This document shows, one piece after another, positions 1-64,000 of a DNA stretch of 64,000 nt (position 1 is the first letter of the stretch; every line of letters starts with the position of its first letter). Under the pieces are notes generated by a model that was given only the letters and a program-made list of their open reading frames with translations, did not search any database and was not told the origin of the DNA. Source of the stretch: a virus. The DNA lies in IMG/VR virus record IMGVR_UViG_3300025108_000016; one strand, written 5' to 3'. The position numbers and the translations under genes were made by a program.

Positions 1-1
1 C

Positions 2-778
2 GAGCAGAAGCAAGGCGAGGAACAACCTACCCGTGAAGGCGGTGCTGATGCTTCCACATCAATCCCTGATCTTGCTGGTAGTGAAGAGAAGAGTGATGAA
101 GGTGAAAAAGATATCAAAGCAAATGCAGGTGCTCCTGATCCTGCTACCGATTTACGTGTTGGTGCAGGCGTCAAACAATCTCACGGAGCAGAAATTCGCG
201 ACACCACGAAGGTGGTTGCGAAGGAGTCGTGTGATACCTGCTCTAATTGCGGAGGGAAAGGGTGCTCCAAGTGCCAGAAGGAAGATAAGAATAGTATGAA
301 GAAAGAAAAAGCAGTGACTGAAGGCAAAGGTCTCTATGCAAATATTCATGCTAAGAGAAAAAGAGGTGGCACTCCTGCTAAACCAGGCAGCGATGCTTAC
401 CCCGCTAAGGATGCATTCAAGAAGTCTGCTAAGACTGCTAAGAAAGAAGCAGTATCGTTTGAACTTGATGGTGTTGAGTATGTCTTTGAAGAAGAAGTAA
501 TCGAAGAAGGCATGAAGACCGCACGTAAAAATGTCGGTGCTTCTACATGCTGGAAGGGATACAAAGCATCTGGCACCAAGAAAAAAGGTGGCAAAGAAGT
601 TCCTAATTGTGTCAAGGAAGGAAAGAAACTTGATGCAGTAGGTAAGGAAGACAAGGACATCGACAACGATGGTGATCACGATAAGTCTGACAAGTATCTC
701 CTAGCACGTCGTAAGAAAGTATCCAAGATCATTGGTGCTAAGAAAAAAGGCATGAAGGAAGAAACCGAAAAAAAGTAA
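2..778 (+). CDS. 5'-truncated Lys/Glu-rich modular hypothetical protein (possible internal head protein)
   Basis: Frame open from nt 2 to TAA at 776-778; modules CxxCxxCGGKGCxxC, KGLYANIHAKRKRG, CWKGYK..VPNCVKE and a DxDxDG loop. Confidence 0.8.
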   Translation, partial: EQKQGEEQPTREGGADASTSIPDLAGSEEKSDEGEKDIKANAGAPDPATDLRVGAGVKQSHGAEIRDTTKVVAKESCDTCSNCGGKGCSKCQKEDKNSMKKEKAVTEGKGLYANIHAKRKRGGTPAKPGSDAYPAKDAFKKSAKTAKKEAVSFELDGVEYVFEEEVIEEGMKTARKNVGASTCWKGYKASGTKKKGGKEVPNCVKEGKKLDAVGKEDKDIDNDGDHDKSDKYLLARRKKVSKIIGAKKKGMKEETEKK

Positions 779-873
779 AAAAGCCAGTGGTTGAGATCAT
801 GCCTGAACTAGATGACGGCGAACCAGATCCTAAACCAATGAAACCTGGCAAAAAAGATAAAAAGGATAAATAA
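769..873 (+). other. Candidate -1 frameshift site A_AAA_AAG with a 32-codon extension
   Basis: Heptamer 769-775 is in phase and directly before the stop; -1 frame reads VKKPVVEIMPELDDGEPDPKPMKPGKKDKKDK* to 873. Confidence 0.55.
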
Positions 874-896
874 TTCATGCCCTATGACATGAAACA

Positions 897-1097
897 ATGT
901 TGTCTTTTCTACTCCCACTAGCATCAAAAATTATCAAAGATGCTGTCGATAAAATTCCTGACAATGAAGAACTTGGTGAGAAGATGGTTGAGATCTGTCT
1001 TGTTATTCTTGCTAAAGCAGTTAAGTTGACCAAGACTGATATGGACGATCAACTTCTTGAGGTTGTATCTGCCGCAATTAAGAACCGAGAAGAGTGA
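897..1097 (+). CDS. Cyanophage hypothetical protein
   Basis: 66-aa ORF after an ATAAATA element (866-872), followed by a terminator. Confidence 0.8.
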   Translation: MLSFLLPLASKIIKDAVDKIPDNEELGEKMVEICLVILAKAVKLTKTDMDDQLLEVVSAAIKNREE

Positions 1098-1105
1098 TAA
1101 TACGG

Positions 1106-1131
1106 GGAGAGGTTGTGCCTCTCCTTTTTTT
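1106..1131 (+). terminator. Rho-independent terminator
   Basis: GGAGAGG-TTGTG-CCTCTCC followed by a T run. Confidence 0.85.
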
Positions 1132-1138
1132 ATAAATA
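1131..1138 (+). promoter_or_regulatory. T4-type late promoter TATAAATA
   Basis: Exact gp55 consensus upstream of a structural gene. Confidence 0.8.
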
Positions 1139-1170
1139 ATATGAGAATCGAATAGTCTACTGGAGATCCA

Positions 1171-1749
1171 ATGTCCCTATACGGAAGAACGGACAGCAAC
1201 GTTAACAAAGCCAAAGCAGGCATTGGAGTTGCTGCATCCGCACAAGCAAAGCAAACAATTTTTCTTGACGACACAGAAGCAGCACTTGCTGAGAACAAAG
1301 CACGTGGTCTGAATGCTCCTGGTTGGTGGTCCTACTATACCTACACTGATTGTGAAGGTAACACCCGTCATAAGGCAGAGATGCTGGTAACCATTGCTGG
1401 TCCTGATCTTAATGCTAATGAGACTCAGGCAGATGATGCTGCTGCAGCAGACGTAAGTGTATTGATTGACATCCAGACACAACCAGCAGATACTGCTGTT
1501 GCTGTTGGTGCTGCTCTACAACTTGTTCTTGCCGCTACCGCTACTCCTCCTGGTGATGCCTCTGTTCTCACCTTCCAATGGCAGAAGAAGTCTGGTAAGA
1601 AATGGGCAGATGTTTCTGGTGCTACCAATACAACGTTTGATGTTGCTTCTTATGCGGCAACTGATGCTGGTTCCTATCGTGTCAAGATTAACTCCACTAA
1701 TGGTGCTACCGAGAAAATCTCTGCTGTTGCTGTTGTAACTACTGCCTGA
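1171..1749 (+). CDS. Virion protein with C-terminal Ig-like domain (Hoc-like decoration)
   Basis: Ig motifs IQTQPAD, LTFQWQK, DAGSYRVKI. Confidence 0.7.
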   Translation: MSLYGRTDSNVNKAKAGIGVAASAQAKQTIFLDDTEAALAENKARGLNAPGWWSYYTYTDCEGNTRHKAEMLVTIAGPDLNANETQADDAAAADVSVLIDIQTQPADTAVAVGAALQLVLAATATPPGDASVLTFQWQKKSGKKWADVSGATNTTFDVASYAATDAGSYRVKINSTNGATEKISAVAVVTTA

Positions 1750-1755
1750 TAAGGA

Positions 1756-2112
1756 ATGATCTTCGATGAATTGACACCAGATAACTGGTTATTTTTTACT
1801 ATCAAACATTATGATAATCCTCAATCAGTTACCTATGGTGATTTTGAAGAAGATCTAAATAGGATTAGGTATATTAAACGTTTATTCAAACGATATGAGA
1901 CCACAGGTGAATTAAAAACTCACCTGATTTTAAATCATATTATCGTGATGTATAATGTATTTGATGACGCTGCTACGCCTCTACTTTTTTATAAAATAGA
2001 GGCTACGCATTGGGCATATTTAAAAGCATTCATGCTTTTTCTAAATAGATTACCACAAACTCTTAACACTAAAGTAGACCAAGAATGTCTGAAGCAATTG
2101 AATCTAATTTAA
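1756..2112 (+). CDS. Conserved T4-like phage hypothetical protein
   Basis: YDNPQS..FEEDLNRIRYIKRLF..LILNHII pattern typical of the gene upstream of primase. Confidence 0.8.
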   Translation: MIFDELTPDNWLFFTIKHYDNPQSVTYGDFEEDLNRIRYIKRLFKRYETTGELKTHLILNHIIVMYNVFDDAATPLLFYKIEATHWAYLKAFMLFLNRLPQTLNTKVDQECLKQLNLI

Positions 2113-2801
2113 ATGAAATGATGCTAGGTAATGGTAGTGGTCTTGCTATGCCTCCTGCATTTGTGTTTGTAAACACAAAAGGTCAACGTAAGTATAAAAA
2201 AAATAATCAAGACAAAGTAGATGGTCGCACTGCAGGTGCGAAAAATATGCTCTCTCGTATCAATACCCGTAAAAAAATGAAAGAACAAGTAGAAGAAACA
2301 ATTATTTCTGAAGCAGTGCCCTCAGAAACTGAGAGAGCACAGAAGCAAATCCAGCAAGGCAAAAAACTTGGACGCCAGAAGGATATGCAGAAGAAGAAAA
2401 AGGAAGCAAAAGAAAAAATGCAGTCCAAGACATCAGAAATGGACACCCTGATGAAAGCACGTTTGTCTGACTTTAAAAAGAAAGCAAGCGATCAACAGAA
2501 AAAAGTCCAGAAAAACTCTTTTGAAATGACAGGTGATACTATGATTCATGAAAATACTGATGCACTAGAAGTTGCTCTACAGGTTGCAACTCAGGAACTT
2601 AATCCTGCAGGCGAGACATCATTCGCTAAGATTGATTTTTCTGATGGCACTACGCAGAACCTAGATAGTTTCTCTGCCAAGCGTATTGCTGCTTGCTATG
2701 CACAACTAGATGAACCAAAGCAGCAACAGTTTAGATTCATGCTGAACAAAGATGCGTCTTCGTATCAGTCGGCATTGGATTTCGCTGTAAGAAATGTATA
2801 A
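2085..2801 (+). CDS. Hypothetical coiled-coil protein (start may be 2118)
   Basis: 238-aa ORF, K/Q/E-rich. Confidence 0.75.
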   Translation: MSEAIESNLNEMMLGNGSGLAMPPAFVFVNTKGQRKYKKNNQDKVDGRTAGAKNMLSRINTRKKMKEQVEETIISEAVPSETERAQKQIQQGKKLGRQKDMQKKKKEAKEKMQSKTSEMDTLMKARLSDFKKKASDQQKKVQKNSFEMTGDTMIHENTDALEVALQVATQELNPAGETSFAKIDFSDGTTQNLDSFSAKRIAACYAQLDEPKQQQFRFMLNKDASSYQSALDFAVRNV

Positions 2802-2839
2802 ATAATAAGTATAATTACGCACACTGGCATGTAGCATAT

Positions 2840-3274
2840 ATGGCGTTTGGTCTTGGTAGATTAGCAGTTTTAGAATCAAAGCTTGACATTTATGAAGATC
2901 TCTCCAAAGAGATGCTTGACAAACTCGAAAGAGCAGTGGGAACAATCTCAGAAAACAGCAACAGAGTTGCTGTAATCTTGGAGCGCCATGAAAATCGTTT
3001 GGATGAATCCGAACGTGCCGATAAACTCATCATTAGTATGCTTGATGAGATGAAGGAAAGGCATGAGAAGGATCATCAACTGGTTCAAGAAAGGATCAGT
3101 AAGATCCAAAGGAAAGTGGATGTCAATGCAAAGTTTGTGATAGGTGCTGGTGCTGTGCTTGCTACCCTTGTGGCAGTGTTACAAGTGGTCCCACCTATCA
3201 TTAAAATCTTGACACCTGGTTCCAACACTGCTATGATGGAAGGACCAAGACCTTTAGTACGTGAGTTATCTTGA
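2840..3274 (+). CDS. Coiled-coil protein with C-terminal transmembrane helix
   Basis: Heptad-rich N-terminus; FVIGAGAVLATLVAVLQVV; TATAAATA upstream at about 2797. Confidence 0.75.
   Translation: MAFGLGRLAVLESKLDIYEDLSKEMLDKLERAVGTISENSNRVAVILERHENRLDESERADKLIISMLDEMKERHEKDHQLVQERISKIQRKVDVNAKFVIGAGAVLATLVAVLQVVPPIIKILTPGSNTAMMEGPRPLVRELS
3209..3237 (+). promoter_or_regulatory. Sigma70-type promoter for primase-nrdAB
   Basis: TTGACA-17-TATGAT with extended TG. Confidence 0.7.
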
Positions 3275-4250
3275 TAGCAAGTATGTCAGTCTGATTTCTT
3301 CGCAACTTGATAAGTTCGTAAAGAAGAACGACAAGACATATAATTTTCGTTGTCCATATTGTGGCGACTCTCAAAAACATAAAAACAAAGCTCGTGGGTA
3401 TCTTTTCAAAGTCAAGAATGACTTTGTGTTTAAGTGTCACAATTGTGGCATGGGCAGAACGTTTACTAATTTCTTAAAAGATCACTCATCTCATCTCCAT
3501 GATCAGTATGTCATGGAAAGATATAGAGAGGGATTGACTGGCAGAAATAGTCAGACTGCAAAACCAAAACTTGATTTCAAGAAACCAGTCTTTAAAAAAA
3601 CGAAAGAGACAGGATTACAACCAATCTCTGCGCTAAATAGTTCTCACCCAGCAAGAGAATATTTACAGAATCGAAAAATTGAAGACTTAAATAGTTTTTA
3701 CTATTGCCCCAAGTTTAAAGCATGGACTAACGAACAGAAGAGAACGTTTGATACGTTACGTCAGGATAGTCCAAGAATTATCATCCCATTGAGGGATAAA
3801 GATGGAACCATGTTTGGTTTCCAGGGAAGATCTCTTGCCCCTAAAGCTAAGATCAGATACATTACAATTATGCTAGATGAGTCCATGCCTAAAGTGTATG
3901 GATTAGATCGTGTTGACTCCACCAAGGAAGTATATGTCACAGAAGGACCCTTCGACAGTCATTTCATTGACAACGCTATTGCTATGTGTGGTAGCGATGT
4001 TAACCTTAGCAGTTACGATTATCGATTCGTATACACCTACGACAACGAACCCAGATCTAGAGAAATTGTTAATAAGATTGCATCAACGATCAAGGCAGGG
4101 CACAAGGTAGTCATCTTCCCTAAGAGCATTAAAGAGAAAGACTTAAACGACATGGCACTCGCTGGACATGACGTTCAATCTCTGGTAGAATCAAACACTT
4201 ACAGCGGCTTAGAAGCAACACTTAAAATGAACGAATGGAAAAAGGTATGA
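3261..4250 (+). CDS. gp61: DNA primase (T4 gp61)
   Basis: Zn finger CPYCGDS..CHNC; TOPRIM motifs EGPFDS and YDNEPR. Confidence 0.95.
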   Translation: MSYLDSKYVSLISSQLDKFVKKNDKTYNFRCPYCGDSQKHKNKARGYLFKVKNDFVFKCHNCGMGRTFTNFLKDHSSHLHDQYVMERYREGLTGRNSQTAKPKLDFKKPVFKKTKETGLQPISALNSSHPAREYLQNRKIEDLNSFYYCPKFKAWTNEQKRTFDTLRQDSPRIIIPLRDKDGTMFGFQGRSLAPKAKIRYITIMLDESMPKVYGLDRVDSTKEVYVTEGPFDSHFIDNAIAMCGSDVNLSSYDYRFVYTYDNEPRSREIVNKIASTIKAGHKVVIFPKSIKEKDLNDMALAGHDVQSLVESNTYSGLEATLKMNEWKKV

Positions 4251-6568
4251 GCACAATCAACGTAGAGAAGCGCGACGGGTCCATTGAACCTCTCAACCTT
4301 GAAAAGATTCACAAGATGGTTGAAGAGGCGACAGAAGGTCTCTCAGGAGTCTCTGCAAGTCAAGTAGAAATGCATTCCAATATTCAATTTCATGATGGGA
4401 TCACTACTGAGAACATTCAAGAGATTCTTATTAGATCTGCGAGTGATTTAATTAGTCTAGATAATCCAAACTATCAATACGTTGCTGCTCGACTTCTTCT
4501 CTTTGGTCTTCGCAAACAAGTATTTAATAAATCTGTTTGGAAAGATGGTATGCCATCAGCATATGATGTTGCACTATATAATGCTACCATCAACAAAGTT
4601 TATGATGAAGAGTTGCTAGATAAGTATAGCGACGATGACTGGGACAAAATTAATACTTGGGTAGATCATGGTAGAGACTATCTGTTTTCTTATGCAGGTC
4701 TACGCCAAGTTGTAGATAAGTATCTTGTCCAAGATCGAAGCAGCGGAGATGTGTACGAAACTCCTCAGTACATGTATCTGTTTATTGCAATGACATTGTT
4801 TGCGGAGTACCCTCTAGATACTAGACTCGATTATGTCCGAAGATACTACAACGCAATCAGCAAGCACAAGATCAACATTCCCACACCTATCATGGCAGGG
4901 GTGCGAACTCCACTTCGACAGTTTGCTAGCTGTGTTCTTATTGATGCTAATGACACCCTCGATAGCATCTTTTCTAGTGACATGGCGATTGGCAAGTATG
5001 TTGCTCAACGTGCAGGAATCGGTATCAACGCAGGCAGAATCCGTGGGGTCAATGCTAAGATCCGAGGCGGAGAAGTCGCTCACACAGGTGTTATCCCATT
5101 CCTCAAAAAATTTGAAAGCACTGTCAGATGTTGTACGCAAAATGGCATCCGAGGTGGATCAGCTACAGTACACTTCCCAATCTGGCACCAAGAAATAGAA
5201 GACATTATTGTTCTTAAAAATAATAAGGGCACAGAAGATAATCGTGTACGTAAACTAGATTATTCTATTCAAACATCCAAGTTATTCTATGAACGTTTCA
5301 TTAAGAATGAAGAGATTAGCCTCTTCTCACCGCATGACGTACCAGGTCTCTATGATGCTTTTGGTACTGATGCATTTGACGCTCGCTATGTGGACTATGA
5401 ATCAGATCAGTCTATTCCAAGAAAGACTGTCGGGGCGCAAGAACTAACTCTAGCTCTTCTAAAAGAAAGAGCAGAAACTGGTCGTCTATATATCATGAAT
5501 ATAGATCATTGCAACTCTCATTCTTCTTTCAAAGATAAGGTTAGTATGTCTAATCTTTGTCAAGAGATTACTCTTCCTACTAACCCAATTGAGCACATTG
5601 ATGACCCATTTGGGGAGATTGCACTATGTATTCTCTCTGCAGTCAATGTTGGTAAACTCAAATCACTAGATGAAATGGAAGAACTATGTGACTTAGCAGT
5701 CCGTGGTCTCGAAGAATTGATTGATTATCAAAACTACCCTGTTAAAGCAGCAGAAATCTCAACACAGAATCGCCGTAGTCTAGGGGTAGGTTACATTGGT
5801 CTTGCTCATTACCTAGCACGTCAAGGAGTTAAATACGATGACCCAGCATCTTGGAAACTTGTCCATGACCTGTCTGAATCTTTCCAATACAATCTACTCA
5901 GAGCCAGTAACGAGTTGGCAAAAGAAAAAGGAAAATGTGGTTATTACGATCGCACAAAATATTCCGATGGTGTCCTCCCAATCGACACTTACAAGCGTGA
6001 AGTTGACACAATCGCAGGAGGATTGAATTGTGATTGGGATAGTCTTCGCTCAGATATCAAAGAGTTCGGATTGCGACACAGCACATTGTCCGCACAGATG
6101 CCTTCAGAAAGTAGTTCCGTTGTGTCAAATGAAACCAATGGAATCGAACCACCTAGAGATTACTTGTCCGTTAAAAAATCAAAGAAAGGACCTCTTAAGC
6201 AAATTGTTCCTCAGTACAATACCCTGAAGAACAACTACACTCTTCTATGGGACATGAAGAGCAATGAAGGATACATTAATATTGTTTCTGTAATGCAGAA
6301 ATTCTTTGATCAAGCAATTTCTGGTAACTGGAGTTACAATCCAGAAAATTATCTAGACAATAAAGTTCCAGTCTCTGTAATGGCAGGTGACTTTTTAAAT
6401 ACATATAAGTACGGTTGGAAGACTTCGTATTATCAAAATACGTATGACAGCAAAACCGATATTGATACTGATGATACTAATGAAGAACCAAAGTCTGCTG
6501 AAGACTTAGTACAAGACATTTTAAACCAAGAACAAGAAGGAGAAGCGTGTGACAGCTGTGCAATTTAA
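4247..6568 (+). CDS. nrdA: Ribonucleotide reductase class Ia alpha subunit
   Basis: ATP cone VEKRDG; PTPIMAG; SNLCQEI; C-terminal CDSCAI. Confidence 0.97.
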   Translation: MSTINVEKRDGSIEPLNLEKIHKMVEEATEGLSGVSASQVEMHSNIQFHDGITTENIQEILIRSASDLISLDNPNYQYVAARLLLFGLRKQVFNKSVWKDGMPSAYDVALYNATINKVYDEELLDKYSDDDWDKINTWVDHGRDYLFSYAGLRQVVDKYLVQDRSSGDVYETPQYMYLFIAMTLFAEYPLDTRLDYVRRYYNAISKHKINIPTPIMAGVRTPLRQFASCVLIDANDTLDSIFSSDMAIGKYVAQRAGIGINAGRIRGVNAKIRGGEVAHTGVIPFLKKFESTVRCCTQNGIRGGSATVHFPIWHQEIEDIIVLKNNKGTEDNRVRKLDYSIQTSKLFYERFIKNEEISLFSPHDVPGLYDAFGTDAFDARYVDYESDQSIPRKTVGAQELTLALLKERAETGRLYIMNIDHCNSHSSFKDKVSMSNLCQEITLPTNPIEHIDDPFGEIALCILSAVNVGKLKSLDEMEELCDLAVRGLEELIDYQNYPVKAAEISTQNRRSLGVGYIGLAHYLARQGVKYDDPASWKLVHDLSESFQYNLLRASNELAKEKGKCGYYDRTKYSDGVLPIDTYKREVDTIAGGLNCDWDSLRSDIKEFGLRHSTLSAQMPSESSSVVSNETNGIEPPRDYLSVKKSKKGPLKQIVPQYNTLKNNYTLLWDMKSNEGYINIVSVMQKFFDQAISGNWSYNPENYLDNKVPVSVMAGDFLNTYKYGWKTSYYQNTYDSKTDIDTDDTNEEPKSAEDLVQDILNQEQEGEACDSCAI

Positions 6569-7733
6569 AGTTAGTGATGCAGAATATAAAACAATTGAAG
6601 GCATGACCGTGTTTAATAAAAATCATGTGGACACCACTACACAGACAATGTTTTTTGGTGCCCCTCTTGGGGTTCAAAGATATGATAATTTCAAGTATCC
6701 AGTCTTTGATAAACTAACTCAGCAACAACTAGGTTTCTTCTGGAGACCAGAAGAAGTTTCACTACAAAAAGATCGTGCAGACTATCAACAACTCCGACCA
6801 GAACAGAAGCACATCTTCACGTCGAACCTCAAGTATCAGATCATGCTTGACTCCGTACAAGGTCGTGGTCCTGGCATGGCTTTCATGCCTTATTGCAGCT
6901 TACCCGAACTTGAGTCAGCAATGAATATATGGCAGACCATGGAGATGATCCATAGTCGCTCGTATACTCATATTATCAAGAATATCTACCCTGATCCGTC
7001 TGAAATTTTTGATCAAATTATCACTGACGAAAAAATTCTGGAACGTGCTACCAGTGTCACTAAAGCATACGATGAGTTTCTACAAGCAGCACATCAGTAT
7101 GATAGTGGTAACATGTGGCGTCCTGACTTTAAAGATTCCCCAAGTGCTCAGTGGGAATTGAAAGATCTGAAACGTAAATTGTATCGTGCTGTAGCAAACG
7201 TTTATATTCTTGAAGGAATTAGATTCTATGTTTCGTTTGCTTGTTCTTTTGCGTTTGGCGAGAACAAACAGATGGAAGGTAATGCCAAGATTATTTCTCT
7301 TATTGCTAGAGATGAATCACAGCATATGACTATCACCCAAAACATCCTTAACAAATGGAAAGAGGGTGATGATCCTGATATGATTTCTATTGTCAAAGAA
7401 GAAGAAGAAAATGTTTATAACATGTTTAGAAAATGTGTGGAAGAAGAAGTAATCTGGGCTGATTATCTTTTCAAAGATGGATCGATGATTGGTCTTAATG
7501 CAAAACTTCTACAGAAGTATGTTGAGTGGACTGCCAATAGACGCATGAAAACTATTGGATTGAAACCAATCTTTGATGTTCCAGCAAATAACAATCCTTT
7601 GCCTTGGACACAACACTGGTTGAGTTCTAAAGGATTGCAAGTGGCACCACAGGAAACAGAAGTTGAGTCATATGTAATTGGAGGTATCACACAAGATGTT
7701 GAAGAAAATACTTTTGCGGCTTTTGAATTGTGA
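6549..7733 (+). CDS. nrdB: Ribonucleotide reductase class Ia beta subunit
   Basis: FFWRPEEV, EMIHSRSY, LEGIRFYVSF, RDESQH, VAPQETE. Confidence 0.97.
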   Translation: MTAVQFKVSDAEYKTIEGMTVFNKNHVDTTTQTMFFGAPLGVQRYDNFKYPVFDKLTQQQLGFFWRPEEVSLQKDRADYQQLRPEQKHIFTSNLKYQIMLDSVQGRGPGMAFMPYCSLPELESAMNIWQTMEMIHSRSYTHIIKNIYPDPSEIFDQIITDEKILERATSVTKAYDEFLQAAHQYDSGNMWRPDFKDSPSAQWELKDLKRKLYRAVANVYILEGIRFYVSFACSFAFGENKQMEGNAKIISLIARDESQHMTITQNILNKWKEGDDPDMISIVKEEEENVYNMFRKCVEEEVIWADYLFKDGSMIGLNAKLLQKYVEWTANRRMKTIGLKPIFDVPANNNPLPWTQHWLSSKGLQVAPQETEVESYVIGGITQDVEENTFAAFEL

Positions 7734-7897
7734 TAAGATATTCTTTACCTCGATGGAGAGAAGATCTCCTACAGACAAACCTACTCAATCAGGAGGAGAG
7801 AGATCTCCTCTCGAAGGGTCCATCAAGTCTCGCTCAAGCATGGAGAATGCAGGCAATAAAGTACAAATACGCGACCCGTGGGACTAATGGATGTTGA
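7730..7897 (+). CDS. Small hypothetical protein, 55 aa (not in ORF track)
   Basis: GTG overlapping the nrdB stop; MIRYSLPRWREDLL..KGPSSLAQAWRMQAIKYKY. Confidence 0.6.
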   Translation: MIRYSLPRWREDLLQTNLLNQEERDLLSKGPSSLAQAWRMQAIKYKYATRGTNGC

Positions 7898-8540
7898 ATT
7901 GATTTCTTTCGGACGTGATGGTATTATCATTGCCGATTTGCAAGAGAGTGATGTTGATATTGTAACCAAAGAAGTTTATTCTATTAAAGAAAATTTTGAT
8001 GGACACATAAAAGCAACAAACTTTCTTGCTGGAAACATTGAGCAAGAATATAAATTATCTCAAGATAGTATTCAATGTTTAGATAGAATACTGAGACCAA
8101 TTATTGATGAGTACAATAAAAAATTTACTTGTGTACGTGACATCATGGTTTTGGATAATGATCTTCCGATGGACTTGGTTTATACTTGGGTAAACTTTCA
8201 AAAAAAATATGAATTTAACCCTGCCCATAGACATGGCGGGGTTTTTAGTTTTATCTTTTGGATAGATATTCCTTTTTCATATGAAGATGAGATGCAAACT
8301 CCAGGTGTCATAGATTCAAATACAAAGTGTCCTGGTGTTGTCGAGTGGTTATACACTGGCTCGCTAGGAAGAATAGAAGGATTTAAGTTGCCTGTAGATA
8401 AGACATACAATTATAAACTTGCTTTGTTTCCATCTGCTATGATGCATTTAGTGTACCCTTTCTATACATCTGATGACTATAGAATTAGTGTGTCGGGCAA
8501 TTATTTCCTCACCGATAAATATTTAAAAAATAATATGTAA
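7887..8540 (+). CDS. 2OG-Fe(II) oxygenase-like protein
   Basis: WVNFQKKYEFNPAHRH..FPSAMMHLVYPF..RISVSGN. Confidence 0.8.
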   Translation: MDVELISFGRDGIIIADLQESDVDIVTKEVYSIKENFDGHIKATNFLAGNIEQEYKLSQDSIQCLDRILRPIIDEYNKKFTCVRDIMVLDNDLPMDLVYTWVNFQKKYEFNPAHRHGGVFSFIFWIDIPFSYEDEMQTPGVIDSNTKCPGVVEWLYTGSLGRIEGFKLPVDKTYNYKLALFPSAMMHLVYPFYTSDDYRISVSGNYFLTDKYLKNNM

Positions 8541-8872
8541 TGAAAACACAAAGTGCTAAGGCGAAGGGCAGGAATCTACAGAAGTGGGTGAGACAAATGT
8601 TGATCGAGATTTTAGATGTTCATCCTGAGGATATTGAGTCGCGATCAATGGGTGCTGGTGGAGAAGATCTTATCATGGCCCGTGCAGCAAGACAAAAGTT
8701 TCCTCATTCGATTGAATGTAAGAATGTGGAAAGGTTAAATGTATGGGATGCTTATGAACAGGCAGCATCAAATTGTGGTGACTATGAACCAATCGTAGTC
8801 ATGAAGAAGAATAGGAAGAAACCACTGGTTGTTGTGGATGCTGAATATTTTATTGCTCTCTTTAATAAATAG
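8540..8872 (+). CDS. PD-(D/E)XK nuclease / Holliday junction resolvase-like protein
   Basis: KAKGR..GEDL..SIECKN motif. Confidence 0.7.
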   Translation: MKTQSAKAKGRNLQKWVRQMLIEILDVHPEDIESRSMGAGGEDLIMARAARQKFPHSIECKNVERLNVWDAYEQAASNCGDYEPIVVMKKNRKKPLVVVDAEYFIALFNK

Positions 8873-8892
8873 AGTTGCCTAACTCTTTACTC

Positions 8893-9183
8893 ATGGAATC
8901 AAATCCACAGAAGAAAGAGGAATCCAAAAAGGAAAACAAATTTGAGTGGGCGGATGAGGGTGTGTCAACTCTCGTCCGAGTTATTATTCTTGGTTGGTCA
9001 GCAGCAATTCTGACTCTTAATTATGTAACTGTTCCTGGTATTCCTCAGAAAAATATCGATCCAACTTTTATCGCCAGTGTTTTTACTGGAACTTTAGCTA
9101 CGTTCGGGGTCATGCCTTCCAAAAAGAAGGATGAATCCAAGCAAGCACCTACATTGGAGAAGAAAGATGCAAAAATTGATTAA
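8893..9183 (+). CDS. Two-TM membrane protein (holin-like topology)
   Basis: Two hydrophobic segments with charged termini; AATAAATA late promoter at about 8864. Confidence 0.7.
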   Translation: MESNPQKKEESKKENKFEWADEGVSTLVRVIILGWSAAILTLNYVTVPGIPQKNIDPTFIASVFTGTLATFGVMPSKKKDESKQAPTLEKKDAKID

Positions 9184-9391
9184 TGTAGTCGCGTTGTTAT
9201 CTGGTCTAGTTTCTTTATCTGTCTTAGGGGGTGGTGCTTATCTTTACGTTCAAAAGGATACATTAATCGAAGGTGCTAGGGAGAAAGCAACTGCTGCTAT
9301 CACCGAAGCAATCACAGAAGCACTACCAGGAATGGTAAATGCTGCTATGCCTAAGATGCCTGAAGTAACTGGTCCCTCTATGCCATTCTAA
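9167..9391 (+). CDS. N-terminally anchored membrane protein
   Basis: MQKLINVVALLSGLVSLSVLGGGAYLY; Pro-rich C-terminus. Confidence 0.75.
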   Translation: MQKLINVVALLSGLVSLSVLGGGAYLYVQKDTLIEGAREKATAAITEAITEALPGMVNAAMPKMPEVTGPSMPF

Positions 9392-9393
9392 CC

Positions 9394-9963
9394 ATGAATA
9401 AACTTAAGATCGTCGCCGCTTCAGTTGGCGGAGTATTTGTTGTAGCACATATAGGTCTGCTTGGATATGTTTTCAGGCAGGAACCTGAACCTGTGCTCCA
9501 ACCTCCTACATTTCACATCCCCCGTGGTCCTTATTCTTCTTACAGGATTAAGGCAGGTAAGGATGGTTATGAGATTGAATTCCGTGCTGACGATCCTAAG
9601 ATTTTGGAGTCTGAAAGGTCTTTAGATGTTGACAAAGAGAGGAGAGGATTGTTTGGTGGCGGATCTGAAATTAGAAATGAGTACCGCCGTGATCAATATA
9701 CCCGTGAAGGCACCAGGAATCTAGGAGGTGCAACTGACGAGCAGGGAAAGTCTGCGAAAGAAATCGAGTGCATCGTGGCGGACGCTGGAGCACGTTCACA
9801 AGGTGCAATGGCAGGTAGTGCTATTGCTGCTGGAGTTGCTGTTCCTGCCCTTGCTAGCATCCCCTACGTGGGTTGGTTGGCAGGTGGATGGGCATTGCTC
9901 CTAGGACAGAAAGCAGGGTCTTCACTTGGTTCTCAAGTTGGAAGCGTATTTAATGATTGTTAA
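9394..9963 (+). CDS. Membrane protein with C-terminal glycine-zipper-like region
   Basis: N-terminal TM; GAMAGSAIAAG..GQKAGSSLGSQVG. Confidence 0.75.
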   Translation: MNKLKIVAASVGGVFVVAHIGLLGYVFRQEPEPVLQPPTFHIPRGPYSSYRIKAGKDGYEIEFRADDPKILESERSLDVDKERRGLFGGGSEIRNEYRRDQYTREGTRNLGGATDEQGKSAKEIECIVADAGARSQGAMAGSAIAAGVAVPALASIPYVGWLAGGWALLLGQKAGSSLGSQVGSVFNDC

Positions 9964-9987
9964 ATAGTTAAGTATTGAGGAAACATT

Positions 9988-10101
9988 ATGGCTCAAACGA
10001 CTTATAAGAAGCAACAGAAGAAAGAAGCGACAGAAACATTTTTCTTATATGTATTCTTTCATTCTATCTGGACAGGAATTTTTAAAATATTTGAAGACTG
10101 A
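9988..10101 (+). CDS. 37-aa hydrophobic peptide (not in ORF track)
   Basis: GAGG SD; MAQTTYKKQQKKEATETFFLYVFFHSIWTGIFKIFED; TGATG coupling to the next gene. Confidence 0.6.
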   Translation: MAQTTYKKQQKKEATETFFLYVFFHSIWTGIFKIFED

Positions 10102-10916
10102 TGCCTGAAATACCCATCATTACAGGTGGTGATATTAGTATTAAAGATATTCAAATTAATACTATTACTATACCCACCTATGACTTTAATAGCACTTCAA
10201 CATCCATACCATTAGCAGCTCCAGTAGTTGTAAACATTGGTGTGCCTGTGGTTAATATACCAGGATGTGTTGAGGCGACTGAAACTAATACTGCTAAAAA
10301 TAATCAACTGAGGCAAGATGACCCGAATGGATTGGTTACGTATTGCGATTCTGGGGTTCCCAATTTTAATCCTCTTTCTTTTGAACCAAACCAGATGATT
10401 ATGACTGGTCCACCAAAAGTGGATACTAGATCACCTGATGCACCGAAACCACCTGAAGTTAAACCACCAGAAACAAATCAACCTGTTGCTACCGCTGTAA
10501 TAGTTTGTCCTACAGAAGCACAGAACGCACAAGAACCTGTGGGAACATATGTAGAAGGATTTAGAAAGATAGTTACTGGTTACAAACTCATCGATAAGAC
10601 ATGTGTTCAACTAACAGAACCAGTTCCAGTGCCTACACAAATTCTTGCTGGTCTACCTAGTGGTGGACAGGTAATGCAGGTGGGTGGTATTGCTGTCATT
10701 GCTACATCATCAGCACTATTAGCAAAACCGCTGGCAGACATACTATTGAAAGCAGTCAAACCAGCGGTTAAGAAAGTTATGAAAAAGATTGCTACCTTAC
10801 GTGGTAAGAAACCTCCTATTTTGTCTGCAGGGGAGCGCCGAGCAGAGCAGCGTCAGATGAATGAGGCAGTACGGGTATTGCGCTCTGTTTTTCCTCGGAA
10901 GAAGAAGAAACTCTAG
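10101..10916 (+). CDS. Pro/Cys-containing hypothetical protein with C-terminal hydrophobic and basic segments
   Basis: 271-aa ORF; overlaps the convergent gene by 101 nt. Confidence 0.8.
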   Translation: MPEIPIITGGDISIKDIQINTITIPTYDFNSTSTSIPLAAPVVVNIGVPVVNIPGCVEATETNTAKNNQLRQDDPNGLVTYCDSGVPNFNPLSFEPNQMIMTGPPKVDTRSPDAPKPPEVKPPETNQPVATAVIVCPTEAQNAQEPVGTYVEGFRKIVTGYKLIDKTCVQLTEPVPVPTQILAGLPSGGQVMQVGGIAVIATSSALLAKPLADILLKAVKPAVKKVMKKIATLRGKKPPILSAGERRAEQRQMNEAVRVLRSVFPRKKKKL

Positions 10917-11697
10917 GAATATTATGGTAGTGTGGATGCTTATGTCCTGGTGGATTGTTTACCACAACATCAGCACACACAGAATAGTATGGTGATTTGG
11001 GATGGAATTGGATTCCTTTTAACTTTAACTCACCACAATTCTTGAGTCTTGCAATCTCAAAGTCCAATCTTTTATTGGCAGTTATTTGTTCTTGTAAACC
11101 AATCTGTGTAGTTGCTGCCCTCTTACATAAGTCTTGTAAGTTTTTATCTGTAGGTGTGCTCCATGTCATAGAGAACCCTAGACCTAGATTATAGTTATCT
11201 TTCTGTCCAGTTCTAGTTTTTTTAGTGAACAGAATGTCGCCAGGATTGTCTAACAGACCATCCTCGTTTAGATCACTAACGTCATAGACTGGATCATTAA
11301 AGTATGGTTCGTATGGTTTAGATTGAGAAACAGAACCTGTTACATACGGGGTGAAGTTGCGAGTGGGACCCTGACATTGTATACCACCTCCGTATGTGTT
11401 TGTAATATATGGTCCCTGAAGGACTTGTATAGCTTGGTTTGTAACGGAACCTGAACTATTAGCCACAGGAGAAGCAGTAGCAGACACACCACCAACAGTT
11501 TCAGCATAAGAAGGATTAGCAAATAATAATGTTATTGTGAGAAGATACTTGTGGTATCGGTGGCGCTTTCGACCTCGGTCACTCTTTGAATAATTGTTTG
11601 ATTGCTCAAACCTGGGCCGCGATAAGTTTCTGTGAACTGAAACGCTGCTCCTGGTACTGTTTGTGTGAATTGAGGTTTGCTTGTTACACCTGTCCAT
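10816..11697 (-). CDS. Exported hypothetical protein (true start uncertain)
   Basis: Signal-like RKRHRYHKYLLTITLLFANPSYA|E; Cys pairs; beta-rich core. Confidence 0.75.
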   Translation of the reverse strand: MDRCNKQTSIHTNSTRSSVSVHRNLSRPRFEQSNNYSKSDRGRKRHRYHKYLLTITLLFANPSYAETVGGVSATASPVANSSGSVTNQAIQVLQGPYITNTYGGGIQCQGPTRNFTPYVTGSVSQSKPYEPYFNDPVYDVSDLNEDGLLDNPGDILFTKKTRTGQKDNYNLGLGFSMTWSTPTDKNLQDLCKRAATTQIGLQEQITANKRLDFEIARLKNCGELKLKGIQFHPKSPYYSVCADVVVNNPPGHKHPHYHNIPRVSSSSEEKQSAIPVLPHSSDAALLGAPLQTK

Positions 11698-11969
11698 GAT
11701 GAAGTCACTCCATTAATAGTTACATTGCTAGCACCTGTTCCTGGTGAGAGGTTTCCTGATGCTGATATACCAGAACCAGTAGCAGAGTACTGATATCCAG
11801 TGTTATAATCCATTGAATTTATTGTCTCAGTTATCTTCTGAGTGGTCTCTGTCCTGCTCGTCATTGATCCCTGTGTGAAGTTTGGGACCACGGGGACCGC
11901 CAGGGCAGCTGCAGGTATGACACTTGCAACCACCGCAGACATCACAGACCAACGAATCATAGTATTCAT
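11532..11969 (-). CDS. Exported Thr/Ser-rich beta protein
   Basis: Signal peptide ending AALA|VPVVPNF. Confidence 0.8.
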   Translation of the reverse strand: MNTMIRWSVMSAVVASVIPAAALAVPVVPNFTQGSMTSRTETTQKITETINSMDYNTGYQYSATGSGISASGNLSPGTGASNVTINGVTSSWTGVTSKPQFTQTVPGAAFQFTETYRGPGLSNQTIIQRVTEVESATDTTSIFSQ

Positions 11970-11980
11970 TCCCTAATTCC

Positions 11981-12433
11981 TCAGTCAATGACAGTGATCT
12001 CAGACACAAATTGTCCTGTAGCAGATGTACCAGCTCCACCAGCAGTTAATGCCATAGTATGAGCACTATTAATAGTACCTGCTAGTGATCCAGCAGACCC
12101 AGCAGTGTAAGAAGTTACATTACTGAAGTTAGGAACATCTCCTACAGTAGGAGCAGCAGTTGGAACAGCATCCTTTACAGTCATAGATTCTGCAAATGAC
12201 CAATCATTACCTGCTGTATGAACATCATATGTTCCAGCAGTTCCAAGGGTGCCCATCGTGGTTACAGCAATGTTAGAACCAGAGGCAGAGTAGCTGTCTC
12301 CAATTCTTACAGCGGTAGATCTAGCAGCATCAACAGTCAGTTGAACACTAGAAGAATGTTTCGATACAATTCCGCCAGCATTAGCAGCAGTAGCGGTCAT
12401 CAGAAGCATAACGATAGGAAGAATTTTCTTCAT
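11981..12433 (-). CDS. Exported Gly/Ser/Thr-rich beta protein
   Basis: MKKILPIVMLLMTATAANA| signal peptide; AATAAATA late promoter at 12457-12464 (minus). Confidence 0.8.
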   Translation of the reverse strand: MKKILPIVMLLMTATAANAGGIVSKHSSSVQLTVDAARSTAVRIGDSYSASGSNIAVTTMGTLGTAGTYDVHTAGNDWSFAESMTVKDAVPTAAPTVGDVPNFSNVTSYTAGSAGSLAGTINSAHTMALTAGGAGTSATGQFVSEITVID

Positions 12434-12459
12434 AACGTAAAAATTTGGATCTGATATAT

Positions 12460-12783
12460 TTATTCAACATGAATGATTCCTGTCATACCTGCACCTTTAT
12501 GGGGTCCACAGAAAAATTCGTAATCACCAGCATCAGCAAATACAATATCTTGAGACTCGCCAGGAGCAAAGAGTAGTGCTTCTCTTGAAAGGTCTGGACG
12601 TGCTTCAACAATAATATTATGAGGAGGCAAAGCTTCGTTTACAAAATGTAGTGTTTCACCTGCAGAGATTGTAATCTCGTTAGGTTCAAATGCTAGGTTT
12701 CCGTTAGCACCCATATGTACATCGACTGCCCACACAGGAGTAGCAAAAAAGAATGCAATTAGAAACGCAAATAAAAATTTCAT
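12460..12783 (-). CDS. petE: Plastocyanin
   Basis: Signal peptide; PHNII and C-G-P-H-x-G-A-G-M copper ligands. Confidence 0.95.
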   Translation of the reverse strand: MKFLFAFLIAFFFATPVWAVDVHMGANGNLAFEPNEITISAGETLHFVNEALPPHNIIVEARPDLSREALLFAPGESQDIVFADAGDYEFFCGPHKGAGMTGIIHVE

Positions 12784-12805
12784 GATGTTATAGTAACTAT
12801 AATAT

Positions 12806-12985
12806 CTATTCTCGTTTTGATTTTTTACTTGGTATGAGTTGATATGCTAACTTATCTCTTAATGCATTGATCCTTTCTTCGTCAAAATGAGCAAAGTTAG
12901 GATACTTCTCTACTTTTTTATAGTAATGTAAAGCGTTGAGGATAATTGTGTAATCCTCCATCGTCAATTCAAATGAGTGTCCCAT
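12806..12985 (-). CDS. Hypothetical protein
   Basis: ORF in the minus-strand operon; start trimmed to MGHSF. Confidence 0.6.
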   Translation of the reverse strand: MGHSFELTMEDYTIILNALHYYKKVEKYPNFAHFDEERINALRDKLAYQLIPSKKSKRE

Positions 12986-13427
12986 GTTTTCTACGAATTT
13001 CTCTAAGTTGTTCAAAATCTTTTTGTTTTGTTCCACCATCATATTCCCATGCATAACCTTCCTCAATCATTTGCTCGTTAAGGGACACATTGTCGTCCCC
13101 AATGTAAAGCCAACCCAGAAGACGCCCGTATTTGCCAGTGCCACCAACAAGTTCAGTCCTAACAGACAACTCATCATCACCAGCCAAAGTGCCTTCGAGT
13201 TTTTCTTTGAGCCAGTTGGTTGCGTCTTTTCCAAGTTCCTTTTCCTCTAGATCTCTCGTTCTTTTTTCAGGTGTATCAACTCCTGCAACTCTAACTCTTT
13301 CTTTCTTGTATAGATCAAACCCAAGATCAATGGTGACATCAATAGTATCACCATCAAGGACACGATTGATCTCCGTCACTCGGAAGTTGTAGCAACTTTT
13401 CCTGTTCGGCGGCATCATTTTTCCCAT
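12969..13427 (-). CDS. Staphylococcal nuclease (SNase)-like endonuclease
   Basis: RVLDGDTIDV, RVRVAGVDTPE, KYGRLLG. Confidence 0.9.
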   Translation of the reverse strand: MGKMMPPNRKSCYNFRVTEINRVLDGDTIDVTIDLGFDLYKKERVRVAGVDTPEKRTRDLEEKELGKDATNWLKEKLEGTLAGDDELSVRTELVGGTGKYGRLLGWLYIGDDNVSLNEQMIEEGYAWEYDGGTKQKDFEQLREIRRKHGTLI

Positions 13428-13563
13428 CTTCTAACTCTGCAAATGCTTCTCTTAGTATGTATACGACTACAAACAATGCACCCGCAACGGCAAGTATCAC
13501 ACAGATAATTACAGACCACACAGGATCAGTAACATTATCAAGAGGACGCAATAATAAATTCAT
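13354..13563 (-). CDS. Small single-TM protein
   Basis: VWSVIICVILAVAGALFVVVYIL. Confidence 0.7.
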   Translation of the reverse strand: MNLLLRPLDNVTDPVWSVIICVILAVAGALFVVVYILREAFAELEDGKNDAAEQEKLLQLPSDGDQSCP

Positions 13564-13751
13564 AGTTCATTGAATCGATAATCTAATATAATTCTATACA
13601 AAGAATCTCTCATAAACCATAGATGTTCTTGTTCTTCGTATGGTCTAGCAGGAGCACCTGGCCAATATTTAATAGTTTCTGTAACAGAATGATATAACAA
13701 GCGTATATCTTCTATTGTTAAATCTATTGTGTAGTCTGGTTCTTTACTCAT
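13560..13751 (-). CDS. Hypothetical protein
   Basis: WPGAPARPYEEQEHL motif; coupled to neighbours. Confidence 0.7.
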   Translation of the reverse strand: MSKEPDYTIDLTIEDIRLLYHSVTETIKYWPGAPARPYEEQEHLWFMRDSLYRIILDYRFNEL

Positions 13752-13897
13752 GGGTTCCTGGGATCGATTCCTAAATCTTTCAAGTATTCAATCCACCAAT
13801 CTTGATCTTTAATGTATCTCCAATTGGGAACTTCTTGTCCACGTTCTGTAACATAGTATTCATGGAGAGCGTCATCTATAGTCTGTGCGATCTCCAT
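13748..13897 (-). CDS. Hypothetical protein
   Basis: MEIAQTIDDAL..VPNWRY; start trimmed. Confidence 0.6.
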   Translation of the reverse strand: MEIAQTIDDALHEYYVTERGQEVPNWRYIKDQDWWIEYLKDLGIDPRNP

Positions 13898-14081
13898 ATT
13901 CTTCTTCCTCTTCATCAACGTCTTCATATGCGTTGTCCACATATGGTCCTCGTTTTCGTGAAGATTCTTTTCCGACATAATTTTTTTCGTCGTTGACGGC
14001 AGATACCCACACAGCAAGTTTCATTATGATAAAAATTAAAACCAGTGGTGTAAAGCAACCGATTAAAATTACTGGATTCAT
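13872..14081 (-). CDS. Small single-TM protein with acidic tail
   Basis: MNPVILIGCFTPLVLIFIIMKLAVWV. Confidence 0.7.
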   Translation of the reverse strand: MNPVILIGCFTPLVLIFIIMKLAVWVSAVNDEKNYVGKESSRKRGPYVDNAYEDVDEEEEEYGDRTDYR

Positions 14082-14236
14082 TTATGCTTCCTCGTAAAAG
14101 GTTCCCAGTGTTGCCAACTATATTTATGAACTGCCCACATTCCTATGACGGGAACAAAGACGAGACACCATGCCATGATTCCTAATCCATATGGGTTGTT
14201 AAGTACAGTCCCACAAAACCTAGCAAATTGTAACAT
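14078..14236 (-). CDS. Small membrane protein
   Basis: MLQFARFCG..LVFVPVIGMWAVHKYSWQHWEPF. Confidence 0.7.
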   Translation of the reverse strand: MLQFARFCGTVLNNPYGLGIMAWCLVFVPVIGMWAVHKYSWQHWEPFTRKHK

Positions 14237-14322
14237 TATTCTGATATAATTGATAGAATGAATAAAAATAATCCGAACAAACAATAGAAACCAATAAAAA
14301 TTAATTCAGATTGAATATGCAT
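14236..14322 (-). CDS. 28-aa TM micropeptide
   Basis: MHIQSELIFIGFYCLFGLFLFILSIISE; TAATG coupling. Confidence 0.5.
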   Translation of the reverse strand: MHIQSELIFIGFYCLFGLFLFILSIISE

Positions 14323-14395
14323 ATTCTAAACTCCATGTAATACTTGCTATTATACAGAAAAATAAAAGTAATCCAGAAAAAATGACGTGGTTCAT
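14306..14395 (-). CDS. 29-aa TM micropeptide
   Basis: MNHVIFSGLLLFFCIIASITWSLEYAYSI; ATGA coupling with the upstream gene. Confidence 0.5.
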   Translation of the reverse strand: MNHVIFSGLLLFFCIIASITWSLEYAYSI

Positions 14396-14586
14396 TGCTC
14401 TCTAGTTTTCCAAAGATCTAGGAAATAACGATCAACTTCATACAAATCACCACGGGGTGGTTGTTCTTCAATTTGAGACCATTTATTACATAGTTCTCTC
14501 ATCTCAAATGATATCTTACCTGGGGTAAACATTCTGCCAAAGGATGACATGGCAAACGCATACCTCATTCTAATGCGCTGTTCCAT
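14392..14586 (-). CDS. Hypothetical protein
   Basis: MEQRIRMRYAFAMSSFGRMF..VDRYFLDLW; start trimmed. Confidence 0.65.
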   Translation of the reverse strand: MEQRIRMRYAFAMSSFGRMFTPGKISFEMRELCNKWSQIEEQPPRGDLYEVDRYFLDLWKTREQ

Positions 14587-14701
14587 TTCCTGAGTAGGCG
14601 TCGGTTTCGTAATAGTTATTCTCACCTTTTCTGTACCCGAAATATGCGGTGGCACATATAAAGGGTAGTGATCCGAAAAGTAGGACATGTGCTAGAGTCA
14701 T
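14570..14701 (-). CDS. 43-aa membrane peptide (not in ORF track)
   Basis: MTLAHVLLFGSLPFICATAYFGYRKGENNYYETDAYSGNGTAH; ATGA-coupled. Confidence 0.65.
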   Translation of the reverse strand: MTLAHVLLFGSLPFICATAYFGYRKGENNYYETDAYSGNGTAH

Positions 14702-14904
14702 TGAATTTTTTCCTCGTAGATTTTAATTAACTTCATTGCTTGTTTTCTATCAGACCCACAAGGTGCATTCTTCAAACATCGAAGAATTAGTTCATCATCA
14801 CTGATAGTAGGTTTGATAGTAAACCCCCACTTATCAACTTCACCTTCCACAGGTGCTTCTGGACTATCGAACATCGTGTCCTCCAAACATTGCTCGCATA
14901 CCAT
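14698..14904 (-). CDS. Hypothetical protein (likely start MFDSPE)
   Basis: DKWGFTIKP..CLKNAPCG. Confidence 0.65.
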   Translation of the reverse strand: MVCEQCLEDTMFDSPEAPVEGEVDKWGFTIKPTISDDELILRCLKNAPCGSDRKQAMKLIKIYEEKIQ

Positions 14905-15913
14905 TCAGAACCTTGGCAGTGAAAGCACCAAGACGGCGCGACTCAAATCTCGCAAACAAAGCACTGCTGATGACAGGAGCGGGTACGCCAAGATCCACAG
15001 CAGCGTGAACAGTCCAACGTCCTTCACCAGAGTCTGATACTCCCCCATCGAACTTGCTAAGCTCACGATCGCTGCGTAATACATCAGCGGTAAGATCGAG
15101 CAACCAACTGCCAACCACACTACCACGACGCCAACACTCAGCCACTTTAGCAACGTTAATGTCATAACAATAATCTTCTGGACAATCCATCGGAGCAACT
15201 TCAGCATCTCCTTCCTTAACGTATGCTGCCCCAGCATTAGCTTCATGCAGGATATTAAATCCTTCTGCGTATGCTTGCATGATTCCATATTCGATACCAT
15301 TGTGAACCATTTTTACAAAATGTCCTGCACCAGGATCACCACAATACATCCATCCAAACTCTTCTGGATACATTACATATGAACCATCTCCTGTGCGTTC
15401 TGCAGCACCAATTCCTGGAGCGAGTGCATCGAAGATAGGGCGGCATACATCGACTGCGTGACTTCTGCCACCAACCATAAGACAGTATCCACGCTCCAAA
15501 CCATAAACACCACCACTAGTACCACAATCAAGATATTGGATGCCCAATTTTTCCAGTTGCTCTGCTCTGCGGCGCGAGTCCTTAAAATTGGAATTGCCAT
15601 GATCAATAACAATATCTCCATCACTAAGAAATGGTAGTAAGTCATTGATAGTTTCCTCTACTAGTTCTGCAGGAATAACAAGTTGAAAAATGCCAGGAAC
15701 CTTACCAGCACTAGTCTCTTTGAGACCATCAGATTTAACTGCTTGGACAAGATACTCCAATGAAGTCACACATCCACTAATGTAACCTTTATCATATTGT
15801 TCACATGCTTTTTCGTAGTTGTTTCTATAACCCCATACTTCAATACCTGTTTTGATCATACGTTGGGACATACCCTCACCCATACGACCCAATCCAATCA
15901 TTCCAACTTTCAT
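14864..15913 (-). CDS. gnd: 6-phosphogluconate dehydrogenase
   Basis: GLGRMG, IDHGNS, DCGTSGG, GHFVKMVHNGIEYG, DSGEGRW, MRAMFGGH. Confidence 0.96.
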   Translation of the reverse strand: MKVGMIGLGRMGEGMSQRMIKTGIEVWGYRNNYEKACEQYDKGYISGCVTSLEYLVQAVKSDGLKETSAGKVPGIFQLVIPAELVEETINDLLPFLSDGDIVIDHGNSNFKDSRRRAEQLEKLGIQYLDCGTSGGVYGLERGYCLMVGGRSHAVDVCRPIFDALAPGIGAAERTGDGSYVMYPEEFGWMYCGDPGAGHFVKMVHNGIEYGIMQAYAEGFNILHEANAGAAYVKEGDAEVAPMDCPEDYCYDINVAKVAECWRRGSVVGSWLLDLTADVLRSDRELSKFDGGVSDSGEGRWTVHAAVDLGVPAPVISSALFARFESRRLGAFTAKVLNGMRAMFGGHDVR

Positions 15914-15940
15914 TTTAATTTTCCTTTATTTCTATTATAC

Positions 15941-16096
15941 TCAGTTAGCATCTGTCGTCAACATTTGCTCTGTATACATTTTAAGTTTGCATTCTAGTTG
16001 ATCGTAAATTTCCCAAATGTATTCGGAACCTGTTTGGTCTTTATAGGTTTCACACGCACGAATTAGTCTGGTAATATCGTCTTCCGAAAGTCTCAT
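15941..16096 (-). CDS. 51-aa hypothetical protein (not in ORF track)
   Basis: MRLSEDDITRLIRACETYKDQTGSEYIWEIY; CATAAATA late promoter at 16120-16127 (minus). Confidence 0.65.
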   Translation of the reverse strand: MRLSEDDITRLIRACETYKDQTGSEYIWEIYDQLECKLKMYTEQMLTTDAN

Positions 16097-16138
16097 AATC
16101 TAATACCGTGTGACAAAAATATTTATGGTACACCCCTG

Positions 16139-16167
16139 TTGACAGGATTCTTATATGGTGGTATGAT
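16139..16167 (+). promoter_or_regulatory. Sigma70-type promoter
   Basis: TTGACA-17-TATGAT. Confidence 0.7.
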
Positions 16168-16192
16168 GACCACATCGTTTGATTAAAATACT

Positions 16193-16681
16193 ATGATGTA
16201 CGATCAACCTCCTGCTCCTCACTACGTTTGTGTGGGTTGTACACCAGCAGAGGAACAAGTTACTCAATTCCTACAAGGACGTGGCATTTATGATCGTAAT
16301 GCCATTGCAGTCGTAATGGGAAACATTAAACAAGAAAGTAATTTTAATCATAACATTTGTGAGGGAGGTGCTATCGTCCCTTATGATCAGTGTCTTCGTG
16401 GTGGATATGGTCTAATTCAATGGACCTCTACTAATCGTTATCTAGGACTGGGTTCTTTTGCACGTAAGTATAATGGTAGTCCGTCAGACTTTGGTATGCA
16501 ACTGCGTTACATGGTCAATGAAAACCAGTGGACAAAATTTGAAGTGGTACTGAAGGGCGGTGGACAAAGTGTCCCCTACTACATGGATGCTGCATATTAC
16601 TGGTTAGGATGGGGTATCCATGGAAACCGCACAAACTATGCCTACTCCTACAGCAAGAAACTCGTCCTCCGATACTCTTGA
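16193..16681 (+). CDS. Phage tail-lysozyme (Phage_lysozyme2)-like muramidase
   Basis: AVVMGNIKQESNF..GYGLIQWT..QLRYM. Confidence 0.8.
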   Translation: MMYDQPPAPHYVCVGCTPAEEQVTQFLQGRGIYDRNAIAVVMGNIKQESNFNHNICEGGAIVPYDQCLRGGYGLIQWTSTNRYLGLGSFARKYNGSPSDFGMQLRYMVNENQWTKFEVVLKGGGQSVPYYMDAAYYWLGWGIHGNRTNYAYSYSKKLVLRYS

Positions 16682-16799
16682 CATGGCAGACGATTGGCGT
16701 TATAATGACCAGAAGATGGAGACACGTCAACGTGCGTACTCCATTCTTCTCAATCGATTCGGATCCCAACTTGACAAAGATGGAGCTCCGCTATATAAT
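16678..16799 (+). promoter_or_regulatory. Two perfect sigma70 promoters upstream of the tRNA cluster
   Basis: TTGACA(16678)-17-TATAAT(16701) and TTGACA(16771)-17-TATAAT(16794). Confidence 0.75.
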
Positions 16800-16895
16800 A
16801 TGAAAGCAATCACCGAGTGTGCCCATGACTGGGTGTCACAAGGAAATTCTAGATGTGATGGGATTGTTGCATACTTCAAAGCATATTATGCTTGA
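16683..16895 (+). CDS. Hypothetical protein
   Basis: MADDWRYND..ECAHDWVSQG. Confidence 0.65.
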   Translation: MADDWRYNDQKMETRQRAYSILLNRFGSQLDKDGAPLYNMKAITECAHDWVSQGNSRCDGIVAYFKAYYA

Positions 16896-16903
16896 AGTTT
16901 TTT

Positions 16904-16980
<77 letters not shown>

Positions 16981-17062
16981 GTCGGTATGGCGGAATTGGT
17001 AGACGCGCCAGGTTTAGGTTCTGGTGTCTTATGACGTGGAGGTTCAAGTCCTCTTACCGACA
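16981..17062 (+). tRNA. tRNA-Leu(TAG)
   Basis: CCAGG-TTTAGGT-TCTGG arm; long variable arm; GTTCAAGTC. Confidence 0.93.
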
Positions 17063-17065
17063 CTC

Positions 17066-17137
17066 GCTCGAATAGCTCAGCGGTAGAGCATCTCCTTTAC
17101 ACGGAGGATGTCGGGGGTTCGATCCCCTCTTCGAGCA
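17066..17137 (+). tRNA. tRNA-Val(TAC)
   Basis: TCTCC-TTTACAC-GGAGG arm; GTTCGATCC. Confidence 0.93.
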
Positions 17138-17152
17138 TTGTCACTATTAACT

Positions 17153-17368
17153 ATGGACAAGCAAAAAATCAAAAATCAATTACAAGAAATCAAAACAGAA
17201 CTTGCATATATGCGAGGGATGCTTACAAATATTTGTAGTCAGTTACAGGAGTCAAGAGACTTAAATGCAGAGTCATCTGAATCTCCAGTAAAAGAATTAT
17301 ATGAGCACCCATGGTATAAGTATAAGCGTGAACAAATTCTTGCTGAAGAAGAATCACTTAAAAACTAA
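17153..17368 (+). CDS. Hypothetical coiled-coil protein
   Basis: ORF between the tRNAs and talC; start trimmed to MDKQK. Confidence 0.65.
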   Translation: MDKQKIKNQLQEIKTELAYMRGMLTNICSQLQESRDLNAESSESPVKELYEHPWYKYKREQILAEEESLKN

Positions 17369-17385
17369 TCACAATATATAAATCA

Positions 17386-18033
17386 ATGAAAATTTTCCTA
17401 GACACTGCTGATTACGAAGCAATTGCTGAACGCTATAAGACTGGTCTAGTCGATGGCATCACTACAAATCCTACACTAGTTCGTAAGTCTGGTGTAGACT
17501 ATGTGGAGTTTATTAAAACACTAGCAACTAACTTTGCTTTTGAAAGTATCTCTGCTGAAGTAGAAGGTGATTCCTGTTTTGAGATGCTTGTAAATGCTAC
17601 TAAGTATCGTGATATTGCTGACAACGTTACGATCAAACTGCCCCTCACTGTAGAGGGTCTGAAGGCATGTAAAGAACTCACTGCTCAAGGTGTCGAAACT
17701 AACGTTACCTTGTGCTTCAGTGCCGCTCAGGCAGTGATGGCAGCAAAGGCAGGTGCCACATACATCTCACCTTTTGTAGGACGTATGAACGACAACTCAC
17801 TCAGTGGTGTTGAACTTGTTCGTGCTATCTCTGGTCTTTATTGTGCTCATGGTGTTCGCACCAAGATCCTTGCTGCCAGTTTGAGAGATGTCCACCACGT
17901 CTCGCGTTGTTTCCTGTATGGTGCTAATGTATGTACGTTGCCGCCTGCTGTATTTGACAAAATGTATAACCATGTGTTGACCGATTCTGGTCTAGCAATT
18001 TTTGAAAAAGATTTTAAGGAGATCAATGGTTGA
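17386..18033 (+). CDS. talC: Transaldolase (TalC/FSA-type)
   Basis: MKIFLDTAD, GITTNPTL, TIKLP, NVTLCFS, YISPFVGR. Confidence 0.96.
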   Translation: MKIFLDTADYEAIAERYKTGLVDGITTNPTLVRKSGVDYVEFIKTLATNFAFESISAEVEGDSCFEMLVNATKYRDIADNVTIKLPLTVEGLKACKELTAQGVETNVTLCFSAAQAVMAAKAGATYISPFVGRMNDNSLSGVELVRAISGLYCAHGVRTKILAASLRDVHHVSRCFLYGANVCTLPPAVFDKMYNHVLTDSGLAIFEKDFKEING

Positions 18034-18229
18034 AGTTCCGTTTGACGAATTTGAAAAAGACTTTGATGCATACATGGATCGTATCGAAGCAGGTGAAACA
18101 TTTGTAATTCGTAAACCAGATGGAACTGCTGTCATGGCAGTCCCTGCTGACGAATATCAAGAACTAGCAGATCAGGTTACTGATTCTGACTGGGAAAATA
18201 TGATGACAACACATGATGACGCTAGTTAA
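18026..18229 (+). CDS. Phd/YefM antitoxin-like protein
   Basis: EFEKDFDAYMDRIEAGETFVIRKPDG..AVMAVP..Y pattern. Confidence 0.6.
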   Translation: MVEVPFDEFEKDFDAYMDRIEAGETFVIRKPDGTAVMAVPADEYQELADQVTDSDWENMMTTHDDAS

Positions 18230-18626
18230 AAAACTAATTGCCAAGTATGTCTCTCTAATCCAAAAGATTCCAGAGAGACACTACTGGCCTATCTTCGTGT
18301 TCCTGTCTCTATACTTCATCGTTCCGATGAGTGAGATCACAGTTACACTAGCAGCCATTCTCTACTTCAAGTTTGAAAAGAAGATTGCTCCTGTGGTAGG
18401 TAAACTCACCAAGAGACTGCCTAACTGGTTAAGGTTTGGTGGTGGTCTCGTCTTCTTCCTTGTGATGATTGATGATACCTTGTTCTACTTTGCCTTGATT
18501 GCTCTAGCATTCTGGAGCAGCAAGCAGGTCAGAAAGAAAACTGGCACACCCCCTTTACATGACGACCAGGAGGTGCTACAATTTGGAAGTAACAAGGAAC
18601 CTGATGAAACCAACAGTAATTCTTGA
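18213..18626 (+). CDS. Multi-TM hypothetical membrane protein
   Basis: Several hydrophobic segments. Confidence 0.7.
   Translation: MMTLVKKLIAKYVSLIQKIPERHYWPIFVFLSLYFIVPMSEITVTLAAILYFKFEKKIAPVVGKLTKRLPNWLRFGGGLVFFLVMIDDTLFYFALIALAFWSSKQVRKKTGTPPLHDDQEVLQFGSNKEPDETNSNS
18541..18582 (+). promoter_or_regulatory. Sigma70-type promoter with upstream CTGGCACA motif
   Basis: CTGGCACA then TTTACA-17-TACAAT. Confidence 0.6.
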
Positions 18627-18861
18627 GAGATCTCCCTACCGCTATGTCCAGTGCGGTCTTCTAGAGATCAATGGTAGACCTGACTATCGCATTCAGAAGT
18701 ATCATGAGTGGAAGAAGCGTTACTTTGACATGTACTTGCTTGATAATCAGATGCAGTTGGACACCTGCCTAGAAGATGTAGAGTATACTAAGTGGTTAGA
18801 CCCTGACCCTGAAGTGGGTTCATATCGTAAATTCAATTCTGTAAGTAATCCTTATGACTAA
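18604..18861 (+). CDS. Cyanophage hypothetical protein
   Basis: PYRYVQCG..PDYRIQK..YFDMYLLDNQMQ. Confidence 0.75.
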   Translation: MKPTVILERSPYRYVQCGLLEINGRPDYRIQKYHEWKKRYFDMYLLDNQMQLDTCLEDVEYTKWLDPDPEVGSYRKFNSVSNPYD

Positions 18862-19159
18862 AACACATTCTGACTTGGACTTTATTCGCGACATGCTTCT
18901 CGCTGCTCTAGATGAGCGTCGTGATAATATTGTAGGAGATCTGTTCAAGATGTATGAGCAGGCACGTATCGAATCTCGCCCTACTATTCCTACTGGTAAT
19001 ATCAATATCGATACCCTCACTAAACCTGATGGAACTGAGTATAACTTTACTTTGCAGTCTGACTATCTTGGTGATGTTAAAATTGGTAATTCTCTTAACA
19101 ATGATGTAATTTCTTTTGGGGATTATACAAGTACAGATAAGGAGTTTCTTGTAGAGTGA
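18854..19159 (+). CDS. Hypothetical protein
   Basis: 101-aa coupled ORF. Confidence 0.65.
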   Translation: MTKTHSDLDFIRDMLLAALDERRDNIVGDLFKMYEQARIESRPTIPTGNINIDTLTKPDGTEYNFTLQSDYLGDVKIGNSLNNDVISFGDYTSTDKEFLVE

Positions 19160-20553
19160 GAGTAGTTGTTGTTGGTGGAGGTACTGCTGGATGGATGGTA
19201 ACTTATTATCTGTCCGAATCTCATCTATGTGTCAATGTCTCTACTGAAGAGATCCCTATCATAGGTGTAGGTGAAGGTACGACGGGTAAATTTCTTGATG
19301 TATTCAAGATGGACCATGTAGAAATGATGCATGGTATGGATGCTTTACCTAAACTTGGCATCAAGTTTGACAACTGGAGTAAGACCAAGCAGAGTTTCCT
19401 TTCACCCATTGATGGAACACCAACAGCTAGTAAATATATTGATTATACTTGTCTTGCCTATGGTCCTGTAGGTAAGCACATCACTTTGATGAACGGCAAT
19501 AAGTCTAACTTCTTTGTCGAACAACCAGACTTGATGTGTGATTATAATCAAAATGCTTTACATCTAGATGCATATAAGACAGGCGAGTTCTTTAAATCTC
19601 AAAGCAAACTACTCAAACATTACGATGCTAAAGTAGTCAAGGTTAATAGAGAGGAAGGATTTATTAAATCTATTGAACTCGATACTGGTGAAACAATAGA
19701 AGGTGATTTATTTGTTGATTGTTCTGGTTTCGCTAGAGTCTTAAGTGCCGCTGATGATTGGGTAGACTATTCTGAATACCTTCCTGTCAATAGAGCATTA
19801 GTATATAAAACAGAGACAGAATCTTCTAGAAAACCATACACTCTTGCTACTGCTAGAAACCATGGTTGGACTTGGGAGATTCCAACTCGTACTAAAATTG
19901 GTAAAGGATATGTGTACTGCGATAAGTATGCATCCGAAGATGATATCCTAGAAGAACTAGGTGACGTTGAGAAAGTCAAATCTATTGAGTTTAAATCTGG
20001 TAGAATTACCAAGTTTCTTGATAAGAATTGTCTTTCATTAGGACTCTCTTCGGGGTTCTTAGAACCATTGCAAGCAACTAGTATTCATCTTACACTGATG
20101 CAATTAGAACGCTTTGCATATGGATATCCTACCGAGGATTTATTCCTTGACAATGAGATGGAAAGAGACTATAATGATTATGTCGCGTCCTTACATGATT
20201 CTATGAGAGACTTTGTGTCTCTACATTATTCTGGAGGTAAAACTGATACTGACTTCTGGAAAGATGCCCGTGTCACTCCCTTTGTAGATAAAATTATTTC
20301 TTTAACTAAGAAAAGACTCCCCCGATCTTTTGATTTTCCTAAGATAGGTGGAGGTGTTGCTCAAGAATCATACAACCCCATCCTATGGGGATTAGGACAC
20401 TTTAATAATTGTCCAGTAAAGCAGACATTTGACAGCGACAACGCTTCTATGGTATACTGGGCAAGCGAAGCAAAGAAGTTCGGTGGTAATACTTCTAAGT
20501 ACTTAACCATTGATGAACTGAACGACATCATCGCTAGTCTTGGGAAGACTTAA
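19156..20553 (+). CDS. Flavin-dependent (tryptophan-halogenase family) halogenase
   Basis: GGGTAG, GVGEGT, PKLGIKF (catalytic Lys), DCSGF, WTWEIP, FLEPLQATSI. Confidence 0.88.
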   Translation: MRVVVVGGGTAGWMVTYYLSESHLCVNVSTEEIPIIGVGEGTTGKFLDVFKMDHVEMMHGMDALPKLGIKFDNWSKTKQSFLSPIDGTPTASKYIDYTCLAYGPVGKHITLMNGNKSNFFVEQPDLMCDYNQNALHLDAYKTGEFFKSQSKLLKHYDAKVVKVNREEGFIKSIELDTGETIEGDLFVDCSGFARVLSAADDWVDYSEYLPVNRALVYKTETESSRKPYTLATARNHGWTWEIPTRTKIGKGYVYCDKYASEDDILEELGDVEKVKSIEFKSGRITKFLDKNCLSLGLSSGFLEPLQATSIHLTLMQLERFAYGYPTEDLFLDNEMERDYNDYVASLHDSMRDFVSLHYSGGKTDTDFWKDARVTPFVDKIISLTKKRLPRSFDFPKIGGGVAQESYNPILWGLGHFNNCPVKQTFDSDNASMVYWASEAKKFGGNTSKYLTIDELNDIIASLGKT

Positions 20554-20560
20554 AAAGCAC

Positions 20561-20690
20561 CCTGGTGCGGGTGAATGCGACTCGCCGCCTGGTTTCTTGC
20601 TTCCAGTTAAAAAGCAAGTGGTGGTGCCAAATACCCTTCCGTGTGGTTGGTTCTTGTTTACAACTAAAACAAACAAGTGGCGTGCATGTG
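20561..20690 (+). ncRNA. manA/wcaG-family cyanophage structured RNA (tandem pseudoknots)
   Basis: Two H-type pseudoknots (CTGG/CCAG with CTTGCTT/AAGCAAG; GGTTG/CAACT with CTTGTTT/AAACAAG), each followed by TGGYG. Confidence 0.7.
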
Positions 20691-20847
20691 TAACCCCCCA
20701 CACGAACTGTCACAAGGGTAAGTATAATTACTCTAAGTCGTGTATAAATAAAATCGTTACAATTTTGTAACAAAACCTAACGGAGACACGTCGAGTCTCC
20801 TATCATCTGTGGGTTAAACTCCACAAGCAAACAAACATTTAAACAAA

Positions 20848-21219
20848 ATGATCAAATCTGTATTCGCAGCAACCGCTGCCCTTTCTGTCTCTGCTGGTGC
20901 TGCTTTTGCTGGCCCCTATGTTAACGTAGAAGCCAACTCTGGTTTCACGGGATCCAGCTACAATGGAACCGCTACTGACCTTCACGTAGGTTATGAAGGC
21001 GCTCTTGGTGAGAACGCTTCATACTACGTCCAAGGTGGTGCTACTGTAGTCTCCCCTGACGGCGGTGAGAGCGACACCGTTCCTTCTGGTAAGGCAGGTC
21101 TTGGTATCGGTTTGACCGATGCTCTTGGTGCTTACGGCGAAGTCTCCTTCGTTGGTAGTGGCGACAGCAATGTCGATCGCGGTTATGGAACCAAATTGGG
21201 TCTTAAGTATTCCTTCTGA
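20848..21219 (+). CDS. Small outer-membrane beta-barrel protein
   Basis: Signal peptide; alternating beta pattern; C-terminal LGLKYSF beta-signal; TATAAATA at about 20743. Confidence 0.75.
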   Translation: MIKSVFAATAALSVSAGAAFAGPYVNVEANSGFTGSSYNGTATDLHVGYEGALGENASYYVQGGATVVSPDGGESDTVPSGKAGLGIGLTDALGAYGEVSFVGSGDSNVDRGYGTKLGLKYSF

Positions 21220-21242
21220 TATCCATAAGGAAAACTAAACTG

Positions 21243-21279
21243 AGAGGGGCTTGACGCCCCTCTTTTTTTCATATATAAT
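21243..21279 (+). terminator. Terminator whose loop carries the -35 of the hli promoter
   Basis: AGAGGGGC-TTGAC-GCCCCTCT then T run; TTGACG-17-TATAAT. Confidence 0.8.
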
Positions 21280-21306
21280 ATGTAAAGATTCATTACGAAA
21301 CGTATC

Positions 21307-21516
21307 ATGACAGTAACAACCGAAGACGGCGGACGCACAAACATGTGGGCAACAGAACCCCGTATGTACATTGATCCAACTGAAGCAGAACGCCATGGTC
21401 TTGAAACCCACGCAGAACGTGCAGAAAAAGCAAATGGACGCTATGCTATGTTGGGAATCATCGCAGGATTCGTTTCGTATGCTGTGACTGGTAACTTTTT
21501 CTTTGGCATTATTTAA
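21307..21516 (+). CDS. hli: High-light-inducible protein
   Basis: [17 protein letters not shown] chlorophyll-binding motif. Confidence 0.92.
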
Positions 21517-21806
21517 TGACTTATAGTATTCTACTTAAAACTTCTGAAGGCGAGCACACAATTGAGTGTGAATCTGATCAATACATTCTTGACGCTGCTG
21601 AAGAAGCAGGTGTTGATATTAATTACTCCTGCCGCGCTGGTGCTTGTTCATCCTGTGCTGGTAAACTTGAGAGTGGTAGTGTAGATCAAAGCGATCAATC
21701 GTTCTTGGATGATGATCAAATTGAAGCAGGTTTCTTGCTAACTTGCGTCTCTTATCCTACTAGCGATTGTGTAGTATTGACCGAGCAAGAAGAGAGTTTG
21801 TATTGA
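21516..21806 (+). CDS. petF: Ferredoxin [2Fe-2S]
   Basis: [17 protein letters not shown]. Confidence 0.96.
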
Positions 21807-22144
21807 TGAATCTTACACAAGATGAACTTTGGAATCAGATTGCAACCCTTGGTTGGGATGTAAGAAATGATAACATTGTAATTGAGATCGGTGGTACAGT
21901 AGTTTCTGGTATCCATCAAGGCGAAGAGTATAATAAAAAGTGGGCAACGCCTTTTGGTGTGCGTAAATATAATAAGGACGCCTTCATCGTTATTAAAAAC
22001 CTTTCACGTACTCCTTTTGCATCTTCTCTTCCTATGGACCGAGAACATGCACCCCATCATTCAAAGACACCAGACGTTGTTGTTAACATGGAAGGTGGAG
22101 TTGGCGGGTCATGGGAAGTGAAAGAGGAAGATGACAAATCCTAA
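21806..22144 (+). CDS. Hypothetical protein
   Basis: LGWD..IEIGGT..NKKWA..KYNKDAFIVIKN. Confidence 0.7.
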   Translation: MNLTQDELWNQIATLGWDVRNDNIVIEIGGTVVSGIHQGEEYNKKWATPFGVRKYNKDAFIVIKNLSRTPFASSLPMDREHAPHHSKTPDVVVNMEGGVGGSWEVKEEDDKS

Positions 22145-22292
22145 TCAACTCTATGAAGACATGGAGAAACTGAATGCCCTTTATGAAGAACTCTGCTGGG
22201 GGCATGATGACGAGTTAGTATTCCAGATCGAATATCTAACAGGCAAAGGCAGAGTCGTTATTAAAAACAAAACACAGGAGCAAATCAAATGA
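22131..22292 (+). CDS. Small hypothetical protein (not in ORF track)
   Basis: MTNPNQLYEDMEKLNALYEELCWGHDDEL; GAGG SD. Confidence 0.7.
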   Translation: MTNPNQLYEDMEKLNALYEELCWGHDDELVFQIEYLTGKGRVVIKNKTQEQIK

Positions 22293-22408
22293 AATTTGGA
22301 TTCACACCTGAGGCAGAAGTCCTCAACTCACGTCTAGCAATGCTTGGTTTCATCATCGCTGTTGGAACTTATGCAACCACAGGACAGATTATTCCAGGAG
22401 TATGGTAA
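22289..22408 (+). CDS. hli: High-light-inducible protein, short type (not in ORF track)
   Basis: MKFGFTPEAEVLNSRLAMLGFIIAVGTYATTGQIIPGVW. Confidence 0.9.
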   Translation: MKFGFTPEAEVLNSRLAMLGFIIAVGTYATTGQIIPGVW

Positions 22409-22537
22409 ATGTTATTGTTAGCAACTATCCTTTTGGGAAGCTTTATTATTGGAGCAGTACTCTCAGATGGAGGTGCTGATGATGATGGACCACCTGATGG
22501 AGGAATGATGACCCCTGTTATGGTTCCTTCTAATTGA
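22409..22537 (+). CDS. 42-aa membrane peptide
   Basis: Hydrophobic N-terminus then DDDGPPDGGMMTPV. Confidence 0.6.
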   Translation: MLLLATILLGSFIIGAVLSDGGADDDGPPDGGMMTPVMVPSN

Positions 22538-22604
22538 ATAAATAAAAACATATCGTCGCCGCTAGGGAGTGTCTGGTCAGAATCAGACTACTCCCTATTT
22601 TTTT
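22538..22604 (+). ncRNA. Candidate late-promoter-driven small RNA / long terminator hairpin
   Basis: ATAAATA, then ATATCGTCGCCGC, then TAGGGAGTGTCTG..CAGACTACTCCCTA and a T run. Confidence 0.45.
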
Positions 22605-22608
22605 GCTT

Positions 22609-23181
22609 ATGAAAAACTTCATTGGAATTTATCCAAATGCCATGCCAGATGACACATGTGATCTGATCATTGATTGGTTTGAAAATAATATAGACATACA
22701 ACAACCTGGCATTGTATCTTCGCGTCAGGGGGAAAAAACTGAGGTAGTTAAAAATGTAAAAGACTCTACCGATATTCCTGTGTATTTTTCAGATGATGAA
22801 TTGCCCAACTATCATATCGCATTAGCAATTTCTAAAGGCATTTCGCCATATAAAGATGAATATTTTCACTTGAATGAAGGACCAAGATGGGATGTAGTTA
22901 ATACTTACAACCTGCAGAGATATTATCCTGGTCAGGGATTTCATATCCCACACCATGAATTCAATCCAACATCAAACCAGTTGTTGCTGGCATGGATGAT
23001 CTATTTAAATGATGTTACTGAAGGTGGAGAGACTAGATTTGTTTATCAAGATATAAATATTGAGCCAAAAAAAGGTACGCTGGTTATTTGGCCAGCGTAC
23101 TTTACTCATGTTCATCATGGACTTGTTAGTGCAACACAGACTAAGTATATTGCAACTGGGTGGCATCGATATTATGCTTGA
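22609..23181 (+). CDS. 2OG-Fe(II) oxygenase (prolyl-hydroxylase-like)
   Basis: LQRYYPGQGFHIPHHE..WMIYLNDV..GGET..WPAYFTHVHHG..KYIATGW. Confidence 0.88.
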   Translation: MKNFIGIYPNAMPDDTCDLIIDWFENNIDIQQPGIVSSRQGEKTEVVKNVKDSTDIPVYFSDDELPNYHIALAISKGISPYKDEYFHLNEGPRWDVVNTYNLQRYYPGQGFHIPHHEFNPTSNQLLLAWMIYLNDVTEGGETRFVYQDINIEPKKGTLVIWPAYFTHVHHGLVSATQTKYIATGWHRYYA

Positions 23182-26100
23182 GCTTCTGTCCAGGAGAACT
23201 TAAAGTCAGCAGATCTTGCACTGCTACCGAAACCACCAGCAATGTTTGTAACACGTACAGCAAGAACTTCAGGACCATCTGGGAATACACCACTTGGGAA
23301 GTTGTTGTCGAATGTAGACTTACCACCACCTAGAATGCAGTTAGAGATCTCTTTAACTTGATCTAGAGGAACTGTGGATGCACCAGCACCGAAACCACCT
23401 GCACCAGCATAGAAAGCGTAAACAACTTCACCACCAACTAGTTCTGCGTTTGTTCCAAGAACTGCATATTGTGCCAAGGATGTACCACCTACACTTTGCC
23501 ATGTAGAAGAGACATCAACTGTTGGATTAAGTAATAGTTCTACGAAGAACACACCATTAGCAACAATCTGACAATCTCTCATAACTAGTTGCATTCTGTT
23601 GACCAGTTCTCTGGATCCGAATGCACCAGTGATACCATTATCAACAGCAGGACAAACACGTAGTGCTAGGATACCTTTGGTTTGACCAGAGGAAACAGAT
23701 CTACCAGTTTTAGTACCAATAGAATAGATGTATGCTCTATCTTCATCATATTCACCTTCCATAATAACTGAGGAACCCCAGTGACTAATTTGTGGAACAG
23801 ATGTAGCTCGCAATAGTTCTACACCAATAGGTCTTGTCGTATCATATGTGAATGTTTCAGCAGATCCTGCTCCCATTGGTGCAAAGATAATACTTGTTCC
23901 AGATGCTGTATCAGTTGCTGCAGTGCTTAGGGTGATGTTTACACCAGCAATTTCCGATACAAATGTATCATCGGGAATGTCTTCGCTTTTAACAACTTGA
24001 CCAACTTGAATGCCCGTGGAACTAGCGACTTGAACTATGTTACTTCCTGATGTAGTATTACATGTAGTTACTGCTCCTGCAGCTTCTCTAGTTAAACCTG
24101 TAAATGTACCAGACTCAGCAACAGCAAGAGGAGACAAAGCAGAACCAACAGATGCTGTGATCGAGATAGGAGTTGAAGATGAAGCAGTTTCGGTGATAGT
24201 GAAACTTGTGCTGTTCGGAACTGTTGCAACGAAATAGGTTTTGTTTGCAACGATGTTAGCAAATGGTCTATCAAATTGAATTGGTTGAACACCATTGCCT
24301 TGCAAACCAGCAGTAGAAGTAACTGATAATGTATTACCTGCTGCTTCAGTTGCTAGAACATCCTGGGCAAAAGTATTTTTGCTGGTATAATTTACATACT
24401 CTTGAGTTGCAGATGTAGCAGAATCAACTTGTCTGATTCTTAAGGTTCCTGATTGTGGGAATCTATCAAGTCCTTTGTTTACATACAGAACACTATCACT
24501 ATTAGATACTGATTTAGTTACTACTGCAAATGGACAGATAGTATTAACTTCATAACGAGCAGGTAGGTTACCTGATCTCATATATGCTTCGTTGTTGAAG
24601 TTGTTGTTTGGAATCTTGTGAGCATAGATAACATCACCATTTGTACCACGGAATCCCCAACGAATAAAACCAGCACCATACCAAGAGTAGTCCATATAGA
24701 ACATTTGCATCTTGGTTACATCAATAGTATAACCAGACTTACCAGAACCATCACAGCGATCTATATTCCACTGATCTTGCTTCCATATAATTTCTTGTGT
24801 CTTGGTGATAGGAACATTAATGTCAGAAGGACCACGATAGTCAGGGAAGATAATAATTTGCGTGTCTGAAATAATACCATCAACACGATAAGAAGCACCA
24901 CGAAGAACAATATTATCTCCGATGTTTAGTTGCTTTGCCAGAGAAGTTCCTGATCCGTTGACACCAGTATAACTAGAAATAACAGAACTGCCATTTGTTA
25001 CAGTTACTCTACCAGAACATTGGAAAGTAGATGATCTACGAACCACTTCAATTTCTCCATGAGCATAGCGGAAGAAAATTCCATTCTGCTGATCCATCAT
25101 ACCTAGTTCTAGGTTGACTCCATAAGTATTGATGGGAGTTATAGTATAAGATCCGCCAGCAGAAGATACTGTTGGGGCAAGTGATGAAGTATACTTAAAC
25201 GTGAATGGATCGATTACTGCAGTAACTGTGTACGTTCCATTGTAATTATTGTCATCACAACCACGGACATCAATTTCACTTCCTCTGGTTATGTTGTGTG
25301 CGACTGAAGAAACAACAGTTATATTTGTTCCTGATGCTGTAATGCTATCAATATTTTCAATAGCAGGAGCAAGGATAGAACCAGTGGAGAATGCTACACC
25401 TTTACCAGACTGATAGCGGAAGTATCTTTTTGTCTGTCTGATTGCTTGCTGGTTTTTAGATAAAGAATTGGTTGAGAATTTAACACCACCATCAAATGCT
25501 CTATGAACAGAGTTTCCTTGTGGTCTTGGATATAATTTTGCTGTGCCGCTACCAACACCACCAGTAGGAGCAGAAGATGGGTAGTATTTAAATTCTACTG
25601 GTGAGATAATAGATGCAACAATCCAAGAACCATTTACATTATTACCATTAGAACCTACAATAGCAACTTCGTTACCAACTTCTAAACCATGTGCGTTGGT
25701 ACACAGAACGTTAACCGAATCATCTCCTGGTGCTGACAACGTAATGGATCCACCAATTCTGGAACCACTATAATGAATACCAGAGTAGATATTAGTTCTT
25801 GCGCTAATTTGAATAGAAGAATTACCCTGAGTCCAGATAACACCAGCAGTATATGAGAACTGATTAGCATTGTTTGAACCTGATCCAGCAGAGTCAACAA
25901 TGAAGACTCCATTAGCACCAGGGAATGTAGTATCCTGAACAAATACAGGATCTCCAGCTGAAGGCAATGCAGAGTTGTTAGTATCTATAGTAACTCTAAT
26001 TGTTTTGGTGTTAGTAAATGCTTCGACTTGAGTAACATCAAGTGTAGTATTACTTTTATATGCAAAGGGGTTGTTGTTGATCATTGCCAACGATTCCCAT

Positions 26101-26489
26101 TTGGTAGACTGAGTACTATACTCAAAGTCTGTGTCAATCAGTGATTGAGGATTAGAAACTCTTTGCTTGTTAACAGAGTCCATGTAGGTCTCTGCTGGTT
26201 TGATAGTTTCTTCAAACTCATCATACACAATTTGCAACTTGTCGGTATCCGACATCGAAGTTGTATCATATGCAAGAGTAACTCTTGTAGTAGTTACGTT
26301 ACGAATATCAGTTTCGATCGAGTATACACTAGCAGTAAGTTCAGGATCACTGAAGTTATAGATTACTTTGTTGTCAGTAACATTAGTAATCAGAATTAAT
26401 TGTTCCCTTTGGATACCACCAGGGATTACTACCTCTCTTGCCGAAGCATCAAAGAGATAGTAATTACTTTTAATGGATTTTCTCGCCAT
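23172..26489 (-). CDS. Large virion structural protein (baseplate/tail associated)
   Basis: 1105 aa, beta-rich; RQTKRYFRYQSGK and WYGAG motifs; GATAAATA late promoter at about 26527. Confidence 0.8.
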   Translation of the reverse strand: MARKSIKSNYYLFDASAREVVIPGGIQREQLILITNVTDNKVIYNFSDPELTASVYSIETDIRNVTTTRVTLAYDTTSMSDTDKLQIVYDEFEETIKPAETYMDSVNKQRVSNPQSLIDTDFEYSTQSTKWESLAMINNNPFAYKSNTTLDVTQVEAFTNTKTIRVTIDTNNSALPSAGDPVFVQDTTFPGANGVFIVDSAGSGSNNANQFSYTAGVIWTQGNSSIQISARTNIYSGIHYSGSRIGGSITLSAPGDDSVNVLCTNAHGLEVGNEVAIVGSNGNNVNGSWIVASIISPVEFKYYPSSAPTGGVGSGTAKLYPRPQGNSVHRAFDGGVKFSTNSLSKNQQAIRQTKRYFRYQSGKGVAFSTGSILAPAIENIDSITASGTNITVVSSVAHNITRGSEIDVRGCDDNNYNGTYTVTAVIDPFTFKYTSSLAPTVSSAGGSYTITPINTYGVNLELGMMDQQNGIFFRYAHGEIEVVRRSSTFQCSGRVTVTNGSSVISSYTGVNGSGTSLAKQLNIGDNIVLRGASYRVDGIISDTQIIIFPDYRGPSDINVPITKTQEIIWKQDQWNIDRCDGSGKSGYTIDVTKMQMFYMDYSWYGAGFIRWGFRGTNGDVIYAHKIPNNNFNNEAYMRSGNLPARYEVNTICPFAVVTKSVSNSDSVLYVNKGLDRFPQSGTLRIRQVDSATSATQEYVNYTSKNTFAQDVLATEAAGNTLSVTSTAGLQGNGVQPIQFDRPFANIVANKTYFVATVPNSTSFTITETASSSTPISITASVGSALSPLAVAESGTFTGLTREAAGAVTTCNTTSGSNIVQVASSTGIQVGQVVKSEDIPDDTFVSEIAGVNITLSTAATDTASGTSIIFAPMGAGSAETFTYDTTRPIGVELLRATSVPQISHWGSSVIMEGEYDEDRAYIYSIGTKTGRSVSSGQTKGILALRVCPAVDNGITGAFGSRELVNRMQLVMRDCQIVANGVFFVELLLNPTVDVSSTWQSVGGTSLAQYAVLGTNAELVGGEVVYAFYAGAGGFGAGASTVPLDQVKEISNCILGGGKSTFDNNFPSGVFPDGPEVLAVRVTNIAGGFGSSARSADFKFSWTEAQA

Positions 26490-26532
26490 TACTTAGTGCC
26501 TCTAAACAGATATTCTTTGCTCTATCTATTTA

Positions 26533-29500
26533 TCACAGCCCATACTTACTCTTGGTGACGTTCCAGTTATTCTCACGCTCAACGTCTGATAGATCCTTAT
26601 CATAGATTCTAAGTTCTGCTATCCTTCCTAAGAATCCAACACCAGATCTGTTTGCTATCTGTTGTAGTGGTTCTGCGTGTCCTGTATTAAGTGCGAAGGT
26701 ATTATTAATCCACGCTTGAATAGACACAGAAGTAGCAGCAGGGAATGGACTGAACTTCACTACCACATGATTCCACTGCCCTGCTGTAAGAGCAACATTA
26801 CTAAAGTTACTAGAGGTAGAAGAATAATTATATCTAATCTTTCCAGCATCAGATCCACCTTGCTCTAGTTCAATTCTATAAGTGCCATCACTCAACAGAT
26901 CAGCAATATCAGACGATCCAGTATAAGCATCTGGTTTGATCCACAATTCAGCAGTCCAAGATACTGTGGAAGAACTACCATCACTGACAGTAACGCTTGG
27001 ATTTGAGAACGTTATATATTCAAAGCTTCCATTACATCTCACAGTTCCATCAATGAATTGATTCTTTGGTTCATCATTAAAAGTTCCGCCAGTTTCAGTG
27101 GGAACAAGACTATTGATTCCATATGATAGATTAATCGAAGTTCCATATGTTGGAACGTATCTACCATTACCATACAAGGCGGAATTGCCTGCTTCTACTT
27201 GTGGTGCCCAAACATACAGATCAGCGGTAGAAGCAAATGGATAGTATCTATGTTGTTTACCACCTGGCGATCCAAATGAACTAGTAGCAACTCCAGAGAA
27301 AGTAAACTTCTGCCATTCACCAGTAGCAGTATGTGTAGTAGTCAGAACTTCTCCTCCAGTGCTTAGGAGATAGACAGACTGCTGAAAAGATTGTGATGAT
27401 CCATCAACTGTCTTGACCCAAGCAGATATAGTAAAATCGCCGTCATTATAGATACCTTCATAAATGCTAACTCCACTATGCATTAGCGCAGCAGTATTAG
27501 ATCCATCAGGAGCTATTGCTGCATTTGGTGTAATTGTGGGGGGAGTAGCACCCAACCAACTCCAACTACTACCTGTTATATCAGAACTATTTGAGAATTT
27601 ATTCGTAGCAGGATCATAAGTTGCTCTGTTTCCAAAGTCATAGTTCAGAAGCAAATTACTAGAAGCTGAAGTACCAGGACCAATCATAGGTGCTGTGGAA
27701 GATGCTTCATAGGTATACTTAGACTTGGTAGCGTTGTAGTTCTGGTAGACTTGTGCTGGTGTTAGTGCTCTTGGATAGACACGAACATCACCGATGTCTC
27801 CATCCCACCACCAATGATGATCACCCCATGCAGCAACTACATAAGGAGCTGTTTCTCCTCCGCCTATGTAAAGAGGTCTATCTGAATTAACTATAGTATC
27901 TGTGTAAGCGGAGCTATCTAGTAGCACACCATTCTTATATAATCTCATATTGCTTCCATCATATGTTCCAACCCAATGGGTAAATTGTGTGTATTCAGAA
28001 CTGTTTACATCAACTGAAATAATATGACTACCGTTCCATTGGTTTACAAACCAGTTAAATGTATTCGAGAACGCACCACCACCCAAATTGGTCACCCTTT
28101 CGTACATTCCAAAACCATCAGGCCAATCCGCATCGCTAGTTTTTATTACACCAACCCTGTAAATGGGTGCTGTCGCGCTTCCATTCATGGTACTCCACAT
28201 CTCGACAGTTATAGTATCAAAATCGGGTAGTGTATCTACAGATATATAATCATCTACTCTATCAAACTCCCAGTATCCAGCGGCGTTGTGGGTAGGAGAT
28301 GGATTTTTAGCGGTAATTCCTCCAACCAAAGTAATAGTTCTATTATTTGAACTTGTATCTGTAATGGAACTACCATCAATAATTAAAGAAGTTCCAGATA
28401 CATCATCAAGTGGTGCTGATGGCGGAGTGAAGTTTCCTGTATATACTTGAACTCCTTTCACAACTCTCAAATTAGAAATTTCACCAGCATATTCATTACC
28501 ACCATAAGTTCCCCTAGCACCTATGTAAAGAGTGTCACTACTATCAAAGTTTCTGTTAGCAGATCCAGTAGCATCTAATACTCCATCAACATATAATTTT
28601 GTAGCATCTCCAGAAGCACCCCTAACAACAGCAATATGATGCCACTGTCCGTCATTTATTTGAGTGGAACCTTGAATAGCATTATCAGCATTAGACACTT
28701 GTTCGTTAAATTCTATTCTTCCGTCATTTGATCCAGTAGATCCATTAGTTCCAACACACAACCTCATACCACTATCATTTGGGTCGTTTTCGTGATATAA
28801 CCACCCAGCAGATGCCGTGGTTTTGATAAACATTTCAATAGTATATGCTCCAGTTCCAAAATTAAAGTCAGCACTATTAGCAATTTCTAAACGATCTGTG
28901 CTACCTCCTGGAAAATTTAAAGATCCAGAACCATATCCAGAACCAGCAAAAGGACCAGATAAAGAAATAATTCCATCATTTCCTTTACCAGATTGGTCTA
29001 ACCAGTTCCCACTACCAGAATAGACATCACCCAACAGGTTCAGTTCTTGGAAGTCATTAACTCTAATAGCAGGACTACCACTATACTCAAAGTTATCAGC
29101 ACTATCCATCTGTCTCTTCTTGTTAGAGATATTAGTAGCAAGGTCATCAAAGAGAAGTTTGTTGGCAGTGAATGGATATGACATTAGATCACTACTGCTA
29201 TTGCTAACAGAACCATCTGATAGTCTACCAATTTGATCTGGAGCGTTTAGGACTTTATAGTCAATAGTTGTAGAACCATCAGAAGAATATTGAAAATCTC
29301 CAAGTCCATTACCAGAAGAACTTACTTTACCAAAAGTATACTTAGTAGGGTTCATACCAGAAGTTACTTGATCACAAAAAAGTAGGTAATAAAAAGATGG
29401 GTCGGCATCTAAACTTACGTTATCAAATTGAAGTCCTGAATCTCTCGAACTTTCAAGAAACCTTCTCCAAACAAGATCTCCATTCTTAGAATATTTACTT

Positions 29501-30546
29501 AAGAGTCCTCTCTTAACGCCTAGTCCACCTGAAACTGTTCCAAAAACAACTGCTTGTTCTGTCTCGCCATCTGAAAATACTTGTTCAAAAGTAAAATTAT
29601 TAAAAAGTCCTTCGTCAGTTTGTTTTTGCCAAATAATATTACCTTCTGCTGTATATTTAATAATAAATCCATGATTAAATTTGTTTCCTACGATATAAAT
29701 TTGACCACTAGAATCAATAAAAATATCTTTACACTCAACATCTTGGTATGAATTCAATCCATCAGGATCATATTGTGATTTGATAGTTCTATCCCATAGA
29801 ACTTCTCCTGTGCTAGAATCAATCTTAACAATGTATCCTTTTTTGGCACTATCGTCTTCCAGATAACCAACAGCAATTACTGCTCCTTTATTATTAGAAG
29901 CAATCTTAGTAAGAACAGCATCTCTATTAGGCATCGATGCTGCCTTACCCCATCCAGGGTTGCCATTACTATCAAACTTTTCTACGTATGCTATTGCGAC
30001 ATCTGATCCTAATGCTGATATTTGAGTGTCAGGTGTATTACCACAAGCATAATAGTTTCCGCTACTATCTGATGTAACACCTGTATACTCTAGGTCACCA
30101 GTAGAAGATGTTGATTGCCAGTCAAGCACACCAGCATTAGAATACTTAGCAATATAAGGTGCTTCTAATCCATAGTCACCATTCACACCACCATATTTAC
30201 CAACAACAATTACATTATCATTACTATCTAACTCCATGGTAGTTAGAGTTAGAGCACTGCTGTATACAGCAGGGGATATTCTAACTCCCCACTCTTCGGT
30301 TGATGTACTATTACTCCCATCGTAATCTCTTTTTTCTACCCAACCAAATGAATCATTTCCTAATCCCGTACCCGATAGAAGAAATTTTCCATCTGAATAA
30401 TTATATTTAATTTGACTGGGAGTATAATATCCTTCATTTGGATTGGAGGACTTATCAATTGCTTTAAAAAAATTGGTTACTGCGTCTGCTCCAGACGAAC
30501 CTAAAAGAAAAAGGTTTCTGGCAGCACTACTAAATCCTACTGGCAT
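26533..30546 (-). CDS. Tail-fibre-associated protein with beta-propeller and several LamG/ConA-like domains
   Basis: Repeated KYS..G.L.W blades; WHHIAVVR, GEISNLRVVKG, YPRALTPAQV. Confidence 0.8.
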   Translation of the reverse strand: MPVGFSSAARNLFLLGSSGADAVTNFFKAIDKSSNPNEGYYTPSQIKYNYSDGKFLLSGTGLGNDSFGWVEKRDYDGSNSTSTEEWGVRISPAVYSSALTLTTMELDSNDNVIVVGKYGGVNGDYGLEAPYIAKYSNAGVLDWQSTSSTGDLEYTGVTSDSSGNYYACGNTPDTQISALGSDVAIAYVEKFDSNGNPGWGKAASMPNRDAVLTKIASNNKGAVIAVGYLEDDSAKKGYIVKIDSSTGEVLWDRTIKSQYDPDGLNSYQDVECKDIFIDSSGQIYIVGNKFNHGFIIKYTAEGNIIWQKQTDEGLFNNFTFEQVFSDGETEQAVVFGTVSGGLGVKRGLLSKYSKNGDLVWRRFLESSRDSGLQFDNVSLDADPSFYYLLFCDQVTSGMNPTKYTFGKVSSSGNGLGDFQYSSDGSTTIDYKVLNAPDQIGRLSDGSVSNSSSDLMSYPFTANKLLFDDLATNISNKKRQMDSADNFEYSGSPAIRVNDFQELNLLGDVYSGSGNWLDQSGKGNDGIISLSGPFAGSGYGSGSLNFPGGSTDRLEIANSADFNFGTGAYTIEMFIKTTASAGWLYHENDPNDSGMRLCVGTNGSTGSNDGRIEFNEQVSNADNAIQGSTQINDGQWHHIAVVRGASGDATKLYVDGVLDATGSANRNFDSSDTLYIGARGTYGGNEYAGEISNLRVVKGVQVYTGNFTPPSAPLDDVSGTSLIIDGSSITDTSSNNRTITLVGGITAKNPSPTHNAAGYWEFDRVDDYISVDTLPDFDTITVEMWSTMNGSATAPIYRVGVIKTSDADWPDGFGMYERVTNLGGGAFSNTFNWFVNQWNGSHIISVDVNSSEYTQFTHWVGTYDGSNMRLYKNGVLLDSSAYTDTIVNSDRPLYIGGGETAPYVVAAWGDHHWWWDGDIGDVRVYPRALTPAQVYQNYNATKSKYTYEASSTAPMIGPGTSASSNLLLNYDFGNRATYDPATNKFSNSSDITGSSWSWLGATPPTITPNAAIAPDGSNTAALMHSGVSIYEGIYNDGDFTISAWVKTVDGSSQSFQQSVYLLSTGGEVLTTTHTATGEWQKFTFSGVATSSFGSPGGKQHRYYPFASTADLYVWAPQVEAGNSALYGNGRYVPTYGTSINLSYGINSLVPTETGGTFNDEPKNQFIDGTVRCNGSFEYITFSNPSVTVSDGSSSTVSWTAELWIKPDAYTGSSDIADLLSDGTYRIELEQGGSDAGKIRYNYSSTSSNFSNVALTAGQWNHVVVKFSPFPAATSVSIQAWINNTFALNTGHAEPLQQIANRSGVGFLGRIAELRIYDKDLSDVERENNWNVTKSKYGL

Positions 30547-30556
30547 CTATCTATCC

Positions 30557-33500
30557 TTAGCTAAAGTCTGTGTTTCCTTGACCATATACTCTGGTGATAC
30601 CACCAGTGTCTCTAACAATAAGAAAAGTTAGGATATCAGTATTTGATGTAGCAATTGGAGGAGAACCTCCTGACCAACTAACTCCGTTAGTGACTGCGTT
30701 TCCGTCTACATTACATGCATCACCATATATAGCTGCGGTATTGGCATCAATAATTAAAGTAATTGTAATTGATTGTCCGTTTTGTAAAATAGTACCAGAA
30801 GCATCTGCTGTACTCAAGTCCCATGTATCAATAGAAGTAGTTGGTGTAGTGCCTACGATAGTATTTGCAGCAGCAGTACTAATACTCAATGTATTGCCTG
30901 TCATACTAAAGTTGGTAGCAAAAGTAGAGAATACTTTTTCTATAGAACGTCCTCCAAGAACGATAGGACCATCAACAGATAGACTAGTAAGTGTACCAAC
31001 TGATGTTAGTGAAGAATCAACAACACTATTACCAAGACCTGTAGAATCAATAATTAATTGGTTACCAATAGCAAATTTCTTACCAGAATTAAGTTCAAAG
31101 TTTTCTGTAGAGACCCAATACTTATCTGTTCTGCTGTGATCATATAGTAGAGTCTTATCTCCCGTGCCTCCAGATGCAACAGGTGTACCTTTCAGGACTA
31201 TTCCACCACCATTTGCACCAAGATCTGTTGGACCAGTAGCAATGAATGTTGCATCACCAGTAGAACCAGTGATAGCAGTAGATAGAGTTGCTGTTTTTGC
31301 AGCACCATCAAAGGCAACGATGTATGTACCAGCAGGAGTACTCACACCAGCACTTGGTATGGTAATTTCCATACCTTCAATCAAACCAACAACAGGATCA
31401 ATGTTGGTTACGTTGGCACTTCCGCTAACATAGTCTGCTGTAAACGTTTGGTTTGTAACAGCAGCAAGTTCTAGACTCTTATCATCGATCGTGATGTTTG
31501 CCGAATTAATACTAGTAGTAGTTCCTTGAACCACCAAATCACCATCGATGGTTGCGGTTCCTTGAACTCTAAAGTCATTTGGTACCGTAAGATTATATGA
31601 ACTATCACCTTTAATCCATGTTCCAGTACCAGAACCAATGATCAATTGATTATCACCACCAGCAGAAGATGCTGCATAGGTTGCACTAGTACTATCTTCT
31701 GTAGATGCAGGACCGATCAGAACATTACCACTACCAGTTTGTGCGTAACCTGCATAGTGTCCCAGACATACATTGTAGTCTCCTGCAGTATTATTCTCTA
31801 GAGAACTTCTTCCTACTGCAACGTTACCCTCACCAGAATCTAGTTGGTACAATGAATCTTTACCAATGGAAACGTTGTTGTCTCCATCATCTAGATTAGC
31901 CTGTGATCTGTAACCTACGGCGGTATTACCAGAACCAGAAGTTACTCCCTGTAGAGCAGAGTAACCAAAAGCTGTTTGATGAATACCAGATTGGTTAGCA
32001 TTCAGTGCTGCATAACCAACGCGAGTATTTGTTTGAACTTCACCGCCACCTCTACCAATACCGATACCAAATCCACCAGCATCTCTAATAGTAATGTCTG
32101 CATTTACAAAGTCTGCTCTTCCATTGACTGTCAGTGTATCTGATACTAGAGTTCCAAGGGTTGCACTCTTAGCAATTGATACAGAGTTGCTAATCGTTGT
32201 AGTACCACTGCCAGCACCTATATTCAATGCTGTGGCAGCACCAGCAAAGTTAATTGTTAGTGCTGATGTATTGAGTAGGTCAAAAGTTGAACTACTTGTA
32301 TTAAGAGTGGTGGATACTACAGCATTGTTAGCAAACATCAGTGATCCAGTACCTGTACTATCAGATACAACACCTCTTAATTGAGTGGAAGTTGTTGTAG
32401 CAAATGCACCAAGTGTATTGGATGAGTAGGCAACAGTTGCACCAGCACCACCACCAGTTCCAAAGTTAATACTACTTCCGTCAACACCAGTAAATGTTAG
32501 AGTATTGGAGACACTAAATGTTTTTAGGTCAGATAGTGTGAAGGTAGAACCTGAAGTTGCTGTAATGGTTAGACCATTAATCGTGGTAGCAGTTGCAGTT
32601 CCAATTGTGGGGTTGGTTAGTTCAGGTGCTGTTAAAGTTTTATTAGTGAGGGTTTGTGTTTCAGTTTCTGTAACAAACCTTTTTGCAATACCACCATTGT
32701 CGAATGATCTCCAGTAAGCACCTGCTTCATACCATTCAAGTCTATTGAATGTTGCAATCGCTCCGTCTGGTTGAGTAGTTCTGTTAACCTGGATACCACC
32801 ATCAGCACCAGTGATGCTTGCACCCTTTCTAAGTTCAATTACATTATCTTCTACCTGTAGAGTGGTAGTGTCAATAATAGTATTGTTACCTGTGATCTGA
32901 AGGTCACCATTGATAGTTACTGTACTACCATCATCAGTAATAATACTATTAGCAAACTGAGAGTTGCCGTTATCCCATTTAGAAACTCTATTATCAATCA
33001 GGTTTCCAGAATTCTTAACTGAGAATGTTCCAGAAGAATTATTAAGAGCAAGACCTTCACCTGCACTAAGAGATGCACCTGTGTCAGAGTTGAGAGAACT
33101 GATCTCAATTTCAATTTCACCTGATGCATTAGTTGATTGTGTGATTGTGGTAGCACCTGATTGCTTGAATCGGAAGTTACCATCAGATAGTACTTCAGTA
33201 CCAGATCCAACCTTTGTAATAGTATCATCATTTTGGGAATCAATTTCGATTGTTGTTCCAGTTTGACTAACAGTTACATTACCACCACTACCACCAGTGA
33301 GTGTTATATCACCATTAGTAAGTGTTCCAGAAACACCACCTTTAATGTTGGTGATGGTATCAACGGAGGAGATTGTAATCTCAGGGTCTCCTGTAGATCC
33401 ATTAGGTGCTTGATTAATACTAACTTGGGATCCCGCTAAGAAAGTGAAGTCTCCATCAGCATATGATCCACCAGATCCAGATCTAATTTTGGTGATCGTA

Positions 33501-34189
33501 TCATCATTAAGAGAGTTGATTGTAATAGTTTTGGTGCCAGTATCTTGACTGACTGTTGCGCCACCAGTACCAGAAAACTGCATTGCACCTGTCTGTGCCT
33601 GACCACCAGTTGATGCTTGAATGGTTGTAACTGTATCGTTATCAACTACACTACCAGAAATAGTAATGATGTTGTTGACTCTTGCCAGTTCTAATGACAG
33701 AGCATTAGATCCACTAGGAACACTTGCAGGAGTTCCAACTTCAAAAATAACTTCATCTGTAGAACCAATGCTATCTGTAAGTACAATACTTTTTCTTAAA
33801 GATGTACTACCATCATCAGCTGATAGGGCAAAGGTTGTATTATTATCAGGAGTAGAAACAACACCACCTAATGCAACTTGAATTCCATTAATAGTAATGG
33901 AAGAATTTGACAGCGAACTATTGGGTAAGTTTGTGATTGTGTTAACAGAACCATTAAAAACACACGTCTCGAATGTCTTATTGGTTATTGTCTGTCCTAA
34001 TGTTAGATAGACATCACCTGGATTATCCCAAGTAACAAAACCAGAATCAACTTTGAGGTATTGTCCAGTGGTTCCTGAGTTACCAGCGATAACAATTCCG
34101 TTACCCGTTAGATCTAGATTGTCACCTGCTACAAGTTCTTCAATCTTTCTACTTGTAGCATTAACAATTAGTGGAAAACGATCTGCCAT
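30557..34189 (-). CDS. Tail fibre protein
   Basis: TQTLTNKTL repeats; YadA-like NTAVGY/NVAVG repeats; TATAAATA at 34223-34230 (minus). Confidence 0.82.
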   Translation of the reverse strand: MADRFPLIVNATSRKIEELVAGDNLDLTGNGIVIAGNSGTTGQYLKVDSGFVTWDNPGDVYLTLGQTITNKTFETCVFNGSVNTITNLPNSSLSNSSITINGIQVALGGVVSTPDNNTTFALSADDGSTSLRKSIVLTDSIGSTDEVIFEVGTPASVPSGSNALSLELARVNNIITISGSVVDNDTVTTIQASTGGQAQTGAMQFSGTGGATVSQDTGTKTITINSLNDDTITKIRSGSGGSYADGDFTFLAGSQVSINQAPNGSTGDPEITISSVDTITNIKGGVSGTLTNGDITLTGGSGGNVTVSQTGTTIEIDSQNDDTITKVGSGTEVLSDGNFRFKQSGATTITQSTNASGEIEIEISSLNSDTGASLSAGEGLALNNSSGTFSVKNSGNLIDNRVSKWDNGNSQFANSIITDDGSTVTINGDLQITGNNTIIDTTTLQVEDNVIELRKGASITGADGGIQVNRTTQPDGAIATFNRLEWYEAGAYWRSFDNGGIAKRFVTETETQTLTNKTLTAPELTNPTIGTATATTINGLTITATSGSTFTLSDLKTFSVSNTLTFTGVDGSSINFGTGGGAGATVAYSSNTLGAFATTTSTQLRGVVSDSTGTGSLMFANNAVVSTTLNTSSSTFDLLNTSALTINFAGAATALNIGAGSGTTTISNSVSIAKSATLGTLVSDTLTVNGRADFVNADITIRDAGGFGIGIGRGGGEVQTNTRVGYAALNANQSGIHQTAFGYSALQGVTSGSGNTAVGYRSQANLDDGDNNVSIGKDSLYQLDSGEGNVAVGRSSLENNTAGDYNVCLGHYAGYAQTGSGNVLIGPASTEDSTSATYAASSAGGDNQLIIGSGTGTWIKGDSSYNLTVPNDFRVQGTATIDGDLVVQGTTTSINSANITIDDKSLELAAVTNQTFTADYVSGSANVTNIDPVVGLIEGMEITIPSAGVSTPAGTYIVAFDGAAKTATLSTAITGSTGDATFIATGPTDLGANGGGIVLKGTPVASGGTGDKTLLYDHSRTDKYWVSTENFELNSGKKFAIGNQLIIDSTGLGNSVVDSSLTSVGTLTSLSVDGPIVLGGRSIEKVFSTFATNFSMTGNTLSISTAAANTIVGTTPTTSIDTWDLSTADASGTILQNGQSITITLIIDANTAAIYGDACNVDGNAVTNGVSWSGGSPPIATSNTDILTFLIVRDTGGITRVYGQGNTDFS

Positions 34190-34347
34190 GTCTCAGGTGC
34201 CGAGGTGCTTTATTTCTAACATTATTTATAGGAGTATGCCAGGTGAGGTACTGGCACACATGCTCGCACTCTCTTTGATTATGCGCTATAATAACTGGGT
34301 GGTTGAGACGCCTGTCAACTTGAGTACAAATGCTCATCTTTAAGAGC

Positions 34348-34381
34348 TTGACAGACAACACCTCATCTGCTATACTAAATA
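34348..34381 (+). promoter_or_regulatory. psbA promoter (sigma70 overlapping late CTAAATA)
   Basis: TTGACA-17-TATACT merging into CTAAATA. Confidence 0.75.
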
Positions 34382-34435
34382 CATCGGCAGGTTAAGGAAC
34401 CAACACATTTCTTAACGCTTCTTTACACGCCTTAC

Positions 34436-34530
34436 CAAGACTAAACAGCGTGTCTAAACAATAGTCTTTCATACCTGTGCCTAAGGGTGGCATAGGAATA
34501 GTAACTCCACCATTTCCCTGATGGTCTTAC
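34436..34530 (+). ncRNA. PhotoRC-II-like cis-regulatory RNA in the psbA 5' UTR
   Basis: Hairpin CCTGTGCC-TAAGGGT-GGCATAGG and hairpin ACCAT-TTCCCTG-ATGGT with complementary loops (AGGG/CCCT). Confidence 0.7.
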
Positions 34531-34546
34531 TTTTTTGTTTAAAACA

Positions 34547-35623
34547 ATGGCTACAACTCTCTCAAGACAACAAACATCCCCATGGCAGAATTTCTGTGAG
34601 TGGGTGACATCAACTAACAATCGTCTCTATGTCGGTTGGTTTGGTGTACTGATGATCCCAACTCTGTTGGCGGCAACCATCTGCTTCATCGTTGCTTTCG
34701 TAGCAGCACCTCCTGTCGATATCGACGGCATCCGCGAACCAGTCGCTGGTTCACTCATGTATGGAAACAACATCATCTCTGGTGCAGTTGTCCCATCCTC
34801 CAACGCAATTGGTCTTCACTTCTATCCCATCTGGGAAGCCGCATCACTCGATGAGTGGTTGTATAACGGCGGTCCTTTCCAACTGGTAGTCTTTCACTTC
34901 CTCATTGGTATCTACGCATACATGGGACGTGAATGGGAACTCTCATACCGCCTTGGTATGCGCCCCTGGATCTGTGTAGCATATTCTGCTCCAGTCGCTG
35001 CAGCAAGTGCAGTATTCCTAGTCTATCCGTTCGGTCAAGGTTCATTCTCCGATGCTATGCCTCTTGGTATCTCTGGTACTTTTAACTACATGCTTGTATT
35101 CCAAGCAGAACACAACATCCTTATGCACCCGTTCCATATGCTCGGTGTTGCTGGGGTATTCGGTGGATCTCTTTTCTCTGCTATGCATGGAAGTCTCGTT
35201 ACTTCCTCACTCGTTCGTGAAACGACTGAAACAGAGTCACAGAACTATGGTTACAAGTTCGGTCAAGAAGAAGAAACATACAACATCGTCGCAGCCCATG
35301 GTTACTTCGGTCGTTTGATCTTCCAATATGCATCATTCAACAACTCCCGTTCACTGCACTTCTTCCTCGCAGCATGGCCTGTAGTTGGAATCTGGTTCAC
35401 CGCACTGGGCGTAAGCACCATGGCATTTAACCTCAATGGATTCAACTTCAACCAGTCCATCCTCGACGGACAAGGACGTGTGCTCAACACCTGGGCAGAC
35501 GTGCTCAACAGAGCAGGTCTCGGAATGGAAGTCATGCACGAAAGAAACGCGCATAACTTCCCGCTTGATCTTGCAGCAGCTGAGTCCACACCTGTGGCCT
35601 TGATTGCTCCATCTGTTGGTTGA
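34547..35623 (+). CDS. psbA: Photosystem II D1 protein
   Basis: [23 protein letters not shown]; uninterrupted. Confidence 0.99.
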
Positions 35624-35646
35624 TCACTCAACCTGTGGTATAATTC

Positions 35647-35673
35647 AGGGGTCATTACGACCCCTATTTTTTT
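35647..35673 (+). terminator. psbA terminator
   Basis: AGGGGTC-ATTAC-GACCCCT-A then T run. Confidence 0.8.
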
Positions 35674-35713
35674 CTTTATTATTGTAAAGTTTTATGTCTA
35701 AGGTAAATAAAAA

Positions 35714-36769
35714 ATGACAACAAGTACACTAACAACACCAACGAGGGGGTGGTTCGATGTCCTGGACGACTGGGTTAAACGAGATCGCTTTGTCTTTGTG
35801 GGCTGGTCTGGACTCCTACTTCTTCCCACTGCTTATTTGGCCATTGGTGGCTGGCTTACTGGCACGACTTTTGTTACGAGTTGGTACACCCATGGTCTTG
35901 CTAGTTCCTACCTTGAAGGTGCTAACTTTCTCACAGCAGCTGTCTCGACGCCTGCTGATGCTATGGGTCATTCTCTTCTTCTACTTTGGGGTCCTGAGTC
36001 TCAAGGCGACTTCCAACGCTGGTGCCAACTTGGAGGGCTTTGGTCCTTTGTTGCTCTCCACGGTGCCTTCGCCCTAATTGGTTTCATGCTCCGTCAGTTT
36101 GAACTGGCACGTCTCATTGGTATCCGTCCTTACAATGCTATTGCGTTCTCTGGTCCTATTGCTGTCTTTGTCAGTGTATTCCTTTTGTATCCACTGGGTC
36201 AGTCTTCATGGTTCTTTGCACCTAGTTTCGGGGTAGCAGCAATCTTTAGATTCCTGTTGTTCCTTCAGGGTTTCCACAACTGGACACTCAACCCCTTCCA
36301 TATGATGGGAGTTGCTGGTATACTGGGTGGGGCATTGCTGTCAGCAATCCATGGCGTTACAGTAGAGAATACATTGTATGAAGATGGTGAACAGAACAAC
36401 ACATTCACTGCGTTCGATTCCACTCAAGAAGAAGAGACGTATTCGATGGTTACAGCGAATCGTTTTTGGTCACAAATCTTCGGCATTGCGTTTAGCAATA
36501 AGCGTTGGTTGCACTTCTTTATGCTGTTTGTTCCTGTCATGGGTCTCTGGGTCTCAAGCATTGGCATCATTGGGCTTGCTCTTAATCTTCGTGCTTATGA
36601 TTTTGTAAGTCAGGAGATTAGAGCAGCAGAAGATCCTGAGTTCGAGACGTTCTACACAAAGAACATCCTATTGAATGAAGGACTACGTGCTTGGATGGCA
36701 CCTGCTGACCAACCACATGAGAACTTCATCTTCCCTGAAGAAGTTCTTCCTCGTGGAAACGCATTGTGA
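35714..36769 (+). CDS. psbD: Photosystem II D2 protein
   Basis: [23 protein letters not shown]. Confidence 0.99.
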
Positions 36770-36975
36770 ATCATTATCTAGTATTTGTTTATGGCGTATG
36801 CTTCGCTCTCATTGGGGGTGCAGCATTCGCAATGGTGTGGGCAAATATCATGTCACTTGATATGAAACCACAACCTCCAGCAAAACCAAAACATCCTGAA
36901 GCACCTGAACCAGGTGAAGAGGTTATGTATGTAGATCTATCCAAAGAAAAATTGGAAGACCTATACAATAAATAA
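36766..36975 (+). CDS. Small membrane protein
   Basis: N-terminal TM; [15 protein letters not shown]. Confidence 0.7.
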
Positions 36976-36992
36976 AAGAAATCTGAATTATT

Positions 36993-37214
36993 ATGTCTTG
37001 CAATCTTCGCGAAAAAGTATTAGATGCTCTAGTTGGTGATGCTTTAGGTAATATTGCCAAAGCAAAAGCAAACATAGAAATATACTTACACAACCCTGTT
37101 GGTATTGGTGAGCATCCAGATGTCCTTGGTGCTATTCAAGAACAATTAGATATCATTGCTCATGAAGAAGAACGTATTGAAGTTATCGGAAAGCACTTCG
37201 CTGAGCATGACTAG
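36993..37214 (+). CDS. Conserved phage hypothetical protein
   Basis: ANIEIYLHNPVGIGEHPD motif. Confidence 0.8.
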   Translation: MSCNLREKVLDALVGDALGNIAKAKANIEIYLHNPVGIGEHPDVLGAIQEQLDIIAHEEERIEVIGKHFAEHD

Positions 37215-37284
37215 AGGATGTTGTGGTGCTGGGTGTCGCGACTGCCCATTCAGACCACCTCCTAGACCGACCACCACTCCTTGA
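37207..37284 (+). CDS. 25-aa Cys-rich micropeptide (DUF5522-like CCGxGCRxCP)
   Basis: MTRGCCGAGCRDCPFRPPPRPTTTP*. Confidence 0.5.
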   Translation: MTRGCCGAGCRDCPFRPPPRPTTTP

Positions 37285-37309
37285 CAGGGGTGGTTTTTTA
37301 TTGTATAAT
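37273..37309 (+). terminator. Terminator with -35 in its loop plus downstream -10
   Basis: ACCACTCCT-TGAC-AGGGGTGGT then T run; TTGACA-17-TATAAT. Confidence 0.8.
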
Positions 37310-37334
37310 ACGGAGACAAAGCAACCATAACAAT

Positions 37335-37865
37335 ATGATCCTTTGGTCACAGCAAATTTTACATGAGGAGTCTTTTGTTAACCGATTAGAATCACAAATT
37401 TTGAGTAACTTAAAAAGTGATAGTAAGTTCTATTCTACATATAGTGATTGGGATCATCCCCCTGACTTAATAAGTGAAGAACTTTCTAAAGAAGTTTTTT
37501 CTTTCTATGAAGATAAATCTGTGGAGATGATGAAAGATGTTGGCATCGATGGGTACATTAAATATGAAGTGAAACCATATGACATCTGGATACAGATGAA
37601 TAACCAACACACCAATTCTCATCCAGTACATGATCATCATGGTCAAGGATCTTTTGTTTCGTGGGTTCATGTAATCAAGGCATTACCAGATCAACTAGAA
37701 AGTTTTTACTTTGTTAACTCAAGTGGTGATAAAACATATCCACCACAAGAGACTGGTAGAATGTTTGCTTTCCCTTCATGGGCACTTCATGGTGTAGAAC
37801 CTGCAGAAAGAGAAGGCAACAGAATTGTTGTAGCTGGTAACATATCTTTCGTTCGTAGTAAATAA
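37335..37865 (+). CDS. 2OG-Fe(II) oxygenase-like protein
   Basis: HPVHDH..FPSWALHGVEP..RIVVAGNI. Confidence 0.8.
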   Translation: MILWSQQILHEESFVNRLESQILSNLKSDSKFYSTYSDWDHPPDLISEELSKEVFSFYEDKSVEMMKDVGIDGYIKYEVKPYDIWIQMNNQHTNSHPVHDHHGQGSFVSWVHVIKALPDQLESFYFVNSSGDKTYPPQETGRMFAFPSWALHGVEPAEREGNRIVVAGNISFVRSK

Positions 37866-37876
37866 CAAAAATTTAA

Positions 37877-38125
37877 ATGGATATTAAAATTTACACCACA
37901 CCTGGTTGCAAGTATTGTACTCAACTTAAAGAGTTAATTGTACGTGCAGACCTAGAGTATGAAGAGTTCCTGGTAAACACACCAGAACTTAAAGAGAACT
38001 TTAAATCAAAATATCCTGAGGCATCTACGTTTCCTTTTGTTATTATTGATGAAGAAGTGGTTGGTGGTTTGGTCGAAACTGCTAAGATGTTTGTGGTAAA
38101 TGGCCTTGTCAAATCTAGAAAATGA
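37877..38125 (+). CDS. nrdC: Glutaredoxin
   Basis: CKYC; TFPFV; VGG. Confidence 0.9.
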   Translation: MDIKIYTTPGCKYCTQLKELIVRADLEYEEFLVNTPELKENFKSKYPEASTFPFVIIDEEVVGGLVETAKMFVVNGLVKSRK

Positions 38126-38282
38126 TTCACCACAGATAAATAAAGGCACAGAGCTTATGCTCAGGAGAGAAAAAGTAACACCAGAAAAACGTGGTGTATT
38201 TTTTAATCAAACAATAACTTTCCTGAGAAAAACATTCCATTTCAAATTGGAATTTTCTTGGGATAAAATCCTTAAGGAGTAA
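38100..38282 (+). CDS. Hypothetical protein (start uncertain)
   Basis: ORF fills the gap in the operon. Confidence 0.55.
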   Translation: MALSNLENDSPQINKGTELMLRREKVTPEKRGVFFNQTITFLRKTFHFKLEFSWDKILKE

Positions 38283-38285
38283 GTC

Positions 38286-38507
38286 ATGCAGACATCCGTC
38301 ATTCTTTTTTTCTCAGGTGCGTTCGTATTTTTATCATTCGTAGTTGGTATTATTGCTGGTTGGCATCTTAATGATGTAATCTTTCAATTAACTAATAAGG
38401 ACGAACAAGATGGACACCCAGAGATGTATGACGCAAATGGAGTATGGATCAACGAAGAACTATTATCAGTACGTTTTGTAGACGAGGAGGAGGATGATCA
38501 TCATTGA
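38286..38507 (+). CDS. Membrane-anchored hypothetical protein
   Basis: N-terminal TM; HPEMYDANG. Confidence 0.75.
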   Translation: MQTSVILFFSGAFVFLSFVVGIIAGWHLNDVIFQLTNKDEQDGHPEMYDANGVWINEELLSVRFVDEEEDDHH

Positions 38508-39357
38508 CATGAATCAGATTATGATTAGTAATCTGATGGCACAATTGAAAAGCGACAAACTGAATGAAAAACTAGTACGACATATGGTACTAAGTTCTCT
38601 CAAAGCATATGAACAAAAGTATGGTGGGAAGTATGGCGAGATGGTTCTCGCCTATGACTCTAAACAATATTGGAGAAAGACTTACTTCCCATACTACAAA
38701 CAAAACAGAAAAAAAGACCGAGCAAAATCTGGTCATGATTGGTCAGCAATTTTTGATCTACTTAATAAAATTAGAGACGAGATCAAAACACATTTTCCGT
38801 ACAAAGTAGTAGAAGTTCTTGGCGCAGAGGCAGATGATGTCATCTCTACCCTGTGTAAAAACAAAGGTCCAAAAGAACTTATACTAATTCTATCTGGCGA
38901 CAAAGATTTCATTCAACTACAAAAATATCCTGGAGTTCATCAGTTCAATCCTGTAACTAAGAAGTTTATTGCTTATGATAATCCCCATGCTTTTATAAAG
39001 GAGCATGTCATTAAGGGAGACAAGTCAGACGGAATTCCTAACTTCCTATCACCTGATGATTGTTTTGTTAATGGAATAAGACAGAAACCTATTAGTCAGA
39101 AAAACTTATCAATATGGATCGAGCAAGACCCGACAAAGTTTTGTATTAACGATGCTCAGTTAGCAAACTTCCATCGCAATCGTAAGTTGATTGACTTTGA
39201 TTATGTTCCTGATGAAATTGAGTCCCAAATTTTAGATGAATTTAACTCCATAAATATTACAGGGAAACAAGTACCACTGGAGTATTTCCAGAAGCATCAA
39301 TTGAATGACTTGATGCAGGATTATTTCTTTCGCACTACAACAAGCTTTAAAAAATGA
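38494..39357 (+). CDS. rnh: T4-type RNase H (5'-3' flap exonuclease)
   Basis: IIIDMNQ, YWRK, EADDVI, SGDKDFIQL, GDKSDGIPN. Confidence 0.93.
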   Translation: MIIIDMNQIMISNLMAQLKSDKLNEKLVRHMVLSSLKAYEQKYGGKYGEMVLAYDSKQYWRKTYFPYYKQNRKKDRAKSGHDWSAIFDLLNKIRDEIKTHFPYKVVEVLGAEADDVISTLCKNKGPKELILILSGDKDFIQLQKYPGVHQFNPVTKKFIAYDNPHAFIKEHVIKGDKSDGIPNFLSPDDCFVNGIRQKPISQKNLSIWIEQDPTKFCINDAQLANFHRNRKLIDFDYVPDEIESQILDEFNSINITGKQVPLEYFQKHQLNDLMQDYFFRTTTSFKK

Positions 39358-39788
39358 AACTATTAGTATCTGAAGTGCTCCAAAAAGTGAGCAACGCGAA
39401 AACCAAACCACAAAAAATCAAGATCCTTCGCGACTATAATACTCCTGCCTTGCGATCTATTTTAGTAGCTAACTATGACGAGAGTATTATTTCTATGATT
39501 CCCGAAGGTGATGTTCCATACGTTCCTAACGATGCACCCAAAGGAACTGATCATAGTGTTCTAGAAAAAGAGTTTCGCCGTTTGTATTTGTTCTTTAAGG
39601 GTGGTAACTCTTCTTTGAAACAATCACAACGCGAAAACCTTTTCATTCAACTACTAGAAGGTTTGTGTGAAGAGGAAGCACAAGTGCTATGTCTCGTCAA
39701 AGATAAGAAACTACAGAAGAAGTATAAGATTACTCGCGCTTGCGTAGAAGAAGCGTTCCCCCAAATTAAATGGGGAGGTCGTTCCTGA
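39354..39788 (+). CDS. Conserved T4-like hypothetical protein
   Basis: PEGDVPY..RENLFIQLLEGL. Confidence 0.8.
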   Translation: MKLLVSEVLQKVSNAKTKPQKIKILRDYNTPALRSILVANYDESIISMIPEGDVPYVPNDAPKGTDHSVLEKEFRRLYLFFKGGNSSLKQSQRENLFIQLLEGLCEEEAQVLCLVKDKKLQKKYKITRACVEEAFPQIKWGGRS

Positions 39789-40039
39789 TGGGTAAAGGTT
39801 GTAAGATTCTTCATCAAGATTGTGACCCAACCTTAGGTCAAGATAGATCTCTTCCCTATAATAGTTTCTTGATTGAATATGTTGTAGCAGATCTTACGAA
39901 GTTTGATATTGCTTCTGGTGCTGGTCAAGTAGATATTTTTGATGACTATTGGGATAAATACCATAGTGATTTAATCAACATGACTCCCACCGAGGGTCGT
40001 GTCAATCCTAAAAACTGGAATCCGCCTAGCAAGTCATGA
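39788..40039 (+). CDS. Hypothetical protein
   Basis: DIFDDYWD..EGRVNPK. Confidence 0.7.
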   Translation: MGKGCKILHQDCDPTLGQDRSLPYNSFLIEYVVADLTKFDIASGAGQVDIFDDYWDKYHSDLINMTPTEGRVNPKNWNPPSKS

Positions 40040-40299
40040 GTATTACGGGTCAGCATAGTAGCACAACAAATACTTTTTGTATTCAGTATTGGAAACAAGG
40101 CGACTCTGCTAATCCAAAAGTAATGCGTCGTATAAATTCTGATGGCATGGTAGTGTCTGCAAAAACATATGACGAAGTATTCTTTTATTCAAACTTGCAG
40201 AAAGCATTTCCCGATGCAAAATGGTTGCAAGAAAATGGTTTTGATATTAAGATCAGAAAATGTAATCTAGCAAGAAATAATAAGTTCTGGTTGATTTGA
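40036..40299 (+). CDS. Hypothetical protein
   Basis: 87-aa coupled ORF. Confidence 0.65.
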   Translation: MSITGQHSSTTNTFCIQYWKQGDSANPKVMRRINSDGMVVSAKTYDEVFFYSNLQKAFPDAKWLQENGFDIKIRKCNLARNNKFWLI

Positions 40300-40628
40300 T
40301 GGGCGATCATTTTTTATTAAACTTATTTGGGTGTGACGAACAAAAATTAGATGACGAAACATTCATTAGAGAGACTCTTGACAACGCAGCATATTGTGCT
40401 AAGATGTCTGTGTTGAACGTTGCGTCACATAAATTCTATCCACAAGGAGTGACTTGTGTGCTTCTCCTTGCCGAGAGTCACATTAGCATTCACACATGGC
40501 CAGAAGAAGGCACTGCAGCATGTGATGTATACACCTGTGGCAATCCTAGTGATGCACGTTTGGCATGTGATGTGATTAGATATCAATTGTCTGCCCTGGA
40601 GCATGACATGCAGCATCTTAAAAGATAA
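40299..40628 (+). CDS. speD: S-adenosylmethionine decarboxylase family (pyruvoyl) proenzyme
   Basis: HKFYPQGVT..LLAE|SHISIHTWPE..DVYTCG. Confidence 0.9.
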   Translation: MGDHFLLNLFGCDEQKLDDETFIRETLDNAAYCAKMSVLNVASHKFYPQGVTCVLLLAESHISIHTWPEEGTAACDVYTCGNPSDARLACDVIRYQLSALEHDMQHLKR

Positions 40629-40634
40629 TAAAGT

Positions 40635-40679
40635 GTATCAAATAATACACTTTACATATTCTATATAATATGGTATAAT
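40635..40679 (+). promoter_or_regulatory. NtcA-like box abutting a sigma70 promoter
   Basis: GTA-TCAAATAA-TAC (40635-40648); TTTACA(40651)-17-TATAAT(40674). Confidence 0.65.
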
Positions 40680-40686
40680 TACCACA

Positions 40687-40918
40687 CGTTCATCCCCCGT
40701 AAGGAGGACGCAAGTAAGTCGCGGAACGGAGCCGTTCATCCCATGCTAGAACTATTATTCTATACAACACTCTCATGTACTCAAACTGATGCTATCATGC
40801 TGAAGATTGAGAACAATGCGAATCTATCTTCTGTCTTGAAGGTAGAGTTGATTGAGACCCTTAAGGACTCAGCACCAGAATGCCAGTGGTATTGGGACGC
40901 ACACGACTGAAGGAACGG
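40687..40918 (+). ncRNA. Tandem glutamine riboswitch (glnA/Downstream-peptide type) aptamers
   Basis: Two CGTTCATCC..GGACGC..GGAACG units (40687-40728 and 40732-40918); AGTCG/CGACT complementarity. Confidence 0.75.
40743..40910 (+). CDS. 55-aa ORF nested inside riboswitch aptamer 2 (not in ORF track)
   Basis: GGAG SD at 40728; MLELLFYTTLSCTQTDAIMLKIENNANLSSVLKVELIETLKDSAPECQWYWDAHD*. Confidence 0.6.
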   Translation: MLELLFYTTLSCTQTDAIMLKIENNANLSSVLKVELIETLKDSAPECQWYWDAHD

Positions 40919-40950
40919 GGATTAAAAACCCTAACTTCAGGAGACTGACA

Positions 40951-41118
40951 ATGAACACACTAAACATGATCAGAAAGCAGATCAAAAAAGTATCTGCTTT
41001 GCACGACGCACAGATTACACACACTTCATATCGTGGTGTTGAGTATACTACACGTTGTGTTGAATCAAAGGAAACCCATGGCACATTCTGCTATCGTGGG
41101 AAGACCTACAGCAAGTGA
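40951..41118 (+). CDS. DUF4278-like peptide (IF17/GifB N-terminal-like)
   Basis: Two YRG motifs (SYRGVEY, CYRGKTY); AGGAG SD; downstream of the glutamine riboswitch. Confidence 0.78.
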   Translation: MNTLNMIRKQIKKVSALHDAQITHTSYRGVEYTTRCVESKETHGTFCYRGKTYSK

Positions 41119-41135
41119 TAACTTACAAGTAATTG

Positions 41136-41171
41136 AGAAGGGTTGACACCCTTCTTTTTTTATGGTAACAT
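41136..41171 (+). terminator. Terminator with -35 in its loop plus downstream -10
   Basis: AGAAGGGT-TGAC-ACCCTTCT then T run; TTGACA-17-TAACAT. Confidence 0.8.
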
Positions 41172-41192
41172 AGGTGCATGGTAAAAACTCCT

Positions 41193-41354
41193 ATGGAAAA
41201 AAGTAAACTTAAATTAATTGTTCATAATCTAGAGTTACTAATAGAGTCATTAAAAACTGAGGTTTATTCTGATACTAGTTCATATCTACATGAAGATGTA
41301 GAAGGAAGATATAAATACGGTGAACAATATGACGATGATGGAGACCCTGACTAA
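41193..41354 (+). CDS. Small hypothetical protein (not in ORF track)
   Basis: MEKSKLKLIVHNLELLIESLKTEVYSD. Confidence 0.7.
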   Translation: MEKSKLKLIVHNLELLIESLKTEVYSDTSSYLHEDVEGRYKYGEQYDDDGDPD

Positions 41355-41533
41355 TGTATGAGGAACTAAACTCATTTGAAGAAGCACTTAAACACTTTGG
41401 TACAAGAGTTGAATACACTATTGCCATGGAAATGTCAAGACGTATCACTCCTGAAGATGCTTATCAAATGATCAAGGATGAACTCAAAGAAGTTAAAAAG
41501 TGTCGTAAACTATTCAACAAGGAGCAAGCATAA
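41354..41533 (+). CDS. Small hypothetical protein (not in ORF track)
   Basis: MYEELNSFEEALKHFGTRVE..EDAYQMIK; TAATG coupling at both ends. Confidence 0.7.
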   Translation: MYEELNSFEEALKHFGTRVEYTIAMEMSRRITPEDAYQMIKDELKEVKKCRKLFNKEQA

Positions 41534-41763
41534 TGTCATCACCACGCCAGAAAGATCCATCCGATCCACTCTATGATCCTAATGATAAATGGAATGAATA
41601 CAAGGTAGACTTTCATGCTAATGAAGAACACTCACCTGATGAGTGGGATCCAAAGACAGAAGGTAAGATTGCTGACCCACAGAACAGACATCAAGATAAA
41701 GTTCTAGATAAATTCTGTGATGACCACCCTGGTTCACCTATGTGTAAAGTATTTGATGAATAA
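41533..41763 (+). CDS. cp12: CP12 C-terminal-domain protein
   Basis: C-terminal FCDDHPGSPMCKVFDE matches the CP12 C-x8-C tail. Confidence 0.65.
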   Translation: MSSPRQKDPSDPLYDPNDKWNEYKVDFHANEEHSPDEWDPKTEGKIADPQNRHQDKVLDKFCDDHPGSPMCKVFDE

Positions 41764-41767
41764 TAAT

Positions 41768-42403
41768 ATGAATGTTAAACTAGTATCTGTCACTCCTGAT
41801 GCTGAGAAAATGATTGCTTACATTGCTAGAGTAAGTAATCCAAGCAATCAAAACAATGAAAAGTATGCAGGTCTACTGAAGTATTGTATCAAGCATGGTC
41901 ACTGGTCTGTGTTTGAGCAAGCACACATGACTCTTGAAATAAATACTAGCCGTGGAATTGCAGCTCAAATCTTACGTCATAGAAGTTTCACATTCCAAGA
42001 ATTTTCTCAACGCTATGCAGATACGAATCTCCTTAGTGAAGAGATACCTGTCCCAGATCTTCGATCTCAAGATCATAAGAATAGACAGAACTCAGTGGAT
42101 GATATCAGCCCCGAAAAGAAACTTGCATTACAAGGGACGATTGCAAGACATTTTGCCGAGAGCATTGATCTCTATAATGAGCTTCTGCGTCAAGGGGTTG
42201 CTAAAGAATGTGCTCGTTTCGTGCTTCCTCTTGCTGTTGGTACTCGTATTTTTATGACGGGAAATCTGCGTTCATGGATGCATTATATAGATCTAAGATC
42301 TTCTAACGGCACACAAAAAGAACACATGGATATTGCAAACGAATGCAAGCAAATTTTTATTGAACAATTTCCTATCGTATCCGAAGCAATGGAGTGGAAC
42401 TAA
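41768..42403 (+). CDS. thyX: Flavin-dependent thymidylate synthase
   Basis: HWSVFEQA; RHRSFTFQEFSQRY. Confidence 0.96.
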   Translation: MNVKLVSVTPDAEKMIAYIARVSNPSNQNNEKYAGLLKYCIKHGHWSVFEQAHMTLEINTSRGIAAQILRHRSFTFQEFSQRYADTNLLSEEIPVPDLRSQDHKNRQNSVDDISPEKKLALQGTIARHFAESIDLYNELLRQGVAKECARFVLPLAVGTRIFMTGNLRSWMHYIDLRSSNGTQKEHMDIANECKQIFIEQFPIVSEAMEWN

Positions 42404-42642
42404 TGCCTACATACCCTGTCATAAATAAATCTACTGGAGAAACACAGACACTCCACATGACCATGAAAGAATATTGTTCTTGGAAGGATGAGAATCCTGA
42501 ATGGGATAAAGATTGGTCGCAAGGTTGTGCTGGTGTCGGAGAAGTCGGAGACTGGCGTAACAAAATGAACAAGACTCATCCTGGATGGAGTGAACACATG
42601 AATAAGATGGCAAAAATGCCTGGATCACAGGTGGAGTGGTAA
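42403..42642 (+). CDS. Conserved hypothetical protein (FmdB-like N-terminus)
   Basis: MPTYPVINKSTGE. Confidence 0.7.
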   Translation: MPTYPVINKSTGETQTLHMTMKEYCSWKDENPEWDKDWSQGCAGVGEVGDWRNKMNKTHPGWSEHMNKMAKMPGSQVEW

Positions 42643-42645
42643 CCT

Positions 42646-43401
42646 ATGCCTAGATCAAGAAAGAAGACACAACCAGACATCAATGGTATGTCATCTAAAC
42701 AGATGAAGAGAAAGAAACCAATTAGTTCCGATTATCTTCTCAACATTGAACCACTGACAGACAATCAACGCTTGATGTTTGAGCAGTATGATGCAGGAAA
42801 AAATCTGTATACGTATGGTTGTGCTGGCACAGGTAAAACTTTCGTTGCTTTGTATCTAGCACTACGTGATGTTCTCAGTGAGTATACACCTTATGAAAAA
42901 GTATACATCGTTCGTTCTTTAGTTGCTACTAGAGAGATTGGTTTCCTACCTGGAACCCATGAAGATAAAGCATCTCTATATCAGATTCCATATAAAAATA
43001 TGGTACAGAGAATGTTTGAGATGCCAGATGATGCTTCTTTCGAGATGCTGTATGAGAACTTGAAGGCACAAGAAACTGTATCGTTCTGGTCTACATCATT
43101 CCTTCGTGGTACTACACTAGACAACTCTATTGTTATCATTGATGAGTGTCAGAACCTGAACTTCCACGAACTTGATTCAATCATGACACGTTGTGGTCAA
43201 GACACAAAGATCATGTTCTGTGGTGATGCTAATCAATCTGACCTACAGAAAAACAATGAGCGTAGTGGAGTCATTGACTTCCAAAAAATTATTGCTAATA
43301 TGCCAGATGATTTTGTTCTTATTGAACATGGTATCGAAGACATTGTTCGTTCGGGTCTTGTCAAAAACTATCTAATTGCTAAACTAAACTTGGGATTTTA
43401 A
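42646..43401 (+). CDS. phoH: PhoH-family ATPase
   Basis: GCAGTGKT; IGFLPG; LRGTTL; IIDECQN; DIVRSG. Confidence 0.95.
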   Translation: MPRSRKKTQPDINGMSSKQMKRKKPISSDYLLNIEPLTDNQRLMFEQYDAGKNLYTYGCAGTGKTFVALYLALRDVLSEYTPYEKVYIVRSLVATREIGFLPGTHEDKASLYQIPYKNMVQRMFEMPDDASFEMLYENLKAQETVSFWSTSFLRGTTLDNSIVIIDECQNLNFHELDSIMTRCGQDTKIMFCGDANQSDLQKNNERSGVIDFQKIIANMPDDFVLIEHGIEDIVRSGLVKNYLIAKLNLGF

Positions 43402-44114
43402 TGCGTAATCGAATGATGGGTTCTTCCCACACTTTTAATCATGTTGGGTTAGATCCCGTTGAGATGAATGCCGAAATGATTGATGGGAAAAGATACTACC
43501 TCACTCCTAGTGGAAATCAGTATCCATCTATCACGACAGTGATTGGAAACAATGCTAAGAAGCAAGCAGGTCTTGCTAAGTGGCGTAAGAGAGTTGGTCA
43601 AGAAGCAGCACAAGCAAAGTCTAGTCGTGCTTCAGGTAGAGGCACTCGTTATCACAAACTAGTAGAAGACTACATTAACAATGAGTTGGACACTACAAAG
43701 TATAAAGACATGCCTCTTCCTTGGTTAATGTTCCACGCCAGCAAGGATATTTTAGGTAAGATAAATAAAGTATACCTACAAGAAGCAGCGTTATATTCTG
43801 ATTTCCTTAAAGTTGCTGGTCGTGTTGACTGCATCGCAGAATACGACGGAGAACTCGCCATTATTGATTTCAAAACTTCTGCTGAACCAAAAAAAGAAGC
43901 GTGGTTGTATGATTATTATGTGCAAGAGACTGCCTATGCATGTTGTTTGCAAGAGTTGTACGGCATTACAGTTAAGAAACTAGTGACGATTGTTGCTTGT
44001 GAGAATAGTGATGTTCAAGTTTCAGTAGTTACTCCCAAAAAAGAATACTTCTTAAGACTTCAAGAGTACATCACCGAATACCAACAAAAGCATGGCAAAG
44101 AATTTAGAGGATAA
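43401..44114 (+). CDS. PD-(D/E)XK exonuclease (T4-like)
   Basis: YPSITTV; RGTRYH; AGRVDC..IIDFKTS; QETAY. Confidence 0.88.
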   Translation: MRNRMMGSSHTFNHVGLDPVEMNAEMIDGKRYYLTPSGNQYPSITTVIGNNAKKQAGLAKWRKRVGQEAAQAKSSRASGRGTRYHKLVEDYINNELDTTKYKDMPLPWLMFHASKDILGKINKVYLQEAALYSDFLKVAGRVDCIAEYDGELAIIDFKTSAEPKKEAWLYDYYVQETAYACCLQELYGITVKKLVTIVACENSDVQVSVVTPKKEYFLRLQEYITEYQQKHGKEFRG

Positions 44115-44340
44115 TTTTATGACCGCTGCGAGATTCTCGCAGGATGTGGAAAAACTAGTGTTAAATAATTCTGACATGAATTATATTGATGCAGTTATAC
44201 ATTACTGCGAAATGAATGAAATTGAAATTGAATCATGTTCAAAACTTATAAGCAAACCACTTAAGGAAAAACTTAAGTTCGATGCTCAGAAGTTAAACTT
44301 TATGAAGAAAACAAGTAGAGCTAAACTAATGCTAGTATGA
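44092..44340 (+). CDS. gp33: Late transcription coactivator gp33
   Basis: YIDAVIHYCE..KLISKPLKEKLK.DA. Confidence 0.88.
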   Translation: MAKNLEDNFMTAARFSQDVEKLVLNNSDMNYIDAVIHYCEMNEIEIESCSKLISKPLKEKLKFDAQKLNFMKKTSRAKLMLV

Positions 44341-44687
44341 GTAATTTTTTCCAATCAGAAATGGTTCGTGGGGACCTGCAAGAAATGGCGCAACTACAAG
44401 AATTTTGTATGCGTTCCATGATGACATTTCCTGTGCTGTCTACACAAAAACAACTAGACTATTTTAATGTTCTTGGTGATCTAATCGAGAAACAAAAGAT
44501 CTTCTACACCAGACTCATCCTTTCCGATGATGAAGAGGCAAGGGACATGGTAGAATCAATGAAAGATTCTGTCGTTCTCCTTGGCGGAGATCCATCCGAC
44601 GACATCATGGAGATGTTTGACGGACTCATTCTGAAGGTTGATAAACTTAAAGAAGAAGCAGAAAAGAGATTGGCACAAGGGGGTTGA
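44337..44687 (+). CDS. DUF1825-like hypothetical protein
   Basis: FFQSEMVR..LIEKQKIFYTRLILSDD. Confidence 0.75.
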   Translation: MSNFFQSEMVRGDLQEMAQLQEFCMRSMMTFPVLSTQKQLDYFNVLGDLIEKQKIFYTRLILSDDEEARDMVESMKDSVVLLGGDPSDDIMEMFDGLILKVDKLKEEAEKRLAQGG

Positions 44688-44712
44688 CGCTCCTCACCAG
44701 CTCTGTTATAAT
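44671..44712 (+). promoter_or_regulatory. gp32 promoter with upstream TGGCACA motif
   Basis: TGGCACA then TTGACG-17-TATAAT. Confidence 0.7.
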
Positions 44713-44777
44713 ATCTTTGTTGGGCAGCACAGTACTTAGCGTAAGACCCAACGTAAACCAAATCTAACAAATCTAAC

Positions 44778-45716
44778 ATGTCATTCGCAGATCTAAAGCG
44801 CAAGTCGCAGTCCAATTTTGATTTCCTCCAGAAGGAACTCACTAAGTCCTCTAATGAAGGAGGTGCTGATGAGCGCATCTGGAAAGCAAAACTTGACCCT
44901 TCAGGCAATGGTTATGCTGTTCTTCGCTTCCTCCCTGCTCCCGATGGAGAGTCTCTCCCATGGGCAAAAGTTTGGAGTCATGCTTTCCAAGGTCCTGGTG
45001 GTTGGTTGATTGATAACTGCCCCACAACTAAAGGTGAGCAGTGTCCTGTCTGCGCTGCCAATAATAAACTCTGGAACAGCGGAGTTGAAAGTGATAAAGA
45101 GATCGCACGTAACCGCAAGCGCAAACTCTCTTACTACAGCAACGTTTATGTTGTTACTGATAAGGCAAACCCTGACAACGAAGGTAAAGTATTCCTTTAC
45201 AAGTATGGTAAGAAGATCCACGACAAGATCCTTGCTGCCATGCAACCTGAGTTCCAAGATGAGACACCAGTAAATGTCTTTGATCTTTGGGAAGGTGCTA
45301 ACTTCAAACTGAAGATCAAAACTGTAGCAGGTTACTGGAACTATGATTCCAGTGAATTTGCATCTCCTGCTGCATTGAGTGCAGATGAAGATGAGATGGA
45401 ATCAATCTGGAAGCAAGCATACTCTCTAGAATCATACACTACTGATGATCAGTTCAAGTCCTACGAGGCACTTGACAACCGCATGGGTATGGTCTTGGGT
45501 CAAATCAGTTCACGTCCTGTGATCGAAGAAGAAGAGTACACTCCTGCTCCTGTAATGGATGCTTTCACTGAGTCTACTCCTGCTGTAGACTTTAATGCAC
45601 CAGACATCACTGCAACCAGCAATGTAACTAGTTCATCACCTTTCTTGGCAAAGTCTGATTCGTCTGATGACGATGATGCTCTGTCATACTTCGCTAAACT
45701 TGCTTCAGAAGATTGA
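44778..45716 (+). CDS. gp32: Single-stranded DNA-binding protein gp32
   Basis: GNGYAVLRFLP; HAFQGPGGW; CPVC; YGKKI; acidic tail. Confidence 0.95.
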   Translation: MSFADLKRKSQSNFDFLQKELTKSSNEGGADERIWKAKLDPSGNGYAVLRFLPAPDGESLPWAKVWSHAFQGPGGWLIDNCPTTKGEQCPVCAANNKLWNSGVESDKEIARNRKRKLSYYSNVYVVTDKANPDNEGKVFLYKYGKKIHDKILAAMQPEFQDETPVNVFDLWEGANFKLKIKTVAGYWNYDSSEFASPAALSADEDEMESIWKQAYSLESYTTDDQFKSYEALDNRMGMVLGQISSRPVIEEEEYTPAPVMDAFTESTPAVDFNAPDITATSNVTSSSPFLAKSDSSDDDDALSYFAKLASED

Positions 45717-45919
45717 TTAAGTATCTCTGGAAAGGTCTGACTCATCCAGTCACAATGATAAACCTTACGTTTGTTGGGATGCTGTTGGTGATTCAGATCG
45801 TTCACACTAAAGCACATCTTACTTTAGAATCAGACGTTCATGGTCATGCTTACAGAGTATTAAAAAAGAATCCACAACTAGCAACATCTGCTTGCTACAA
45901 AATGGGGTTTTCAAAATGA
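45713..45919 (+). CDS. Small membrane protein
   Basis: TM segment followed by HTKAH. Confidence 0.65.
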   Translation: MIKYLWKGLTHPVTMINLTFVGMLLVIQIVHTKAHLTLESDVHGHAYRVLKKNPQLATSACYKMGFSK

Positions 45920-45920
45920 T

Positions 45921-45968
45921 GAATGGGGGAAATTTTTTCCCCCATTTTTTTGTCTAAAAAAGTCGATC
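45921..45968 (+). repeat. A/T-tract element copy 1 (degenerate; also a bidirectional terminator)
   Basis: ATGGGGGAAA..TTTCCCCCAT hairpin; ends AAAAAAGTCGA like the copies at 53031 and 60650. Confidence 0.55.
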
Positions 45969-46626
45969 AAACTCCAGTCTTTTTAAGTCTGCTGCTAATA
46001 GTATCAGTAGAGTCGTTATACTTATTTGCTTTACGAAAACTAGTAATAAAATCTTCAACGTATCTTGGTTTCAATATTGAGATAGTTTTTTTACTTTCGT
46101 TTACCTCTTCTTCATACTCATATATTGTCACAGAGGTTGATAATACATTACCTGATCTAGTGATCACACTTTGTGTACCAGAGTCATAGAATTTATGAGA
46201 CCCACTATAGAATGCTTCGTCAACAATTAATCCTGCATTTTGTATTACAATACCAGCAGAATCTTTTACTTCAAAAGTTTTATAGTGTTTAATTGTTCCA
46301 TAGGGATCATCATATTTCCCTTCCATAATTTTTCTAAAAGTATAAGAATCTTGTGGCCAATCAAACAATGGATTGAATGTATTGTTAGTCAATAACACAA
46401 TCCAATCTTTGTTTGGATCACCATACACTAAGTTTGCAACCTGCCATGGTTTTTCAAAGTCACTTACTTGATATTTTCTAAAAAATACTGCATACTTTTC
46501 AAACTCTTCGCCAAGTTTAAACCTACGAAAGAAATTTTTCGCTACAACAAAATCAGATTCCGAAAAAGGATAACTGATTGGTTTCTGATCGTATTTAATA
46601 TCTGGTAAGTAATTAAAGTATGGCAT
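45967..46626 (-). CDS. gp53: Baseplate wedge subunit gp53
   Basis: YFNYLPDI; YGDP..WIVLLTN; DWP; YEYEEEVNE.K. Confidence 0.88.
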   Translation of the reverse strand: MPYFNYLPDIKYDQKPISYPFSESDFVVAKNFFRRFKLGEEFEKYAVFFRKYQVSDFEKPWQVANLVYGDPNKDWIVLLTNNTFNPLFDWPQDSYTFRKIMEGKYDDPYGTIKHYKTFEVKDSAGIVIQNAGLIVDEAFYSGSHKFYDSGTQSVITRSGNVLSTSVTIYEYEEEVNESKKTISILKPRYVEDFITSFRKANKYNDSTDTISSRLKKTGV

Positions 46627-47642
46627 TAGAAGCTTCCATCCTCTCCGTAAGAAATCTCATTACTATAAACAAGTTTGCTCTCTTTAAAACTCAGTCCAAG
46701 TGACGTGGCAACAGGAGAACCATCAGTATATGTAGAATACTGACCATCAGGTGTGTATCCAATTGCTACAGACGATATAGCACATGGTTTATATTGAGTA
46801 AGGAATGGATGTACTTTCCCCCCTTTCATGAAACTAACGATGCACATATTGGGGATACCAATAAAGTTGCTGTTGTTGTCTGGAGCTGCTTCACCATCTG
46901 CAGCTTCTCCTTTCATCCAATTGTTAATTGTATTTCCTGGACTAGAACCTAGCCTAGGAAGGGATGCTCTTTTAAATGTAGTACAAATATCACGAACATG
47001 TTTTGCTTCCGTTGCATCTCTTGGAGACATCTTAAATGAAAGATTAAAATTTCTCAGTTCAAATCCAGTGAACATTAATTCTGCATTGGGGTTAAGAATA
47101 ACGCCACCAATACCACCTAGTACATCATTCAAATCAACCGATCCACCAATCTTACCAGGCAAAGCATTCATTGCTTGTGCAAGACCATCAGCAACTAGTG
47201 CTGGACCACGTTGCATCATGTTACCAAATCCCTGAGCAAGTGTTCCAGCAGCTGTTACTGCATTATCAGCATTCACCGCTGCACCCGCTTTTCTCATCAT
47301 ACCAGCACCAGTATTGGTGAAACCTTTACCACCCCATTCAGCACCATACTCTGTCTGAATATCCTCAGGCATATACATGAAAATATCTGGCAGACCTGCT
47401 GAGATGAACTGCGTAAGACTATTGTTGTATATGTTTAATGATTCATCGCCTTTTTGTTTGTTACCATCTATACCTACGTAGTTACCACCATCTATATTTG
47501 CAAAAGGTGGTTTGTATTGAACAAACTGAAATTTTACATAGTCTGTGTGCGACTCGTAGACTTTATCTTGTGGATAGGAAAGTCGTTTTGCATTGACAGG
47601 TTTTGATGACCTATTACCTATAAGATTGAATTTTATAGTCAT
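46626..47642 (-). CDS. gp48: Baseplate tail-tube cap gp48
   Basis: MYMPEDI; NPNAELMFTG..RNFNLSFKMSPR; LSFKE. Confidence 0.82.
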   Translation of the reverse strand: MTIKFNLIGNRSSKPVNAKRLSYPQDKVYESHTDYVKFQFVQYKPPFANIDGGNYVGIDGNKQKGDESLNIYNNSLTQFISAGLPDIFMYMPEDIQTEYGAEWGGKGFTNTGAGMMRKAGAAVNADNAVTAAGTLAQGFGNMMQRGPALVADGLAQAMNALPGKIGGSVDLNDVLGGIGGVILNPNAELMFTGFELRNFNLSFKMSPRDATEAKHVRDICTTFKRASLPRLGSSPGNTINNWMKGEAADGEAAPDNNSNFIGIPNMCIVSFMKGGKVHPFLTQYKPCAISSVAIGYTPDGQYSTYTDGSPVATSLGLSFKESKLVYSNEISYGEDGSF

Positions 47643-48274
47643 TAGTAACTCTTTACTACGTGTCGTCCTTTAATTTTATCATAATAGGATTCACTAGTTT
47701 CTTCCCAAACTAATTCTTTATCATACGGGAAGGCGGTAGAACCAATATTTTTAACGAAGTCTTCAGTTGGTAGAAGGATAGCAGTATCCCATTCTGTTTT
47801 GCTTAGATCAAGCAAAAAACCATCTACATGATTCTGCAAGTATTTATGGAAGCATTTTTTAGGAATGTCTATTCTTCCTTCCATTAACTTTTGTACTACC
47901 AAAATTCTTTTCTTTGGGTTCATGTAGTGGAGGTTTGCTCCAAAAAATTCAGATGGTCCTGACTTAATAACATAGACAAGAGGATTCTTATCATAGTATG
48001 GTAGGTGTTTCATCTTTGCTTTGTATTCAAACATGTAGAGGTGTCCCTCTTTTGTATACCTACGAAGAGTGTTCTCATCTTCATTAGATGCTAGTTCATC
48101 TCTCACATACTTATCTAAATTCTTCCCATAAGATGAAGCAACTTGCTTGACAGTAGACTTGTACCAACTGAGAGATTTCTTCTCTCCGCCTGCCATGTTA
48201 CTAATTTTTTCAAACAATGTGTTTGATTTGTTGTACGTTTTGGTACGTTGGATTGACTTAAATCCTTGTGCCAT
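47642..48274 (-). CDS. gp2: DNA end protector gp2
   Basis: LPYYDKNPLV; GANLHY; FHKYL. Confidence 0.85.
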   Translation of the reverse strand: MAQGFKSIQRTKTYNKSNTLFEKISNMAGGEKKSLSWYKSTVKQVASSYGKNLDKYVRDELASNEDENTLRRYTKEGHLYMFEYKAKMKHLPYYDKNPLVYVIKSGPSEFFGANLHYMNPKKRILVVQKLMEGRIDIPKKCFHKYLQNHVDGFLLDLSKTEWDTAILLPTEDFVKNIGSTAFPYDKELVWEETSESYYDKIKGRHVVKSY

Positions 48275-48275
48275 T

Positions 48276-48713
48276 TTAGACTCCTAAGTGATCTTCGGTG
48301 AGGATTAAAAATTTCATCTGCCTGTCCTCACAGAAGTCCTCAGCTGCAGACCACTTAGCGCGGTTCTTAGCGTAAGTTAGAACTTCTCTTCTCCAAGAGG
48401 CAGTCTTACGTTTCGGTTTCTCATTCGGTGCTTGTGTTTGTTTTTTTGGTTTAACTTCGATCAGATATTTACTGACCATGCCTGACTTAGATACAACTTT
48501 AATGTAGAAGTCAGGGTAGTAGCGGTGGACTCGTCCGTCTGTTGGACAACGATAAGGAATGATTACTTCCTCGCTACCCCATTGTACGATGCTTTTATTG
48601 TGATCACAAAAGTGCATGAATTTTCTCTCCCACAAGGAACGAAAGACTATCCTCGTAGGATTGCCTTTATACTTTTGTGGGTTCACAGGTTTATAAACAC
48701 CTGAGTACGCCAT
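48276..48713 (-). CDS. gp4: Head completion nuclease gp4
   Basis: KYKGNP..RSLWE; HRYYPDF; IEVKP. Confidence 0.92.
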   Translation of the reverse strand: MAYSGVYKPVNPQKYKGNPTRIVFRSLWERKFMHFCDHNKSIVQWGSEEVIIPYRCPTDGRVHRYYPDFYIKVVSKSGMVSKYLIEVKPKKQTQAPNEKPKRKTASWRREVLTYAKNRAKWSAAEDFCEDRQMKFLILTEDHLGV

Positions 48714-48746
48714 AAATATAGATATAAACCACCATCTTTATTTAGC

Positions 48747-49484
48747 GTGTCAGTACAAAACTTTATGGATCTTATCGTTAAAAGCGGTGGTCTATCTTAT
48801 AGTAATACTTATGATATAGAATGGGTCTTTCCTGAAGGATCTTTGCTGGCGGCAAATCTAACAAAAGTAGGAATTCAAACTACTGGAGGAGATAAAGGAG
48901 GAACTTTAGCAAACTATAGAGGTGATGTTGTAAAATTATTTTGCGATGAAGCTCAACTACCTAATGTGTCTGCCTCTACTGGACAGACCACTGGCAAATT
49001 TCTTGGTGAGGGTCAAGTAAACTACCCACACACTAGAATTTTTACAGACTTTTCGTTGGGGTGGATCTGTGATGCAGATATGACTCCACTTAAATTCTTG
49101 AACGTGTGGTATAATACCATCTTCAATGAATATATTGGCGATGAAGAGGACATTGTTCCTATCGATAGTCTAACTAATAATTCATTATCACAAGTAAAAA
49201 ATGAAGCTAGTTCTTCTGCTGATAAAATTTCTCCAGATAGATCTGTTAGATTATCTTATCCATCACAATATCAAGCAACTTGTATAATAACTAAAGCAGA
49301 GAAAGGAAAGAATGCCTCTAATTCTAGGGCATCTATTTCGTATACCATGTTACAATGTTTTCCTTATTCTATTGATGCTATTCCAATGTCTGCTGGTACA
49401 TCACAGGCAACAAAGGTAACAGCAAACTTTTATTATTCCAAACACTCTATTACCTACAACAATATTTCGTCTTATCGAGGTTAA
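48747..49484 (+). CDS. Tail-tube (gp19/gp54-like) protein
   Basis: LFCDEAQLP; FPYSIDAIPM; position between gp4 and gp26. Confidence 0.7.
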   Translation: MSVQNFMDLIVKSGGLSYSNTYDIEWVFPEGSLLAANLTKVGIQTTGGDKGGTLANYRGDVVKLFCDEAQLPNVSASTGQTTGKFLGEGQVNYPHTRIFTDFSLGWICDADMTPLKFLNVWYNTIFNEYIGDEEDIVPIDSLTNNSLSQVKNEASSSADKISPDRSVRLSYPSQYQATCIITKAEKGKNASNSRASISYTMLQCFPYSIDAIPMSAGTSQATKVTANFYYSKHSITYNNISSYRG

Positions 49485-49489
49485 TTATT

Positions 49490-50206
49490 ATGGCATTACC
49501 ATCTATTGCTACTCCAACTTATGAACTTGAGTTGCCATCCACCAAAAAGAAAATTAAGTACAGACCTTTTCTAGTTAAAGAGGAGAAAGTTTTACTACTC
49601 GCAACACAAAGTACTGAACCAAAAGAAGTACAAGATGCAGTAAGACAGATTACTAAATCTTGTGTGCTGTCTAGAATTAAATTAGAATCTTTAACATCAT
49701 TTGATTTAGAATATCTTTTCTTGAAGATTCGTGCAGCATCTGTTGGTGAAGATGTCCCAATGAAAATCACATGCTTGGATGATAACAAAACTAAAGTAGA
49801 TTATGTGGTTGACCTTTCAACAGTTAAAGTAGAAATTCCTGAAGGACATAGTAATAAAATTGAACTGACTGATAATGTTGGTATGATTATGAGATATCCT
49901 GGTATGGATGAGTTTGTTAACTATACTATGTTAGGACAAAATCCTGATGATCCTGATGAGATCTTTGGTGTCATTGCTAAATGTATTGATCAAATCTATG
50001 AAGGTGATGAAGTTTTTGATGACTCCACAACCACTGAAAAAGAAAAGGTACAATTTATCGAGAGTCTTACGCAGAAACAATTTGAACATGTTCAAAAATT
50101 CTTTAATACTATGCCTGTTCTTCGCCATAGATTTGAGATCACTAATCCGAATACTAAGGTCACATCTTCTTATACGTTGGAGGGTTTGCAATCTTTTTTC
50201 GGATAA
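49490..50206 (+). CDS. gp26: Baseplate hub assembly protein gp26
   Basis: MALP..YRPFLVKEEK; DLEYLFLKIRAASVGE; LEGLQSFFG. Confidence 0.9.
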   Translation: MALPSIATPTYELELPSTKKKIKYRPFLVKEEKVLLLATQSTEPKEVQDAVRQITKSCVLSRIKLESLTSFDLEYLFLKIRAASVGEDVPMKITCLDDNKTKVDYVVDLSTVKVEIPEGHSNKIELTDNVGMIMRYPGMDEFVNYTMLGQNPDDPDEIFGVIAKCIDQIYEGDEVFDDSTTTEKEKVQFIESLTQKQFEHVQKFFNTMPVLRHRFEITNPNTKVTSSYTLEGLQSFFG

Positions 50207-50208
50207 GC

Positions 50209-50385
50209 ATGTTCTACAATACACTAGAGAATTATTATAGAACTAACTTTGCTCTTATGCAGCATCATAAATACAGTTTGACTGAAATTGAACATATGAT
50301 GCCGTGGGAACGCACGGTATATGTGTCTTTGCTTAACCAATACATCAAAGAACAAGAAGAAAAGCAAAAACAACAAAATGCCTGA
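50209..50385 (+). CDS. gp51: Baseplate hub assembly catalyst gp51 (not in ORF track)
   Basis: YYRTNFALMQHHKYSLTEIEHMMPWER.VY. Confidence 0.85.
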   Translation: MFYNTLENYYRTNFALMQHHKYSLTEIEHMMPWERTVYVSLLNQYIKEQEEKQKQQNA

Positions 50386-52990
50386 GGTTAACCCACAAAA
50401 GCAAAAGCAACTTAGTGAACTCATCTCTCGCATGGAGAAGGGTTTTGATGAGAACATGCTTGATCCTTTGTTGGAATCCATTTACAATGATCCAGAAGAA
50501 GATGCTTTACCTAGTGAATCAAAGGTAAAGTATAAGAAGAAAAAATTTCAAGTAATTAAGGTTGCTCCTACCGCTCAAGGTGATAGTCTAGCAGGATTTC
50601 TTGGCGGTAAGGTTGGCGAATCTTTTAAAATGGCAGCGCAAGCACGTGCTGCTGATCCAAACAAAATTAAGAAAGATAAATTTCATTACCTAAAAAAAGC
50701 AGCAGCTTTTAATTTTGGTGGAGACTTAGTTAATAGAACCAAGGGAACGTTCTCTTCAGATCCTACTGATGTTCAAGACCCAGCACTAGGTAAGTCAGGT
50801 AGATTTTCTGCAGAAGTACAACCAGATTTTGAGATGCAGCAGGGACCACTACCTGCACCTGAAAATGATAATGATAATGGCATCGGAAAAGCATTTGCAA
50901 ATCTGGTAACAAAATTTGATGACTTAATTAAATCTAAAGATAATAAGCAGGAGCAACTAGAACTTTCATTAGACATTCAAGAAACTACAACAGAGAATGT
51001 CGAAAAACATATAAAAGAAAGCACGAAGATTAAAAAGAAAGCAATTGAAGTTCAAAAGAAATTCATTAGTCTTCAAGCAGATGAAAAAGATACTAAACAA
51101 GCAGAAGCAATTGAAAATGATAGTGAACAAATTGTTGATGCAGCAGACACAGAAGCAATAGACAACAAAAGACCTGATGAACCAGAAGAAGATAAAGAAG
51201 AAGATCAGGAACAGCCAAGTCTACTGGATCGCGGTCTTGATTTCTTTACAGGGTCTGATATTGCTGGAGACATTGGTGAAAGAGTTGCAGGTAGAGTCGG
51301 AAGACGTGGTGCAGGCAGAGCAGTCACAAGAACAGCAATAAAGTTAGGTGGTAGGAAACTTGCCAAGACTGCTGCAGTTAAAGCATCTCAAGCATTTATT
51401 AAGAAAGCAGCACTAGGTTTAATGCGACCACTTATTAAACGCATTCCGCTTATTGGTGGTCTGATTGACTTTGCGGTGTCACTTATGTTAGGTGAACCAC
51501 TTGGTAGAGCAGCAGCAAAAGCAGTTGGTGCTACACTTGGTGGAGCATTAGGCACACTAATTCCTGTCCCGTTTGCTGGAACCATTCTTGGTGGTTTCCT
51601 TGGTGACATGGTTGGTGGTGCTGTTTATGATGCACTTACTGGTGGTAGTGGGGGTGGTGAACCATCTAAAAAACCAGAAAGTAAAGAGGAACCACCAACA
51701 CCAGAAGAATCAGCAGAAGCGATCGAAGCACCATCAGAAACACCAGCACCACCAGAAAAATTGGCATCAGGTGGATATCTTGCAGGAGAAGCAGGTCCAG
51801 AATATAAATTTGATTTGTCATCGGAGAGTGGTAAGAAAGTTGTAAAAAATGTAGCTAATGTAGACAACTCTGCTCTGTCAGGTATACCATTTATTCTTGG
51901 TATTGTTGATAAGATTGTTGGTCAAGTTGGTGGCAGTGCGGTTAAACCATTCTTAGATCAAGAGATAGGACCACTTGCAAGATTGTTTGGTCTAGCAGAA
52001 TTTAATGTTCAGGGTATGGTTGGTAAAGGATTGGAAGCAATTCAATCTGTAGGTACAAAGTTTGATGTAAACATGGGTGGAAATGGTGATAAAAATGCAT
52101 CATCAGGAGAAACTATGGCAGGAGGACCATCATCTACTCCTGTTACAGGTATCCCATTGGGCGAAGGAGATACTGCCACTGGTCAGACTTTACATGCTGG
52201 TCTAGTACGTCGAGGATTTACTAGAGAAGAAGCAGCTGCTATTGTTGGTAATCTATGGGCAGAGTCTGGTTTTAGCACTGGTGCTCGGAATCCAACGTCA
52301 GGTGCATATGGTTTGATGCAATGGTTGGGTGGTCGTTACGATAAACTACTAGCATTTGCAGCAGAGAAAAACAAACCTGCTAGCGATTTAGAAGTACAAT
52401 TAGATTATATTGCATGGGAATTGAAAGGTGGCAATCAATATGAAAGTGCACAGTTCCAGAAAGCAATGGCATATGGTCCAACAATTGCAGATAAGACTAG
52501 AGGATTTGCATATGAAGTAGAGCGAGCAGGAGCAGGAGAATTACAAAGTTCTATGTCAAAGAGGGTTGGTGCTGCTCAGTCTGTAATGAATGCACCTGCT
52601 TCTGCTGATCCCATGAACCCTCCTCCTCCTCCGAGAACGGATACACCAGAAGAAGATGCAGAAGATAACGGGGGACATGATGCTAATAATCCTGGACCTT
52701 CAGACGCAAGACCCGCACCAGAAACATCACCACCAGATTCATCCGAAACTTTAGAACCTCCCGCACCAGTTCAAGTAATACCATTGCCAAAAAACTTGCA
52801 AGGTATGAAAGAACGAGGAGGTGGTAGGGTGACCTTCCAACCAATTATTATTCAAGGTCAGTCACAACCTGTTGGGTTTCAAAAAAATACATACCTTGAT
52901 TCCGAAAGTACTAGTAACTTCTTCTATGATAAAACTGGAAACAGAACTACACTTGAAAAACTAAAGCGTGCTAGGTTGCAAAGAAGTTGA
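50378..52990 (+). CDS. Tape-measure/hub-like protein with Phage_lysozyme2 domain
   Basis: Helical, Gly/Ala-rich; AAAIVGNLWAES..AYGLMQW..QLDYIAWEL. Confidence 0.75.
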   Translation: MPEVNPQKQKQLSELISRMEKGFDENMLDPLLESIYNDPEEDALPSESKVKYKKKKFQVIKVAPTAQGDSLAGFLGGKVGESFKMAAQARAADPNKIKKDKFHYLKKAAAFNFGGDLVNRTKGTFSSDPTDVQDPALGKSGRFSAEVQPDFEMQQGPLPAPENDNDNGIGKAFANLVTKFDDLIKSKDNKQEQLELSLDIQETTTENVEKHIKESTKIKKKAIEVQKKFISLQADEKDTKQAEAIENDSEQIVDAADTEAIDNKRPDEPEEDKEEDQEQPSLLDRGLDFFTGSDIAGDIGERVAGRVGRRGAGRAVTRTAIKLGGRKLAKTAAVKASQAFIKKAALGLMRPLIKRIPLIGGLIDFAVSLMLGEPLGRAAAKAVGATLGGALGTLIPVPFAGTILGGFLGDMVGGAVYDALTGGSGGGEPSKKPESKEEPPTPEESAEAIEAPSETPAPPEKLASGGYLAGEAGPEYKFDLSSESGKKVVKNVANVDNSALSGIPFILGIVDKIVGQVGGSAVKPFLDQEIGPLARLFGLAEFNVQGMVGKGLEAIQSVGTKFDVNMGGNGDKNASSGETMAGGPSSTPVTGIPLGEGDTATGQTLHAGLVRRGFTREEAAAIVGNLWAESGFSTGARNPTSGAYGLMQWLGGRYDKLLAFAAEKNKPASDLEVQLDYIAWELKGGNQYESAQFQKAMAYGPTIADKTRGFAYEVERAGAGELQSSMSKRVGAAQSVMNAPASADPMNPPPPPRTDTPEEDAEDNGGHDANNPGPSDARPAPETSPPDSSETLEPPAPVQVIPLPKNLQGMKERGGGRVTFQPIIIQGQSQPVGFQKNTYLDSESTSNFFYDKTGNRTTLEKLKRARLQRS

Positions 52991-53030
52991 TAAATACCTA
53001 AGGTATTCAAAATCGTAATCCTAGTTACCT

Positions 53031-53078
53031 AAATTCCGAAAAAAAATCTCCGTAAAAAAATAAGCAAAAAGGTCGAGC
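53031..53078 (+). repeat. 48-bp A-tract element copy 2
   Basis: 37/48 identical, ungapped, to 60650-60697. Confidence 0.75.
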
Positions 53079-55235
53079 ATGGGCGCAGGGACGGAAAGTT
53101 ATAAGAAACCAGAATATGGTAGTCTCGCTGGCGCAATGGGCGAGAAACTTGGTAGTGCCATTCAATTGGCAGCAGGAGCTAGGAAAAGACAGAACGATGA
53201 ATTACAAGAGTTAGAAGAATTAGGTGATAATAGAACTGACGAAGAAGAAGAACGTTATCAAGAATTAAAAGCTCAAAAAGAAGAACAAGGTAACGCTTTC
53301 TTCATGAAGAAGGCACTGGGCACTGAGTTTGGTGGAGATTTTAAAAGAAGAACCATGGGGTTCTTCCAAACAAATCCCGAAGAACAAAATGATCCAGCAC
53401 TAGACAAACAAAAAAGATTTGATGCTCTAGTAGCAGCACAACCTGCTAAAGTAGAAGGAGTTAAGCAGGGTGAACTTGATCTTTCTTCTGCTGGATATCA
53501 AGAACAAGGTGTTGTAGGTAAACTATCTGCAGATATAGCAGAAAAATTTGCCATTCTTAGTGCAAAGGTAGATCAGTTAAGAAAGAAGGAAGACGAGGAT
53601 AAAACTCCATCTGTAGTTGTAAAACTAGCAGAAAATATAAAGGGTGTTGGTACATTCTTTACTAAAAACAATCAAATTGAAGAGCAACAAACTAAGGTAG
53701 CAGAAGAGACTCTTGCTGAACAAATTAAAGCAAAAGATGCAGCAGAATCTTCTGCTATTGAAAATCGAGGAGAAGGTACATCAGATTCTGCTGGCACAAA
53801 TGCCATTGATAATCGTAGAAAGAAAGGTAAAAAGAAAAAGGGTCTTTTTGGTACAGCATTAGATTTTGGTCTAGGATTACTCTCAAAAAGAAGAGGTAGA
53901 AGGGGTGGTAGAAATAGAATGCCCCGTATGTCTAAGGGTAGACAATACAGCAATCCTATTGGACCTTTAGGCAGAGGATCTTCTCAACCATGGGCAAGAG
54001 CCCGTGGTGGCGCTGGAATGGGTGGATTCTCTCCTCGTATGCGATCTAGGGTGCTTCCTGGAAGAAAAGGATTGGCATCGGGTGGAGTACTAGCTAAAAA
54101 CCCAGAAAAACCACCAGAAAAACTTGCATCAGGTGGAGTCCTTGATAATCCAACTGCAGTTGGTGGTGCTAGTGATCAAGCAATCATTCCTAAAAATAAA
54201 TTAGAGAGTGCTGTCAAAACTGATCCTGAAAATGTAAAAAAATCATCTCCATTTGCTAAAGCATTACAACTGCCTACGATGGCAGCAGGTGCTATCATGA
54301 TGGGCACTGCGAGTAATGTAATCAACCACATGGGTGGTATCGGAAAAATTTTCCGTCCAGTAGTTCAGAAATTATTTGAACCTGCTGCAGCAGCATTTGG
54401 TATTCCTGGATCATTAGTTTCTGCATTCTTTGGTGGACCTGCTAACGCAAAGACCACTGATACCAAAGGTGGAGGTGGTAAAGGTAAATCATCAACACAA
54501 AATAGTTCTGCAAGTTCAACTACTGGCGGTGGAGCTACTGGATTCATGGCACCTGGAATGATATCTAATGGTGGATCTGTCGATGGATATAGAATCACAT
54601 CTCCTTTTGGTCCTCGCAATACTGGTATACCAGGTGCTTCTAGAAATCATCAGGGTGTTGACTATGGTGTTCCTCAGGGTACAGCAATCGCACTGAAGAA
54701 ACCAGGAAAAGTTATTGAAACTACTGTACCTGCAATGGGTAATCTGGGTGCAATATTTGTTAAGCATGATGATGGGACTAGATCTAGATATCTACACATG
54801 AGTAAAATTGCAGTTACTCCTGGTCAACTTGTTACCAGTGGAACTGTAATTGGTAAAACAGGTGGAGAACCAGGAACACCAGGTGCTGGTCCTACTAATG
54901 GCGCACACCTACACTTTGAATACTATCCATCTAGTACTGGTGGTCCTGTTGACGGATCTAGAGTTGCTTCATCGTACTTTACTGTAGGTGGAACTATTGA
55001 TCAAGGTGCTCCCGCAGCACCACCAGTTGCTGCTGATCCAGCAGCTGCCCCAGTAACACCAGCAGATGATACAACTGCTAGTGGAGACCCTATCATTCTT
55101 CCTGCCGTCACCGCACCAGACACTTCAAGATTACCTAAACCTCGTAATAGTGCTAAACCAATTAGTACATCACCAGTAACACCAGCGTATCCTACTGAGG
55201 ATGCAAACAATCCATACATGGGCCCCGCTTTCTAA
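53079..55235 (+). CDS. Tape-measure/hub-like paralog with M23 peptidase domain
   Basis: ITSPFGPR..HQGVD..YLHM..AHLHFE; N-terminus similar to the preceding gene. Confidence 0.78.
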   Translation: MGAGTESYKKPEYGSLAGAMGEKLGSAIQLAAGARKRQNDELQELEELGDNRTDEEEERYQELKAQKEEQGNAFFMKKALGTEFGGDFKRRTMGFFQTNPEEQNDPALDKQKRFDALVAAQPAKVEGVKQGELDLSSAGYQEQGVVGKLSADIAEKFAILSAKVDQLRKKEDEDKTPSVVVKLAENIKGVGTFFTKNNQIEEQQTKVAEETLAEQIKAKDAAESSAIENRGEGTSDSAGTNAIDNRRKKGKKKKGLFGTALDFGLGLLSKRRGRRGGRNRMPRMSKGRQYSNPIGPLGRGSSQPWARARGGAGMGGFSPRMRSRVLPGRKGLASGGVLAKNPEKPPEKLASGGVLDNPTAVGGASDQAIIPKNKLESAVKTDPENVKKSSPFAKALQLPTMAAGAIMMGTASNVINHMGGIGKIFRPVVQKLFEPAAAAFGIPGSLVSAFFGGPANAKTTDTKGGGGKGKSSTQNSSASSTTGGGATGFMAPGMISNGGSVDGYRITSPFGPRNTGIPGASRNHQGVDYGVPQGTAIALKKPGKVIETTVPAMGNLGAIFVKHDDGTRSRYLHMSKIAVTPGQLVTSGTVIGKTGGEPGTPGAGPTNGAHLHFEYYPSSTGGPVDGSRVASSYFTVGGTIDQGAPAAPPVAADPAAAPVTPADDTTASGDPIILPAVTAPDTSRLPKPRNSAKPISTSPVTPAYPTEDANNPYMGPAF

Positions 55236-56632
55236 TGGCAACTAATTCTTCTAAATTTTTTACACCACACTCGGTTTTTATTACTTCGGTTGATGGTGTA
55301 TCCTTTGATCTTACTTCTGCAGTAGGAGCGTTTTCATATTATGAAGATATCTACAAACCATTCATCTCTGCTAGTATGGTAGTGATGGATAGTGGTCAAA
55401 ACTTTATTGGTACTTTGCCTATTCAAGGTGGAGAAATTGTCACCTTTAAGTTAGAAAATGTAAAAAAACAACTAGTAACTTATGAGTTTTGTGTTTATAA
55501 GGTATACAATAGACAGGTAATGAGTAACAAACAAACTTACTGCCTTGCAATGCTATCGAAAGAAGCAATGATTAATGAGAAAACACGATGCTTACAGAAA
55601 CAAAAAGATTTACCTGATCAAATTGTTAGGAAAATTTTAACTGAAGATCTTGGTGTAAAGGCAGATAATATTATTACAGAGACATCTAAGTTTAAAATAA
55701 ACATGTTTCCCAATGGAAGGAAACCACATGCAGTTATACAATCATTGATGGCACGTTGTGTTCCTAAATCTGCTAAGTTCAGGAAAGGTGGTGGAGTAAG
55801 TGACGCGAAACCCAGCGGAGAACTTGGAACTAATGCAACTAAATCATCTGGTACAGCAGGATATCTATTCTTCCAGAATAAAGATGGTTTTGTATTTGAA
55901 TCTATGGATAGGTTATGTTCTGATGGTACTGATACTTTTGGTGGTAAACCACCAATAGCAGAGTATTACTCGCGACCAGCAGTAGATTCTATTACGGAGT
56001 CTTCGTTTAACACTATTGAATTTTATAAGTTTATAGATGAAATTGATATCATGGATAAAATGAACAATGGAATATATTCAACTCACATGTGCTACTTTGA
56101 TCTTGCTGCTCAAAAATATGAAGAGTATAATTATAATATGAAAGAAACATTTGATACCATGTCTCATTTGGGTAGTCAAATTGATGTACCTAAATTCCAA
56201 AAAGAATTGAGTTCTAAACCTAGTAGAGTCATGACAATTCTATTAGATTCTGAGATGTGGTATGACGGAGCAGGTATTGCAAACCCAGAAGAAGATGGTG
56301 ATGCTGAGTTTCCTGATTTTGCCAAATATTATACTGCACAGGCAATTGGTAGACGTTACTTGATGGAGAATCAGAAGTTAGAGATCATGATCCCTGGAAA
56401 TTCAGATCTTAAAGTGGGAGATAAGGTTAAAGTTATGCTTCCTAACGTATCAGCAGAAGCTCTTAGAAACTCTAGTCAATATGATGAAGAAAATAGTGGT
56501 ACATATCTTATTGCTCAATTGTCACATAACTATCAACTAGTAAAAGAAAGCGGCGAACCTGAGTTTACCACCATGGTGAATTTAATCCGTGATACCTATG
56601 GTATGAAAGAATACGACTCGAACGTTAAATAA
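55235..56632 (+). CDS. Baseplate hub (gp27/late-control-D-like) protein
   Basis: YYEDI..LPIQGGE; YLFFQN..F.F.S.D.L; IPGNSDLKVG; SGTYLI..LSH. Confidence 0.7.
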   Translation: MATNSSKFFTPHSVFITSVDGVSFDLTSAVGAFSYYEDIYKPFISASMVVMDSGQNFIGTLPIQGGEIVTFKLENVKKQLVTYEFCVYKVYNRQVMSNKQTYCLAMLSKEAMINEKTRCLQKQKDLPDQIVRKILTEDLGVKADNIITETSKFKINMFPNGRKPHAVIQSLMARCVPKSAKFRKGGGVSDAKPSGELGTNATKSSGTAGYLFFQNKDGFVFESMDRLCSDGTDTFGGKPPIAEYYSRPAVDSITESSFNTIEFYKFIDEIDIMDKMNNGIYSTHMCYFDLAAQKYEEYNYNMKETFDTMSHLGSQIDVPKFQKELSSKPSRVMTILLDSEMWYDGAGIANPEEDGDAEFPDFAKYYTAQAIGRRYLMENQKLEIMIPGNSDLKVGDKVKVMLPNVSAEALRNSSQYDEENSGTYLIAQLSHNYQLVKESGEPEFTTMVNLIRDTYGMKEYDSNVK

Positions 56633-56651
56633 GAGTAGGAGTTATTAAAAG

Positions 56652-59567
56652 ATGGATCAATCATTATCATCACTATACCCCATACACCAGATTGGTTCTG
56701 ACGGATTCTCCTGGTGGATCGGTCAAGTAGAAAGCGATAAAAAAGATGACCCTAAAAGGTCTGGTCGCTTTCGTGTGCGTATTATTGGTCAGCATCTAAA
56801 GACTGGTGAGAATGCTACCGCAACTGAAGAGTTGCCATGGGCACATTTAATGATGCCTGTCACCACACCATTCATTGAGGGTGGTACTGGTGGAGCATCA
56901 CCTGGACTTCAGCGTGGTTGTTTTGTTATTGGATTTTACCTGGACAACGATAAGCAGAAACCTATTATCATGGGTTCTGTTGGTGGTGTCAAGGGAGCAA
57001 CTAAGATAACCAATGATGATCCTGGTTCTGGACCATTAAACTTTACTCCTTTTGTAGATCCTAAAACCAATCCAAAACAACATAGATCTACTGAGAACCA
57101 GAGTGGAAAAAATGAAGATGATGGTAACACTGATAAGGGTGTAGTTGATGCTGATAGAGCAGATGTTAAGAACGGAGCTCCGCCTGCATTACTAGCAGCA
57201 TATGCTAAGCATTCAGAATCTAATCCCACTGGTGGGCAAAGTTGTATTACTATTGCTAATCCTAATTGCGGTCAAGAAAATAACCTAAAGTCTGGTCTTA
57301 CTAAAATTATAGGAGATATGCTTGCTGCTAACCAAGCATCAGGTGGTAACATTGGTGATTATTATATTAGTAAAGTTAACGGATTGTTATATGATGGTGT
57401 AGGTATCGCAAGATATCATATTAATCGTGTTGTTAGACTGGCAAAAAGTTTCATTGCTAGGGGAAAAACAGAAGTAACGAAGGCACTACGTGGTGCAGTT
57501 GATTTTCTCACTAATGCTCTACTAACTGAAGAAACTGTTGTTGGTAATACTGGACCGCTTGCAGATCCAGAGAAAGCATTCAAACCAATCAAAGAAAAAG
57601 GTAACAGGTTCAAAAAAATTAAAGAAATATTTGATGATATTTTTAAAGAACTTGGATGTAGTATTGCTGACATCACTGACACTATTTCTAAGTTCATTAC
57701 AGATTTGCTTCTCGGATATATTACAGACGTATTCAACAATGCTGCATGTTTTATTGATACCTTGGTTGATGGTATTCTAAATGAAATTCTAGCAAAATTT
57801 GATGAGTTAGTAAACAAAATTCTTGCACCAATTCAAGCAATTCTAGAAGCAATTGCTGCACCATTGAATTTCATCGGTGGCATCATCAATAAGTTCATGA
57901 AGTTGCTCGGTATTACATGTACTGGACCTGGACAGAAGTGTGAACCAATTTCTCAGAAGTGTACTGATTGTGCTACAGATGATGGAGGTGATGATCTTGA
58001 CAAATTACTGAAGAAAATTGAAGAAGGCATTGGCGATCAATCTTTGTTTGTATGTCAAGAATCAAAACAAGTTCCACCACCACCAACTACAGATATTAAT
58101 TTTGTAGGTGGTGTACCTAACGACTTCACTCCGTCAGAAAAGAATGAAGTTCCTTCGGGAGATGAAGTTATTGAGTACTTCCCGCCAGACGATGATGATG
58201 AGTTTGATGACGAGGATGTTCCAGAAGATGTATTAGAAGATCCTATTGTTATTGATGATGATGTGCTTCCACAACCTGTATTACCAGTAGGTGACGAACC
58301 ATTCTTGACAATTGAAACTGCTAAGTCAGTCTATCAAGAGGGAGAAAGTGTAACCTATCTAATTACAGGTCTTAATATTCCTAACGGAACTATTCTAGAC
58401 TGGCAACTTTCTGGTCCTGCTATCACCACTACGGATATTGTTGGTGATCTGGGTGGTCAAGTTACTATGAATAATAATGCTGCTGAAGTTCCTGTCGTTA
58501 TTGCTAACGACAACGTAACAGAACTAGTACCAGAACTATTGAGAATGGTCGTTGCATCTGCTAATGCAATTACAGTTGATGGTACTGACTTTACTCCAGA
58601 AGCAATCACTGATGTAGTTATTGATTCCAATATCGGAGCACCAGTTGCACCTGATCCATCTCAAGTACAAGTTTGGAATATTACTACAGATAAGAATTCA
58701 TATCAAGAGGGTGAAGACGTACTAGTAACAATTACAACTGAAAATGTTCCTGATAATACTGAAGTAACATACTACATGATTGGTAGTGGAATTAGTGCTT
58801 CTGATTTTGTAACTCAATCTTTATCACAAACCCTAGTAATTAAAAATAATGTTGCCGTATTTATTCTTGGCATTGAAGATGACACAGTTGTAGAAGGTGT
58901 TGAGCAAGCAACTATTATTTTAGTTGGTAAAGGAGTTGAAACATCATTCAATATAACTGAGACTGGAACTGGTGGAGAGAATGAAGATGATACTGGTAGT
59001 GATGGTGGTAGTGATGAAGATGAGTTTACTATCACTAAACCAGTAGCAGGAGAACCTATCACTGATGATAATGGTTCGTTAGTTTATATTCCTATCGTAT
59101 ATCCTGGTGGTCCATATCAGACACCCCCTCAAGTTATCATTAGTGGCGGTGGTTATGGTGCAGGTGCTATTGCACTTCTAGATGATGCAGGATTTGTTAG
59201 TGAGGTTAGAGTCACTCGTCAAGGTGTTAACTACACAGCAAATACATCAGATAACAATGGAGTGGAATGTATTATCGACTCCTTTACTCTCCTTGCTCCT
59301 GGCGTTGGATACACTGAAGTTCCTGAAGTTTATATCAATGGAGAAGCGGGAGTTGCGGAAGCAACTATTGATACTAGAGGTTTTGTTGTTAGTATTAGGA
59401 CATTAGATAGAAACAGAAGATTTAAATCAATGCCAGCTGTTAGTATTATAGGTGGTAATGGTGCTGGTGCTAGATTCTTACCTAATATGGCATGCCTAGA
59501 TAGTATTGAACTTGAGCGTAGAGGTTACGCCAAGATTGGAACGGGTTCTTACATTGATTGTCCATAA
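56652..59567 (+). CDS. gp5: gp5-like hub protein (N-terminal OB fold; no T4-type lysozyme seen)
   Basis: WWIGQVE; RFRVRIIG; LPWA; VIGFYLD..QKPIIMG; tandem Ig/Calx-like repeats. Confidence 0.8.
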   Translation: MDQSLSSLYPIHQIGSDGFSWWIGQVESDKKDDPKRSGRFRVRIIGQHLKTGENATATEELPWAHLMMPVTTPFIEGGTGGASPGLQRGCFVIGFYLDNDKQKPIIMGSVGGVKGATKITNDDPGSGPLNFTPFVDPKTNPKQHRSTENQSGKNEDDGNTDKGVVDADRADVKNGAPPALLAAYAKHSESNPTGGQSCITIANPNCGQENNLKSGLTKIIGDMLAANQASGGNIGDYYISKVNGLLYDGVGIARYHINRVVRLAKSFIARGKTEVTKALRGAVDFLTNALLTEETVVGNTGPLADPEKAFKPIKEKGNRFKKIKEIFDDIFKELGCSIADITDTISKFITDLLLGYITDVFNNAACFIDTLVDGILNEILAKFDELVNKILAPIQAILEAIAAPLNFIGGIINKFMKLLGITCTGPGQKCEPISQKCTDCATDDGGDDLDKLLKKIEEGIGDQSLFVCQESKQVPPPPTTDINFVGGVPNDFTPSEKNEVPSGDEVIEYFPPDDDDEFDDEDVPEDVLEDPIVIDDDVLPQPVLPVGDEPFLTIETAKSVYQEGESVTYLITGLNIPNGTILDWQLSGPAITTTDIVGDLGGQVTMNNNAAEVPVVIANDNVTELVPELLRMVVASANAITVDGTDFTPEAITDVVIDSNIGAPVAPDPSQVQVWNITTDKNSYQEGEDVLVTITTENVPDNTEVTYYMIGSGISASDFVTQSLSQTLVIKNNVAVFILGIEDDTVVEGVEQATIILVGKGVETSFNITETGTGGENEDDTGSDGGSDEDEFTITKPVAGEPITDDNGSLVYIPIVYPGGPYQTPPQVIISGGGYGAGAIALLDDAGFVSEVRVTRQGVNYTANTSDNNGVECIIDSFTLLAPGVGYTEVPEVYINGEAGVAEATIDTRGFVVSIRTLDRNRRFKSMPAVSIIGGNGAGARFLPNMACLDSIELERRGYAKIGTGSYIDCP

Positions 59568-60643
59568 TGGCCATTAAAAATACAAGCAACAACGCGAGCA
59601 CAAAACAAGCAGATCTTCAGAAAAAAGGTCCAGCAAGACCTGAAGGTGCTGATGCTTTAGATGAAGGTCAGTTTACTAGTGGTAATTTTCATGTCATAGC
59701 AACCAAACATGGTTGGACTATGGGTTCATATGAAAATGAAGATGGAACCACTGGATTCATCATGACTAATGGTCAGTCCATGTTCCACTTTGATGTCAAT
59801 GGTAACATAGTATTAGCAACTGGTAAACCAGGACAATCAGGTTGTGGTGGTAAAGTTGTAATTCATGCTAAAGATCATCACGAAAAAACTGATTCGTATG
59901 CGTTGCATGTACGTGGCAACGATGATGAAGATACAAAAGAAGAAGATGGTAGTGTCACGAAATCGGCACCATATTCAATTTATGTTGAGGGGGATGTTGC
60001 TATTGAAGCACAAGGTGGTGATATTGGACTAAAAGGTGACAATATCACACTAAATGCTCTTAATAATCTTATTTTACGTTCAGGAGAGAATATTAACCTA
60101 GAACCCGCAGAAGGTCAAGGTAAAATTACTGCTGTGTGTACAGATTTTAACGTTGACTCGTCTTTTTCTAGATTTACTACTAGTGGAGGATTCTACGTTG
60201 ATGGTAGTGGTGAATTCAGTGTCAACCAGAAAAATAAAACTGGTGGTCAAGTTGCATTCAATACTCTTGGTACAATTAATCAAGTGATGAAGGGCGACCT
60301 TAATATCAGGGCAACGGGTAACATTCAGTTAGAATCTGATTTTGGTCACCTATTGTATAAAGCAACCAAAGGTGGATCAGCAACAACCCTCAATGGGGAC
60401 GAAAGCAAGACTGTAAGGGGTCTCAAGAATCTGACAGTAATCGGCAAGGCAATCAACCTAGAGGATCCCCCAGCGGCATACAAGATGGTCCTAGGCAGTT
60501 CTGTAGGGGGATCACTGGATATCAAAGCTGCATCCTTCTTTAAAGGGTCCTTCAAGGGCACTACGATCCTGGATAGCACTGCCATCAACCTGGTTGCAAA
60601 AGCAGCAATCACCATGACGGGTAAATCAATTTTCTTAAACTGA
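59567..60643 (+). CDS. gp5 C-terminal-like beta-helix spike protein
   Basis: Repeating beta-helix pattern (VEGDVAIEA.GGDI, GDLNIRATGNI); ends GKSIFLN. Confidence 0.65.
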   Translation: MAIKNTSNNASTKQADLQKKGPARPEGADALDEGQFTSGNFHVIATKHGWTMGSYENEDGTTGFIMTNGQSMFHFDVNGNIVLATGKPGQSGCGGKVVIHAKDHHEKTDSYALHVRGNDDEDTKEEDGSVTKSAPYSIYVEGDVAIEAQGGDIGLKGDNITLNALNNLILRSGENINLEPAEGQGKITAVCTDFNVDSSFSRFTTSGGFYVDGSGEFSVNQKNKTGGQVAFNTLGTINQVMKGDLNIRATGNIQLESDFGHLLYKATKGGSATTLNGDESKTVRGLKNLTVIGKAINLEDPPAAYKMVLGSSVGGSLDIKAASFFKGSFKGTTILDSTAINLVAKAAITMTGKSIFLN

Positions 60644-60649
60644 TTACGG

Positions 60650-60697
60650 AAATTCCGAAAAAAATTCTCTGCCCAAAAATGCCTCAAAAAGTCGAGC
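60650..60697 (+). repeat. 48-bp A-tract element copy 3
   Basis: AAATTCCGAAAAAAA..AAAAAGTCGAGC; abuts a TTGACA(60698)-17-TAGGAT promoter. Confidence 0.75.
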
Positions 60698-60788
60698 TTG
60701 ACAAAACCGCAAAACCCCAGTAGGATGACTCTGTTAAGGGTTCAAAGGTTATTGTAGCTCTAAATACTTAAGGAAATCGAGTGAGCAG

Positions 60789-61103
60789 ATGCTATCTACA
60801 CAATACCGACTACGACTGGAATTTATTTGTAAATGTATTGCGAATGGGGAAGAAGTGAAATTGTCCGATATGATTTGGGCAAATAAACTTGCTAAAGCAA
60901 ATACTACTGCTAATGAAATGTTAAAGATGGCACGTCGCCAGATTACTAACAAAATTGAAGAAGGTAGTATGGATGATTTTATGAATAGGATGGGTTTAGG
61001 AGATCCCGATCCATCCAACCACAAAAAGGGGTTTACATCTGCAGATGATGTGTTAGAATGGTTCCAGCAAGACAAACCTGACGACTGGAGACAACGTGAC
61101 TAA
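60789..61103 (+). CDS. Cyanophage hypothetical protein
   Basis: MLSTQYRLRLE.IC..DWRQRD. Confidence 0.8.
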   Translation: MLSTQYRLRLEFICKCIANGEEVKLSDMIWANKLAKANTTANEMLKMARRQITNKIEEGSMDDFMNRMGLGDPDPSNHKKGFTSADDVLEWFQQDKPDDWRQRD

Positions 61104-61200
61104 GAAACAATATAAGCAATTGCTGCTAGACCACTTTACTGAGAGGTTGAATAAACTCACAATAAAGGAACTGAAGGAACTTGCATCGAGGCATACGTGA
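61096..61200 (+). CDS. 34-aa hypothetical peptide
   Basis: GGAG SD with GTG start; coupled to neighbours. Confidence 0.5.
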   Translation: MTKKQYKQLLLDHFTERLNKLTIKELKELASRHT

Positions 61201-61343
61201 AGGATTATGTCAGTATCCAGACATGGGATCCAGTACTGGAAATGATGCGCTACCATTGGGTACACAAAACTGAAAAAGATCCTGTAGGGTTTGTAAAAAA
61301 TCTTAATCCAAATGAAATACATCTTGAAACAACATGGAAGTAA
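61197..61343 (+). CDS. 48-aa hypothetical peptide
   Basis: GAGG SD; GTGA coupling; WDP..RYHWVHK. Confidence 0.55.
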   Translation: MKDYVSIQTWDPVLEMMRYHWVHKTEKDPVGFVKNLNPNEIHLETTWK

Positions 61344-62032
61344 TTATTGAAGGTAAGGTCAAAACTGTATACGCAGGTGATGATGCTGATCGTGTCATCA
61401 TTGAGTATCATGATAGAGTGACCGCAGGTAATGGTGAGATGGTAGATCATCCTTTAGGAAAAGGATCCCTCTGCTGTAGTATCTCTGCTCTTATCTTTGA
61501 GAAACTTGCTAAAGAACATATTCCAACTCATTACATTAATATGGTTGGTGCTAACAAGATGATCTGTAAGAAGGTGGATATTGTTCCACTAGAAGTTATT
61601 TGTCGCAATCGTGCTGCTGGATCTATTGTTCGTGAGACAACTCTTCGCGAAGGGTACTCACTACCACATCCTATTGTAGAGTTCTTTCTGAAAGATGATA
61701 GTAAGCATGATCCTTTGCTTACACCTGATCGTGTGAAACTAATGGGATATAATCCCGAACCTTTCATTGAGATGACACTACGTATCAATGACATCCTTCG
61801 TTCATTGTTCTACATCTTAGGTATTGACCTAGTTGACTTTAAGATCGAATTCGGTTATACTGCCCATGGTGAGTTGCTACTTGCTGATGAGATCAGTCCT
61901 GACTGCATGAGACTCTGGAAGATTGGTGGTGATGAACGATTTGATAAGGATCTGTTCAGAAACGATGAGGGGGATATTGTACCTGCTTATCGTGAGATCC
62001 TTGACCGACTACAACCTCTTGCTATTCAATGA
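61334..62032 (+). CDS. purC: SAICAR synthetase
   Basis: EGKVK; PLEVICRNRAAGS; LVDFKIEFG; LADEISPDCMRLW; DKDLFR. Confidence 0.95.
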   Translation: MEVIIEGKVKTVYAGDDADRVIIEYHDRVTAGNGEMVDHPLGKGSLCCSISALIFEKLAKEHIPTHYINMVGANKMICKKVDIVPLEVICRNRAAGSIVRETTLREGYSLPHPIVEFFLKDDSKHDPLLTPDRVKLMGYNPEPFIEMTLRINDILRSLFYILGIDLVDFKIEFGYTAHGELLLADEISPDCMRLWKIGGDERFDKDLFRNDEGDIVPAYREILDRLQPLAIQ

Positions 62033-62301
62033 AACATCACATTCCTGATGAGATTAGAAAGAATGCATTCACCTGCTTCACTAGTTTGAATGAAGCAGAG
62101 CGAGCAGTTGTTCTACTTGGTGATGATGCTTATAGAGAGTCATTAGACCTTGAGAATGATGATGCTCCCTGTTGGGTTATGAATTCTGGAGAGACACATG
62201 GGTTTGTAGGTTGGAACCCTATATGTGTCCCTACCATGGAATACATTGTATGGAAACTAGATCGTCGTGGAAAAATTGCTAGAGGTGAAATCATTGGATA
62301 A
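62029..62301 (+). CDS. Hypothetical protein
   Basis: Coupled 90-aa ORF. Confidence 0.7.
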   Translation: MKHHIPDEIRKNAFTCFTSLNEAERAVVLLGDDAYRESLDLENDDAPCWVMNSGETHGFVGWNPICVPTMEYIVWKLDRRGKIARGEIIG

Positions 62302-62464
62302 GTTATCAAAAGATGAGATGAGAACTAAGATCAAAGAGTTCTCTACACTTCTCAAAAGTCAAAGAGAGCATTGGGACAAGGAAGGTAAGATTGGATTCAC
62401 CTATTCTTGTGACCTTATCTCACAATCACTCATTACATTATACATTCGTTTAGGAAGAGACTAA
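62294..62464 (+). CDS. Hypothetical protein
   Basis: TTG start after GAGGTG; coupled to neighbours. Confidence 0.6.
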   Translation: MDKLSKDEMRTKIKEFSTLLKSQREHWDKEGKIGFTYSCDLISQSLITLYIRLGRD

Positions 62465-62664
62465 TGGCACTATCAAAATCAGTTCAAGACTCGCTCAATG
62501 AAGCAGAATCATCACTACGTAATGCTCTAGCATTTGCTGCTAGACAAGAACGTCCCATTGCTTGTACCCAAATTTCCAAGTTGATTGGTGACATTGAGAG
62601 TATCGGATCTTATGACGAACTTCTTGACTCACTTGACTCACTTACGGATGTTAAAAATCAATGA
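62464..62664 (+). CDS. Hypothetical protein
   Basis: MALSKSVQDSL.EA..LRNALAFAARQE. Confidence 0.75.
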   Translation: MALSKSVQDSLNEAESSLRNALAFAARQERPIACTQISKLIGDIESIGSYDELLDSLDSLTDVKNQ

Positions 62665-63596
62665 TGGACTATAAAACTTCTGGCGTTGACATTATTAAAG
62701 GACGATCCTTTACAGAGTATCTCAAAGTATTGGCACCTAGAATTGGTGGGTTTAATGGAATGATTCATGTCCCGCCAGGATATGATCAACCTGTACTTGT
62801 ATCTGGTGCTGATGGTGTGGGTACTAAGATTAACATTTGTAGAATTGCTGCTGATTATACTACTATCGGTATCGATTTGGTTGCCATGTGTGTCAACGAT
62901 GTGATCTGCAGTGGTGCTAAACCACTATACTTTCTAGACTATATCTCTACCAAATCACTTGATGCTAATGTCAGTGACATTGTGTATGGAGTTGTTACTG
63001 GATGTGGACTCTCTGGAATGGATCTCCTCGGTGGAGAAACTGCAGAACATTACAGAGCAACTGACTATGACCTTGCTGGTTTCTGTACTGGTGTTGTAGA
63101 GAAGAATGAGGTTGTTGATGGTCAGAATATTAGACCAGGTGATGTAGTCATTGGTATTGAGAGTAGTGGTCTTCATAGTAATGGATACACTCTTGTCAAT
63201 GATATGCTGTGGAGAAATTACATTTTCTACAAAGAGATGCCTGAGTTGCTAACACCAACCACCATCTATTCTCCACTGGTACAGCACCTGTTAGATGAGG
63301 TTCCTATCCTAGGCATGGCACACATTACTGGTGGTGGCATCCCTGAGAACCTCCCACGATGCCTTCCCGCTTCGATGAAAGTTGATGTTAACTATGATGC
63401 ATGGGAGAGACCAGAGATCTTTAACAAACTCCAACAGGCAGGAGACATTGCTGAGGAGGAAATGAGAAATGTATTCAATCTAGGTATTGGATTCTGTTTG
63501 GTTGTACCTGAAGAGGTAGCAACGTTGACCCAGACTCTCATTGCCGATACCCCATATGGTATGAAATCTTGGGTTATTGGTAAAGTTTATGAGTAG
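62661..63596 (+). CDS. purM: AIR synthetase
   Basis: YKTSGVDI; DGVGTK; GGETAE; SSGLHSNG; HITGGG; FNLGIG. Confidence 0.95.
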   Translation: MMDYKTSGVDIIKGRSFTEYLKVLAPRIGGFNGMIHVPPGYDQPVLVSGADGVGTKINICRIAADYTTIGIDLVAMCVNDVICSGAKPLYFLDYISTKSLDANVSDIVYGVVTGCGLSGMDLLGGETAEHYRATDYDLAGFCTGVVEKNEVVDGQNIRPGDVVIGIESSGLHSNGYTLVNDMLWRNYIFYKEMPELLTPTTIYSPLVQHLLDEVPILGMAHITGGGIPENLPRCLPASMKVDVNYDAWERPEIFNKLQQAGDIAEEEMRNVFNLGIGFCLVVPEEVATLTQTLIADTPYGMKSWVIGKVYE

Positions 63597-63888
63597 TAAG
63601 ATGCTGTTCCTGGTTGACATTGGCAATGGTAGATGTGTCAGTCACGATGGATACATTCAGATTGGTATTTTCTCACATAGTGTAGAGAAGCATCTAGAGT
63701 TAAATCCAGAACAAGAATGGCAGGTCACTTATTGGATGCCTGATCCATTCTGTATTAGATACCCACGACCAAACTATCAGCATACCATGAAGGCGAATGA
63801 GGGTTCACCTAGAACTGATAATGCTATGGATAGTAGACCAAGAGACTTCCCTGACCAAGCAACTGAAAGACTTGAGAGAACATTATGA
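63589..63888 (+). CDS. Hypothetical protein
   Basis: WQVTYWMPDPF.IRY.R. Confidence 0.7.
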   Translation: MSSKMLFLVDIGNGRCVSHDGYIQIGIFSHSVEKHLELNPEQEWQVTYWMPDPFCIRYPRPNYQHTMKANEGSPRTDNAMDSRPRDFPDQATERLERTL

Positions 63889-64000
63889 AGATGTGGGAGA
63901 CAAAGTGCGTTGGTTGTGGTAAGATGATACCAGCGAATCAATGCCCTCAGGTTGGATGCTATGTCCCATCCGAGAAAAGATATAAAAATTCGTTATGTAA
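63885..64000 (+). CDS. 3'-truncated Cys-rich (Zn-finger-like) protein
   Basis: MKMWETKCVGCGK..CPQ; runs off the window end. Confidence 0.55.
   Translation, partial: MKMWETKCVGCGKMIPANQCPQVGCYVPSEKRYKNSLC

Follow-up and report, generated by a model that had tools for sequence, protein, structure and literature searches.

A 55-codon gene in the P2 loop of a nested, double glutamine riboswitch-like leader of a marine cyanomyovirus

Riboswitches are taught as compact non-coding leaders, and a phage RNA leader in which a complete open reading frame (ORF) lies between the strands of a glutamine aptamer core raises the question of how a sensor and a gene share the same nucleotides. The locus belongs to a T4-like cyanomyovirus of marine origin and was analysed within a 64-kb stretch of its DNA (the window), between speD (40296-40628) and a thyX-like ORF starting at 41717; the parts of the cassette described below are on the + strand. 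Ordinary cyanomyovirus features of the window that passed the Rfam cutoffs are three tRNA genes, a wcaG RNA (56.8 bits) and a PhotoRC-II RNA (62.4 bits), found at 16904-17137, 20534-20633 and 34413-34509.

A promoter, an RNA leader, two 55-codon genes and a terminator make up one small self-contained operon. The strong sigma-70-type promoter (40651-40679) has the boxes TTTACA and TATAAT, a 17-nt spacer and an upstream TG (11 of 12 matches), and similar -35 and -10 boxes precede the cassette in relatives; transcription would start a few bases 5' of the aptamer. The two-gene cassette ends at an intrinsic terminator (41135-41163) composed of a hairpin (41135-41156) and a T run. With blastn the cassette was found in 417 phage records, cyanophages without exception, and eight diverse genera have the identical architecture with both ORFs annotated. 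Its neighbours differ between phages (speD, nrdC, nrdB, talC), and the cassette thus moves as a unit.

Within the leader, CGTTCATCC is present exactly twice in the 64-kb window, at 40687 and 40733 (chance expectation 0.24), as is GGACGCA-N10-GGAACGG, at 40706-40729 and 40895-40918 (chance expectation 0.00), and TCCCA at 40739-40743 is complementary to TGGGA at 40893-40897, the two enclosing 149 nt. An earlier note on this DNA had described the shared motifs, the P2 strands, the bounds of the ORF and the overlaps of its start and stop codons, all of them correctly, and had read the repeats as a tandem of two aptamers (units 1 and 2), the second with the ORF in its P2 loop. A gathering-level Rfam scan of the window returned no glutamine family. 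At the E-value level only unit 1 (40685-40732) was detected, at sub-threshold scores of 21.2 bits for Glutamine (RF01739, cutoff 35) and 20.1 bits for Glutamine-II (RF01704, cutoff 33), and unit 2 went without a call because of its insert. A natural example takes the place of the scan with the insert removed that the earlier note had suggested. In Synechococcus phage ACG-2014f (L009) the leader is alike but has no nested ORF, unit 2 being a 4-bp stem with a GAAA loop, and this leader scores 41.1 bits on the Glutamine model, above the cutoff of 35. The Rfam alignment joins the 5' half of unit 1, P3 (AGU.../...ACU) and the 3' half of unit 2, and takes everything between the P3 strands as a P3 insert; unit 2 of the same phage scores 32.1 bits on Glutamine-II (cutoff 33). 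The window falls below the RF01739 cutoff because its P3 insert is about 180 nt long.

The core strands were named a (CGUUC, starting at 40687), s (AGUCG, 40717), a' (GAACG, 40724), b (CGUUC, 40733), s' (CGACU, 40904) and b' (GAACG, 40913). Since a equals b and a' equals b', a tandem pairing (a-a', b-b') is indistinguishable from a nested one (a-b', a'-b) in most sequences, and the distinction comes from variants. In an alignment of 73 sequences (A3), the pair G40724-C40737 is GC in 66, CG in seven and unpaired in none, and the seven CG variants are mismatched in both P1 helices under the tandem model. Half-variants of a' or b were absent from 98 distinct loci. A targeted scan found a' = CAACG accompanied by b = CGUUG in all 84 distinct loci with that a' strand, across nine different linkers, and seven of these (L304, L312, L342, L352, L362, L405 and L418) also have a = CGUUU with b' = AAACG; for these all-four-strand variants only a-b' plus a'-b is Watson-Crick, and tandem pairing gives U.C and G.A. 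The compensatory changes pair a with b' and a' with b, and two self-contained aptamers in series, as the earlier note had proposed, are not what is conserved. The AGTCG/CGACT helix that it had noticed is real, with three pair types covarying over more than 150 nt (AGUCG/CGACU in 73/73, AAUCG/CGAUU in 24/24 and AUUCG/CGAAU in 3/3 sequences); the C-to-U variant of s' is synonymous in the nested gene, and no locus with a change at P3 position 3 or 4 turned up in scans for such variants. The P2b stem persists throughout, UCCC/GGGA alternating with UCCU/AGGA and wobble forms; 34 of 113 loci have 7 bp here, and all of the AUG is then paired. A scan for a G-to-C variant of b' gave chance matches only, as did a search of genome contigs for the a'-b junction motif, with no cyanobacterial example among the matches listed. 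Every helix covaries at one or two positions and is otherwise invariant, and the variants may descend as blocks rather than represent independent events.

The conserved fold that emerges consists of two three-way junctions at opposite ends of a single 5-bp P3. The outer junction is in the standard glutamine-I order and has both E-loop strands. Its P1 is formed by strand a (40687-40691), invariant in A3, and strand b' (40913-40917), and the P2a hairpin (40693-40708) closes in 73/73 sequences despite varied sequence and length, with compensatory changes. The outer J2/3, CGCAAGUA (40709-40716), is invariant, agrees with the Rfam Glutamine consensus, and holds the ligand-site G, the C of a candidate linchpin and the AGUA strand of the E-loop. 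It is followed by s (40717-40721), the 5' strand of the shared P3, whose partner s' (40904-40908) takes in the final sense codon of the nested gene and the U that begins its stop codon. The E-loop strands AGUA (40713-40716) and GAAG (40909-40912) are conserved, the first G of GAAG changing to A in step with an alternative helix described below. Strand b' is followed by G40918 (together 40913-40918), the candidate linchpin partner.

The inner junction is a circular permutation of the same core, in which P1 is closed by a loop of 3-4 nt and P3 is open. The P1 equivalent is the a'-b hairpin (40724-40737), made of GAACG (40724-40728), the loop GAGC and CGUUC (40733-40737), and it includes the GGAG at 40728-40731. 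P2b pairs UCCCA (40739-40743), which ends on the A of the nested AUG, with UGGGA (40893-40897), which lies within Trp-Asp codons and covaries; the inner J2/3, CGCACA (40898-40903), lies within Asp-Ala-His codons and is conserved in the ORF-less ACG-2014f as well. The inner core lacks an E-loop and has shorter junctions (CA and C versus AGUA and GAAG), and for these reasons it may not bind ligand. The candidate linchpins C40711/G40918 (outer) and C40900/G40729 (inner) are placed to pair in the glutamine-II orientation; linchpin covariation is absent because the four positions are invariant save in L050. Nearest-neighbour energies calculated for the window leader are -70.2 kcal/mol for the nested fold versus -65.6 kcal/mol for the tandem, and the ligand-free minimum free energy (MFE) structure (-76.1 kcal/mol) combines the alternative helix with P2b and the a'-b hairpin. 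During transcription a is predicted to pair with a' at first and to be released for b' once b has been made and has taken over a'. P2b has just 5 bp closing the 149-nt loop, and structure in the ORF interior is not unusual (z = -1.6).

Some relatives depart from this form. In L326, L344, L393 and L406 strand b is replaced by unrelated sequence (AGCGTAAGCAATTA...) after a 5' module that is intact up to a', and these may be disrupted or rearranged forms of the element. The P2a of L048, L050, L055 and L078 contains a conserved, structured, non-ORF insert of about 45 nt, which shows that this loop tolerates non-coding expansion too.

The nested ORF (40743-40910) is, judged by its pattern of conservation, a real protein-coding gene. 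It has 55 codons, matches PHROG 504 (E = 4.9e-25; residues 1-55 on profile positions 1-53 of 53) and is annotated in GenBank phages as T4-like gene cluster 430. Its ATG (40743-40745) begins with the final base of the P2b 5' strand (A40743), and its TGA (40908-40910) overlaps CGACT (40904-40908), the complement of AGTCG at 40717-40721. The claim that a complete ORF occupies the P2 loop of the second glutamine-aptamer core stands: 79 of 80 related loci preserve the reading frame, which opens at the AUG of the P2 strand and closes at one common point of the aptamer, with lengths of 53-56 or 64 codons that differ by whole codons. Its body has pS 0.66 and pN 0.27, with a median dN/dS of 0.27 for unsaturated pairs, and conserved residues are written with diverse synonymous codons (six codons for Leu6; GAG in 34 and GAA in 36 sequences for Glu36). 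Like the helices, its conservation and coding status are read directly from the aligned relatives. The final five codons (Trp-Asp-Ala-Asn/His-Asp) double as aptamer core and have no synonymous change in 70 sequences (pS 0), a constraint that acts at the RNA level, since the ORF-less phage has kept these nucleotides too. L068 alone has a frameshifted ORF (approximately 497-560, 21 codons) with the aptamer halves intact, which may reflect decay of the allele or an error in sequencing.

AlphaFold models the nested protein as two helices (residues 12-23 and 30-43; mean pLDDT 82), and Cys12 and Cys47 are invariant. Comparison with Pfam gave no family and comparison with PDB folds no solved-structure match, and the homologues found in BFVD and the protein database are uncharacterised cyanophage, phage or metagenome proteins only. 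A signal peptide or lipoprotein reading of the hydrophobic N-terminus was rejected on a segment of about 11 residues that has a Glu and no lipobox, and a leader-peptide (attenuation) reading on the lack of a Gln codon run and the conserved two-helix fold. The start region (-19 to +3) coincides with the a'-b hairpin and P2b. The GGAG at 40728-40731, which the earlier note took for a Shine-Dalgarno (SD) sequence in the linker, is present as described and is not conserved, the linkers of relatives being TTC, AAC, ATT and others without GGAG. The AUG is transcribed about 150 nt ahead of its pairing strand, so that early ribosomes may load whatever the ligand state.

Other ORFs occupy the hairpin of the outer core in some phages. 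In S-TIM4 (L014, 306-512), L105, L118 and L123 a second complete ORF of 68 codons lies inside the P2a loop, running in S-TIM4 from an AUG in CCAAUG to the UAA in a conserved AAGUAA; with this second ORF in P2a, phages of the S-TIM4 type have genes in both hairpins of the double sensor. Another P2a family of 65-66 codons is found in L053 (263-463), L086, L088, L092, L104 and L129, with the N-terminus MLSILLALTLAHH followed by PYGWHMSCERF; it matches the S-TIM4 P2a ORF (hhalign 97%) and is weakly related to PHROG 504. By profile comparison the P2b families cluster together (A-D 94.7%, D-E 67%), as do the P2a families (97%), with a weak link between the two groups. For all five ORF families and at both P2 positions, the AUG always lies within the 5' stem strand or abuts it, and the stop codon falls within the 3' core or directly at it.

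Downstream of the aptamer, CUGAAG (40907-40912), which overlaps P3, the UGA stop and the GAAG half of the E-loop, can form an alternative helix with CUUCAG (40935-40940), which overlaps the AGGAG ribosome-binding site at 40939-40943 (the 3' side of the feature spanning 40935-40943). The third pair of this helix is GC in 31, AU in 29 and GU in 11 sequences, and the G/A alternation keeps the nested stop as UGA or UAA. The helix is part of the local MFE structure of 68 of 73 sequences, five relatives have a longer platform in its place, and it looks like an expression platform. A longer post-aptamer module, consisting of AAACGGAUCC, a GNRA-type hairpin and AGAAGGUU, stands in place of the short CUGAAG/CUUCAG platform in L008, L015, L024, L037, L061, L304 and L312, and its GGUUC could compete for the GAACG strand.

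The downstream gene (40951-41118; 55 codons) belongs to PHROG 545 and T4-like gene cluster 937 and is DUF4278-like (IF17-like), as the earlier note had recognised. Its product matches DUF4278 (PF14105) with 22.5 bits (E = 1.4e-4), below the Pfam gathering cutoff of 25.3, for which reason it is called DUF4278-like and not a curated member; 11 of 11 aligned relatives match DUF4278 at E <=0.01, the best at 1.9e-6. GUUCAU in strand a (40688-40693), present also in b, is complementary to AUGAAC at 40951-40956 (the start and second codon of the downstream gene); this pairing is used in the full-length MFE structure, is absent where the downstream gene of relatives starts differently, and may be due to chance.

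The reading that we consider probable is that of a nested double glutamine aptamer with a gene in its P2b loop, in which glutamine ON-control of the DUF4278-like gene competes with translation of the nested one. From the conserved sequence features we infer glutamine binding, the sign of the regulation and the coupling to translation. Without glutamine, CUGAAG (40907-40912) would pair with CUUCAG (40935-40940) beside the downstream ribosome-binding site, and expression of the DUF4278-like gene would be low. Glutamine would stabilise P1, P3 and the E-loop and thereby exclude the alternative helix, turning the downstream gene on, and the folded sensor would at the same time bury the start region of the nested gene and hinder initiation there. 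A ribosome on the nested gene, conversely, would melt P2b, P3 and P1 and expose the downstream ribosome-binding site, and one terminating at 40908-40910 would cover P3, the E-loop, b' and the 5' strand of the alternative helix. Translation of the nested gene is thus expected to unfold the sensor and to free, transiently, the downstream ribosome-binding site 40 nt away. Sensing and translation would compete on one RNA because ribosomes on the nested gene must melt the sensor; to this extent the incompatibility of ORF translation and aptamer folding that the earlier note proposed follows from the geometry.

A stronger version, which we hold only tentatively, is that both cores bind glutamine and that the RNA is a switch, coupled to translation, whose two outputs respond in opposite directions. 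High glutamine would then lock the nested fold, with the start of the nested gene buried and the IF17-like gene's ribosome-binding site free; at low glutamine ribosomes would gain access to the nested gene, and their passage and termination would reset the sensor and open the downstream site transiently. If so, the phage would read host nitrogen status and ribosome traffic on a single RNA.

Designed coupling is opposed by three observations, namely that the GGAG is not conserved, that the AUG emerges well ahead of its pairing partner and that the ORF interior has no special structure. The same observations favour a plainer account of the same nested fold, in which the gene in the P2 loop is a passenger, placed there by compaction only: P2 loops would accept any insert in tightly packed genomes, the nested gene would be translated independently of glutamine, and the riboswitch would control the downstream gene alone. 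The length of the P2a loop is indeed free, from 4 to about 45 nt, with other ORFs there in some phages, and an ORF-less form exists. The placement of start and stop, however, is constant across the five ORF families and both P2 positions, the 7-bp stem of 34/113 loci pairs the AUG fully, and the footprint of a terminating ribosome covers P3, the E-loop and P1, which makes some interference unavoidable. We regard a pure passenger as rather unlikely.

The other two alternatives concern the fold and its ligand. Adjacent aptamers at 40687-40729 and 40733-40918, closed by separate P1 helices and joined by AGUCG/CGACU as a kissing helix, would account for each unit being near-complete (the 21.2 and 20.1 bits of unit 1 and the 32.1 bits of the ACG-2014f unit 2 against the Glutamine-II cutoff of 33), for the predicted folding of a-a' first in nascent RNA up to 40732, and for the 99.0% of cells that are still paired under this arrangement. 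This is nevertheless highly improbable: all seven A3 variants mismatch in both P1 helices, the seven all-strand variant loci acquire U.C and G.A in place of the uninterrupted Watson-Crick pairs of the nested arrangement, Rfam aligns the composite aptamer best, and the nested fold is lower in predicted energy. We also think it improbable that the element descends from a glutamine riboswitch and no longer senses glutamine, acting instead as a leader for a protein or another ligand or in mRNA stability or processing only. Such a loss would fit the position of the window under both Rfam cutoffs and a candidate linchpin swapped relative to the glutamine-I consensus (C...G, not G...C), yet all glutamine-contact positions are invariant in both cores, the C...G arrangement is that of glutamine-II, and the association with DUF4278 is as in cyanobacteria.

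The nested double aptamer that we favour resembles the glutamine-I class (glnA motif, RF01739), of which the Synechocystis gifB leader is an ON-switch upstream of DUF4278 genes, with a 3' aptamer strand proposed to pair otherwise with the ribosome-binding site (PMC6212724). Shared features are the P1 CGUUC/GAACG, the conserved A before P2, J2/3 ACGNAAGUA, P3, the GAAG E-loop strand, a DUF4278 (IF17-like) gene downstream and, by prediction, competition of the 3' aptamer strand with pairing at the ribosome-binding site. In the solved structures glutamine is contacted by two P1 pairs, C1-G and G2-C, and by the G of the ACG motif (Ren et al. 2015, via PMC6698751). Unlike glutamine-I, P3 here has no hairpin cap and instead leads, over 5 bp, to a second core that is circularly permuted, one P2 loop (two in some phages) carries a whole gene, the linchpin candidate is C...G instead of G...C, and the window scores under the Rfam cutoff. 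Glutamine aptamers are known in tandem (PMC2864571), and the 157 doublets and four triplets catalogued are described as consecutive and pseudo-cooperative, each unit with its own platform (PMC9481103); the present leader likewise has two cores, whereas these are nested, share P3 and have a single platform. Ligand-site nucleotides are shared with Glutamine-II, whose C...G orientation the candidate linchpin also has; this class (Downstream-peptide motif, RF01704) is found in marine picocyanobacteria upstream of DUF4278 peptides (PMC6698751). Pairing of a with a' and s with s' would recreate the Glutamine-II pseudoknot topology, so that the same four strands can write a glutamine-I junction or a glutamine-II pseudoknot; in contrast to Glutamine-II, covariation rejects a-a' as a conserved pairing, and the score is 20.1 bits versus 33. 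Group I and II introns are self-splicing mobile ribozymes with peripheral-loop ORFs that promote mobility. Introns and the window element both carry an ORF in a loop of a conserved RNA fold around which distant strands pair; unlike introns, the element is an mRNA leader of a ligand-sensor class, and the start and stop codons of its ORF overlap the sensor core.

A survey lists only two glutamine aptamers in cyanophages (PMC5473149), and cyanophage genome papers report single Rfam glnA hits (PMC9964418). This near-absence of riboswitches is explained by covariance models that cannot bridge the insert, as more than 400 records carry the cassette. Among the papers searched, of which Ames and Breaker (2011) was not one, none was found to describe a double aptamer that is nested or permuted, or an aptamer with a gene lodged in it, and on present comparisons the element is apparently a new architectural variant of the glutamine riboswitch, a sensor folded around a protein-coding gene with two cores that share one helix, circularly permuted and nested. 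It would offer a natural system for studying translation versus ligand sensing on a single RNA and may tie phage infection to host nitrogen status via IF17-like proteins, relatives of glutamine synthetase inactivating factors.

Two further features lie at the ends of the cassette. An inverted repeat (GGTA TAAT TACC) surrounds the -10 box at 40671-40682, just 5' of the aptamer, and homologous repeats are found in L001-L016, L053, L086 and L304, with arms that covary between phages (GGTCTA/TAGACC, GGAGT/ACTCC and GGGTGTA/TACACCC); the repeat could serve as an operator, or fold as a hairpin in read-through RNA. A second promoter-like site (41143-41171; TTGACA, 17 nt, TAACAT) shares sequence with the cassette terminator, and the small ORF that follows (41178-41354) could be transcribed from it.
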